This document shows, one piece after another, positions 1 through 64,000 of a stretch of 64,000 nt of DNA. This stretch comes from Octopus vulgaris (taxonomy: Eukaryota): positions 116,808,001 through 116,872,000 of the forward strand of contig OX597821.1 of assembly GCA_951406725.2 (NCBI GenBank), written 5' to 3'. Position 1 is the first letter of the stretch. The number at the start of each line of letters is the position of its first letter. The notes beneath the pieces are model-generated. The model saw nothing but the letters and a program-made list of their open reading frames with translations. It ran no database searches and had not been told where the DNA came from. A program made the position numbers and the translations under genes.

Positions 1-639
1 GCCACTTTCGGCCGTTTACAATCACTGTCAGTATGTATGAATACAATTATGTGCGTTGACTGCAGCATCAGAGTACTTTACTTCTTATTTCTAGCATTGT
101 AGGTGTTCTAACATCCTCTGTCATTTTTATTGACAATTACAATTTTCTTTCTTGGTATTACATTGCTAAACTGTTGCTTAATTTAATTAGATGTGTTATT
201 TGTTTGTATAAAATAACTTAATTTAATTGAATTTATCATTTAATAATGAAATTATTTAATTGTTCAATTTATTATTTTGGTTTCCATTTCTTATTTATAT
301 TTATATATATATAAAGTATGTACATTTTTATGTATGTGTAAGTGTACATATGTCCACGTGGTATGATTTCCAATATGTAGTATAGAGCTGGAACAGTTAA
401 TACAGTATAGATATCATTATTATAATAAAAACCACACACACACACACAAAGATCTTATGAAATACAGCTGCCAAGGCTTCTTTCATTTATCAAACTGATA
501 AAGATAAGACGGTTCAGTAACGGCGTTTGAATAAAACTCACATTTAGAAAAAGACACAGAGCTATCACAGGGAGATAATTAACTGCATTGGAAATATAAC
601 GAGTGCATTGTGAATATCAAAAATTACATAAACCAACAC

Positions 640-2060
640 CGGAATGCGTTCTGATGTGGCCGGTGATTTATCTTTAATTCCCGCCAAGATGTATTTTGTA
701 TAATGTGGACATGAAGAAATCTTGATGTGTCTAAAAGTTGAAAGATGGTTGTTGTATCTGAATTTAAATTATCCCTCCACAGATCCTACATAACATTTGG
801 TATCAGTTCGGCTCTTGGCATAGTTTGCCGACGCTTGTGCTTCATTAACAACGGAGGATATATTATGTGTCTGCCCTAGAGGAGATTTAGATTTAGCACT
901 GTATGTGGATCCAGGACAGATTCGATTTCTATACCTATGGTTGTTGGGAGAGTGATTATTTAATAAGAGTAAAGATTTTCTATCTATATTTGTTCCAACA
1001 TTTAGGGAGAAGAGTGGGGTGAACCACAAAATATTGCGGGGTCTAATCTTACTACTTGATGGTTGAGGAGGAGGAGGGTTATAAAATATTTTATCAATGA
1101 AGCGGCTATCCTGTGAAACATTATTATAATATGAGGATGGCTTTTCAGATATTTCTCCAAATGAAAACATGTTATTGATTTTCTGGCTAATGTTGGGAAT
1201 TTAGTTTCTAAATATAATAGGTAGGTGATAAAAGTATTTATTGATATATTTTACATTTTCTTTAGGCTCATAGGATTGGTCTTTAGGTCTAGGGAAACAT
1301 CTAATCCTTCAGTTTATTTAGGTTAGTGTGAACTGTTTTCGGAAGGAATCCATAGCGCAGCCTTCACAATTGTGCTACACTGCCAAAGCATTGTCCTAAT
1401 AAATACAAATACCTTGGTTAGAGAATTTAAATGGTTTGATATGTACAAACTAATCAAATCGCATATAAGGGTGTACTGAAAAGTGCCTGGCTTTAAGGGA
1501 GGCCCAATCTTCCGAGTTGTTTTCCAACGCTTAAGAACAACTGAAGGACCGCTGCAATAAGTGTGTGGGTCTAAGAGAGAAATCGGCTGAATAAAATCAT
1601 AATTAACTGATTCTCCGGTATTTTCTTTTACCCAAAGCCAAAAACTTTTCCGCGCCCTCTCGTATATCTGCGCTTTTATCTGAGCACATTGGGATATCAA
1701 ATAGTTCACAAGTGTTATCATTTTTAGCTTGAACAGATCCGCCACAAAATAACGGCGTTTTACAAGTGTTCGTAATGAGGCGTATTTCTTGCTCATCAAT
1801 GATTACAAATAGACGCGCAAACGGCAATGCATTACGCAGCAGGGATTCGGATATTGACGGATAGAAATTCACAATGTCATAAAGTGTGAATTTTGCTTTT
1901 CTTGTATTGTGGTAGGACTGGAACCAACATATCACCGAGAAGATATCTGTCCATAGCAACGGGTTGGAAGATGCCTTAATTTTATTATTACTTGTCCTTA
2001 GCATTTTGGGCTCACTAAACCTAGCTCTGTCTTTGTCGGGTTGATTAGTTGGCATTTTGG
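640..2060 (-). mobile_element. Degenerate Penelope-like retroelement (RT + C-terminal GIY-YIG endonuclease), pseudogenised
   Basis: Minus-strand frames give YDIVNFYPSISESLLRNAL, FDIPMCSDKSADI|CDLISLYI (= FDVTMGSYDGAEVCELVGLY), a decayed catalytic Y*DN, RNILWFTPLFSLNVGTNI and KCYVGSVEG*FKFRYNNHLSTFRH. These are PLE RT, linker and GIY-YIG motifs, with stops and frameshifts. Confidence 0.88.
1466..1664 (+). mobile_element. Mariner-derived MITE inserted in the PLE RT
   Basis: Imperfect TIRs (agggtgtactgaaaagtgcctggcttt / aaagccaaaaacttttccgcgccctct) with TA flanks and an internal remnant of a mariner transposase C-terminus. A second copy lies at 39116-39339. Confidence 0.85.
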
Positions 2061-2557
2061 TTAGGTTTAGGATATTTCAGTAAGGACTAAGTAAGGATCA
2101 GATACTGAAATAGTTTGGAATCGAAGGGCCCCACAACTGGTTGTTAATATCTTACAAAAAAAAAAAATCAGAAAGATCTACATGGAGTTGGGATACATAT
2201 TTCTAAGAAGCACCTTGACTTTCTTCTTTCCAAGGTCCCAGGTGAACCTATATCACAATGAGAGAGTCAAATGAAGGCAACAATATCAAACTCTCTCATC
2301 CGTGAAAAGCCAACCATATGAGAATGGCCACTGAAAAAGTGGGCGGGGAGGGGGACTGAAAAAGCGGTGCCCAAATATGGCCGCAAACTTTGGCCTGGTA
2401 CATGGCAGACTTCGACTTTTTTTTTATCCAAAGATTTCTTTTAATCCAATATTTACTCACAACTATGTATAGATTTATCAGTTTCGAGTTAAACCGTTCC
2501 AAAAAAGAATTATTTCATGTTCTCTCGAAGTTTCCAAATTTGTATGAGGTCAACTAG

Positions 2558-3135
<578 letters not shown>

Positions 3136-3260
3136 CAACAGCAATAACGGAAATGTTATTACTAATATATATAAATCGCATTTATAAAATTCTTAATCCT
3201 TTCTCCTCTTCCGCTTCACGCTCCCCCCCACCCACTTTTCTATTTCTTCCTCGCCATTTT

Positions 3261-3295
<35 letters not shown>

Positions 3296-3311
3296 GAATT
3301 CTTTGTCGTGT

Positions 3312-3545
3312 TTATCTGTTACTTGTTTCGATCGTTGGAGCACGGCCATGTTGGGGGCACCGCCTTGAAGGGTTCTAGTAGGACAAATCGACCCCTCCAG
3401 TACTTATTTTCAAAGTTAAGTCTCAAACTGGTACTTAGTCTAGCGTTCTCTTTTGCCGGACCGCTTGGTTACGAGGACGTGTACAAACCAACACTGGTTG
3501 TCAAACGACGGGGTGGGGGCAAACACAGACACAAAAACAAGCACA
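3312..3545 (-). mobile_element. SINE family A, 3' half
   Basis: Matches the 3' module of the full copies at 23827 and 55243 (ggcggtgctccagcatggccgcag...gaaacaagtaa). Confidence 0.75.
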
Positions 3546-3548
3546 TCG

Positions 3549-3615
<67 letters not shown>

Positions 3616-3628
3616 CACACACACATAA

Positions 3629-3711
<83 letters not shown>

Positions 3712-3712
3712 T

Positions 3713-4045
3713 GTTTCTTTATTAGCCACACAGGGCTGCACACAGACGGGACAGATTACAAAGTAGGGCTTTTCTTTATGGGGAGAAAAAAAAGTGGGGT
3801 AGGTTTCGATCAAAAGGGATCGCAAAGGGAAAGAAAAGAAAAAAAGGAAAGAAAAGAAAAAAAGAAAAAAACGTTCAATAGGGATCGTGTATCACAGAAA
3901 TGTCATGATGTTAAGTGTAAAGGGGGAAGCAGATAGGGTTTATCCGTGGAAAGAAAAGCCCACGGAAAAGACCACGGTAACCTCGGTCAATATTGTCACA
4001 TGTTAACACATTTATTCGCAAGTAAGTAACTCTCTGTTTTAAATT
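3713..4045 (-). mobile_element. Probable LINE 3' UTR fragment ending in ...gccctgtgtggctaataaagaaac, abutting (TAGA)n
   Basis: Pyrimidine-rich minus-strand tail with terminal AATAAA followed by a microsatellite. The terminus resembles the SINE-B tail. Confidence 0.55.
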
Positions 4046-4058
4046 TATATATATATAT

Positions 4059-4143
<85 letters not shown>

Positions 4144-4244
4144 CGTAACAGAGCAAATTTTAGCCATTTCTCCGCAGACGGAAAAGATGATGAACCTTAA
4201 TCAATTTTCAAACCTTACTGGGTCCTCATCAGTGGCGTCTATAT

Positions 4245-4351
<107 letters not shown>

Positions 4352-4361
4352 TATATACATT

Positions 4362-5765
<1,404 letters not shown>

Positions 5766-5905
5766 GCATCCATATACATACATACATACATACATACATA
5801 CATACATACATACATACATACATACATACATACATACATAAATACATACATACATACATACATACATACATACATACATACATACATACATACATACATT
5901 CACAC

Positions 5906-6065
5906 ATACGACGGACTTCGTCAGTTTCCGTCTATCAAATTCTCCCAAAATGCATTGGGCGGACCTGCTTTTTCTGTAGAAGACACTTTCCCAAGGTACC
6001 ACGCAGTGGGATTGAACTCCAAACCACGTTCTTGTAAAGCGATCTTCTTAACCAGAGAACCATTC
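5906..6065 (-). mobile_element. SINE family A, 5' half
   Basis: tRNA-like head plus the ccttgggaaagtgtcttc box. Confidence 0.75.
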
Positions 6066-6260
6066 CTTTACCTGATTAAGCACTCATTCCCCATCGCGTT
6101 CGAAGAGTTCTCCAAGTACTGCCCAACTTCTCAATTGCTATAACTATATATAAACCATCAGCAACCATCGCTCATCCTAAATATATTCATAGAGGCAGAC
6201 ATATTTTCTCGCATTCTTTACATTCTTAAGCGCATGTTCAACATGCACATACGGACACAC

Positions 6261-6307
<47 letters not shown>

Positions 6308-6477
6308 CACACACACACACACACCTGCAGTCATATATACTCGCACACATTCATACCCGCGAACATTCGCGTACCCAGAGACACGCTCCATTTTCAAATT
6401 ATAGCATTTCAGCAGAATCTAGTTTACATGGCTCTGAGCATTAATTTCTGAGACAACACGGGAGAGGAGGCATATGT

Positions 6478-6599
<122 letters not shown>

Positions 6600-6688
6600 A
6601 GTGTGTGTGTATATGTGTGTCAGTACCTATGTATGCATACATGTATGTATATATGTCTGTACATATCACTCTCTCTCTCTCTACCTCC

Positions 6689-6734
<46 letters not shown>

Positions 6735-6956
6735 GCCAGAATGAAAGGCGGACGTTAAACGATGATATGTATGTATGTATGTATGTATATACTTAAGCAC
6801 AAATGTATGTTTGTCCCGCGGTGTCTCCTTTTTGTGCTCATTGCCCTTTAATATATATATAAAAATATAAATAAATAAATAAATATATATATATTTTTTT
6901 TTTTTTGTACTTGTTTCAGTCATTTGACTGCGGCCATGCTGGAGCACCGCCTTTAG

Positions 6957-7123
6957 AGTGGTGAAAGAGTACAGCAGGGATCACCACCATCCCCTGCCGG
7001 AGCCTCGTGGAGCTTTTAGGTGTTTTCGCTCAATAAACACACACAACGCCCGGTCTGGGAATCGAAACCGCGATCCTCCGACCGCAAGTCCGCTGCCCTA
7101 ACCACTCGGCCATTGCGCCTCCA
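6957..7123 (-). mobile_element. SINE family C head (tRNA-derived)
   Basis: gtggaggcgcaatggccgagtggttagggcagcggac...ggtttcgattccc with Pol III A/B boxes. Confidence 0.85.
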
Positions 7124-7137
7124 CATATATATATATA

Positions 7138-7717
<580 letters not shown>

Positions 7718-7860
7718 GTATGTATATGTATATGTATATGTATATATCGCCGGGGTCGACTTTGCCCTTCATCCTTTCGGAGTCGATAAAATAAGTACCA
7801 TTTTAATACTGGAGTCGATGTAATCCCCCGAAATTACTGGCCTTGTGCCAAAATTTGGGA

Positions 7861-7893
<33 letters not shown>

Positions 7894-8278
7894 TGAAACC
7901 ATTTATACATGTATGTATGTATGTATAGGTATAGACACACACGTACGCACGCACATTCACATATACAGAGAATGAAAGAAAGATAAGGAAAAAGAGAGAG
8001 AAAGAGAGAATAAGAAGACTTATGCAAGGGACGATGTCTGGATTTCAACTGATTTCATTTATCTTCCATGATTTACAATTTCCTCCGCTTCTAACAGCAC
8101 CACCGCCATCACACACACCCAGACCGTGTTCTCTTTGTTTACTGCCTGTCTGTCTCTCTCTCTCTTTCTTAGACGCCATCTTTCTCTCCCACGGAATTAA
8201 CAAACGAATACGGAGACAACTATCCGGATATCTGTGCTAATTGAATGCATCCATATGCATAGATAGATAGAAAGACAG

Positions 8279-8322
<44 letters not shown>

Positions 8323-8441
8323 TGAAAGAGAGAGAGAGAAAGAAAGACGGGAAAACATACAGATATATATATAGAAAAATATATATATGTATGTTTGTAT
8401 GTATGCGTGTATGTGTATATATGTGTGTATGTATATATTTA

Positions 8442-8670
8442 TTTCTTTATTGGCCACAGGGGGTTAAACATAGAGGGGACAAACAAGGACAGACAAGGGG
8501 ATTAAGCCGAATACATCGACTCCAGTGCGTAACTGGTACTTATTTAATCGACCCCGAAAGGATGAAAGGCAAAGTCGACCTCGGCGGAATTTGAACTCAG
8601 AACGTAAAAACAGACGAAATACTGCTAAGCATTTCGCCCTGCATGCTAACGTTTCTGCCAGCTCAACGCT
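8442..8670 (-). mobile_element. SINE family B
   Basis: tRNA-like head plus gcctttcatcctttcggggtcgattaaataagtaccagt core and a tail ending aataaagaaat. Confidence 0.88.
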
Positions 8671-8983
8671 TTACATATATATTAATAATGGTATATTTTA
8701 TAAGCTTAAAGGTTATAGCGACCAGTGTGCAAATGAGTCAGGAAAATAGTCTAATAATGGGGTATATAAGCCCCCGACAGAAGAAAAATAGGCTTTCCCG
8801 TACTCGTAGTCGCATGAACAAAGGGGTGTGGGTTCGCATTCCATGTTTTCGGGAAAGCCTACTTTTTCATGCCCAATTATTAGACTATTTTCTTTAGTTA
8901 TTTACAAGCTTTAAGCTTCTAAAAAAACATGCCACTATTATTATTATTTACAGAATTGTTAAACTCGACACCGCTTAACAAAA

Positions 8984-9039
<56 letters not shown>

Positions 9040-9041
<2 letters not shown>

Positions 9042-9249
9042 CAAAATTAAGGAACGGCCATAATAGGCCGTTCAACCCACTAGAAATAGCAGCTAAGGCT
9101 TCAACTGCAAAAAAGTATAAATTCCGTAAACAAGGAGAAAATTTAAAAACATTCTCCTTGTTTACGGAATTAATACTTTTGCGGTTGAAGCCTTAGCTGC
9201 TATTTCTAGTGGGTTGAACGGCCTATTATGGCCGTTCCTTAATTTTGCT
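9040..9249. repeat. Near-perfect 210-bp palindrome (fold-back)
   Basis: About 98-bp arms, agcaaaattaaggaacggcc...caaggagaa / ttctccttg...ggccgttccttaattttgct, with only a few mismatches or indels. Confidence 0.95.
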
Positions 9250-9345
9250 GTTGAATTTATTAATAGTCTCTGACTATTTCCTTTTTCCCACTAGACCGCT
9301 GGTGGCTAATAATTTCTGGTGAATTTTTTGCTACCCTATATTGAT

Positions 9346-9399
<54 letters not shown>

Positions 9400-9427
9400 T
9401 ATATATATATATGTATGCGAATGGTTT

Positions 9428-9494
<67 letters not shown>

Positions 9495-9569
9495 TGTATA
9501 TGTGTATGTGTGTCTGTCTGTATGTATGGCTGGCTTGATGTTTGTTTTTCGGTAAATTTCAACTATATA

Positions 9570-9647
<78 letters not shown>

Positions 9648-9762
9648 AATATATCTTTCTGTCTTTTTCTCTCATATATTTACAGACACACACACATGTG
9701 TATATTGTATGTATGTATGTATGTATGTATGTATGTATGTATGTATGTATAGACAAAGAGAC

Positions 9763-10168
<406 letters not shown>

Positions 10169-10546
10169 ATGAAAGTGTGCAGAAAGAAATCTTTTTTTAT
10201 GGATGTTAGCAGAGGTCGTCTGCATTCGTAGCAAAAAAAAAAAAAAAAAAAGGAAAAAAAGTAACAGAAAAGTAAAATGTAAAAAAAAAACAAAAAGGCA
10301 AAAGCAAAACCGAAAGCAGCCGACAATCAGTCAACATTGCATACCTTACGATGCTTTTGGCAGCGAGCCAGAGTTGATCCATGATAGGTAGGACTATCAT
10401 TAGATTGCGGGCAAATAATCTATGGCTCACCAAACAGACTTACGAAACTATTTCAACTGAGAACACACAGCTTCGACTTAGCTGCCTCCACCTCTCCATA
10501 CCGCCATTTGCATACACAAATGCGTTTACGTACGTATGTATGTATG

Positions 10547-10597
<51 letters not shown>

Positions 10598-10867
10598 ATG
10601 TTTATACGTACAGACAGACATACACACAACGCATATAAACTAATATAGATGTAAGACTAATACACGAAAAATAGATACACAAGGAAATAGGAATAAAAAA
10701 ATAGGTAGGTTGGGATTGACACATTGACTCACAAACACAACACACACACACGCACACACACGCGCACGCACGCACACGCGCACGCACGCGCGCGCACACA
10801 CACACGTGTATACACGTATGTATGAACCTTTGCACGGATTAGTGTGTGTGTGCGTGTGTGTATGTTG

Positions 10868-11290
10868 AACTTTTACTTGTTACGGTCATTGGACGGCGCC
10901 CATGCTGGGGTATTTAGCCTTGAAGGGTTTTGGCGAACAATTCGACTCCAGTACTTAATTTTTACATCACGGCTGGTTCTTATTTTGTCTGTTCCTTTTG
11001 CCGGACCGCTAAGTTGTGAGGACGTAAACAAACCAACAGTAGTTGTCAAGCGGAGTAGCGGGGGGGGGACAAACACAAGAACAAAGACAGACACACGCAC
11101 ACAGACGCACACACACACACACACACGCATACGACAGGCTTCCACACAGTTTCCGTCTACCTGATTCACTCACAAGGCATTGATCAGCCTGGGACTATAA
11201 TAGAAGGCACTTGGCCAAGGCACAGTGCCGCGCAGTGGGATTGAACCTTAAAGCATGTAGCTGCAAGCGAGCTTCTTAACCACATAACCT
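10868..11290 (-). mobile_element. SINE family A (older copy)
   Basis: Both modules and the internal (CA)n spacer are recognisable. Confidence 0.8.
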
Positions 11291-11404
11291 TGTCGTGAAT
11301 ATTTGTAAGTTTTTGACAATTAATCGATTGACCTTTCTTAGGCTACGATTTTGGATATCTGAGTTTGTAGCAGCAGTTTTATAGAGGGTTAATTACCGTT
11401 GCGT

Positions 11405-11700
11405 GAAGGAGCGAGGCCTAGTGGTTTGGGTGTTGCCCTCCTGGTCGCAAGATACTAGTTTCGATTCGCGGACCGAGCGGCGTGTTATATTCTTGAGCAA
11501 AACACTTAATTTCCCGTTCCGCTTGTCCACGTAAATGGGTAACCCTGCGATAAACTATCATTCTGATCATGGGATAAGTTGGTCTGATACCCTAGCCAGC
11601 AGGATGGCATCATTCAAAAGCTTAAACGATGCAAAGCGCATTGCAACCAGCGATGTAAAACAACATTTGATCGTCTGGTCGATCACGTGATCATGTGAAT
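11405..11700 (+). mobile_element. SINE family D (tRNA head + cttgagcaaaacactt box)
   Basis: A/B-box-like head related to the copies at 40838, 41338 and 46480. Confidence 0.65.
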
Positions 11701-13622
11701 AATTGTTGTGGGTTGAAGTATTAGTATTTTATGACCCTGAAGATAAAAGCCATTGTTTGTGATGCAGTCTATCATTTGAAGTGCTCCTGAGCGTTCATAT
11801 TTAGAGAGGATAAAGAGATGCGATCATGTTTTCGTGATTGGTGTAGTGACTGTGAGTGTTGTTGAAACAAGATCTGTATGACCCCCATTGGAGGTTAATT
11901 TCGAAGTGTTTGTTCATGGAATTGGTACAAGGTTGACGAGAAATGTTTACCGTATTTACCTGCGTATAAGAAGCGTGATAATTTATTTCTATTTTCAACT
12001 GCATCCAAAAATTGCCTTCCGTCTGATGACCATGTTACTGCTAGAAGACCTAGTGCCATAAACTGGGAAACCAAATTAGCATAATCCTGTTAGGAACAAT
12101 AAATATTGGTAATAATAAGTTGAAAACAAACCAAATTATCGCAGTCTTTTAGCACAAACGAAGGCTTGTAGTTATGTGGGGAAATCACATCATCTCATTA
12201 CACCGTCTTCCCACTTTACATAATCCACACCTGGCTTATAATTTTATATTATTTAATGACTGTATTACTTTAAGAAACATTTTCTGTTTTTAATAATCAA
12301 AATGACACATTTGCCAAGAGAAACGAAAGGCAACGGATGATTGGCAACAAAACCATAGCGGGTGGCGTGCCACTCTGGTGGTCGACCACGGTCACATGAA
12401 ACATAATAGGTAGGTTATTTTCTTCACCAAAATATAGACACAGTTCATCTGAGTGAAGATAAATTTGATATACGGTGTTGATATAACGGAATTTGTTTAT
12501 GATAAAATTATTGTTTCATTTCATCCAGTATACTGTCACAATATTGTACTTAGACACAGAATCAGACATTTTTCTCAAATTTCAGTAGATATATGAGGAA
12601 ACGTAATAATATTTTTTTTTTCTTTTTCCCCTGCAAAATATTGCCGTAAAATAGTGCTTCTTGTACGAGAGTAGGTTTTATAGGTCGATAAATACGGCAG
12701 GTTGCATGTAGATGGCGCTTGGGCACGAAAAGTCGGGGAAGAATGAAAGACAGTATCATCTGTGTAGGAGTGAGTGTTATTGGGTGTGGTGGCCCGTACA
12801 TCCCCGCCTATCTCGCCCGCAATTTACATCACCGGAAATGCTTAGAAACGAAACAAATTACGACGCAAAAATTTATCTAGAAGCCAGCAACGACAAAATG
12901 GCTTATAAATTCATTAAATTGGAAAACTATTTTGGAAAAAATTGAGGCCCACAGGGAACATTTCAACGGTTCTGTAGTCTCTTATATTAGAGACATTATG
13001 TCTGAAAAACGTTGACTGCATAATTGGGGTTGGAATTCCTTTGATTATAGGTTTATGTCTGCTCGGGATAACAAGCGAACCTAAAACCTAAAACAATTAG
13101 CGAAAAAAGCCGTACTCACCTTATGAGAGACGGCTGACTTCACTGATAAAGTTAGTATTTTTAGGATTAATAGATTGGACGCAGATCATCAATATATCCG
13201 TCGAAAGTCGAAAATAGTATGGACTCGGTTAGAAGCGATTCTTTCAAAGCTAATACTGTTGTGCTGGCATCGAGCCTTCTCACTTTTTCCGGGGTCATGA
13301 AACGTTTTTGGTGCAGCCGTTTTGGTGACACCAATCAATGCACTAAATATTGCTGTGGTGCGATTTTGTGGTATGAGCAGAATCTTCGACTGATCACAGA
13401 TCAAACCGTGAAAAGCACAATATTGTTCGCGATTGAGAATAACGTGTTATCTCAGATCAGTGATGAATGAATCAGTGAAAAACGAGGCTACATGTATTAA
13501 TCTGTTTTAGAAACACATGCAGAATTGTTTCCTCGTTTATTTTATGGTACGTAACGTAATTCAAACTATACACAGCTGTTGTGTTCGAAAATCTGTTGTT
13601 ATTTAATGCTATACCTGTCTAG

Positions 13623-14055
13623 TACATACATACATACATACATACATACATACATACATACATACATACATACATACATACATACATACATACATACATA
13701 CATACATACATACATACATACATACATACATACATACATACATACATGCATGCATGCATCCATACATACATACATACATACATACATACATACATACATA
13801 CATACATACATACATACATACATACATACATACATACATACATACATACATACACACATACATACATACATACATACATACATAAATACATACATACATA
13901 CATAGATACATACATACATACATACATACATACATACATACATACATACATACATACATACATGCATACATACATACATACATACATACATACATACATA
14001 CATACATACATACATACATACATACATACATACATACATACATACATACATACAC
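13623..14055. repeat. (TACA)n microsatellite, about 430 bp
   Basis: Directly visible. Confidence 0.97.
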
Positions 14056-14169
14056 GCGAGCGCGGGCGCAAGACCAGTTACTCGGTTTCCATGGCGTATA
14101 GGAGATGGAGATTTTAACATTCCTCTGGACAGGACGCAGGTTTCAAAGCCAGCGATTTGAGAAGAAGAA

Positions 14170-15510
14170 GACAAATCGATTACTGATCCCCGTACTTTAA
14201 TTTATCGACCCCGATGGGATGAAAGGCAAAATTGACCTCTGTTTGAACTCAGAACGTAAAGAGACGAAATAAATGCCGCAAGTCATTTTGGCCGGCATAT
14301 TAACGATTCTGTCAGCCTGCCACCTTCGACCAATGAATAACATCATTTAATCATAGATACTGGAAATATGAAGAATTTCGGTTGTAATTTCCTCTCTTAG
14401 ATAAATTATATTTATTCAGAATAGCTAAGAATTTAGTCACATACACTAAAACTTTTTATAGATCACAGCAAAGTTGGTATTTTTCCTACATTCTATAGAA
14501 AACTTCAGCCAGTGAAAACTATGGAAGTATTTGTTGTTTTTCTTGCGTTTAATTACTTCTATTATCAACTAGCTGCAGACAGAACTGACGATGGTCAGAA
14601 CTGACCATAGACAGAACTGACCGTAGACGGAAGCAAGAATCTAATACTGAAACGTCGAACCAATCTATGAGTTTAAATCTCACCGAAACCAACTTTGCTT
14701 TTCATTTTCTGGCGTCGATAGAATATAGAAAAGGGTTCCATTTAATCGATTAACTTACTCGACCCCTTTCACAGCTGTGGCCTTATTCCTAATTCAGAAA
14801 TTATTATTGGTAAGGGGAAAAGGGCAGTGAACAGGTAAAACCGTCAGCGTTTCGGCTAAAATGCTTAGCTGTATTTCGTCCGTCTTTACGTTCTGTGTTC
14901 AAATTCAGCCAAAGTCGTCTGTCATCATTTCGGGGTCCATGAAATAAATAACAACAGTTGAACACTAGGGTCCATGTAATCGATTAGCCCCCTCCCAACG
15001 AAATTTCAAGCCTTGTACCTATAGCAGAGAAGATTATTAATAAGGGGACTAAGTCAGCGTTACAGTGTCAAGCAAAATGGTTAGTGACATTTCTTCCGGA
15101 TTTTTACGTTCTGATCTCAAATCCTGCGGAGACCAACTTTGCTTTTCATCCTTTCGGGGTCGATAAAGTAAAGTACCAGTAAAGTACTGGAGTCGATGTA
15201 ATCGACTAGCGCTCTTGCCCTCTCCCTTAAAGCTGTTGGTCATGTACCAAAATTTAAAACCATTATTAGTAAGAGCAGTGGAGTAGTAGTAAAGTTAAAG
15301 CGTCAGATTAAAAACCTTACGGTATTTAGTTCTGGCCCTTTAAGTTGTAGGTTCAAATCTCAACTGTGGTCAATTTGCCTTTCATCTTCCAGGAGACGAT
15401 GAAATAAATCACGACTCGAGAACTAGGTTTCTTATAGTCAACTATTGTTCCAGTATCATCTTCCACATTAAAATTTGTAGACTTGTGCCTATGCTAAAAA
15501 CCATTAATTG
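14170..15510. mobile_element. Cluster of SINE-B copies (one minus at 14170-14328; about four head-to-tail plus copies at 14670-15510)
   Basis: Repeated ttcaaat...ctttgc(c/t)tttcatc...cgata(a)aa core separated by attattat spacers. Confidence 0.78.
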
Positions 15511-15961
15511 CTTCCAAGATGGGAACGCTCCATAGTTTTTAAGTGCCTTTCCCAAGAATTCCTATATCTCATTCTTAGGGCGTCTAAAATCGTCATGCAC
15601 GCTGTCTGTACTCATCAACAAGGAAAGTAAATACTCTCTCGTGGTTTTGTCAGAGGTTAGCTATGTCTGTAAGCAAAAATCGGATTTATAAAGCTATACA
15701 GGAAGCCAATCGGCATCTGTGACGTCAATTACGATCATCCTTAATTCTTCTATGAAATATGATACGGTAAATTTCGGAAACAAGAACGTTCAGAGTAGCA
15801 GAAAACCCAAACTAAAGGCCCTTTTGAAAGTTGCTAGACACTATATAAAACTGCCGACAACTCGTTTGTTTGTTTATGTCAGCTACTACCATTTCGAAAT
15901 TATAACTGCATCTTTTAGACTTGGCTGCTCCCACGTCGTGCGATGCATGGGGCTGTGAAAC

Positions 15962-16324
15962 TGTAGCGGCACAAGCAGCCAGCGCCATATTGAATGAGAT
16001 CTCGCGGCAGCCATTGCCATCTCCCAGACTGGAGCGAGACCTCACCTGCATCCATTTGCTATGCGCGAGATCACAACGAGGCTCGCGATGGAGAAAACTA
16101 TATAAACGGGAAACCGATTCAGACCAGCCTCTTCTTTGGCACCACAACACAGCAGCACTGGCTGAACAATACCACTGGCTGTGGTCTTCTGTCTGTCTAT
16201 CTGTCGGAGCTTAAGGTGGTAGCTGAGAGTAGCACACTTCAACTTTCCTGTAAATAAACCAGTTGTAAATAGCAGTTGTACTTGAAGTCTTTTCTCTCTT
16301 CGCTTGCCGAAAGCCTGAACTACA
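15962..16324 (+). mobile_element. Putative solo LTR
   Basis: TGTAG...CTACA termini, internal TATATAAA (~16098) and AATAAA (~16253) in LTR order. The flanks gaaac/taaag match only 3/5. Confidence 0.55.
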
Positions 16325-18348
16325 TAAAGAACAAGAAGAATGATGGAAGGAGATGATATTCCTCCGATATCATGAACCTTGCCTTCCATTATCAAAAAAG
16401 TATTCCAGCAGGATCAGTCAGTGGCCAGTTTCACTGCAAATAACCCGGCTGCTGCGAGGTTTTTGCCCTTTCAGCTTTTTTCGTAGCTTGAAGTTTTTCC
16501 GGGTCAGGTGGTTAACCCGAAGCTTAATCATTTACCTTTGGGAAATAAACTGATAAACTGTAAATGGTGCTGCGAACTGCCAACCGAGACCCACTATGTA
16601 TAGCGTGGATCGCTTTCAAACATAGACATTTGGTTGTTGGTTTTCTTAAGACTCCGCCACCGTTACTGCAACTCCTCCGCCTGTCTAGCGGTGTAATGTC
16701 AACACAGACCGTCTTGTGCTTTAGCCAACTGAAACGGTGTACCAAGGGGACACTTGCCTAAGGTGACGTACAATAGAATTGAACCCGAACCTACGTGGTT
16801 TCAAAGCGAGATTCTTAACCACCCAGCTATGTTTGCGCCTCATACTGGAGGCACAAGGTTTCAGATTTGGTGGGTAAGGGATGAGTCGATTACATCGACC
16901 CAGTGTTTCACTGGCACTAAATTTATCGACCCCGAAAGAGTGAAAGGCAAAGTCGGCCTCGGTTGACCAGCGCTTCATAATAATAATAATAATATCGCCT
17001 CAGCCGACAATAATTGAAGCGTTAATGTTAGAAATAGAAGTAATAAGATCATAGATAGATGAAGCCGAAGAGTTAGAGGAAGAGAGATAAAACAAGCGGA
17101 GGAACAGAGATGGGGGCGGGTGCAAAAATGTAAGAACGAAGAATGAGCTGAGGTTTGGCTTCAAAGCTGCGCATTCCCTGCTGGCGGTATGGCATTCTTT
17201 TGGCTTCCTATATAAAACTTTCAAATCTCATTCGTTGTTTATCGCAAACTGACAAGAACTGCCTGACACATCTTTTAAAAAGCTGTAGATTACACACTAA
17301 ATTGTACTTATAAACAAGCTACCAATTCCCATTTCTCAAATCGCTACCAAGCGTGTGTGACTCAGTGTCGTGGCTGACGTCACTACAGAAGTTAGCAGGT
17401 AGAATAATAATGATACTACTACTACTAATAATAATAATAATGATACTACTACTAATAATAATGATAATAATAATAATATATGAACGAAAATAAAAAGACT
17501 AATGCCGAGCCCATCTGCTAATGTGAACATTCGACGAAGAATGTGGACGAATATGAGAAAATCCGTATAGAAGAAATTCGAACCAAGCGGAAATGAAGTA
17601 GTGCTGGGATATGCTGAAATTTGATTGGTTGACTGGTTCGTCACATGATTTAATAAGTATTTCATTAAGATAGGTAAGCTAAAAAGAAAATTAGTAATTC
17701 TATACGTGTTTTAGAAGATAGATAAAAGTAAGAGGAAGATGAGTTTGAAATACGAAAAATCAAAGGAAAAAAATGAAGGAAATTTAAGGAAGAAGGTTGT
17801 GGGAGATGATTAGTATGAATTTGAAAATGAGGCTTAAAATATTTATCAAAATATGCAACTATGAAATATTTCTTTCTGATAACATACCGCTTTTTTCATA
17901 GGCACGACGCCATTAAATTTGGAGGCGGTAATTAAGCTAAGTCTTAACCTTATCTTTTACTTTTTACTCACTTCAGTCGTTGGATTGCGGACATGCTGGA
18001 GCACCGCATTGCAAGGTTTAATTGAATAAATCCACCGTCACTCTTGACGAACTTTTAAGTCACAGCGATGTAAATATACCAACACTGGTTGTCGAACGCT
18101 AGTGGGACAGGCACAAACACAGAGATACACGCACACATATATACATATGGTTTTCGTCATTAGAATTTAGAAACTTCGAGAGAACGTGAACTATTTCTTT
18201 TTAATGTACAACTCGAAGTAAATAAGGTTATAAATAAAAGTCTACAACTATCGAGTTTAAAAAAAACCTTTGAATGAAAAAAGAAGGGAATTTTGACCCA
18301 ATCTATTATCTATTGCTTTCCACATTCATACATTCATACACACGTATA

Positions 18349-18381
<33 letters not shown>

Positions 18382-18450
18382 ATGTATGTATGTATGTATG
18401 TATGTATATGTGTGTGTATGTGTATGTGTGTGTGTGTATGTATGTATGTA

Positions 18451-18487
<37 letters not shown>

Positions 18488-18759
18488 ATGTATGTATGTA
18501 CATGTATGTGTGTGTGTGTGTACATATATATATCGTCAGTGGATCCTTATCCGAAAAAAAAAAGCACACTCTAAAAATTGGAGCGGAAGTTAATTATGTG
18601 TGCAGTTATAGATTGACCAATGGTTTTTTTTCATCCAGAAAGTGCTTAGCTTTATAGACAATTCATCAGACCCCAATGGCTGCGGGCATATAACCTCTCT
18701 TCAAACCTCCAATTCAAACCTCTATGACAGGACACATACAACTTCAGACCGGAAGTTGT

Positions 18760-19056
18760 ATTTATTGAGCGAAAACACCTAAAGCTCCACAAGGCTCCGG
18801 CAGGGATGTGGTGGCGAACCCTGCTGTACTCTTTCACCACAACTTTCTCTCACTCTTTCTTCATGTTTCTGTTGTACACGTATTTCAAAGGGCCAGCCTT
18901 GTCAGACTCTGTGTCATACTGAATCTCCCCAGAGAACTACGTTCAGGGTACACGTGTCTGTGGAATGCTCAGCCACTTGCACGTTAATTTCACGAGCAGG
19001 CTGTTCCCGTTGATCGTATCTGCTGGGACCCTTGCCGTCGTGACCGACGGAGTGCT
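18760..19056 (+). mobile_element. SINE family C (tail 1), 5' truncated
   Basis: tttattgagcgaaaacacctaaagctccac...cgtgaccgacggagtgc. Confidence 0.85.
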
Positions 19057-19229
19057 TCAAAAAATCCCGGGCTAACATCCTTCACCCAGATATGTCTCCA
19101 ATAATAATAACTCTTTGCTAGAGTGGGCCATGGTGCCCCATATATGACTAAAAGACTTCACCAGGTGGTGCTATTGAGTTAGACATGGCCTCGACCTATA
19201 CTGGCCGAAACCTATCAAAGTTATCAAAG

Positions 19230-19312
<83 letters not shown>

Positions 19313-20604
19313 TATATGACAAACGAGCTTCAACACAGTTTTCGTTTACCAAATTCACTCAAAAGGCTTTGGGTATTTGTAGGACCAGGACTATAGCAGG
19401 ATAACTATTGATTGGCTTAAAATAGAGAAGTATTCAAATAATTTTAATTTTCACTTGTAGATTGGGAAGAAGGTCAGCTGTAGACTTTAAAGAATTGAGA
19501 AACGCTGTTGACGTCAGCTACAATACTGGTGGACTTGAACCATCTGCGCTGGATTGGCAATTGTTGAATTATGGTGGTATTAATATCCTGCGCAATGTCA
19601 CTTTGGAGAAGGCGGAGAGTGCACGTTTTTAGGAAGAAGGACTCGTTGTTTAATGTGGTCCTTGATACAGCGATTTTCAAAACCACGATCAGACATTAGG
19701 ATCAGATAATGTCTGATCGCAATAAATAAAAGAAAAAAATGTCTCGTTAATTCCGGCTCTCGATCTCCAGACGATACTAAAAATACCAAGTGATAGAGAA
19801 GTGGGTGGGGTCTGTAAACTAATATGGTATCGTTGTGAAGAAATTGTAAATATTTTTACAGGAAATACTTAAGTGCATACACCCATTGCTTCTAATTTTC
19901 TGTGAAAAGCAAGGATAAATTCTCAGTAATAATCCTTGGGAATTGTTCGTGATTATTACTCAATTATTTCGTTTTTGGATTTGGTTTGCAAGATTTTTTA
20001 TATGAGTTCGTGTGTTGAAGCATATTCTGTTGTGTCTGGGGAGAGTCATTTTCTTTTTGTGCCTTTTTATGAAACACAATCACCGGTAAAAAGGTTGCAA
20101 ATTACTCTCCCCAGACACAATAGATTACTCAATTACTTTTGCTTTTGACATCTCCATGTTCAGTGCTAGCTGAGTGCTTAACTGTGACCCTGTTGAAGAA
20201 AGACGTTTTTCAAACTGGGTTACTGAGATATATCTGTTAAGTGCAGCACTTATGTTGGTAGGAAGATGAAATTTCTTCCCTCCCATCTCCAAATCTAGTT
20301 TTCTGTGAAACATGCTCTCAACTCATCAGCAGGTCTCCCCTTATGTCTGATTGTAGAGTTGGTATGAAATCACCAGAGAGCAAGACTATCACTCCAGCCG
20401 TCATGTTAGTGTTTCCTCTGAGAACTTAAAAGGTGCTTCAGGATATTTGTCTGTCTGGGCCCTTTGCTAATATTAATGACTTTCAAAGACACCGGATTTC
20501 ATTTTATAATATACTACAAAGTATATTAAACACTTTATAAGTAATTACAGTGTACTGCTGTGTTAGCAGTGCTATTAAATCACTTGTCAAGGTTAGCTTT
20601 TTTT

Positions 20605-20825
20605 TTTGTTCTTTTACTTGTTTCAGTCATTTGACTGCGGCCATGCTGGAGCACCGCCTTTAATCGAGCAAATCGACCCCGGGACTTATTCTTTTGTAAG
20701 CCCAGTACTTATTCTATCGGTCTCTTTATTAGAAGACACTTGCCCAAGGTGCCACACATTGGGACTGAACCCGGAACCATGTGGTTGATAAAGAAGCTAC
20801 TTACCACACAGCCACTCCTGCGCCT
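20605..20825 (-). mobile_element. SINE family A with internal deletion
   Basis: Head joined directly to the 3' module. Confidence 0.85.
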
Positions 20826-21028
20826 ATATCTCTACAGATTTTCTATAGAAATGAGAGCCAGCCCTAATTTTGTCACGAGGTTTCGTATCCGAATACGCCT
20901 AATTTAAACAACAATGAGATCAAAGATGGAAACATCGGTTATGGGTGTATATGCCATACCTCAGGAGTTCTTGCTCCTTCGCCATCACTACATCCAACCC
21001 ATTGGCCATCCACGAACACATTGCTTAA

Positions 21029-21769
21029 ATCGTCGTCGTCGTCGTGGCACTCCGTCGGTTACGACGACGAGGGTTCCGGTTGATCCGAATCAATGGAACA
21101 GCCTGCTCGTGAAATTAACGTGCAAGTGGCTGAGTACTCCACAGACACGTGTACCCTTAATGTAGTTCTCGCGGGGAGATTCAGTGTGACACAGAGTGTG
21201 ACAAGGCTGGCCCTTTGAAATACAGGTGGGACACAACTACTGACTTTGGCTGAGCTGGATCGTATTCCCTCAAACACAACATGGACAGTTTCTTCAGCAG
21301 GATTTTGTGATCCACTCAGTCAAATACCTTGCTGAAATCAAGGTGTATGACGTCAATTTTGGAGCCTTCTCCCAACGTTTTTAAGGAGTACTCCGTCGGT
21401 TACGACGACGAGGGTCCCAGCAGATACGATCAACGGAACTGTCTTCTCGTGAAATTAATGTGCAAGAGGCTGAGCACTCCACAGACACGTGTACCTTGAA
21501 CGTAGTTCTCGCAGGGAATTTCAGTGTGACACAGAGTGTGACAAGGCTGGCCCTTTGAAATACGGGTACAACAGAAACATGAAGAAAAGTGAGAGAAAGT
21601 TGTGGTGAAAGAGTACAGCAGGGTTCGCCACCACAGCCCTACCGGAGCCTCGTGGAAGCTTTAGGTGTTTTCGCTCAATAAACACTCACAACTCCCAGAC
21701 TGGGAATGGAAACCGCGATCCTATGACCGCGAGTCCGCTTCCCTAACCATTGTGCCATTGCGTCTCCAC
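21029..21769 (-). mobile_element. Composite retroposed unit: SINE-C + CR1/L2-type RT fragment + second SINE tail
   Basis: An 11-bp TSD acattgcttaa at 21018-21028 and 21770-21780. The spacer translates on the minus strand to EGSKIDVIHLDFSKVFD*VDHKILLKKL. Confidence 0.75.
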
Positions 21770-21987
21770 ACATTGCTTAATTAGCCACCAAAGGGATCAG
21801 TGTAACAAATCAATGCTGGTTATTATTTCTGTAGAATATCAATAGTGATTACCATAACAAGTGATTTTCTCATATTGGACATGAGACGATCAATGTGTTT
21901 TAAGCTGAGTGACATTTCGAAAGTATATTTGCACACATACACACATATACATACAGACACACCCACATAAGTCTAACATGCCCAAGA

Positions 21988-22021
<34 letters not shown>

Positions 22022-22402
22022 CAGATGGTGTTTAAGTGTAAACTTCAAAAGCATCATTCCTCGCATAGATTCCTAAGTCAAACTGCTGCCTTTTCCGCAT
22101 TAAAGAAATTCCTGAGACAGTTGACGAGAGCCAGTGGATGTGACACGGAAGGCAGAGGTCAGAAGAGAGTAGCGGTTAGAGGATAGAAGATGCAAGTTGA
22201 AGGAGGAAAGTAGTGTTGGAATGTCCTCTCCTTATTGTGGTAGGTGTTAGAAACAATGTCAGCTGGAAGGATGCACATATCATTCCCTCTGGAAATAGAA
22301 GCGAAAAGGAATTTCCTCAAAATATGAGAAATAAACAGGAAAAGAGGATTATCGGAAAAAATATGACTGAAAATTTATCCATTTATGAATATCTTACAGA
22401 AA

Positions 22403-22450
<48 letters not shown>

Positions 22451-22468
22451 TACATATATACGTTTATA

Positions 22469-23197
22469 CAGGGTTATTCAAAAAGAAAGAGCAGATTTTA
22501 AATTTATTTTTAAAACAAATGGTAAGAGACAAACACATTCTACATATTTGTTGATAGGTGAAGGTTTAAAGTTTATTTCAAGGTAGTATGCACTCAACAT
22601 GAGCACCATGTGTTGCTCGACAAACATCGAAACGGTAGTCTGTTTCTTGCCACACTCGAAACACCTGATCTGTGGATATTGTGACGAGGTGGATTTTTAT
22701 TGAAATGGCGGCGAAATTCACGTTGCGCTTGCACAATCGATTCGCATTTCTCAAACTGCAGCACACAAAAAGACTTTTCTTGTGGCGTCGCCATTTTCTG
22801 AAGGAATACGATCCTGCTTTGTGTTTCTAAGGGAATACGATCCAGCTCAGCCAAATTCAGTAGTCGTGTCCCACCTGTATTTCAAAGGGCCAGCCTTGTC
22901 ACGCTCTCTGTCACGCTGAATCTCCTCCCCAGAACTACGTTCAGGTTACACGTGTCTGTGGAATCCTCAGCCACTTGCACGTTAATGAAAATTATACAAC
23001 TTTAAATAAAATGAACAAAAGGAAACATTAAAACAAAATCAAAATATTATTTTATTTAAGGCTTAATTCAATTGATCATGTTCGGCTATAAACTTTAAAC
23101 CTTCCCCTTTCAAGAAATATATAGAATGTGTTTGTGTTTCTTACCGTTTGTTTAAAAAAAAATTTGAAATCTACTCTTTTTTTTTTTAATAACCCTG
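22469..23197 (-). mobile_element. Internally deleted Tc1/mariner-superfamily transposon (DUF4817-type HTH transposase) carrying a SINE-tail insertion (22830-22985)
   Basis: About 108-bp TIRs beginning cagggttatt, with TA TSD. The N-terminus MATPQEKSFCVLQFEKCESIVQAQREFRRHF is fused to the C-terminus VWQETDYRFDVCRATHGAHVE. Confidence 0.88.
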
Positions 23198-23539
23198 TAA
23201 ATGTATGTGGGTATGTGTGATCATCATATATGTGAATGTAGAGGTACACATATTCTTTTTAATTCGTGCAAATGTGTCTAAATATAGGTATGGCTTGTTT
23301 TGGTTTCAAATTTTGACACAAGGCCAGAAATCTCGGGGCAAGGTCGACCTCGGCGGAATTTGAACTCAGGACGCAAAGACGGACGGAATTCCGCTAAGCA
23401 TTTTGTCTGACCCGTTAACGACTGCACCAGCAGCTCGCTGCCTTAGTTATGGTTTATATTGACATATTATTATATTTACGTGCATATATAAGTATGTATG
23501 AAAGTAAATAGATAATTATTCTTTAACAAGAATATTATT

Positions 23540-23580
23540 GACAGTGACTTCGAAGTTTCGGCCAGCTAAGCCATCATCGG
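23540..23580 (-). ncRNA. Truncated/degenerate minimal hammerhead ribozyme motif
   Basis: CCGAUGA-u-ggc(uuagcug)gcc-GAAA-CUUCGAAG-UC-acuguc; the 5' strand of stem I is lost. A related copy is at 48750-48795. Confidence 0.5.
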
Positions 23581-23826
23581 AGAAGACCCGTCAAGCCAAG
23601 TGAAATCGAAGTTATGGCCGGTGCCAATGACGCGTAAAAGGCATCCTCTACTCTTTCGGAGTGGTTACCGTAGAAACCAAGCCAAAACCAGATTGGAACC
23701 TGGTACAGCTCTCCGACTTACCATTTCCAGTCAAACCATCTAACCTATGGCAGCACGGAAAGCGGACGCTAAATGATGATGATGATGATATATATATATG
23801 TATATATAAATATATATGTATGTATA

Positions 23827-23992
23827 GGCGCAGGAGTGGGTGTGTGGTAAGTAGCTTGTTTACCAACCACATAGTTCAGGGTTCAGTCCCACTGCGTGGC
23901 ACCTTGGGCAAATGTCTTCTACTATAGCCTCGGGCCGACCAAAGCCTTGTGAGTGGATTTGGTAGACGGAAACTGAAAAGAAGCCCGTCGTA

Positions 23993-24050
<58 letters not shown>

Positions 24051-24248
24051 TGTGTGTGTCTGTGCTTGTCCCCCTAGCATTGCTTGACAACCGATGCTGG
24101 TGTATATATATATATGTCCCCGTTACTTAGCGGTTCGGCAAGTACTGGGCTTACAAAAAGAATAAGTCGAGTTGCTCGATTAAAAGCGGTGCTCCAGCAT
24201 GGCCGCAGTCAAATGACTGAAACAAGTAAAAGAGTAAAAGAGTAAAGA

Positions 24249-24250
<2 letters not shown>
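23827..24250 (+). mobile_element. SINE family A, near full length
   Basis: ggcgcaggagtgggtgtgtggtaag head, internal (TA)n(TG)n, and 3' end gaaacaagtaaaagagtaaaagag. Confidence 0.9.
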
Positions 24251-24288
<38 letters not shown>

Positions 24289-24292
24289 GCAC

Positions 24293-24930
24293 ACAAGGGA
24301 GTACCCAAAAGTAACCGGAAACGTTCTCTTTTGGACGAGCCCGTTGTAGTTCAGGCATCTGCCGCTAGAGGCCACTTGATGCGACCCTCAGGCATCGGTC
24401 TGCCGACCGTCGTCATAGGGTCGAGCCATGTCGCTGCGTGGTGCGTCTGCGTCTTTGTCTTGCAATGCTTCTCCCCTGTTCATCGATATTTGCGATGGTT
24501 GAAAAGAAGGAACAATGTGCTTCCGTAAAATTCTGTCTTCTGCTTGGGAAAACGGCGGCTGAAACAGTTGTCATGCTTCGAACAGCTTACAAGAACGCTG
24601 GCATAAGCAAAACTCCAGTTTGCGAGTAGTTTTCGCGATTTAGGAATGATCACTGGTGACTTGAAGACCAACTTCGTTCAGGACGGCCATCGACCTCTCG
24701 AACGAATGAAAACATCACGAAAATTCATGATCTGATCTTGGAGGACCGTCACCGAACAATTGATGAACTTGTTGATATGAGTGGTGTGTCCTGGGGCTCC
24801 TGCCAACGAATTTTGAGTGAGGAATTGCGAATGAAAAGAGTTTGTACCTCGCTTGCTCACAGAAGATCAAAAGCAGTCACGACTGAATGCGTGTTGCGAA
24901 CTGAAAGAAGAGTTAGAAGTTGATCCGGAC
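24293..24930 (+). pseudogene. 5' half of a mariner element; dead transposase (HTH region)
   Basis: TIR-like aagggagtacccaaaagtaaccggaa. From the ATG at 24495: MVEKKEQCASVKFCLLLGKTAAETVVML...LEDQLRSGRPSTSRTNENITKIHDLILEDRHRTIDEL...LTEDQKQSRL, with stops and frameshifts; truncated before the DDD domain. Confidence 0.9.
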
Positions 24931-25122
24931 CAGGCTTCTTCCACACGCACATACAAACTCTCTTATACACACGCACGCGCACCTTCGTTTTGGATCACCA
25001 CCACTTTGTTATCTCCCCTTCTCCCTAGCTCTCCTGTGTGACCCTTCTGTTCGGCCTTTGCCATGATAGATCGCTAGCCACTACACATTCTTTATTTTCT
25101 CTCCTTGTTTCTTTCTGTGTTC

Positions 25123-25158
25123 CTTTTTGTGGAAGAGCATAGGCTCGAAACGTTAAAG
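25123..25158 (+). ncRNA. Minimal hammerhead-like motif (A6U-type family) within a PLE-like terminal fragment (~25050-25248)
   Basis: cuuu-UUGUGGA-a-gagc(auag)gcuc-GAAA-CG-UU-aaag. A homolog lies at 34850-34885. Confidence 0.55.
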
Positions 25159-25253
25159 ACTTTTTTACTTCCCGAGCGTTATATTAATACATCTGTTTGC
25201 AGTCTACACCACCTGTCTTCGTCTTTTTTTTTTGTGAATTCTCCCCTTATATA

Positions 25254-25284
<31 letters not shown>

Positions 25285-25557
25285 GGTCACGTACACGTAG
25301 ACACATGTACACATAAATACAAACGCGCGTGCACACATATGTGAGTGTGTGTGCGTGTGATTGTGTGTGTGCTTGTACATTACTCTACTTTACATATTGA
25401 GTTCTTTCTTCAAAGTCATTTCGTCAAACCTTTTCGTACTGTATACATAAATGAAAATTATCTATCTATTTGTCTGTCTGTCTGTCTGTCTGTCTGCCTG
25501 ACTGTCTGTCTGTCTGCCTGACTGCCTGTCTGTCTGTCTGTCTGTCTGTCTGTCTGC

Positions 25558-25663
<106 letters not shown>

Positions 25664-26836
25664 CTGTCTGTCTGTCTGTATGTCTGTCTGTCTGTCTGTC
25701 TGTCGGTCTGTCTTCTTGTCTGTGTGTCTGTCTATCTATTTATCTGTCTGTCTATCTATCGCCTTGACATATGCATGTATGTATGTATGTATGTATGTAT
25801 GTATGTATGTTTGTATGTATGTATGTATGTATATGTAAACTGTATGTATATGTTCATTCCTATGTATACGAATTAGTGTGTATTTGGAAATAGTCGCGAG
25901 TGGATGTGTGTGTTTGTGCGTGCGTGCGTGCATGCATGCCTGCGTGTGTGCGTTTGCGTGTGAGAGTGAGTGAGTGAAAATGTGTGGATGCGAGTTCAGA
26001 CTCGCGAGTGTCTATATATAACAATATCTGAATCATCTCTGAGAATCTCAAAGATATCCTCAAGTCATCGTACCAAATACACCTTAAGGAAATTTACACT
26101 TCAAGAGAGGAAAGACGTCCAGAGCACAAAATATTCGTCGACAATTTCCGGTATGAACCAACTCCGCCGTTCGGTTTCCTAACCTTATAGGCCTAAACAT
26201 TTCCTGTAAAAATATTTACAATTTCTTCACAACGATACCATATTAGTTTAAAGATTTTCTGTCTTCCACTTACTTTTCTATTTCCAGTTATTTTTAGCGT
26301 GGCTTGCGAGCAGAGAACAGGGGTCAACCGGACAACTTGTTTTCCGATCGGACATTATTTGCAGTTTAGCAGATCGTTGTATTAAGCCAAGGATCACGTT
26401 AAGCAACGTGTCCTTCTTTCTAAGATGGCCATGACTTCTAGATGGATGACAGGAGGGGATTTTGGCTGTTGTTTCTTGCAGGTTGGATGATCACATAGAT
26501 ATTCTCCCCTTTACTCGCTGTTGTTTTGTTCTTCTGTTATAATTATATTCATCATTACCAGGCTGCAAATGTAATAAAATACCATATCTCTCTAACAGTC
26601 TATTTATTCATTCATCAATCAACCAACCGATCAATCGATCAATCAATCAATCAATCAACTAATACATACATACGCACACACACACACACACACACATACA
26701 TACATACATACATACATACATACATACATACATACACGCATACATACTCACAAAGCCCGGTCTAGGTATCGAAACCGCGAGTCTGCTGCTCTAACCACTG
26801 GGCCATTGCGCCTCCACACACACAGACAGACAGACA

Positions 26837-26936
<100 letters not shown>

Positions 26937-27014
26937 GTTGAGTTGTGGGGTATCGCACGAGTGGGATTATATAAGAAAAAAGGTTTGAACATGCAATTTA
27001 AACGATGTTTATTT

Positions 27015-27055
27015 ACTTAACCGGTTTCACTCTTTGGTAAAAGATTGTCAAAAGT
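27015..27055 (-). ncRNA. Minimal hammerhead motif, U3-A8 core variant
   Basis: acuu-UUGACAA-ucuuu(uacc)aaaga-gu-GAAA-CCGG-UU-aagu. Confidence 0.55.
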
Positions 27056-27084
27056 TACATTTAAGGAAACATTGAATAATATGG

Positions 27085-27210
27085 GTTCAAAAAAGTTTTT
27101 TACATAATTGTCACATTGAATATTATGCATTCAAAAAAGTTTTTTACATAATTGTCACATTGGATATTATGAATTCAAAAATGTTTTTTTGTACATAATT
27201 GTCACATTAC
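27085..27210. repeat. About 45-bp minisatellite x3
   Basis: ttcaaaaaagttttttacataattgtcacattgaatattatg repeated three times. Confidence 0.85.
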
Positions 27211-28198
27211 ATGTATAAATATAGTGTTTGGTAACAGAGAAGTTCAATAGTGTGATGAGAATATTTGGGAAAATTTGGCAGAAAAGGATAAAACAAATAT
27301 ATTATTGGGAATTGGTTGCGTTAATTATTGGTTGTCGCAAATTGTCACATTACATGTATATATATACAGTCTTTGGTATATATATACAGCCTTTTGACAG
27401 CAAAAATTAAAATGGATTTTTTATACATCTCAGAATATTTTAAGTTCAAGGCGAGAATATGTTTTTACTGACCTGTCGGTATTAGCAGAAAGGCTGAACT
27501 GAGAGAAAAGGAGAAGTAGCCAATGTGGTGTATACTTCCCCTTTATGCATGAATGATTTTGGGGTTATCAGGAGGTTAGTATGCGGGTGTGAATAGATGT
27601 GTCCGTGCCTGCTGGTCAGATAGCGTCTGTTTGTCACACACATATATATACACACACACACAACAACACACACACACACACACACATAGTATATAAACAC
27701 ACACCACATACAAACAACACACACACACACACAGACACACACACCCACACACAACGCACCCACATATATCACATATACATACAGCACACAAATATAACAT
27801 GTATCTATATATAACATACACAGATATATAACACACATACACACACAACACACACAACACACGCACACATACATAATATAAATATCACACAAATACACCT
27901 AGCATATATATACACATACAAATACACACATACAGCATGTAAATAATACACATACACAATATATGCATGCAATATACATACGCAATACATACATATAATA
28001 TATATATATATAGACAATGCATATACATATATACATATATACATATAAATAGTGTTTACATACACATACATAGATGTACCACATATACACACAATACACA
28101 TACATACAATGCATACACATACACGTACGCATACATATAATATATATATACACACACACACACATAACATACATACACAATGCATACATATATATACA

Positions 28199-28312
<114 letters not shown>

Positions 28313-28317
28313 CTTAT

Positions 28318-28500
28318 AGCGGCGACCTGGCAGAAACGTTAGCACGCCGGGCGAAATGCTTATTGGTATTTCGTCTGCTGCTACATTCTGAGTTCAAATT
28401 TCGCCGAAGTCGACTTTGCCTTTCATCCTTTCGGGGTCGATTAAATAAGTACCAGTTACGCACTGGGTCGATATAATCGAATTAATCCGTTTGCTTGTCT
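28318..28500 (+). mobile_element. SINE family B
   Basis: Head plus conserved core. Confidence 0.88.
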
Positions 28501-28793
28501 TTGCTCTTGTTTCTTCCCGGCTAAACACAAAACTTCGTTGCATAGCGAACGCCCAAATTGTCTTCACGTCTCGGTTTCAATCTGCAATCAAGTCAGCCGT
28601 GACAAGCAGTGTTTAGTCGGATGTATTCAAAGAGCTGTTACAGCCGTCTCTTTCAATCTGGAATAACAAAAGTTGGCAGGTCAGCTTATTAGATTTATAG
28701 TTATGATATACCAAAATTACAGTAATCTACAACAGTCATAACTGTCTCTCCTATAAGAGTCTCAAAACTTCTGGAAGGAATCTTGTATGTATG

Positions 28794-28896
28794 TCATTGT
28801 TCAGTTTTATTTCAAGATTTCTTGCCAATACAGAAAGAGCTGGTTTCTAACCTAGATCCAAGGCTCCTTCATTGGAATTTCAACATCAACAACAGG
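28794..28896 (-). mobile_element. Short ~103-bp dispersed element embedded in (TATG)n
   Basis: Homologs at 56468-56570, 61069-61176, 63920-64000 and a partial one at 35868-35913. Strand is inferred from a GAAACCGGUU half-motif. Confidence 0.8.
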
Positions 28897-29082
28897 ATAT
28901 TTTTGTTTGTATGTATGTATGTATGTATGTATGTATGTATGTATGTATGTATGTATGTATGTATGTATGTATGTATGTATGCATGCATGTATGTATGTAT
29001 GTATGTATGTATGTATGTATGCATGCATGCATGCATGCATGCATGCATGTATGTATGTATGTATGTATGTATGTATGTATGC

Positions 29083-29117
<35 letters not shown>

Positions 29118-29204
29118 CTGTATATATAGCTCCTATCAAATGTGTTGAGAGCTACTTTCGTTTGTTCACTCAGTCGTGTATACATACACGCGCGATGCGC
29201 GCGC

Positions 29205-29250
<46 letters not shown>

Positions 29251-30207
29251 ACGCACAAAAGAAATAATTGCAATCTGGAATTAATTAATTATGTTCTTAA
29301 ACAATAAACAACAAAACGATAAGAAGCATGACTGAAGCATCTGGAAAGAGAAAAAGATAATTAGAAACACACATTTTTAATTCCTTCCAACAATTCGATC
29401 GTAATCTAATGAGAATAAAAGACATTCCTGAATCCAACGTCTCACATGTACCAGTTCCGCTTGAGCTAACAGTGGGAGAGCCTCCGTAGAGCCACACGAC
29501 CAGCTAGAAATAGTAACTAGATACCCTCAAATTGTGGTGTACGCGAAAGATTTGAAATAAGGACACCTACCTTCTCTTCGCTCGACGGAGACCTCTCAGT
29601 GGTAATGCATCCTTCCACGCAGCCCGACTCGAACACTAGAAATAGCAGCTGCTTTTCCCCTACCTTGACAACGAGCTCACACGTCTGACACCCTCGGTTA
29701 CCTCGATCGAAACGGCCCAATGCTGTCCTGCCTGCGCGCGCGTCACTCCTGCCCCTTCCTCTTCCGGTCAGCCCCAAGTTCCGGTCAGCTCCCCAGCTGC
29801 TGACGTCATCCCCCACAAATAACAAACGAAAGAAAGCATCACTAAGTTCATTTGGTTGGGGGTTACTTGTATTTCATCTCTTTCCTTTCCCATTGTGTGA
29901 AGGTGACGGGCGTCGGTATCATAAGCTTATCCTATCTTCTGGATTAATTCTTAAGTGTGTTAATGGGAATACTCGTAACTGAGCTCGTTCAATTGATCCT
30001 CATTGAACCGAAGAGGTTGGCAGGAAAGCGGCGAGTCTGTGAAGTCGAATTTCCCTTTCTAGAAGTGTGAAAACCATTTCTGTGCAATTCTTTCATTAAT
30101 ACCGCTTTCTCTGTACACAGCACAAATGTTTCGAGAGGCTTTGGCAACCTTGGAGCCTTAATGGAAAATACCATAGGACTGAGAACCCAGGTTCGAAATT
30201 TCCCCAA

Positions 30208-30253
30208 AACACCTGATGAAGGCTGGAGGGTATATCAGTCGAAACGTTGTGTT
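30208..30253 (+). ncRNA. Minimal type-I hammerhead ribozyme (PLE pLTR type)
   Basis: aacac-CUGAUGA-a-ggcug(gaggguauau)caguc-GAAA-CG-UU-guguu: intact core, 5-bp stem I, 5-bp stem II, palindromic ACGU in place of helix III. Confidence 0.8.
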
Positions 30254-30305
30254 AACAACACATGAGATGAGGACAAATATCTGCCAAATGTAAATAATGT
30301 AAATA

Positions 30306-30351
<46 letters not shown>

Positions 30352-30875
30352 TACCTTCAACCAGTCAACATCGGCTTTTTCTGTCTTCGCTAGCCGGTCT
30401 ACAGAATGCGTTCTAATGAATTTTTTCACTGTCTAGGCTTAAAAAAGCCCTTATCGTTGGTTTCCTTGTCCTGTCTTTTACTGTTTTTATCTTTATTTGT
30501 ATTGCTTTTACGTCCTGTTCTTGTCACCCTTTTTTTTACCGCTCCGCAAAAAAAAATTTTATTTAATTCATTTGCGGGAAGGATTGTTTCATGTAGTCGT
30601 GTTCTGCTCTTACCTTCGAAACACGCAATGAGTCGAAACAGGGGCAGCTGAAGAAGGGGAATGTTCGCTCTGTTGTCTGTCTTGTACTCTGTTTTTTTCG
30701 TTGTTAAAAAAAGTCAGTTTCCTTGTTTTGTTTCTATGTTTTCGTTTCTCGTTGTGTTCTACGTTTATTTGTGGTGTCCTGTACTCATATATGCATGTAT
30801 ATATACGTATAGATGTAGGTATGTACATATATGTATGTATGTATGTATGCATATGTTTTATTTATTAAATTGTTA

Positions 30876-31388
30876 TCTATATATATAAAACTGTAGTTGT
30901 GTGAGTGTCTGTCCCCTTCGATTTAGATTCCTAACTACTCCCACATTTTGCGGTGCAGTTTAACCAAATTCGGGTATCTTATAGTCGTGATTCATATCGA
31001 GCCCGCCTGAGTATTAGCGCGCGTCTACGATGAGTCTACGATTTTAAAAATAATTTAACATAATTTTTTATTCCATTTTAATGCATAATTTTTCGTGTGT
31101 CGATGGCGGCGGAGTTGGCGTCCATGGTCACACCTGCACCTGTTTGCTTCTCCCCCTTCTTCCCTCCCTCGTGAAGCTGTGGGGAAGGGAGTGTAAGGAA
31201 ATCAACGTCGTAAAGCGTTGTCAAGGAGACCAGCGTTCTTTTAGAACAACGACTTCATGGCTTGAAGACACTAAAACAGAAATGGCTAAGAAAGCCCGAA
31301 TTGGCATCTATAAGGGAAGTAACTCTCTAAAAATGCTTATATAGTTATTTCCCTTACAAACCCGAGCAACACCGGGCGATACTGCTAG
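30876..31388 (+). mobile_element. Non-autonomous Helitron
   Basis: A|TCtatatatataaaac ... cccgagcaacaccggg hairpin ... CTAG|T, inserted at an A^T site with no TSD. Confidence 0.88.
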
Positions 31389-31807
31389 TTATATATATAA
31401 TCAGGGACGTGCTGCGTAGGTAGGCACGTCTGACAGCGCCTACCTTGAATGGAATAGATTGATAGCAACATTTTCCTTTTATGGCAAAATATGCACCTAA
31501 TTCTTCAATAACATTATGAAGGTTACTCTGATTACTCTGCATAAAATACAAAATATTTTTCTTTTGCAGATTAGGTTGGCATAATTTGTCCCTTCTTTTC
31601 AATCCCAGTATTTAAGTTACTCATAGTAATGCTGTAGTACACGTGCTGTGTACATTGCTACAACAATGTTTTCTTTACGTGCTATAAAGGCAGGAATCAA
31701 TCTGCCTTCAACTCAGTCGCGCGCCTGTGTTTCGTTTATTTTTTTGTTTGCTTTACTGCATAAAGGTCGCCAACTGCCTAGCCTGAGTAATTAGTGATTA
31801 CACTTGC

Positions 31808-31867
<60 letters not shown>

Positions 31868-31994
31868 GGTGTAAATACACAATACATGTACATAAGAACC
31901 AGTTTCTTACACTGTCATCTTAACCAAGAATATTACGGTTAAACAAGTCATTTTATGGACAATGACGCATATGTCTGCCAGGAGACTGTGTCAA

Positions 31995-32410
31995 GTGGCC
32001 GCCGAAACGGTAGAATTGTTAGCACGTCGAACAAAATATTTAGGGTCATTTCTTCGGATGTTTTACATTGTGTTTGCCTTTCGTCCTTCCCGCTTCGATA
32101 AGTACCAGTTGAGTACAAACTGGGGGGGGGGGGTCGGCGTAATCGACAAATACTCTCTCCCCAAAATTGTTGACGTTGGGACAAAATTTGAAAGAATTAT
32201 TCAAGGATTCAAGGCGGTGATCTGGCACCCCGAGTAAAATACTTTGAGGTGTTTCGTCCGTCTTTACGTTCTGAGTTCAAATTCCACTGAACTCTACTGT
32301 GCCTTTCATCCTTTCCGGGTCGATAAAAGAAACCCAACTGGGATCTGTAAAATAAGCAGCAGTCAAACACTGAGGTTAATGTAATCAACTCGCTCTCCAC
32401 ACCTAAAATT
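31995..32410 (+). mobile_element. Two tandem SINE-B copies
   Basis: Repeated head and core. Confidence 0.75.
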
Positions 32411-33907
32411 AAAGAGCTTGGACTCTGTGACAGACCGTCTTTTGTTCAGAGGGAATGTTGCGATCTTGATCGAGTAAGCGGCCTAATATGTCCCAATGCT
32501 CGAGAAAAATATGTTTTAAAAAACTGTTAAAACGATTAACTGTGATTTTAAAGGATGCGACGGAAAAACTACAGTAATCCTTCAAAACCCAGCCTCAGCA
32601 CATTCTGGTGTTTATGCTCCACTTGTGACACCCTATACTGTTCTTCCTTGTTGATACTGTTTTGGGTTGCTTGTAAAGGATATAGAATGACAGCAGGATT
32701 GAAGTGGATACGATATACGTTTCAGTTGCGGTCAGAGGTGACATAAATAATTCAATAGCTTATAAACGAGGAGATAACGATCAGAATCGCTGTTATGAAG
32801 AGGTGATTTGACAGGAAACTGCTGTTTGCCTGTCTCACAGGCTCCATGCTCTCCTTGTACTTCTAGAAATAAAGAGGGAAGGAAAAGATGTGAAATTTGC
32901 TTTCAGGCTTAAAGTGTTAGTTCTCTGGTATCAATCAAAGCATATAAGAGAAAGAGGGAAGGTTTCAGTCAGTAGAATGGTTCCAGGGCCTAGAGAATCA
33001 AGGAGGTTATCTGTGGATATTTGACAGATCCCTTCCCATACGACAAAAATAAAGAAGTTTCCTCCCCCCGCCCCTGCAACTACTCCACTTAAATTTCGAT
33101 CCCGAATGTGGTCTTGTTCCACCTCGATCTTGACACTAAGGTGTCCTCTCGATGTGTTCGAAGTGTTGTTTCTAGCGGGTATTGAACCCGTCACCTTCGG
33201 GTGGTCTTCCTTCCTTGGACTGTGGTATATACCGTTCGGCCACAAAGAGACTCTATTTCAACCCGGCTTTTCTTCCTAATATCCTGTTTAACAAACTGTA
33301 TCCTATTTCAGCTCTAGCTATCGTTTTTCTTTGTTCGGTAACTCTCCCTTATACAACCTTCAGTTTTTATTTATTATCATGTTCCTATTTAATATAAAAA
33401 AACACCACCAAAAGCCTATCGCTTCTAGTTTACTCAGCTTATTTTCCCTCTTTCCTTTACTTAAAGCAGTTTTTGTCGAGTAAACTGACATAATTCTTGG
33501 ACCAAGTTTTGTCGATGCTATTTATGTTGATTATATAGAAAAAAGAAGAAAAAAAACCACTTGTAGGTTTAGACATAATATGCCAGTGTGTAAGATAAAG
33601 TTAAACCCAATAACTCAGCAAAAGTGACCGAGATATACACAGGGAGCATTTACGAACCAAAAAAATACATACAAGTGAAGAATTTGTAATTGATGTCTGA
33701 AAATGTAAAAATAATTTGTAAGAAATTTCTAAACTTTGCCCTTGATATAAATTACTCGATAAGAAAAGTGATTCCTCGTGCCATCAGAAATTCTTTCCAA
33801 TTAAATATAAAATAAATAAGAATAAAGACGAAAGAAAAATCTCTTTTTCAGTCGCAAGAATACACAACGCTTCTACTGTTTGTTGTTGTTGCTGTTGTTG
33901 TTGTTAA

Positions 33908-33945
<38 letters not shown>

Positions 33946-34391
33946 GTATTAGTATTAGTATTATTCAGGGAGATAAATTGTGTTTATATATTAGTAATGA
34001 AAGAGCAGGTGTGTGTGTGTGAGAGAGAAAGGGAGGGAAGTAAAGGAGGGAAGGCGGAGGAAGTGAAGAAAGAAGAAGAAGAAGAAGAAGAAGAAGAAGA
34101 AGAAGAAGAAGAAGAAGAAGAAGAAGAAGAAGAAGAAGAAGAAGAAGAAGAAGAAGAAGAAGAAGAAGAAGAAGACGAACAATAACATAAAAAAGAAGAC
34201 GTGGTTGTTATGTTTAAGATGTTGGCTTCATAACTACAAGTTCGACTCCACTGTGCGGTACTTTGATGAAGTGTTTTCTACCACTACCTCGATTTGAATA
34301 ATACCTGGGGAATTTGACAAACCGAAACTGTGCTGAAGCCGGTTGTACGTTTACACACACACACACACGCACACGCGCGCACACACATGTA

Positions 34392-34758
34392 TAGGCCGTC
34401 GTCGACTTACGACCACAATTGGTTCCGACTGTCTGGTCGTAAGTCGATTTGGTCGTAAGTTGGCCTATAGGCCTACATAGCTTTGTTTTATATTTTTACA
34501 CTCTTAAGAAATACATTCTCAGGTATCTGTATGATACTATTATACTGGTGTTAGTCAAAAATTTCTGAGTCACAAGCAGTCGTCTTTTAAACAAATACGA
34601 GGTTGCCTCGATGTCTCCGCGACAGGACAGTCATCCAGCAGAATGGCTATCAATAACCGAACCTAGGGGAAGCGTTTTTGCTGCCGGGAGGTGGTGCGCC
34701 AATTGTCGTAAAGTCGATCGGTCGTAAGTCAGAGAGATCGTAAGTCGACGACGACATG
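34392..34758. mobile_element. pogo/Tigger-like MITE
   Basis: TIRs taggccgtcgtcgacttacgac / tcgtaagtcgacgacgacatg resemble CAGGTAGTCCTCGACTTACGAC. Subterminal gtcgtaagtc repeats; TA on the left flank. Confidence 0.8.
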
Positions 34759-34849
34759 TGGTTGAAATTTATAGAAAAGCAAAGGACGAAGACAGGAGTA
34801 TGAACAACAAGCAAGTTTATTAGTTTGACGCTTGGGAAAAAATGGAAGT

Positions 34850-34885
34850 CTTTCACGTTTCGAGCCTACGCTCTTCGACAGAAAG
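34850..34885 (-). ncRNA. Minimal hammerhead-like motif, CUGUCGA (A6U) core
   Basis: cuuu-CUGUCGA-a-gagc(guag)gcuc-GAAA-CG-UG-aaag. H17=G in this copy, so it is probably non-cleaving. Confidence 0.6.
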
Positions 34886-34950
34886 GAATAAGAGAAAATA
34901 AACAGAGAGAGAATGAAAAAAAACTTGTAGAGTTCAGCGGTCCAACATGG

Positions 34951-34992
<42 letters not shown>

Positions 34993-35269
34993 GACACAAA
35001 CGCACATGTACACACATACATGCACACATACACGCACGCACACAAACATATGACTGAGTTGTGTGTGTGTGTGAGTATGTCTATCTTTCGCTGGTGTATA
35101 TCGACAAAGTATCGCAGAGTAAACCTAAAAACTGTTGGTTTGCGAACGAATCTTCTAAGATGCGATATTTTCTCAGCTGGGACATAAATATTAATTGCTA
35201 ACAAGTACACTGCTAAACTTAGTGGCTATTTAAACAATGCATTCGTGAACAGTCGATGGGTTGGATGTA

Positions 35270-35312
35270 GTGCTGATGAAAGAGCAATAACACTCGAAAT
35301 GTGCATGTACAC
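35270..35312 (+). ncRNA. Type-I hammerhead ribozyme motif
   Basis: gug-CUGAUGA-aa-gag(caauaaca)cuc-GAAA-ugugcaug-UA-cac. Helix III looks like a CpG-decayed palindrome CGUGCACG. Confidence 0.65.
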
Positions 35313-35639
35313 CTATTACCTATTCTTTCTATCTTCGATCGCGTTCTTTATGTAAACGTATCTGTATACGAAACATCATAATTTTCAGTGCTCGCTTTGA
35401 CTTCTATAGAAAATTCGTAGAGTTGAATATACAAATGGGAATATCGCACTGCTAACACAAACGAAAGACACAATATTAACTTATAAACCCTTAACATAAC
35501 TAGTAGTATATTATAGTTGCAAAATGAAATAATTGCAAGCAATACACAGACACACTCACACATACATACATACATACATACATACATACATACATACATA
35601 CATACATACATACATACATACATACATACATACATACAT

Positions 35640-35699
<60 letters not shown>

Positions 35700-35805
35700 T
35701 CTGAATGAACCGTCCTTGTTTTCTTTGTATCGTCTATCTGGATATTTTGTTGTCCCTTTTTTGTATCACCTAATTGTCTGGATGTTTTGCGTTCTTGTCC
35801 CATTT

Positions 35806-35870
<65 letters not shown>

Positions 35871-36503
35871 TTGTTCAGTTATATTTGAAGATTTTCTGCC
35901 AACAGAGAAAGAGTTGTTGACTAGTGTATGTTTGGAAAAGAGGATAAATAGTTGTTTGTCCGTACAAAGAGGGCAGAAAGGTTTCCCTTTATCATAGTGA
36001 AATGATCTTGATAAAATTTTCCAATCCAAAGAAATTCTTTATTTGAGATGCCAAACTAGTTTATTAAGACCCGTAGAAGTATCTTTATGAATGTATTTAA
36101 ATGTAGAGAGGTGATTCGCAATACGTCTTTTAATTCCGTAGATGAAAGTCCAATATAAAAGAATTCTTTAGATCCTACAGTAATTTTACACTGGCAAACA
36201 ACGTTTGCAATTCGGCAATTTCCGTTGAGAACACAAGTGGTTTATTTGGACCACAATTACAAGGACTATTACTATTGATACAATTATTTAAGGAGAGATT
36301 ATCGTTATTATTATTAATGCTATTATAGTTATTTAGTGACACACTTTTACCGTGAAGAATATAGTTGTTGTGCTTGTTATGCGAGGATATAATCTGTAGG
36401 AGGTTATTGGTATTGGAGAAGCCAATTCTGATACGGTAGGTGATGAAAATGGAGTGATACCTGGAATTCTTGGAATAGGTATACATACATACATACATAC
36501 ATA

Positions 36504-36536
<33 letters not shown>

Positions 36537-36559
36537 ATGTATGTATGTATGTATGTATG

Positions 36560-36593
<34 letters not shown>

Positions 36594-36623
36594 TGTATTT
36601 ATGTGTATATGTATGTATGTATG

Positions 36624-36709
<86 letters not shown>

Positions 36710-36814
36710 TGTATATATATAAGGATAAGACAATTATTTAAAAATAATGATCATATCAAGTGGTCAGCATGGAAGAAAAACCTTATAGGTAATAATTATT
36801 GTTAAAATTATATA

Positions 36815-37045
36815 TTTCTTTACTGCCCACAAGGGGCTAAACACAGAGCGGACAAACAAGGACAGACAAACGGATTAAGTCGATTACATCGACCCCAGTG
36901 CCTAACTGGTACTTATTTACTCGACCCCGAAAGGATGAAAGGCAAAGTCGACCTCGGCGGAATTTGAACTCAGAATGTAACGGCAGTCGAAATACGGCTA
37001 CGCATTTCGCCCGGCGTGCTAACATTTCTGCCAGCTCGGCGCCTT
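36815..37045 (-). mobile_element. SINE family B, full length
   Basis: From the head ggcgccgagctggcagaaatgttagcacgccggg to the tail cccttgtgggcagtaaagaaat. Confidence 0.9.
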
Positions 37046-37278
37046 CCAATTATTGTGTGAATTATAATTGAGGCTATCTAAGATACCACCATGCTAGAGA
37101 TGGCAGTCAAAGCCTGACTCCCAAACCACATCAAGTATTTATGGAGCACAAGGGTAAAAAACACATCGACAAATAAACTAGCAAATTACGGGATAATCCC
37201 AGACCCGGGTTTCTGACTCTGTATAAAAAATGTACTTTGTCTCCTCGGTGAGCTCTACCAAAATATAGCATATAGATG

Positions 37279-37340
<62 letters not shown>

Positions 37341-37469
37341 ACATACGAATACGTACATATATGCGCGTATACATACTTATATATGTACGTATGTACATGA
37401 CCAGTTCGATTGTCCATCTAAGCACCACGTGCTATATGGTCAAAATACCACCGTAGTGAATATCATCCG

Positions 37470-38200
37470 ATATTCAGTGAATATCTATCGACTTTTCTTT
37501 CTTCCTTATCGCATACCTTGTTATCAGCTGGGCATGCTATATCTATGATCCAGAATCGTTTGCTTTTTTTCTCTATTAAGACTATATCTGGTTTCCTATT
37601 CTCTATCCCATGGTCGCACTGGATCATAAAATCTCATAGGATCATTTTCGTTGATGCCTTCGGATTTATGTTCATTCCACTGTTTTGTTCTGTCAAGCCC
37701 ATACTTGTTGCAAAATATCCAATGGGCAATCCTTGCTATATTGTCATCTCTTATATTTTTTCTGGGCTAATGGTGTACATTGATTGGTAATATGCCATAC
37801 AGTTTCACCATTTTTTCCACTAATTCTGCACTTATCACTTTCTGATGTGTTGTCTATTCTGTATTTGATGTAATTGGTTCTTAATGCTTACCCTTGGGCA
37901 GCACAGATTAGATCCCCAGTTTCCCGTTTTAAATCACTTTTAGTTATCCATAGCCATCTCTTTTTTCTGTCTATGAAATTGCCCATGCATTTTTATCCAC
38001 CTATTTTCAGTTTCATTCAGTGCTTTAGCTTTGCAATAATCCATCCTACTCAAGCCTGACCTTCTTACTTCCAACAATAGTGGCACTGTGGCATTTTTTA
38101 CATACCATGCTATGTTGTTTTCTTCTGCTCTAATACCGTGTTCGAATCCAATCAGTTCTCTTTCCCCTCTTTTTCTTGGAATCTTGAACTACTGGTGACT
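37470..38200 (-). mobile_element. R4/Dong-type non-LTR retrotransposon fragment (CCHC + restriction-like endonuclease)
   Basis: Minus frames give WITKSDLKRETGDLICAAQG*ALRTNYIK, KCR...GETVWHITNQCTPLAQKKYK, NRKPDIVLIEKK and WIIDIACPADNKVCDKEERK. Confidence 0.82.
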
Positions 38201-38885
38201 CATCTGGTCACGGGTAATCTAGTTACAAAATAAAATTAAAAACTGAATATTTGCGAACCGATGAGAATCAAGAGTGACAGAAAAAGAAAGAAAAAGGGAA
38301 AAAAAAAACTAGAAAAATCTGCCGCCTACGGACGTTTAGATGCGAGATGTCGGCAGGAGAAAGACCTGCAGTTACTATTGAGAATATTCAGAGACTGATG
38401 TCACTGCCATAATTTGAAGTGAATAAACTATTTTTAATCAAATCACTCTTCACTTTGCTAAAAGCAAGCTGCCGTATTTGGGATTTTTCTGAATTATCAG
38501 CACGAATAAAAATCTTTATCAGCGACCTTTCTGCTGTTTTCATTCCTCTTTTGACTTCTTGTTTGATAGAAGTCGGCCAATTTGTCAGTGGAAGTGAAAG
38601 AAACCGATTGGCTGGTGATAAAAATAAACCGCAGAAAAGGTCGTTTCGGCTGTTGATATTGATGTTCATCTGTTTCTTCTTCTTCTTCTTCTTCTTCTTC
38701 TTCTTCTTCTTGCAAACTGTTTTAGCATACAAACGGACACGGATATCATCATTATAGTAGTCGTCGTCGTCGTCGTCATCATCACCATCACCATCATCAT
38801 CGTCGTCGTCGTCGCTGTTATTGTCATCTGCATCGTCATCATCTAAATCCGCCGCCACCGCCGTCGTCATCGTCGTCGTTGTGTT

Positions 38886-38955
<70 letters not shown>

Positions 38956-39115
38956 ATAGCAGCAGCAGCAGCTTAAATATAGAACTATATCCATCGTAAT
39001 ATTTATTTTTCAAGCCTGGTACTTATCCTATTTTGCCGAACCCTTGGATTTCGAGGATATAAAGAAGCCAACACCGGTTTTCAAACAGTCGAAAGGGAAC
39101 AAAGACGACCAGATA

Positions 39116-39339
39116 TACGGAGTGTTGAAAAGTTCCGAGCTTTTAGGGAGTCGTGAAAGGCCTGGTTGGAGGCCCAACCTTCCGAGTTCTTTTACAGGGC
39201 TTAGAATAAGTGAAGGACTGTTGCAATAAGTTTGTGAATTTGAGAGGGGAATATGTTGAATAAAATCATAATTAATCGATCCTTCTGTATTTTACCTGTA
39301 TTTTACCCAAAGCCAAGAACTTCTTGACACCTCCTCATA
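39116..39339 (+). mobile_element. Mariner-derived MITE nested in the spacer of a minus-strand SINE-A (39008-39520)
   Basis: Homologous to 1466-1664, with TA flanks and SINE-A modules on both sides. Confidence 0.82.
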
Positions 39340-39555
39340 TATACACATGTATATATGTGTATTTGGGTGTGTATGTGTGTGCGTGCAATGGGCTTCTACA
39401 TAGTTTCTGCCTACCACATCTACTCACAAAGAAATGGTTGGACCAGGGCTATCGTAAAAGACACTTGACCAAGGTGCCGTGCAGTGGGACTGAACTCGAA
39501 ACCACGTGACTGTAAAGCGAGAAGAAAAATATCTCCTAAAATATCTTGTTTAGTG

Positions 39556-39866
39556 TGTTGCTGTTGTTTGTTCCTTCTCGAGCCATGCCTGGCCCATAAG
39601 GGCCAGTTTCCTGGTTTCATTGGCGTATAGGTTCCCCACCTGGACGGGACGCCAGTCCGTCACAGGTGAGCTACTAGATGCAGGAGGAAAGAATGAGAGG
39701 AAGTTGTGGTGAAAGAATCAGCAGAAGTTCGCCATTACCTTCTGTCGGAGCCGCGTGGAGCTTAGGTGTTTCACTCATAAACACATACATCACCCGGTCT
39801 GAGATTCGAACTCGCAATCTCTCGACCTCGAGTTCGCTGCTCTGACCACTAGGCCATGTTCTTCCA
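39556..39866 (-). mobile_element. SINE family C, tail 3
   Basis: tRNA head plus a tail ending ggctcgagaaggaacaaacaac, with flanking tttagtgt direct repeat. Homolog at 46020-46323. Confidence 0.85.
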
Positions 39867-40353
39867 CTTCTTTAGTGTAGACTGTAAACATAAAGCCTCT
39901 TTCTCTATCTTATCTCTCCTTCAATCCCTCCCCCTTCTCTCTTCTTCTTAAGTGGGTGACTCCAAAGCAGCCCTCTGTAGATTTTGTTTAACTTTTCTAT
40001 TCTTTCCGAATATTTGCAGACACTTGAGTGGTCTTCGACGTCTCTCTCAAGCATTTGAAACGTCGATGCTATATTTAAACCGTTCCTTTTAGCTTTTACA
40101 TAGTAATAAACACTTTATTTCTACGTTCCTGCTATTTCCTCAACAGGAAAAAATGCTCAAGTGGCTGTGGTATGAGGTTTATTTCCTAAGCACATGGTTC
40201 CAGGTTCAGTCTCTCTGCGTGGCGTCTAGGGCAAGTGACTTCTACAATAGCGTCGGGTCGACCAAAGCTTTGTGAGTGGATTTGACAGACGGAAACTGAA
40301 AAGAAGCCTGTCATATATATGTAACTATTTATATTATTATATATATATATATA

Positions 40354-40790
40354 TTAGGTTGTTTCATATGAAATGTCGCATTTTTAATCACTTGTTATTT
40401 TAGTTATTTAAAAACTCAATTATGTATACCTTGCATTTAATCTTGACTCTTTTTCTTTCTCAACAATATTGGTTTACAAAATTCGTGCCCACAGACCTTA
40501 TGAAAATGATAACAACCAAATTATGTTGATTGATTTTCTCGTATGAGTACAAACTATGTTACTCTGCCGCAGAACCTCTACGGAATATCAACCGGGCCTT
40601 TTGTAATGGTTTTGTTGACATCAGAACTGTACAGAGATGGTTCAAAGCTCTCGTTCAGGAGATGATAGCCTTGAAAATAAACCAAGGGGTGGGCATGATG
40701 GATTAAATGCTTTGGTTGAACAAAATCCGAGAACAAAGCTTTCGAAAACTTTCATCAGAACTCCAAACAAGTCGATCTGTTCTGCTGACA
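40354..40790 (+). pseudogene. 5' fragment of a mariner (Hsmar1/cecropia-like) element, following a SINE-A head (40160-40315)
   Basis: TA + ttaggttgtttcatatgaaatg TIR; IFSYEYKLCYSAAEPLRNINRAF...RTVQRWFK..RSGDDSLENKPRGG. Confidence 0.85.
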
Positions 40791-40837
40791 GATCCTATTT
40801 ATAATGTGTGAATCCGCTGCTTAATTTATTTCTCTAG

Positions 40838-41125
40838 TGAAGGCGTATGGCTTAGTGGTTAGGGTAATCGTGTCACGATCGTACTGTCGCGAGTTCGATT
40901 CCAGGCGGCGCGTTGCATCCTGAAGCAAGACACATTATTTCACGCTGTTCCAATCCATTGAGCTGGCAAAAAGGAGCTGTACTTGTCGCATTCTGTGTCA
41001 CGCTGAATCTCCCTGACAACTATGCTAAGGGTACACGTTTCTGTGGAGTGCTCTGCCATTTGCACGTTAATTTCACGAGCAGGCTGTTCCGTTGATCGGA
41101 TCAACTGAAGCCCTCGTCGTTGCCA
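40838..41125 (+). mobile_element. SINE family D head with family-C tail 1
   Basis: gtgaaggcgtatggcttagtggttaggg head; tail gtgtcacgctgaatctccc...gcaggctgttccgttgatcggatc. Confidence 0.8.
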
Positions 41126-43034
41126 GTTACTTTTTCTAAAAACCGTGAGGCTTCTGGGCAGCTGTTCAGTGAGCCTATGCTTTAAGAAAGTACTAGTTTA
41201 TAAAGTTGTGTATATATTTGTTGAGCAACGATAATTATTCAACAGATCAATGAAAACAGCCGTCTGCATTCAGTGAATTTCGTGATAGGTGACTACGCCA
41301 TAGTATTTTTACGTATATTATTCCTCGGGTGGGAAAGAAGGATCGTGGCCTTGGGGTTTAGGGTATTGCTCTCACGATCGCAAGATGAGCAATGTGTTTT
41401 TTTAAGCAGTGCATTCTATTCATTTCCAGATGTTCCCGTCCAATTGGCTCTAAACGAATAACCTTGCGACAGAATGTTACCCCGTTCAGTGGAACTGTTG
41501 TGATCTTGGTCACTTATGCGCCATGGAAATCGGGTAACCGGCCCTATCAGTCCTAGGATTCGAAACGGTAATATTTAGGATGAGGATTATGTTGATGATA
41601 GTGATGGTGATAATGTACCAAGGGGAGCGGAGTTGACTCTTTATGTCGGAATGTAAAAAAAAAAACTGGAAAGATGAAGTAGAAATGGAACGGGGATAGA
41701 ATTTCCAAAGCGTTTATATTAATCTGGAATGTTCATGTTTACCGGTTCTACTGCAGTCAGTTGTATATTACTATGGGTTTGTTCCATCACTGGCAGCTGT
41801 TGCCGTACAATAGCAGCGATACTGGTAAAACGAAATGGCTTGTAAAATTATCAAAGCAACTGTCATTCTCTTTAAATTTATTTCGGCTTTGTTACTCTCC
41901 CATCTCCCTCTCACTCACTCTCCCTCTGTCCCTCCTCTTTCTCTACTTTTCCCTCTCTTTCACTCTTTCACTTTCTCCTTGTTCATTCTTTTCTCCATCC
42001 CTTTTTCCATGTCCTTCTCTTTTCTAAGCTCTTTTCCTTTCCCCTTTCTTTCCATTATTTTCTGCATGCTTGCTTTGTTACAGAAGTTATATTATTATTT
42101 TTTTTTCTCCGAAAACCTTTCAACCAAATTCTTTTGCCTCACTAACTTTCTTTCGTTCTTCTGTTCACGTTTCCTTCTCTGCTCCCGTTTTGAATCCTCT
42201 TGTTCCTCTATATTTTATTTCATATGTATCTATTTTAAATTCACCATCATCCTCTCCTCTTCATCTCTCCGTAACATTTGTACTCTCTCCTTGCCGACTT
42301 CCTACACATCTTTCGTTGACTTCAAACCTACACATTTGATTCGTCTACATTGTTTTCTTATATTTGACTTCTGTCCTTTCCTCCTCCTTCCATTTCCACT
42401 TCATATTGATAAAGCAGACGATAGGAAGAGAAAAGAGGAAAAACAACATTTTAAATGTGACGTCACGCTCTTTAATTGTCTGTACAAGGAGTGACGACTT
42501 TGTCCTATGGATCACACCTGGTTTTTTATTCATAGCAAGCGATCTATTTTTCTTTTAAACTTTTCTGCAATTTTCTGCAAACTTTCAAGGGGGAGGGACG
42601 AGTCCATGACCATTATAACTTGCTGTTGAAAGCAATAATATAAAAGTGTGAGGAGAAAGTATGTCAGTTTTGTTCTATACGTTCAGTTGTGTAACTGGGT
42701 GGGAAAAATGAGGAGTGGTTCATCTCTCCATCCTACACATCGAAATGAAATGAAAATGTATTCTGTTTAGAATAGTTCCCGGGTGCATAAACAAACACGA
42801 TTCAACGACAGAAGCTCTATGCGGTCGTTCACCATGCTAAGAATAACAGCTAAACTTCTGTCAAATTACACCCTACCGTATTAGAAAAACACACGATGGA
42901 TAATGTGTTGTTTGGTGAACATGTGCCTGCGAAAACGACGTGATTGTCACAGTTGGAATGCGTTTGATCGTAGGTCTGCTCTATCAGGGATGACCTGGAG
43001 TTAAGCAACAATCGCAACAATAATATATAAACAA

Positions 43035-43760
43035 ATATTAGGTGATATAATTGGCGATACTTTAAATGACTAAGAAGTTATTTCAATGACTAAATGATAT
43101 GAAGCGAATTTACTTCACACAGCAGTGTGAGACTCTTTTATTTTCATCATATTCCTTGAATGTTTACTAAGGAAAGCACTGGACTCAAAAAATCACTTAG
43201 GTTTGACTCTCTCACTGAGAATAAAAGGTAATAGATATCCTGTCAAGAAAATTACAGATGTAGATTATACCAACGATCTGACAATAATCGATAATCATAT
43301 GAAAGCTGCCAATGTCCTCCTACATGATCTGGAGAAAATGCCAGTGAAATCGACTATTTATCATTGCTGGTAAAACAGAATATGTCTTACAATCAAGAGG
43401 GAACTGAAGAAGAAATCAAAATTAGAGAACTACAAATATCTTAAAAGTCATATCTCCAAATCTAAGAGTGATATAGAAATCAGGTTTAGCAAAGCATGGA
43501 TGGCACTTAACTGGTTAAGATATGAGAATCCAAACTTCCACGAAAAATTAAACTAGATTTCTTTAGAGTTACATTTGAATCAATTTGAGATTATGGTTCA
43601 ATATGGACATTTACAGAGCCCCCCCCCAAAAAAAAAAATCTGAATAGCACGTATACCAGAATATATTATGGCGTCAACACATGACGAATAAAAAGAGTTA
43701 TTCCAGGATATGCCAAATACCATAAAGACAATACGAAAGATCAGTCTGAGAAAAGGGAAA
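43035..43760 (+). mobile_element. Degraded RTE-type LINE RT fragment
   Basis: RYPVKKITDVDYTNDL (Y-A-D-D region), NYKYLKSHISKSKSDIEIRFSKAWMAL and KLDFFRVTFESI, with many frameshifts. Confidence 0.7.
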
Positions 43761-44858
43761 AGAAAGAGACTTCTTATTTTCTTTCTTATATTTAGTATTG
43801 GTTTCAAATTTTGGCACAAGGCCAGAAATTTTGGGTGAGGGGTGTAAACCAGTTATATCAACCCCCAATACTCAACTGGTACTTATTTTATCGACCCCGA
43901 AAGGCAAAGTCAACCTCGAAAGGCAAAGTCGAACTCAGTGGCATTTGAACACGAAGATGGACGAAGTGCCACTAAATATTTCATCTGGCGTGCTAACGAT
44001 TCTGCTAGCTCTCCACCTTTCTTATATTTGCTATTATAAGCCTATTGGTTTTGCCCGTTACGTATCACAATTTTATTCCTATATTTACTTACTGCTTCTT
44101 CCCTATATTAGCAACATGAAATTCTTGTTCGTCGCACCTTATAAGAGCACACCTTTTCATGCAAGTCTGACGAAGTGCCACTCCAATGTAGTTAACCGTA
44201 AATATTGAGCAACAGCAAGGTCAGGGATCTCATCAGAGGCTACTTGTTCCATGGTCGAGTGGTCGGCGACTAAATCGGCTACCCCTCTGGAGTAGCTTGC
44301 TACTCTTGTGAGGAGGGTCTCCGGACACCTAGCTGGACTAAAAACAAGACCTGTCGAAGGGCAGATGACTTTCTTGTGTGCCAACGGACACCAAATTGGG
44401 GAAGATAGTGGCAAACCACTTCAGTATGTCTGTCAAGAAAATGTTATGAGAAAGTCAGAACGAAGTAACGCTATGGCTTTCATCCGTTGGGAGAACTTGC
44501 GTTTAATCGGGAAGACTTTTGTTGTAGTGTCATCAACGCTCAGCAAAAGCGTTCGATACATGACGACAACGAAATATCAAGTAAATTTTTGCGTAAAATC
44601 ATTTTATAAAAACGGGGCGGTACTGAAACGATTGTAAGTAATAACAGAAATGCGCTGAAATTCATTCTTCGTGTCCTTATTTGGATTACATGTTGCTATT
44701 CATAAGACCCATATATATGTGGCAGTCCCATGAAGGGAATAATACTACTTCTATTTAGCCCTAGGAAGCTGCACTGCTTCCTATCGGCCTTGACACATTT
44801 CCTGTGTCCTTATGTTTATAAGGGGGAGATAAGCACTCCCACCCAGCTAAGCCAGCAC

Positions 44859-44899
44859 CCGGAGACTAGTTTCTGAGCCACTGCTAGTCTTCAGTCTGG
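44859..44899 (-). ncRNA. Minimal type-I hammerhead ribozyme (left arm)
   Basis: ccaga-CUGAAGA-cu-agc(agug)gcu-ca-GAAA-CUAG-UC-uccgg. Confidence 0.68.
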
Positions 44900-45050
44900 A
44901 GTAGCATGGTTTCCTAGTTGGAGATGTCTATCTAGAGAGATTTAGAAATGTATTATTTCTATTCTTGAAATCAGTGAATGTATTTCACTAGAATTCATAT
45001 ATGTTTACAGGGACTAGACAAGCATCTCCAACTAGCAGGCCATGCTACAG

Positions 45051-45089
45051 CAGACTGATGACGAGGGAAGACTCAGAAACTAGTCTCTG
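45051..45089 (+). ncRNA. Minimal type-I hammerhead ribozyme (right arm)
   Basis: caga-CUGAUGA-c-gag(ggaaga)cuc-a-GAAA-CUAG-UC-ucug. Confidence 0.75.
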
Positions 45090-45427
45090 GGTCCAGGCTT
45101 AGCTGGGTGGAGGTTCTTGTCTCCCCCTTGTAAACATAAGGACACAGGAAATATGTCAAGGCTGACAGGAAGTGGTGCTGCTTCCTAGGGCTAAATAGCA
45201 GTAGTATTATTCCCTTCATGGGACTGTCATATTAAGTTGACAGCATACAACTACTTTATATAGTTGAGCTTTTGGGGCTTTTGCTCAATAAACATTCACA
45301 ACGCCCGGTCTAGGAATCGAAACCGTGATCCCACGACCGTGAGTCCGCTGCCTTAACCACTGAGCCATTGCGCCTCCACATGTAACCAATAAGAAGACGA
45401 GATCATTATGACTGCAATGATCATAAA

Positions 45428-45835
45428 GGGCGGCGAGCTGGGAGAATCGTTAGCACGCTGGACGAAATACTTAGCCGTATTTCGTCTACCGTTACGTTCT
45501 GAGCTCAAACTCCGCTAAGGTCGACTTTGCCTTTCATCTTTTCGGGGTCGATAAATTAAGTACCAGTTACGCACTGAGGTGATGTAATCAACTTAATCCG
45601 TTTGTCTGTCCTAGTTTGTCCCCTCTGTGTTTAGCCCCTTGTGGGTAGTAAAGAAATAGGATTTCGTCTGCCGCTACGTCCTGAATTCAAATTCCGCCGA
45701 GGTCGACTTTGCCTTTCATTCTTTCGGGTCGATTAAATAAGTACCAGTTACGTACTGGGATCGATGTAATCGACTAAATCCCTTTGACTGTCTTTGTCTC
45801 CTCTATGTTTAGCCTCCTGTGGGCAATAAAGAAAT
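45428..45835 (+). mobile_element. SINE-B plus a tandem 5'-truncated second copy
   Basis: Two consecutive cores and tails. Confidence 0.88.
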
Positions 45836-46019
45836 GGATATCTTTGATCATAAGTCCCTGGTTACGACACTGAGTGTTCCAGTTGATCCAATCAACGGAA
45901 AAACCTACTTGTGAAATTAGCGTGCAAGTGGCTGAGTACTCCACAGACACGTATTCTTAACGTAGTTCTCAGAGAGATTCAGCATGGCACAGAATGTTAC
46001 AATGCTGACCCTTTCAATT

Positions 46020-46323
46020 ATGTTGTTTGTTCCTTCTCGAGCCACGCCTGGCTCATAAGAGCCGATTTCCCGTTTTCTTTGGTGTATAGGTTCCTCACCT
46101 GGACGGAACGCCGGTCCGTCGCTGGTGAGCTGCAAGATGCAGGAGGAAAGAGTGAGAGAAAGTTGAGGCGAAAGAGTCAGCAAAAGTTCGCCATTACCTT
46201 CTGTCGGGACTGCGTGGAGCTTAGGTGTTTCGCTCATAAACACATACATCGCCCGGTCTGAGATTCGAACCCGCGATCCCTCGATCGCGAACGCTGCTCT
46301 AACCACTAGCCCATGTGCCTCCA
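46020..46323 (-). mobile_element. SINE family C, tail 3 (adjacent tail-1 fragment at 45860-46018)
   Basis: Homologous to 39556-39866. Confidence 0.85.
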
Positions 46324-46675
46324 ATTTCAATTATAGGCACATATAATAATAATTGCATTTAGGATACACCACCCAAAATCTAACATAGGTTATATTTACG
46401 ACAAATATAAGATGGCTCCGACTTTATCCTCTGAAGGTCTGAAAGTACAAACAATTTAGCATTAAATTCAACTTACAGGTATAACTTCTTTTTGCCAGCA
46501 GAGTGAACTGGAGAAACGCGAAATAAAGGGATTTGTTGAGGGACATAACGTGCCGCCATGAATTGAACACACGACCTAACGATCTTGAGCCGAACACCTT
46601 AACCGCTGAGCCACACACCTTCACCTGATCATAAATCTCACTGGATCCTTGGATGGCTTCAGGCAGCATCAACAG

Positions 46676-47060
46676 TGGAGGTGCAATGGCCCAGTGGTTA
46701 GGGCAGCGGACTCGCGGTCAGAAGATCGCGGTTTCGATTCCCACACCGGGCATTGTGTGTGTTTATTGAGCGAAAACACTTAAAGCTCCACGAGGCTCCG
46801 GCAGGGAGTGGTGGCGACCCCTGTTGTACTCTTTCGCTCCAACTTTCTCTCACTCTTTCTTCCTGTTTCTTGTCCCCGACGTCCTACGCAACCGCTGAGC
46901 CTGGATGCGCATTCATCCATCCGTCGATGCTCTCGGTGTCGGGGGTTGACCTGCTTTCTCTTTTGCGGGTCTTACGAATAGCAAAGGACCACGTTGCGGA
47001 CTTCTCCCACTAATGGGACGAAGACCGCTACGCTCAACAGCAACAGCAACAACAACAATA
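46676..47060 (+). mobile_element. SINE family C, tail 2
   Basis: Same head as tail-1 copies, diverging after cttcctgtttct; ends cgctcaacagcaac. Homolog at 57192. Confidence 0.88.
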
Positions 47061-47493
47061 ACTATACTTTTGAAGTCATTTCTTTTTGTTGTTTGAACAA
47101 GCTGAACAGCAATGAAAGAAAAAAACTAATTTTCTAAATATATTTACTGTGCAACAGCGGAAATGCTCTGATACAAAGCGCCATCTGCTGCACTCCTACC
47201 AATGGAACTAGCGCGAGGGTGTGTCTGCTTATGAATATATGCAGCAGTGTGTGTGTGTGGGGGGGGTGTTTGTGTGTGTTTGTGTGTGTGTAGATATCGT
47301 AGGCGCACGTTTGTTCGTGTGAGTTCGTATCTCCATGTGCACCAACGTATCTCAGCGCATCAGTGAAAACATGGGTTGTGTGTGTATGTATGTATGTATG
47401 TATGTATGTATGTATGTATGTATATATGTACACACACATACACACATTATATACACACACAGATACACTCACAGATATACTCGCGTATCTATG

Positions 47494-47525
<32 letters not shown>

Positions 47526-47573
47526 CATAAATTTATTCATGTATGTGTGCGTGTGTATGTGTACATATATAAA

Positions 47574-47638
<65 letters not shown>

Positions 47639-47989
47639 GCGCGCGCGCATATATTCACCTCAGTACACATTCGCTACTCATTCTCTCTCTCTTTCTCTCT
47701 TTTTCTCTTTCCCTTTCTTGTCTCTCTTTCTCTCTCTCTCACACACATACACACCTTCATATATACACATCCACACTCCCATAAAATCAGCATTGTACTT
47801 ATACAAATATTTTCAGAGACAGTCGAATAATAAATTAATCTCCTGTTATCGGTAACTTTACCCGTTCGTTACTGTTGCTGAGCGGTGAGAATGTAGGCGA
47901 TAATAAGAACAATCAAAACAATCCTTTCTATTATCGGCACAAGGTCAGCAATTTTAAGGCCACGTGCCTTAATTAATCCTAAAAAAAGA

Positions 47990-48650
47990 AAGGAATTATG
48001 AAAACTGATAATCGTAACTTCATTAGAAGAGAAATATTACAAGACTTTGTTTCTCCATTCTTTTTCTAACAACTTCAACCAACATGTTAAACCAGACCAA
48101 ACTAGAATACAAACGCTACTGAAAGAAATTAAAAGCACCTTTTGTATACAAATATTCTATGCTGTAGATAATAACTAACTAGAAACTCTGCTGCAGACAA
48201 TATATGGATTTATTCGAGCAACTGAGATTTGAAGCGGAAAAATGCTCAAGGTAACCGAGAAAAAAGAAGGGAAATTAATTCAGCACACAAATATTGTGCT
48301 AGATAAGCAAAGAGATAGAAGAGAATTAGACGAAGCACAGACCAAAAGATACTTGGAATCATAGAATCAGACACTATATAATATACACAAGTGAAAGAAA
48401 ATGTTTAGCAGGAATATTGATACATTTGATGAATATTTAAAACAAAGCTGTATTCTACAAATAAGAAACAGGTGTTAATACATTAGCTGTCCCAGTAATA
48501 AGTTATAGTCATGATATTCTTAACTTGATGCTAAAGGAACTAAGAAGACTAAGGTGTAAAACAGAAAATAATGATTGCGTTTAGAATACACCACCCAAAA
48601 TCTAATATAGATTATATTTACGGCAAATATAAAATGACTCAGACTTTATC
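47990..48650 (+). mobile_element. Degraded R4/Dong-type RT fragment
   Basis: Remnants YLGIIESD, NTLAVPVISYS and HHPKSNID. Confidence 0.65.
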
Positions 48651-49071
48651 CTCCGAAGGTCTAAAGCTACAAATAATTTAGCATTAAATTCAACGATTAT
48701 TCAAATGCTTTTTAGTACACATTTATGAAACTTTTACAAGAAAATAATTGACAGTGAATTCGATGTTTCGGATTTTTCACCTTTTTCAAATAGTCTTACA
48801 AAAGCAAGCAAGCGGAAATGTTACATTTTAAAAAGTTTTGTCTCTGTAAGGCGTGGTAAGAAGTTTGCTTCCCAACCACATGGTCCCTGGTTCAATCCCA
48901 GTACGTGGCATATTGGGTAAGTGTCTTCTACTATAGCCTCGGGTCGATTAAAGCCTTGTGAGCGGATTTGGGTGACGGAAACTGAAAGAAGCCTGTCGTA
49001 TATACTATATACGTTCTTGATCCTCAGACAGAAGTAAACTGTTTTACTTCAATTTTTTATAAATTTTTACT

Positions 49072-49111
49072 GATATTTGATAAGATGAGTTACATCGAAA
49101 CCGGTAATATT
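49072..49111 (+). ncRNA. Minimal hammerhead motif, U3-A8 core variant
   Basis: gauau-UUGAUAA-gaug(aguua)cauc-GAAA-CCGG-UA-auauu. Confidence 0.68.
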
Positions 49112-49424
49112 TTCTTTATGTAATTTTAAACCCATTTCTATTAAATTCCCTCTTAAATTAAAATGTCTTAGACTTACTTCTATGCTATTTCCACTTATAT
49201 AGATACTATACATATATACATTATTATTAATTTAATATATTATTTTCCAATGAATTTTTATAGCATGCTGACTACTTGATAAAAATCATTAACGTGAATT
49301 TTATCCTTATATTCTTTTATGAATTAATATACATATATATATATATATATAATATATATGAGTCTTTCAACACAAATATGTGTGTGCGTGTATACACTTA
49401 CACACATACACATATATACAGACA

Positions 49425-49510
<86 letters not shown>

Positions 49511-49516
49511 CATACA

Positions 49517-49552
<36 letters not shown>

Positions 49553-49569
49553 TATGTATACATATATAC

Positions 49570-49632
<63 letters not shown>

Positions 49633-51955
49633 CGTACATGTATAAATGCATGTATGTGTGTGTGTGTGTGTGTGTGCCTTGCGTGTACATGTGTTTGTGT
49701 GCACCACAATGTTGTGTAAGATGTGTGATAGCTGTGAAATTGTTTACTGCTGGGTGTTGGGTCCGCGGGTCTTGTTACAATAGACGTGATTATGTCACAT
49801 AATCTTAGCGGGAACGCATGGTATCTGGTTCTGAATATTAATGAGGTCGTCATCGTCAGCTGCTTTGGCTAATTAACAGTCAAGCAATAGGTTTACTTCT
49901 CATCTGGTTGAAGTGAAAACCACATCAAAGACAGTCGCCCTGTTTGTCTGTTTATCGTATTTGTTCGTCTGAACGTCTGCTGCCTCCTGCTTATATGTTT
50001 CGATTCCTTGGTCTTTTCCCGTTTCACTTTATTCGTTGTCTATCGCTTGTTCATCCTATTTTCGTTGTATTCAAATCTACAAACACATCAGCACACACTT
50101 GTATATTGTTGTGCGTAAACACGTTTGGTTTGTCTTGTTTGCTTGTATGTATGTTTGATTTTCCTCTTCTTGAAATAGTCTTAGTTTGACTGACCGTCTG
50201 CTTGGTAGTAAGGCTGCGAAAGAAAGTATTTTGTTTTAAAACTTAAGAAAGTGTAACAAAAAGGAAAGTGGGAAGACGATATCACATTGGCTAGGATAGT
50301 GTGTATGTAAGAAGGTTCAGATATAAGTGTTTATTTGGATGCAAAGATAAATTTCACGGGGCAGTGTTTTTTGGGGGGTTTTTTTGCTTTTTTTATGCGA
50401 ATAAACATCTGAGTTTATTCCGTGGTCACACATAAAGCAACAGACATATCAGAGGTGTAAGTGTTCAAGGCAACAGGGTGTAGCGAGATATGAGATAATT
50501 TCGGTACTTGGCTACAAATCTAAAATAACTATAGATGGTCGTCCTCTCACGTTGTGAAACCATCTAATGACTCCGTTCAGAAGGCTGGAATAATAATTTG
50601 TATGTACCAGAGGGGAAAGAGAAAGACACAACCGAGTAGAATGTTTAAGAGGATATTTATCGATAGATTAACATGAGTGTCTGTGTGTGTGCGTCATGTA
50701 TACAGAATAACACTGTATACAAAGTACAGAATAGCACTGTTTGTGAATTACTTCACCATGATTAACAGCGAATATACAACCTGCGAGAACTCCTGTACAA
50801 GTGACCCAGGCTGCAGCATTACAGCCACAACTTCACGTACGACAAGTACGTCATGTATACAGAATAACAGATCTTATCGACTGGCCCTCTCCCCCAAAAT
50901 TTCGGGCCTTGTGCCTTGAGTAGAAAACAGTCGTTAGTACGCCGGGCGAAATACTTAGCGGTATTTCGTCGGCCGTTACGTTCTGAGTTCAAATTCCACC
51001 GTGGTCGACTTTGCCTTTTATCCTTTCGGGGTCGATTAAATAAGTACCAGTTATAATCGACTTAATCCCTTTGTCTGTCCTTGTTTGTCTCCTCTGTTTA
51101 GCACACAGTGGGCAATAAAGGAAAATATATATGTACATACGACGGGCTTATTTCAGTTTCCGTCTACCAAATCCAAGCTGATAACACTCGCCGAAGGTGC
51201 CACGTAGTGGAACTGAACCCCGAACCATGTGGTTGGGAAGGAAACCTCTTACCTCACAACCACACCCGCACCTATTATCTATTTATTTATCCTGAAAGAA
51301 AAAAATCTATAGCTTTTTAAACCTTTCAATACATTGCCGGCAACGTAAATGGGTGGAGTGTCGCAGGAGGACAGCATTCCCTTTCGTTTCAGCCGACACA
51401 GTTCGGTGATGTTACTTATAACGTCCAAAACCCGCTTCTTGCCAAATCTCACTCTCATGTACTTTAGCGTACCCTCTAGTTCTTAAAACACCCCCCCCCC
51501 CCATTACTGCTCATGATCATTATTCAACATAACATGAAATAAGGCAAACAAAACGCATGGCAAGATATCGACCAGAATATTTTCGATCTGTAGTAGACTA
51601 CTTTGTTTAAAGCTTTCGTTACTCGACCTTTTCGATCTATATTCAAAGTAGGCCAGACGGAAAGTGGGCAATAGTTTCCATTGTGTCTACCAAATTAACG
51701 TTGATAATAGATATCAATGTCATAGATGTGTTTTTTTTTATGCTGCGTAACATACATAAATACGATATTTAATGTTTGAGAACTTTCGTCGATACAATTT
51801 ACACCTCCGAAAACGTAAAATTTCATTCAAAAACATGAATTATTAAGATTATTATGAAAAACAAAGTCGGGATGTGTGAACACCAAACTGTGATTATATC
51901 ATCATCATCATCATCGTCGTCGTCGTCGTTGTTGTTGCTGTTACTGTTATTATTG

Positions 51956-52029
<74 letters not shown>

Positions 52030-52541
52030 GAGTGAGAGAGCAGTGCATGCCATCAAAGTGATACTGGGGTAAAATATACGAAGCCCAGTATACCCATCAT
52101 GACTACCCGTCTGATAAGGGTACAACAGGCACATGCATCACAACCATATGTGCGCGACATGGTGATCTCATATCAAGATAAACAGCACATGACCTTGCAG
52201 GTGGGGCCCAGTTAGAATTTTCTTCAGGTCGAGTAGCCCATCCCGCTCAAAAGGTCCCTGAATAAGGGTTGTTTAAGGATGTTGAACGAAACACCAATGT
52301 TTCCAGAGGTGAATTATTCAAACCCCAAAGAATCCCTCTCAACACATGGCTATGATGCTCCCCCACTACTTCTGCTCGTGATCAGAGATGCACATATCGT
52401 CAGCCACTAAGGGACATGCTCAACTGGTTATGGTCAAACAACTGACAAGCAAATCTGTGGTATTGAGCAGAATATTTGCTGTAGCCCATCTTTTATACCA
52501 AGACAAAACAATGTACATGATAACACTTCCAATCAGTTAAG
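52030..52541 (-). mobile_element. About 510-bp non-coding repeat embedded in (TAA)n
   Basis: A second copy at 53401-53880 has the same terminus (tta)n-gagtgagagagcagtgcatgcc. Confidence 0.8.
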
Positions 52542-52591
<50 letters not shown>

Positions 52592-52841
52592 GACAGCGAT
52601 TTAAGGCAGCGAAACTGGCAGAATCATTGGCACACCAAGCAAAGTGTTTTGCGGCATTTCGTCCGTCTTTGCGTCCTGCGTTCAAATTCTGGCGAGGTCG
52701 ATTCTGCCTTTTGTCCTTTCGGGGTCGATGAAATAAGTACCAGTTACGCACTGGGGTCGATGTAATCGACTGTCCCTCTCCCCCCAAAATTTCAGGCCTT
52801 CTGCTTATTATAGGATGAATTATTAAGTCAGCGATCTGGCA

Positions 52842-53008
52842 CAGGGCCGGCACAAGGTACCGGCACTTCGGGCAGTCGCCCGGAGCACCATGTGCTTCTT
52901 AGTCTACATTTTCAGTTTTTCCCCTTGTGAAAGTTTCAAAAAATTATACTTGTAAGGGCACCGAAGTCCAGCTTGCCCGGGGCGCCAGCAACTCTAAGGC
53001 CGGCCCTG
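52842..53008. mobile_element. hAT-type MITE inserted in a SINE-B head
   Basis: TIRs cagggccggc / gccggccctg; 8-bp TSD atctggca / atgtgaca (6/8). Confidence 0.8.
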
Positions 53009-53177
53009 ATGTGACATTATCGCTAGCGGCACTTCGTCCGTCTTTACGCTCTGAGTTCACATCCGGAGTCGGCAAAATAAAGTACCAGTTGAGTAATTGC
53101 GTTGATGTCATCAGTTAGTGCCCTGCCCCAAAATTTCAGGCCTTGTACCAAAACAAGAAAGGATTCTCGTTATTATT

Positions 53178-53355
53178 ATCTTTTGAATTTCTGCCATTTT
53201 TGGGGTTTCCTGGTATCTGAGTTAGGTAACGATCAGCCCCTTTTGCTATCATTCCCAGAGCACCTATGACAACAGGTATTGTTTTAGTCTTCAGGTTCCA
53301 CATTTTGCTGATTTCTATTTCAAGATCTTTATATTTTCTCAGTTTTTGGTAGGTC

Positions 53356-53357
<2 letters not shown>
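53178..53357 (-). mobile_element. R4/Dong-type LINE C-terminal endonuclease fragment between (TAA)n tracts
   Basis: KTYQKLRKYKDLEIEISKMWNLKTKTIPVVIGALGMIAKGADRYLTQIPGNPKMAEIQK. Confidence 0.82.
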
Positions 53358-53400
<43 letters not shown>

Positions 53401-53880
53401 GAGTGAGAGAGCAGTGCATGCCATCAAATGGGGTAAAATATATGAAGCCTAGTATATCCATCACGGCTACCCTTCTGATAAGGGTACACCAGGCACATGC
53501 ACCACAACCATATGTATGCGACATAGTGATTTCACATCAAGATAAATAGTGCATGACCTTGCAGGTAGGGCCTAGTTAGAATTTTCTTCAGGTCGAGTAG
53601 TCCATCCCCAACAAAAGGTTCCTGAATAAGGGTTGTTTAAGGATGTTGAACGAAATAACTATGTTTCCAAAGGTGAATTATCCAAACCCCAAAGAATTCC
53701 TCTCAACATATGGCCACTACTTCTGCTCGTGATCAGAGATGCACATATTATCAGCCATTAAGGGACATGCTCAATTGGTTAAGATCAAACAACTGACAAG
53801 CAAATTTGTGGTACTGAGCAGATTTGTTGTAGCCTATCTTTTATACCAAGACAAAACAAGGTACAGCTAAGATTAGAAGC
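53401..53880 (-). mobile_element. Second copy of the (TAA)n-associated repeat
   Basis: Colinear with 52030-52541, with small deletions. Confidence 0.8.
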
Positions 53881-54936
53881 CATGAGAGCCACTACATCAG
53901 AGCAAGCCACTAAACAGGTGAGATACCAAGCAACTGAAAAAATTATTTATCAGTCATAAGAAAAAAAAAACATCTTTTTATAAAATTTATAATAAAAACG
54001 AATGAATAAGATTGTATTTACGGGGAGAGGAATTTACGTAATTTCACTTATTTTGTGAAATTTTCCATTTCACTTATTTTGGAGCTGCCAGGAATTTGCT
54101 CTACATATTTGTTCCAATAACAATGGGTAATTGTTGTTTTGAGATACCACATTGCTCTAATCTTTATCTCCAAACTCTACATTTTTATCATTATGTACGC
54201 GAGTATTTTGCTGTCGTGCACTGTCTACTTCCATATTGTTTGTACGTGGGTCACATATTGGCAATAAGAAAGGCAGACGATACTCCTTAACTAAAATGAA
54301 CAATCAGATCGTCGTGGTAGGTAGAGATCATTTATTTATCTTTCATAATCAATTTTTTGTAGAGAAGGCTTAGCTGAAACCCCAAAGTCGCTGTTCAACC
54401 TGTGACATATGTTCACAGTGAACATATGTCACCTTCTCTATTTTGGATAACTATAAAATGCATTGATGATCAATGTATATTTGAAATAACATATCCTGGA
54501 TGAGGTTGCATTTAATATTGCGCTCAGCCAATGCTTTGCAAACAGACGAACAGCCTGAAATATAACGGAATAGTTTGCCATTCTTCTCTTTAGCTTTGGA
54601 AAGACAAACAAGAATTGTATCTATGTTCTTCTTCCGACGTCTTGGTGTTGAATAAGATTTAAGTTTAAAACCATTTTAATTCTGTGAAAGAGGACGATTG
54701 ATCAGTCCAGTAGCGTAGCAAGAGGCGGGCCGGTCTATTTTAAGGGATGGAGTGAACCCAGTACTTAACTGGTACTTTATTTTATCGACCCCGAAAGAAT
54801 GAAAGGCAAAGTTGACCTCGGCGGGATTTGAAATCAGAATATATAGAGCCGAAAGAAATAACGCTAAGCATTTTATCCGATGTGCTAACAACTCTGCCAG
54901 TTCGTCGCCATTTATATGTATGTATGTATGTATGCA

Positions 54937-54975
<39 letters not shown>

Positions 54976-55125
54976 CCATGATAACTAAGCACTAAAGTCC
55001 GTTAAAGCTGATTCTCTTTGGTTGCACATCTCAGTGAATTCCCACCTAACAAGTGGCAACAGTTTTGAAGTTGATTGAACGAAACCTTTTACTACGTGTT
55101 ATTACTTATGAATAAATAATGCAGA

Positions 55126-55237
<112 letters not shown>

Positions 55238-55242
55238 CCTAT

Positions 55243-55409
55243 AGGCGCAGGAGTGGCTATGTGGTAAGTAGCTTGCTTACCAACCACATGATTCTGGGTT
55301 CAGTCCTACTGCGTGGCACCTTGGGCAAGTGTTTTCTACTATAGCCTCGGGCCGACCAAAGCCTTGTGAGTGAATTTGGTTGACGGAAACTGAAAGAAGC
55401 CTGTCGTGA

Positions 55410-55442
<33 letters not shown>

Positions 55443-55672
55443 TGTATGTATGTATGTATGTATGTATGTATTTGTGTGTGTGTTTGTCCCCCCTCCATCA
55501 CTTGACAACCGATGTTGGTGTGTTTACGTCCCCGTAACTTAGCGGTTCGGCAAAAGGGATCGATAGAATAAGTACTAGGCTTGCAAAGAATAAGTCATGG
55601 GGTCAATTTGTTCGACTAAAGGCGGTGCTCCAGCATGGCTGCAGTCAAATGACAGAAGCAGGTAAAAAGAGA
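55243..55672 (+). mobile_element. SINE family A, full length
   Basis: tRNA-like head, internal (TATG)n(TG)n and 3' module. Confidence 0.9.
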
Positions 55673-55720
55673 ATCTATACATATATGTATATATATATAT
55701 ATGTATGTATACACACACAC

Positions 55721-55753
<33 letters not shown>

Positions 55754-55968
55754 AGTGAAGTAGTTCTTTTTTGAAAATGACTATGGAGCAAATGGTATGT
55801 ACTGCAGTTTCTGTTCATCATATTTTTTAAACTGTCTGTCCGTCTGTCTGTCTATCTCTCTCTCTCTCTCCCTCACTCTCTGTCTTTCTCTCACGCACAC
55901 ATAAATATACACGTGTATGTATATATATACACACACACACATAAATATGCACGTATATATACATAGAC

Positions 55969-56033
<65 letters not shown>

Positions 56034-56467
56034 CCGTATCTTCGGGGAGGCTGATCTCCCTTTGCAGGCCAGCAAGGACACCGTGATGGTGTCGGCTCTT
56101 CTGGTGACGTCAATAGTCGCCTGGGGCTAAATGCATCAGTAACACCCCACCACCCCGCCCTGTCCCTAGCCACATTCAGATGGCTGATCCCGCTTATATT
56201 ATATATATATATATATTTATATATATGTATGTATGTATGTATTCTCACACACATCAATATCTTCAAAAATGTCAACATATATTTTTATATATTTATCTTT
56301 ATATAATTTTCTCTCCGTTTGGGAGGGTCCGTTTTATCATTTCTCTGGATAATAATATCATTTTAATGGTTTGCATAAAGAAATACTTTCGCCAATATAT
56401 CCTGCGAAATATTTCTAATATGCGTAAAATGTGTGTATGTATGTATGTATGTATGTATGTATGTATG

Positions 56468-56570
56468 TCATCATTCAGTTTTATTTCGAGATTTCTTGCC
56501 AATAGAGAAAGAACCGGTTTCTAAACTAGATCAAAGGTTACTTCATTGAAATTTCAACATCAACAACAGG
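56468..56570 (-). mobile_element. (TATG)n-embedded short element
   Basis: Homologous to 28794-28896. Confidence 0.8.
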
Positions 56571-57191
56571 GTACGTTTGTTTGTATGTATGTATGCATGC
56601 ATGTATGCATGTATGCATGTATGCATGTATGTATGTATGTATGTATGTATGTATGTATGTATGTATGTATGTATGTATGTATGTATGAATGTATGTATGT
56701 ATGTATGTATGTATGTATGTAGGTAGGTAGGTAGGTAGGTAGGTAGGTAGGTAGGTAGGTAGGTAGGTAGGTAGGTAGGTAGGTAGGTATGTCTGTCTGT
56801 CTTATATTTATAATTATTTATTTGAAGTGTTCCTGTGAGGAAGGGGCTGGTTTCTTACAAAGATGCATAGCTCTGTCATTGGAATGAAAATATCAAAAAC
56901 AAATTCACGTTTTAAACTTGAGTAAAGTCTTGTATACTTTTACTGTTCCGCTTACCGATTGTACTCGTAATGTGTGTGTCAGCAGGTTGATTCCTTTCTC
57001 TGAAAACTCCAGTTTTCTGGATTGTCCAAATTAGGCATTTACCCACAAAGACAAATGCATCAATAAATATTGGAATTGGCCTACGTGGTGTTGGGGCAGA
57101 TGTTTTCAAGAAATAGTTTAGCCTTCAGCTGTCCAAGATCCCAGATGAACCTACAACACGGTAAGAAACTCAAAAGTGGGCAGCAATATCA

Positions 57192-57587
57192 GTGGAGGCG
57201 CAATGATCCAATGGTTAGGGCAGCGGACTAGCGGTCGGAGGATCGCGGTTTCGATTCCCAGACCGGGCGTTGTGTGTGTTTATTGAGCGAAAACACCTGA
57301 AGCTCCACGAGGCTCCGAAAGGGGGGTGGGGTTGCGACCTCTGTTGTACTCTTTTGCTCCAGCTTTCTCTCACTCTTTCTTCCTGGTTCTTGTCTCCGAC
57401 ATCCTACGCAACCGTTGAGCTTGGATGTGCATTCATCCATCTGTCGATGCTCTCGGTGTCGGGGGTTGACCTGCTTTCTCTTCTGCGGGTCTTACGAATA
57501 GCAAAGGCCCACGTTTCGGACTTCTCCCACTACAGAGGCGCGATCTTGCGAGCTCTGGGACGAAGACCGCTTCGCTCAACAGCAACA
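57192..57587 (+). mobile_element. SINE family C, tail 2, with TSD
   Basis: 12-bp TSD gcagcaatatca at 57180-57191 and 57588-57599. Confidence 0.9.
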
Positions 57588-58156
57588 GCAGCAATATCAA
57601 GCTCTCTTCTTCACCATAAACCTAACCACATGAGAATTTCCATTGAAAAAGTGATGATGATACTGGTGCCTCAACATGACCACAACCTTTGAACCGAAAC
57701 GCATAAAAGAATAGGTATGCATACAGGTTCGCTTGTATATACGCATATTTTATTTAAGTTCTTAAGAGAGTTCAAGTTGGTCGCTAAAAAAGTGACAAGA
57801 CTTTTTCAGTCAAGAGAGTTCCCGGTGTTTGTAAATATGTTGTTGAGTCGGTGTAGCGTTTGAACCCTCGATGCAGACACCCAAGTGTTTTTGTGCATCT
57901 ATTCACCTAAAGAATTTCAGATGGAGAATCTTCGGAATGTCTTACACATTTTCGTTGTGCCACAAATAAATTGAATCTGGAGAATCCACGCCAGTTTCTT
58001 TTGCTCTTTCAAGGCTTTCTGTAAATTTGAAGGTATCTAGCCTAATGCACCTCTGATGGTAGCTACGAATGAGAATTGGCTACAAAATAAGGAAAAAAGG
58101 AGATTGAATTATTAAAATATGCATTAGGCACTTCAATATTATTAAATTCTATAAGA

Positions 58157-58840
58157 AGGTGGTGAGCTGGCAGAATCGTTAGCACGCCGGATGACGTGCT
58201 TAGCGGTATTTCGCCTGTCTTTACGTTCTGAGTTCAAATTCCGCCGAGGTCGACTTTGCCTTTCATCGCCTCGGAGACGATAAAATAAGTACTAGTTGCG
58301 TACAGGCGTCGATCTAATCGACTGGCCCCCTCCCCCAAAATTTCGGGCCTTGTGCCTAGAATAGAAAAGAATATTATTAATTTACATTAGGCGGCTTGCT
58401 GGCAGAAACGTTAGCATGCCGGGCGAAATGCCTAGCGGTATTCCGTCTGTCTTTACGTTCTGGGTTCAAAATCTGCCGAGGTCGACTTTGCCTTTCATCC
58501 TTTCGGAGACGATAAAATAAGTACTAGTTGCGTTCTGGGATCGATCTAATTGACTGGCCCTCTCCCCCAAAATTTCGGCCCTTGTGCTCAGAATAAAAAA
58601 GAATATAATTAATTTCTATGAAGGCGGCGAGTTGGCAGAATCGTTAGCATGCCGGACAAAATGCTTAGTGGTATTTCGTCTGTCTTTACGTTCTGGGCTC
58701 AAATTTCACCGTGGTCAACTTTACCTTTCATCCTGTCGGGGTTGATAAAATAAGCACCAGTTGAACACTGGGGGTCGATGTAATTGACTTACCCCCTCCC
58801 ACGAACTTGCTGCCCATGGGTCAAAATTTGAAACCATTAT
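58157..58840 (+). mobile_element. Three head-to-tail SINE-B copies
   Basis: About 230-bp units separated by AT-rich attattaatt spacers. Confidence 0.9.
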
Positions 58841-59664
58841 TAGTAATTTCTACAGAATTATTATACTTACTAATCAACAAGTTGAAGAAGAAAGACAGGA
58901 TCGATTGGTCGACTTACAGGATTGGAACCGCCATATACAATTTTGTCTGAATTTCAGAAGGGAATAACAATCATTCTCTTGTGTAATCGATAACATAATT
59001 TGATAGACACACGTGAGCGTTCTGCATGCTAAATACAAATATGGGACAATCTCAGTTTGTTTTTATTTTTTTAAGCCTGGAAGAAAGCCCATAGCCTTTG
59101 TAGGCTTCCTTATAATGCAGGGAATCGGAAAATGTCGGTTATCTAAGATTATTCATGTAATTAATAGATAAAAATTCCATCCAGGGTTTTTTTTTTCAAT
59201 AAATAAAAACGAAACAATGGAAGCAGCTTCCATAAAATTACATTAAATTTTGAAATTAGATGAGTGAGAGGGAAGGAGGGAGGGAAAGTATCTGGCCCGA
59301 ATACCTACAACATAGTGGTCCCCGTTAAAGGCCCCGAGGTGCCATGTGGTGGCATTAAACCGGGTGATAGATCAAGGCTACAAGCCGGGTAGGCCACGGT
59401 GGGATATGAACTCAAAGCGCAAAGAGCCGCAACGGACATTGCAAGGCATCCAGGCCAACGTCCATACATTTCCGCCAATCCAATACGCTGGCTGGGTATT
59501 TATTTATTTTTTTTTTTATCGATCCTGAAAGAATGACCTCGGCGGGATTTGAACTGATAGCGTACTGAACTAGAACGAATATCTCAGGGCATGACACTGT
59601 CGGACATCCCGTCCAGTTCTGTCCAGTCCTGTCCTGTCCACTGCTCCGGTATAGTGTGATTTAA

Positions 59665-59895
59665 GGCGGCGAGCTGGCAGAAACGTTAGCATGCCGGGCG
59701 AAATGCTTAGCGGTATTTCGTCTGCCGCTACGTTCTGAGTTCAAATTCCGCTGAGGTCGACTTTGCCTTTCATCCTTTCGGGGTCGATTAAATAAGCACC
59801 AGTTACACACTGGGGTCGATCTAATCGACTTAATCCGTTTGTCTGTCCTTGTTTGTCCTCTCTATGTTTAGCCCCTTGTGGGTAGTAAAGAAACA
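59665..59895 (+). mobile_element. SINE family B, full length
   Basis: Head to tail, flanked by the direct repeat ggtatagtgtgat. Confidence 0.9.
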
Positions 59896-60480
59896 GGTAT
59901 AGTGTGATATGAAATGATTTGGTTAAATTTCCTAGCAGATCTAGACAACGAGATGACAGAATCATTATCACGTCAGACAAAATTCCAAGCAGTATTCCTT
60001 CCGTCTTACGTTCCAGAGTTCAAATATCGCCGAAATCATCTTTGCCTTACGTATATTCAAGGTCGATAAAATAAGTACCAATTGAGTACTTGGCTTAGTG
60101 AAATCGATATATACCTCCTCTCAAAACTGTAGGCCTTGAACCGAAAATTAGCAAGAACTATTATTAGATCTATCATAGTAACTACATTCCCGACCAGCCA
60201 TTGTTGGTACAAAATTGTGTTGACTAAGGTAAATTTGAAAGAGCACCGAATGTTTCAAGGACGGTTCTTTTGACTCCCATTTAATTCTGTTTCACGAGTC
60301 CCCTGTCAAATAAAAGATTGGCTTTCACAAATATGTTTATTGTTTATAAATAATATAAAAACATATCGGAGAATTATTAACATATGAAGAAACGGAAGCC
60401 TATACTGTTTATGGTTAATTCCTTCCAGACTAAGGCATGCCATGCTTAGTACACCAACACACACACACACATCTATATAT

Positions 60481-60551
<71 letters not shown>

Positions 60552-61068
60552 TGTGTGTGTATACACACATACATATATATGTATATGTATATATGTATAT
60601 GTATATATATATGTATGTATAATATACATACACATATATACACACACATATATATACACACATATACATACATATATACATATATACATATATGTATATA
60701 TATATATCCCAGACAAAGATTACGTAAGTTAAACGAGAATGCTTTTAAGTAGTTGCTCGACCTGGGAGAAATAAAAGGCTAAAAGTCCCTCGTAGCGCAC
60801 ATTCTGAGATAAGAGTACCTTCTCAGAAAGGAAATGACTAGTTAGAAGAAGAAGAAGAAGAAGAAGAAGAAGAAGAAGAAGAAGAAGAAGAAGAAGAAGA
60901 AGAAGAAGAAGACACTGTGATAGAAAAAGGAAGATCGAATAGAGGTTACAGCAATATCTTCCAACATAATTCTGCTAAATATGAGCTGGCCTAGGGCTAA
61001 ACAAAACAACACCACTAACTTAAATTCACACACGCACGTGCGCGTGTGTATGTATGTATGCATGTATG

Positions 61069-61221
61069 TCATTATTCAGTTTATTTCAAGATTTCTTGTC
61101 AATAGAGAAAGAACCTGTCTCCAACATAGATCCAAGGTTCCCCGCCCCACACTGGAATTTCAACATCAAAAACAGGATATTTTTGTATGTATGTATGTAT
61201 GCAAGAATACATGCATGCATG

Positions 61222-61255
<34 letters not shown>

Positions 61256-62095
61256 TGTATGTATGTATGTATGTATGCATGCATGCATGTATGTATGCAT
61301 GTATGTATGTATATGCATGCATGCATGTATGCATGCATGCATGCATGTATGTATGTATGCATGTATGTATGTATGTATGTATGTATGTATGTATGTATGT
61401 ATGTATGCATGCATGCATGTATGTATGCATGTATGTATGTATGCATGTATGTATGTATGTATGTATGTATGTATGCATGCATGCATGTATGTATGCATGT
61501 ATGTATGGATGCATATATATATATGCATGCATGTATGTATGTATGCGTGCATGCATGCATATATATATGCATGTATGTATGCATGCATGCATGTATGTAT
61601 GTATACATGCATGTATGCATGTATGTATGCATGCATGCATGTATGTATGCATGTATGTATGGATGCATGCATGCATGTATGTATGTATGTATGTATGTAT
61701 GCATGTATGTATGTATGTATGTATGTAGGTATGTATGCATGTATGTATGGATGCATGCATGCATGTATGTATGTATGTATGTATGTATGTATGTGTGTAT
61801 GTGTGTATGTGTGTATGTATGTATGCATGTATGTATGTATGTATGTATGTATGTATGTATGTATGTATGTAGGTATGTATGCATGTATGTATGGATGCAT
61901 GCATGTATGTATGTATGTATGTATGTATGTATGTATGTATGTATGTATGTGTGTATGTGTGTATGTATGTATGCATGCATGCATGCATGTATGTATGTAT
62001 GTATGTATGTATGTATGTATGTATGTATGTATGTGTGTATGTATGTATGTATGCATGCATGCATGTATGTGTGTATGTATGAATGTGTGTATGTA
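61069..62095. repeat. (TATG)n-embedded element (61069-61176) followed by a ~900-bp compound (TATG/CATG)n microsatellite
   Basis: Directly visible; it explains the 300-370 aa ORFs. Confidence 0.93.
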
Positions 62096-62479
62096 AGCTA
62101 GCAGAATCGTTAGCACGTCCGGCAAAATACTTTATGGCATTCCTTCCGGCTCTTTCTTCCAACGAAGTCTGTTTTGCCTTTCGTTCTTTCAGGATGCAAC
62201 GTATTGGCGCTCCGCTTGTCAGGGAATATTGAGATCTCGATCACTTATAAGTCATGGAGATCGAGTAATCAGCTTTATGGGTGCTAAGACCCCCCACCAA
62301 AATATAAAAAGATGAATAAGTACGCGTTTGTGTTTGTGTTTTCATATATACGTGCATAAACATATACACATACATACATTCCTGCACCCTTGCACACACA
62401 TACACACACGGGAATGCTGGTGAAGTCTGTGTCTGACATTTCCTCCTCACCTAAGGAAGTGTAATGAATGCTGTGCGAT

Positions 62480-63020
62480 TACTTGTTTGCATTGCTAGAT
62501 GGGTGGTCAGTAGAAGTGGCCTCTCCTACATTACTAATTCCGTAACAACATCTTTTCGTCGAAGCCTCCGGTTACTATAGAGCTTGCTGGTTGGGTAGAC
62601 TGGGTTCATTAGCCTTGGTTGATAACCGGCGAAAGGAAAAACAATTCAGACTCCAGTCCCTCGCAGATGGGATTCGCTGGTTTCTACCTTCTGGTCACCT
62701 GTCTAGAAAAAGAAAAATCTGATGTAAAATCAACGATCCAAGAACCCCACTATCCGCGTTCCAGATTGCTTGGTCATGGCAGATGAAGCTTGGGTACATA
62801 GGACGGAGCCAATTCAGTACCCACTGCACTCCATCTAAAAAAAGTCCTTTATGCAGACCGGAGAACATGCCTATGTCTACGACCATCTTTTCACTCCATC
62901 CACTGCCACAACTGAACATACCAATTAACAACCTCAGACTCCAGTTCCTTTTGACTTGGCCTACATCTCCAATTCTTCTAATAAGATTCATGATTTTTGC
63001 CTCGTACTTGTAAATTCAAT
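62480..63020. mobile_element. Possible degraded RTE-type LINE pieces
   Basis: Weak resemblance to an RTE 5' UTR (plus strand) and to the GHVLR region (minus strand). Confidence 0.35.
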
Positions 63021-63815
63021 CCAAAAATCAACTTCTGCTATCCGATCATGCAAGAGTTTAAATGGTATCCGAATCTGTGACAGTTACTTCGTGTACTGAA
63101 ATCGGTTCACCCATAATTAAATATCCCCAAGAAGTTAGCTAGACAGGGCCTGTAATTACGTCTGAGGGTATTTGTAAATTATAGAAACGTGAAAAGCAAA
63201 TCGATCAATATAATAAAAGTTAGTGTCTCTCAAAGATGAATAGATTAACTGATAATCCTTTAAGATTCTGCCTAACACCTGACATCAAACCAATAATTCA
63301 AATTTCCATGTCGTTGAATAAACATCGGTGTAAACATCAACTTTTATGTTCCTTTTGCTTTAAATTTTCTTTTGCAAGCAAATTATATTAATTCTCTTGC
63401 CTTTTCAAACGAGTAGAAGCAACATCAAATGATCTCTCACGGCACACGCTACCGTCTTAAAACTGGAAGGACACATCAGATAATGAGTCGTAGATATACT
63501 GTAACTGAGAAATGTTGGTGTGTTCTAGGATAGAACAGCTTTCGTCATAGAAGTACTTGATCAGATCTAAATCGGCCTAAACAGCAACGTCTTAATGATC
63601 TTAATAGTCATAGCGGTGCCTGTTATAATTCCATTCACATCTGAAGCGTTTTAGTGGAGAAGCAAAACTTAGCCAAAGTTTTGGTTTGCTAAACCCAGAT
63701 CCTATTAAATATTAGTGCTATGAACTAGAACTGACCAACTAGAATCGACTCCACGTTACTTCACTGGTGTGCCATCGTATTTGTATGTATGTATGTATGT
63801 ATGTATGTATGTATG

Positions 63816-63846
<31 letters not shown>

Positions 63847-63919
63847 GTATGTATGTATGTATGTATGTATGTATGTATGTATGTATGTATGTATGTATGT
63901 ATGTATGCATGTATGTATG

Positions 63920-64000
63920 TCATTATTCAGTTTATTTCGAGATTTCTTACTAATAGAGAAAGAACCAGCTTCTAACCAAGATCCAAGGCTCCTTCATTGG
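63920..64000 (-). mobile_element. (TATG)n-embedded short element, cut by the window end
   Basis: Homologous to 28794-28896. Confidence 0.8.

What the first reader, a model, noticed from the sequence alone, without database searches (positions are those of the whole stretch)
44718..45231. MITE-shaped fold-back element with an outward-facing hammerhead ribozyme in each inverted arm
Seen: ~210-bp inverted arms around a ~90-bp AT-rich spacer. The right arm (+, 45051-45089) reads caga-CUGAUGA-c-gag/cuc-a-GAAA-CUAG-UC-ucug, and the left arm (-, 44859-44899) reads ccaga-CUGAAGA-cu-agc/gcu-ca-GAAA-CUAG-UC-uccgg. The arms differ at many positions, including stem II, yet both catalytic cores are intact. 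Established: PLEs carry minimal type-I HHRs whose helix III is reduced to a palindrome and which cleave as dimers, and PLE insertions can include inverted pLTRs. Inference: this is either a head-to-head pLTR pair or a non-autonomous palindromic ribozyme retroelement disguised as a DNA MITE. Transcription in either direction would give an RNA with one HHR plus its own antisense, competing with a long dsRNA (ADAR/Dicer substrate).
Basis: partly seen in the sequence, partly recalled or inferred. Interest (0 to 1): 0.75.

Follow-up and report, generated by a model that had tools for sequence, protein, structure and literature searches.

The report
Back-to-back retrozyme copies, not a MITE
The fold-back is two back-to-back pieces of a common 352-base non-coding repeat that carries a predicted self-cutting RNA motif, likely pasted in by a Penelope-type retrotransposon enzyme; it is an ordinary insertion scar of a known kind of genomic parasite, not a two-armed element of its own.

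Summary
The inverted arms (219 nt, 85%) and both hammerhead cores are real, but this is not a MITE-like unit. The right arm plus the 'spacer' is one copy (44935-45258) of a 352-bp head-to-tail monomer with hundreds of ~89%-identical copies; it runs 26 nt past the 'TIR'. The left arm is a 5'-truncated inverted second copy. Of 89 motif-chosen loci, 41 are head-to-head, with scattered junctions; only 6 carry two whole opposite ribozymes. Inverted arms do not form a clade (AU p=3e-5). Arms end at two fixed points about 55 nt apart, one per arm (23 of 24): the Penelope 'tail' footprint. The arm differences are best explained by decay plus a 126-nt conversion tract shared with a copy 830 kb away. 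The left ribozyme has private breaks in stems I and II. The family's core and a long rod are under structural selection. End motifs and two junctions point to a Neptune/Nematis-type Penelope family as mobiliser. Cleavage and expression are untested. Verdict: a new, older family of non-LTR retrozymes; the scan has already noted younger families with this footprint elsewhere in this genome.

The parts
44935..45258 (+). Forward copy of the 352-bp monomer U (reference positions ~30-354), ending at the family's short 3' end (S end)
   Evidence: BLAST and alignment to 28 other loci, 88-95% identity; end position
44717..44935 (-). Inverted, 5'-truncated second copy of U (positions ~110-328); its outer ~80 nt (the expected tailed end) are missing
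   Evidence: no remnant elsewhere in the window
44927..44935 (.). Inversion junction with short microhomology; a nearly identical junction is seen in L002 and L006
44936..45013 (+). The 'spacer': 5' part of U, holding the motif at which tailed copies end (T end, 44954-44962)
45051..45089 (+). Minimal type-I hammerhead motif: stem I 45051-54/45086-89, core from 45055, C10.1-A11.1 mismatch (45062/45075), 3-bp stem II, 6-nt palindrome 45079-84, predicted cut after 45085
   Evidence: sequence; column counts; folding
44860..44899 (-). Second hammerhead motif; core intact but with private pair-breaking changes at 44886 (stem II) and 44861 (stem I); likely decayed
45000..45138 (+). Long rod (about 40 bp) that closes the ribozyme, with compensatory changes between subfamilies
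   Evidence: (I8)
44965..45090 (+). 126-nt stretch identical to locus L004 (same contig, ~830 kb away), with 7 shared rare letters; likely gene-conversion tract
44711..44718 (.). (TA)n run at the left end; TATA also follows the right end (to 45262); likely target, no clean TSD
45263..45379 (-). Head of a tRNA-type SINE-like repeat, cut off at the right end of the insertion (flank, not part of the element)
   Evidence: 'tRNA-type' is my reading of the A/B-box-like sequence, not a tool result

Best explanation
This is one insertion of a 352-bp non-coding hammerhead repeat (non-LTR retrozyme type) made of a forward monomer and a truncated inverted copy, likely written by a Penelope-like (PLE) reverse transcriptase/GIY-YIG enzyme that primed on both cut strands of a TA-rich target. 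Shown: multicopy monomer, head-to-tail junctions, variable inversions, two fixed 3' ends used one per arm, TA targets, structural conservation of core and rod. Inferred: (1) both strands were extended on U RNA, one from the short end (S) and one from the tailed end (T), and the two cDNAs were joined at a microhomology; (2) the left arm's tailed end was lost later or primed internally; (3) the arms started alike (both of the CUGAAGA lineage) and the middle of the right arm was later overwritten by conversion from L004; (4) the mobiliser was the Neptune/Nematis-type family PLE-B or a close relative; (5) in the source RNA the ribozyme would cut weakly, as a dimer through its palindrome. At this locus it is likely inert: the left copy is decayed and a read-through RNA would fold as dsRNA.
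For: Multicopy: 2799 first-look candidates, 40 scored; 142 exact core matches. Head-to-tail joints 45254-45259 to 44935 with a 26-31-nt linker in contigs of runs X15, X16 and X18. Architecture: 41 of 89 loci head-to-head, junctions spread over the monomer, 23 of 24 with one S and one T end. This matches 'inverted 5'-truncated copy' and 'tail often at one end only' (PMC8557442), and a PLE protein that cuts and extends both strands and starts at two sites bounding the tail (PMC11167929). TSDs of 6-13 bp seen by eye in some copies, e.g. L117, L122, L009. Both arms lie in the same major subfamily in 9 of 9 two-arm loci; inverted arms as one clade rejected. Conversion: A-type letters at 34-76 and 269-352 but B-type plus rare shared letters at 91-215; run ranks 1 of 4546 pairs, median 27. 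Selection: core variation 2.7% vs 7.0% (P=0.042) and 3.9% vs 7.5% (P=0.028); 0 of 31 core+stem columns among 55 subfamily differences (P=0.004); compensatory pairs 103:227, 107:223, 115:215. Mobiliser: PLE-B tailed copies end in the same 9-nt motif as U, S-T spacing 53 vs 56, similar age; U abuts PLE-B ORF breakpoints in L080 and L112.
Against: No cleavage assay and no RNA evidence. No autonomous PLE with a U-like pLTR was found (0 of 30 GIY-YIG loci; 2 of 25 PLE-B loci hold U, one being the seed, both as junctions). Long tandem arrays are rare (2 of 89 loci with two or more tandem ribozymes), unlike the published retrozyme definition. This locus lacks the expected T end. Core-only conservation between subfamilies is not significant (P=0.13), and the 31-column set was chosen after seeing the data. 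L004 was picked as a top BLAST hit, which inflates its rank, and the window's two arms as sisters are not rejected (AU p=0.129). Nearest-neighbour energies favour a non-catalytic fold (monomer -11.9 vs -3.9 kcal/mol; active dimer -15.6 vs two monomers -23.8). No excess of copy ends at the cut site.
Confidence: 0.85

Rival explanations
1. A palindromic two-ribozyme element (MITE-like) that spreads as a unit.
For: Three loci (window, L002, L006) have nearly the same junction, and L148 has a similar inverted piece, 112-325.
Against: Their arms belong to different subfamilies; holding those three left arms together is rejected (AU p=1.7e-4). L002's arms share a private core mutation. Outer ends differ, with the tail on one side only. 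6 of 89 loci have two whole opposite ribozymes. The junction recurs at a short palindrome, a plausible hotspot.
Confidence: 0.03
2. The arms come from two different template RNAs (template switch, or a second insertion next to the first), with no later conversion.
For: The left arm groups with the CUGAAGA lineage and the right arm with L004; arm identity 85.4% is below the young-family mean of 89.3%.
Against: The right arm is itself a mosaic whose flanks are of the left arm's type, and the shared tract is with a copy on the same contig 830 kb away. Other two-arm loci range 83-94%, so decay alone covers much of the gap.
Confidence: 0.12
3. U is the pLTR of a rare autonomous PLE, and these are solo or truncated pLTRs rather than a self-standing non-autonomous family.
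For: Ribozyme-to-end distances resemble those of PLE-B (172/228 vs 160/211-213 nt); solo minimal hammerheads were ascribed to truncated PLEs (PMC4209133).
Against: U's 3' end runs straight into U's own 5' end in tandem copies and in run contigs; no ORF upstream of an intact monomer in 146 loci.
Confidence: 0.08
4. The two-arm locus is functional as dsRNA (ADAR/Dicer substrate) or as a regulated ribozyme switch.
For: Predicted whole-element hairpin of about -365 kcal/mol.
Against: The differences between the arms are not compensatory, and any head-to-head copy (41 of 89) folds this way.
Confidence: 0.05

Closest known systems
Metazoan non-LTR retrozymes (PMC7229834, passages; bioRxiv 10.64898/2026.07.22.740005, parts 1-2 of 5)
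   Same: Non-coding monomer of ~350 nt, one type-I hammerhead per unit, head-to-tail repeats, proposed PLE origin; mostly monomeric families are reported
   Different: Minimal rather than canonical ribozyme; mostly 1-1.8 units with inversions; older (about 89% identity); circular RNA and cleavage untested
PLE insertions with inverted 5'-truncated copy and one-sided tail (PMC8557442, passages; PMC11167929, passages)
   Same: Partial tandem, inverted upstream copy, two fixed ends, TA-microsatellite targets
   Different: No ORF; tail about 55 nt rather than 30-40
Minimal PLE hammerheads (PMC4209133, parts 1-2 of 4)
   Same: Core letters, palindrome in place of helix III, short stem I, pairs on opposite strands 100-700 bp apart
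   Different: No single bulge plus G10.1-C11.1; the first stem-II pair is A-U, U-U, U-A or C-A by subfamily (U10.1-U11.1 is reported in PMC3088659, passage); stem II is short; a long rod closes stem I
DNA MITEs (definition recalled)
   Same: Long inverted arms, no ORF, TA context
   Different: No fixed ends or fixed internal part; the right copy runs past the 'TIR'; arms have independent ancestry

Membership tests
Non-LTR retrozyme | Non-coding monomer of a few hundred nt with one type-I hammerhead | tested here: met
   352-bp monomer with one motif; no ORF of 100 aa or more overlaps 44717-45258
Non-LTR retrozyme | Head-to-tail tandem organisation | tested here: met
   Partial tandems are common; two or more ribozymes in tandem in 2 of 89 loci and 3 of 28 older loci; joints in run contigs. 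This locus holds no tandem pair.
Non-LTR retrozyme | Canonical hammerhead with loop 1-loop 2 contacts | tested here: not met
   Minimal type with a C-A mismatch at 10.1-11.1; no Rfam match. The 2026 preprint admits minimal models.
Non-LTR retrozyme | Self-cleavage and circular RNA | not testable with these tools
   No assay possible; copy ends not enriched at the cut site
PLE-mobilised insertion | Inverted 5'-truncated copy at the 5' end | tested here: met
   41 of 89 loci
PLE-mobilised insertion | Optional tail, at one end only | tested here: met
   23 of 24 loci with both ends classifiable; this locus has the S end and a truncated other end
PLE-mobilised insertion | TA-rich or microsatellite targets | tested here: met
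   Flanks listed; read by eye, not counted against a background
Autonomous PLE | RT + GIY-YIG ORF between pLTRs | tested here: not met
   tblastn hits in 3 of 146 U loci, none an ORF upstream of an intact monomer
Minimal PLE hammerhead | Core letters and palindromic 15.2-16.2 | tested here: met
Minimal PLE hammerhead | Bulge after A9 and G10.1-C11.1 pair | tested here: not met
   An extra letter on both sides; the two covary as a pair across subfamilies
DNA MITE | Fixed TIR ends, constant TSD, whole unit multicopy | tested here: not met

The most novel reading that the evidence does not exclude
The family preserves fossils of hammerhead action in vivo. At L150 both arms carry U up to its cut site joined to the 3' end of a different hammerhead-bearing PLE-type family (V) at V's own cut site, so cleaved RNAs of unrelated elements would be swapped (religation or end-to-end RT jumping) and PLE priming signals traded at the ribozyme. 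In addition, a ribozyme whose 10.1-11.1 pair moved through A-U, U-U, U-A to C-A would still cut in the youngest lineage.
Probability: 0.15. Interest if true: 0.6.

Novelty: new member of a known kind. Interest (0 to 1): 0.28.

Why it matters
The locus itself is an ordinary scar, and it shows that 'MITE-like' fold-backs in this genome can be Penelope-type retro-insertions. The family adds modest genomic support to the proposal that animal retrozymes are moved by PLEs, names a candidate partner (PLE-B), and offers a natural series of 10.1-11.1 variants and one cut-site chimera that can be assayed.

Tried and rejected
Rfam: whole window at E<=1 (150 of 313 rows shown, none a hammerhead) and the element alone at E<=10 (hairpin look-alikes only). 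Sequencing runs: no RNA holder listed; laid runs were contigs of unknown or guessed kind, and no listed piece spans the central junction; none of this bears on expression. Autonomous partner: the young 781-aa PLE family (PLE-A) has different ends and no U match; rejected as partner. Cut-site enrichment: breaks to foreign DNA after position 181 in 2 of 10 matches; after 182 in 0 of 21 (one flagged row is an internal deletion further on); after 180 in 3 of 33 (one internal deletion, one microsatellite, one foreign); no enrichment. One search used core columns off by one and gave a failed alignment fold; its statistics are replaced and only its column table is used. The automatic S-end distance mis-hit in 7 of 9 PLE-B rows and found none in one; only L092 is used. 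An 18-nt SINE match left of the insertion may mean a ~175-bp target deletion; not resolved. The paper on dimer-cleaving hammerhead variants (PMC5785218) could not be read, so C10.1-A11.1 may be described there. Five paper searches listed no paper on this family or on cephalopod retrozymes; Repbase, Dfam and all supplements were not seen.

Full report
Observation. The arms are real: 44717-44935 and 45014-45232, 219 nt, 85% complementary. Each carries CUGA(N)GA, GAAA, a CUAG palindrome and UC, facing outward, with the predicted cut after 45085 on the right. Rfam gives no hammerhead match. The genome is 2.8 Gb; 'cephalopod' is my inference from its repeats and from the scan's earlier notes, not a tool label.

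What it is. A search of the own genome gave 2799 candidates, 40 scored. Most match only query 225-551, that is the 'spacer' plus the right arm plus bases beyond the 'TIR'. Alignment defines a 352-bp monomer, U, whose 3' end runs into its own 5' end; the same joint appears in contigs of runs X15, X16 and X18. The window holds one forward monomer (44935-45258) and an inverted copy of positions ~110-328. A 31-nt core pattern has 142 exact matches and 0 in the control. It fits 10 of 30 BLAST-chosen young ribozymes, so about 400 or more young copies are inferred, plus older subfamilies (young-old identity 81%, within-group 89%).

Architecture. I mapped 89 pattern-chosen loci. Of the 100 listed matches, one locus was dropped as a duplicate, 6 already fetched under one search were not counted and 2 were not fetched; 42 more were not listed; L197 and L198 look like duplicates of each other. 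Of the 89, 41 are head-to-head, 6 have two whole opposite ribozymes and 2 have tandem ribozymes; junctions are scattered. Outer ends pile up at two points, S (~354) and T (~409). Where both ends are classifiable, one arm ends at S and the other at T in 23 of 24. Passages of PMC8557442 describe inverted 5'-truncated copies, a tail at one end and TA targets as PLE traits. Passages of PMC11167929 report a PLE protein that cuts and extends both strands and initiates at two sites bounding the tail. PMC4209133 (parts 1-2 of 4) already notes minimal hammerheads 100-700 bp apart on opposite strands. Our locus has the S end on the right; the left arm stops ~80 nt short of T at a TA run, and one run contig confirms that boundary.

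Not a unit. In a tree of 26 chosen arms (all 95 arms), the nine inverted arms need nine label changes. One clade is rejected (p=3e-5), also for the three loci with the near-identical junction (p=1.7e-4). In 9 of 9 two-arm loci both arms lie in the same major subfamily.

Why the arms differ. The left arm is of the CUGAAGA lineage. The right arm has that lineage's letters at 34-76 and 269-352 but L004's letters between, including 7 rare ones. The 126-nt identical run (44965-45090) is the longest of 4546 pairs (median 27; 3 pairs reach 100), and L004 lies 830 kb away on the same contig with unrelated flanks. Gene conversion is inferred. Caveats: L004 was selected by similarity, and sisterhood of the two arms is not rejected (p=0.129).

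The ribozyme. In the family, the core varies less than the rest (2.7% vs 7.0%, P=0.042; 3.9% vs 7.5%, P=0.028). None of 31 core and stem columns is among 55 subfamily differences (P=0.004, set chosen afterwards; core alone P=0.13), and the closing rod shows compensatory changes. Copies share ancestry, so these P values are rough. The first stem-II pair is A-U in 8 of 9 of one older lineage, U-U in 27 of 34 of another, and C-A or U-A in 18 and 7 of 25 young copies; 23 further rows were mixed or unassigned. The order of these states is inferred, not rooted. U-U is a known tolerated variant (PMC3088659, passage). Both window arms have C-A, and the left arm adds breaks in stems I and II. Folding favours a non-catalytic monomer and, for read-through RNA, pairing with the other arm; these energies omit tertiary contacts. 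PLE minimal hammerheads cut poorly even as dimers (review PMC6765202, passages).

Mobiliser. The genome has several PLE families with RT, a CxxxxCxxC motif and GIY-YIG, the Neptune/Nematis type. The young PLE-A has other ends. PLE-B, of similar age to U (84-93% identity), ends its tailed copies with the same 9-nt motif, with similar spacing. U pieces abut PLE-B ORF breakpoints in L080 and L112. This suggests shared machinery but does not prove it; the motif is AT-rich. No ORF-bearing U was found.

Cut-site chimera. At L150 both arms join U at C17 to the 3' end of family V (990 candidates) at V's own predicted cut site, with S and T ends again one per arm. V's palindrome reads CCAG or CTGG in 17 of 19 copies and CTAG in 1, while L150 keeps U's CTAG, so the crossover falls in the last three letters before the cut. 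A homology-driven template switch explains it too, and breaks are not enriched at this position. It is one anecdote.

Comparison and verdict. It works like a PLE-mobilised non-LTR retrozyme (PMC7229834, passages; bioRxiv 10.64898/2026.07.22.740005, parts 1-2 of 5). It fails the canonical-ribozyme feature and is untested for cleavage and circles. It is not a MITE and not an autonomous PLE. Five searches listed no paper on this family; the giant squid paper only counts Rfam hammerheads (passages); supplements and repeat databases were not seen. Earlier scan notes report younger 360- and 485-bp families with the same footprint in this genome but no sequence look-alike of U. New member of a known kind; interest 0.28.

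Noticed in passing
L150 (G000:C3:116938130-116938339): Both arms join U at its hammerhead cut site to the 3' end of another hammerhead-bearing family (V) at V's cut site.
   Followed up: partly
L207-L225: Family V: PLE-type ends with tail and inversions; minimal hammerhead-like motif with a U3-A8 core pair, a U-U first pair in stem II and a CCGG palindrome decaying at its CpG.
   Followed up: partly
L092-L114, 3' UTR of PLE-B: Hammerhead-like motif whose 3-8 core pair covaries between copies: A3-U8 in some, G3-C8 in others.
   Followed up: partly
L037, L042 and other rows: Very young PLE family (PLE-A) with many intact 781-aa frames, a 3' UTR of short tandem repeats and no hammerhead match by my scan.
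   Followed up: partly
L080 (=L091) and L112: U pieces joined directly to breakpoints of PLE-B ORFs; possible template switches.
   Followed up: partly
window 769-2076 (-): Decayed reverse-transcriptase-like fragments that resemble PLE/Naiad RT by eye; no Pfam match for 1603-2073.
   Followed up: partly
L064, about 900 bp upstream of U: An unrelated hammerhead motif with a 5-bp stem II and a 6-nt palindrome.
   Followed up: no
L197 and L198 (G000:C10, 61 kb apart): Same insertion structure in both; likely a local duplication.
   Followed up: no
window 44693-44710 and 45263-45379: Pieces of one SINE-like repeat on either side of the insertion; if they belong together, ~175 bp are missing at the target.
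   Followed up: partly
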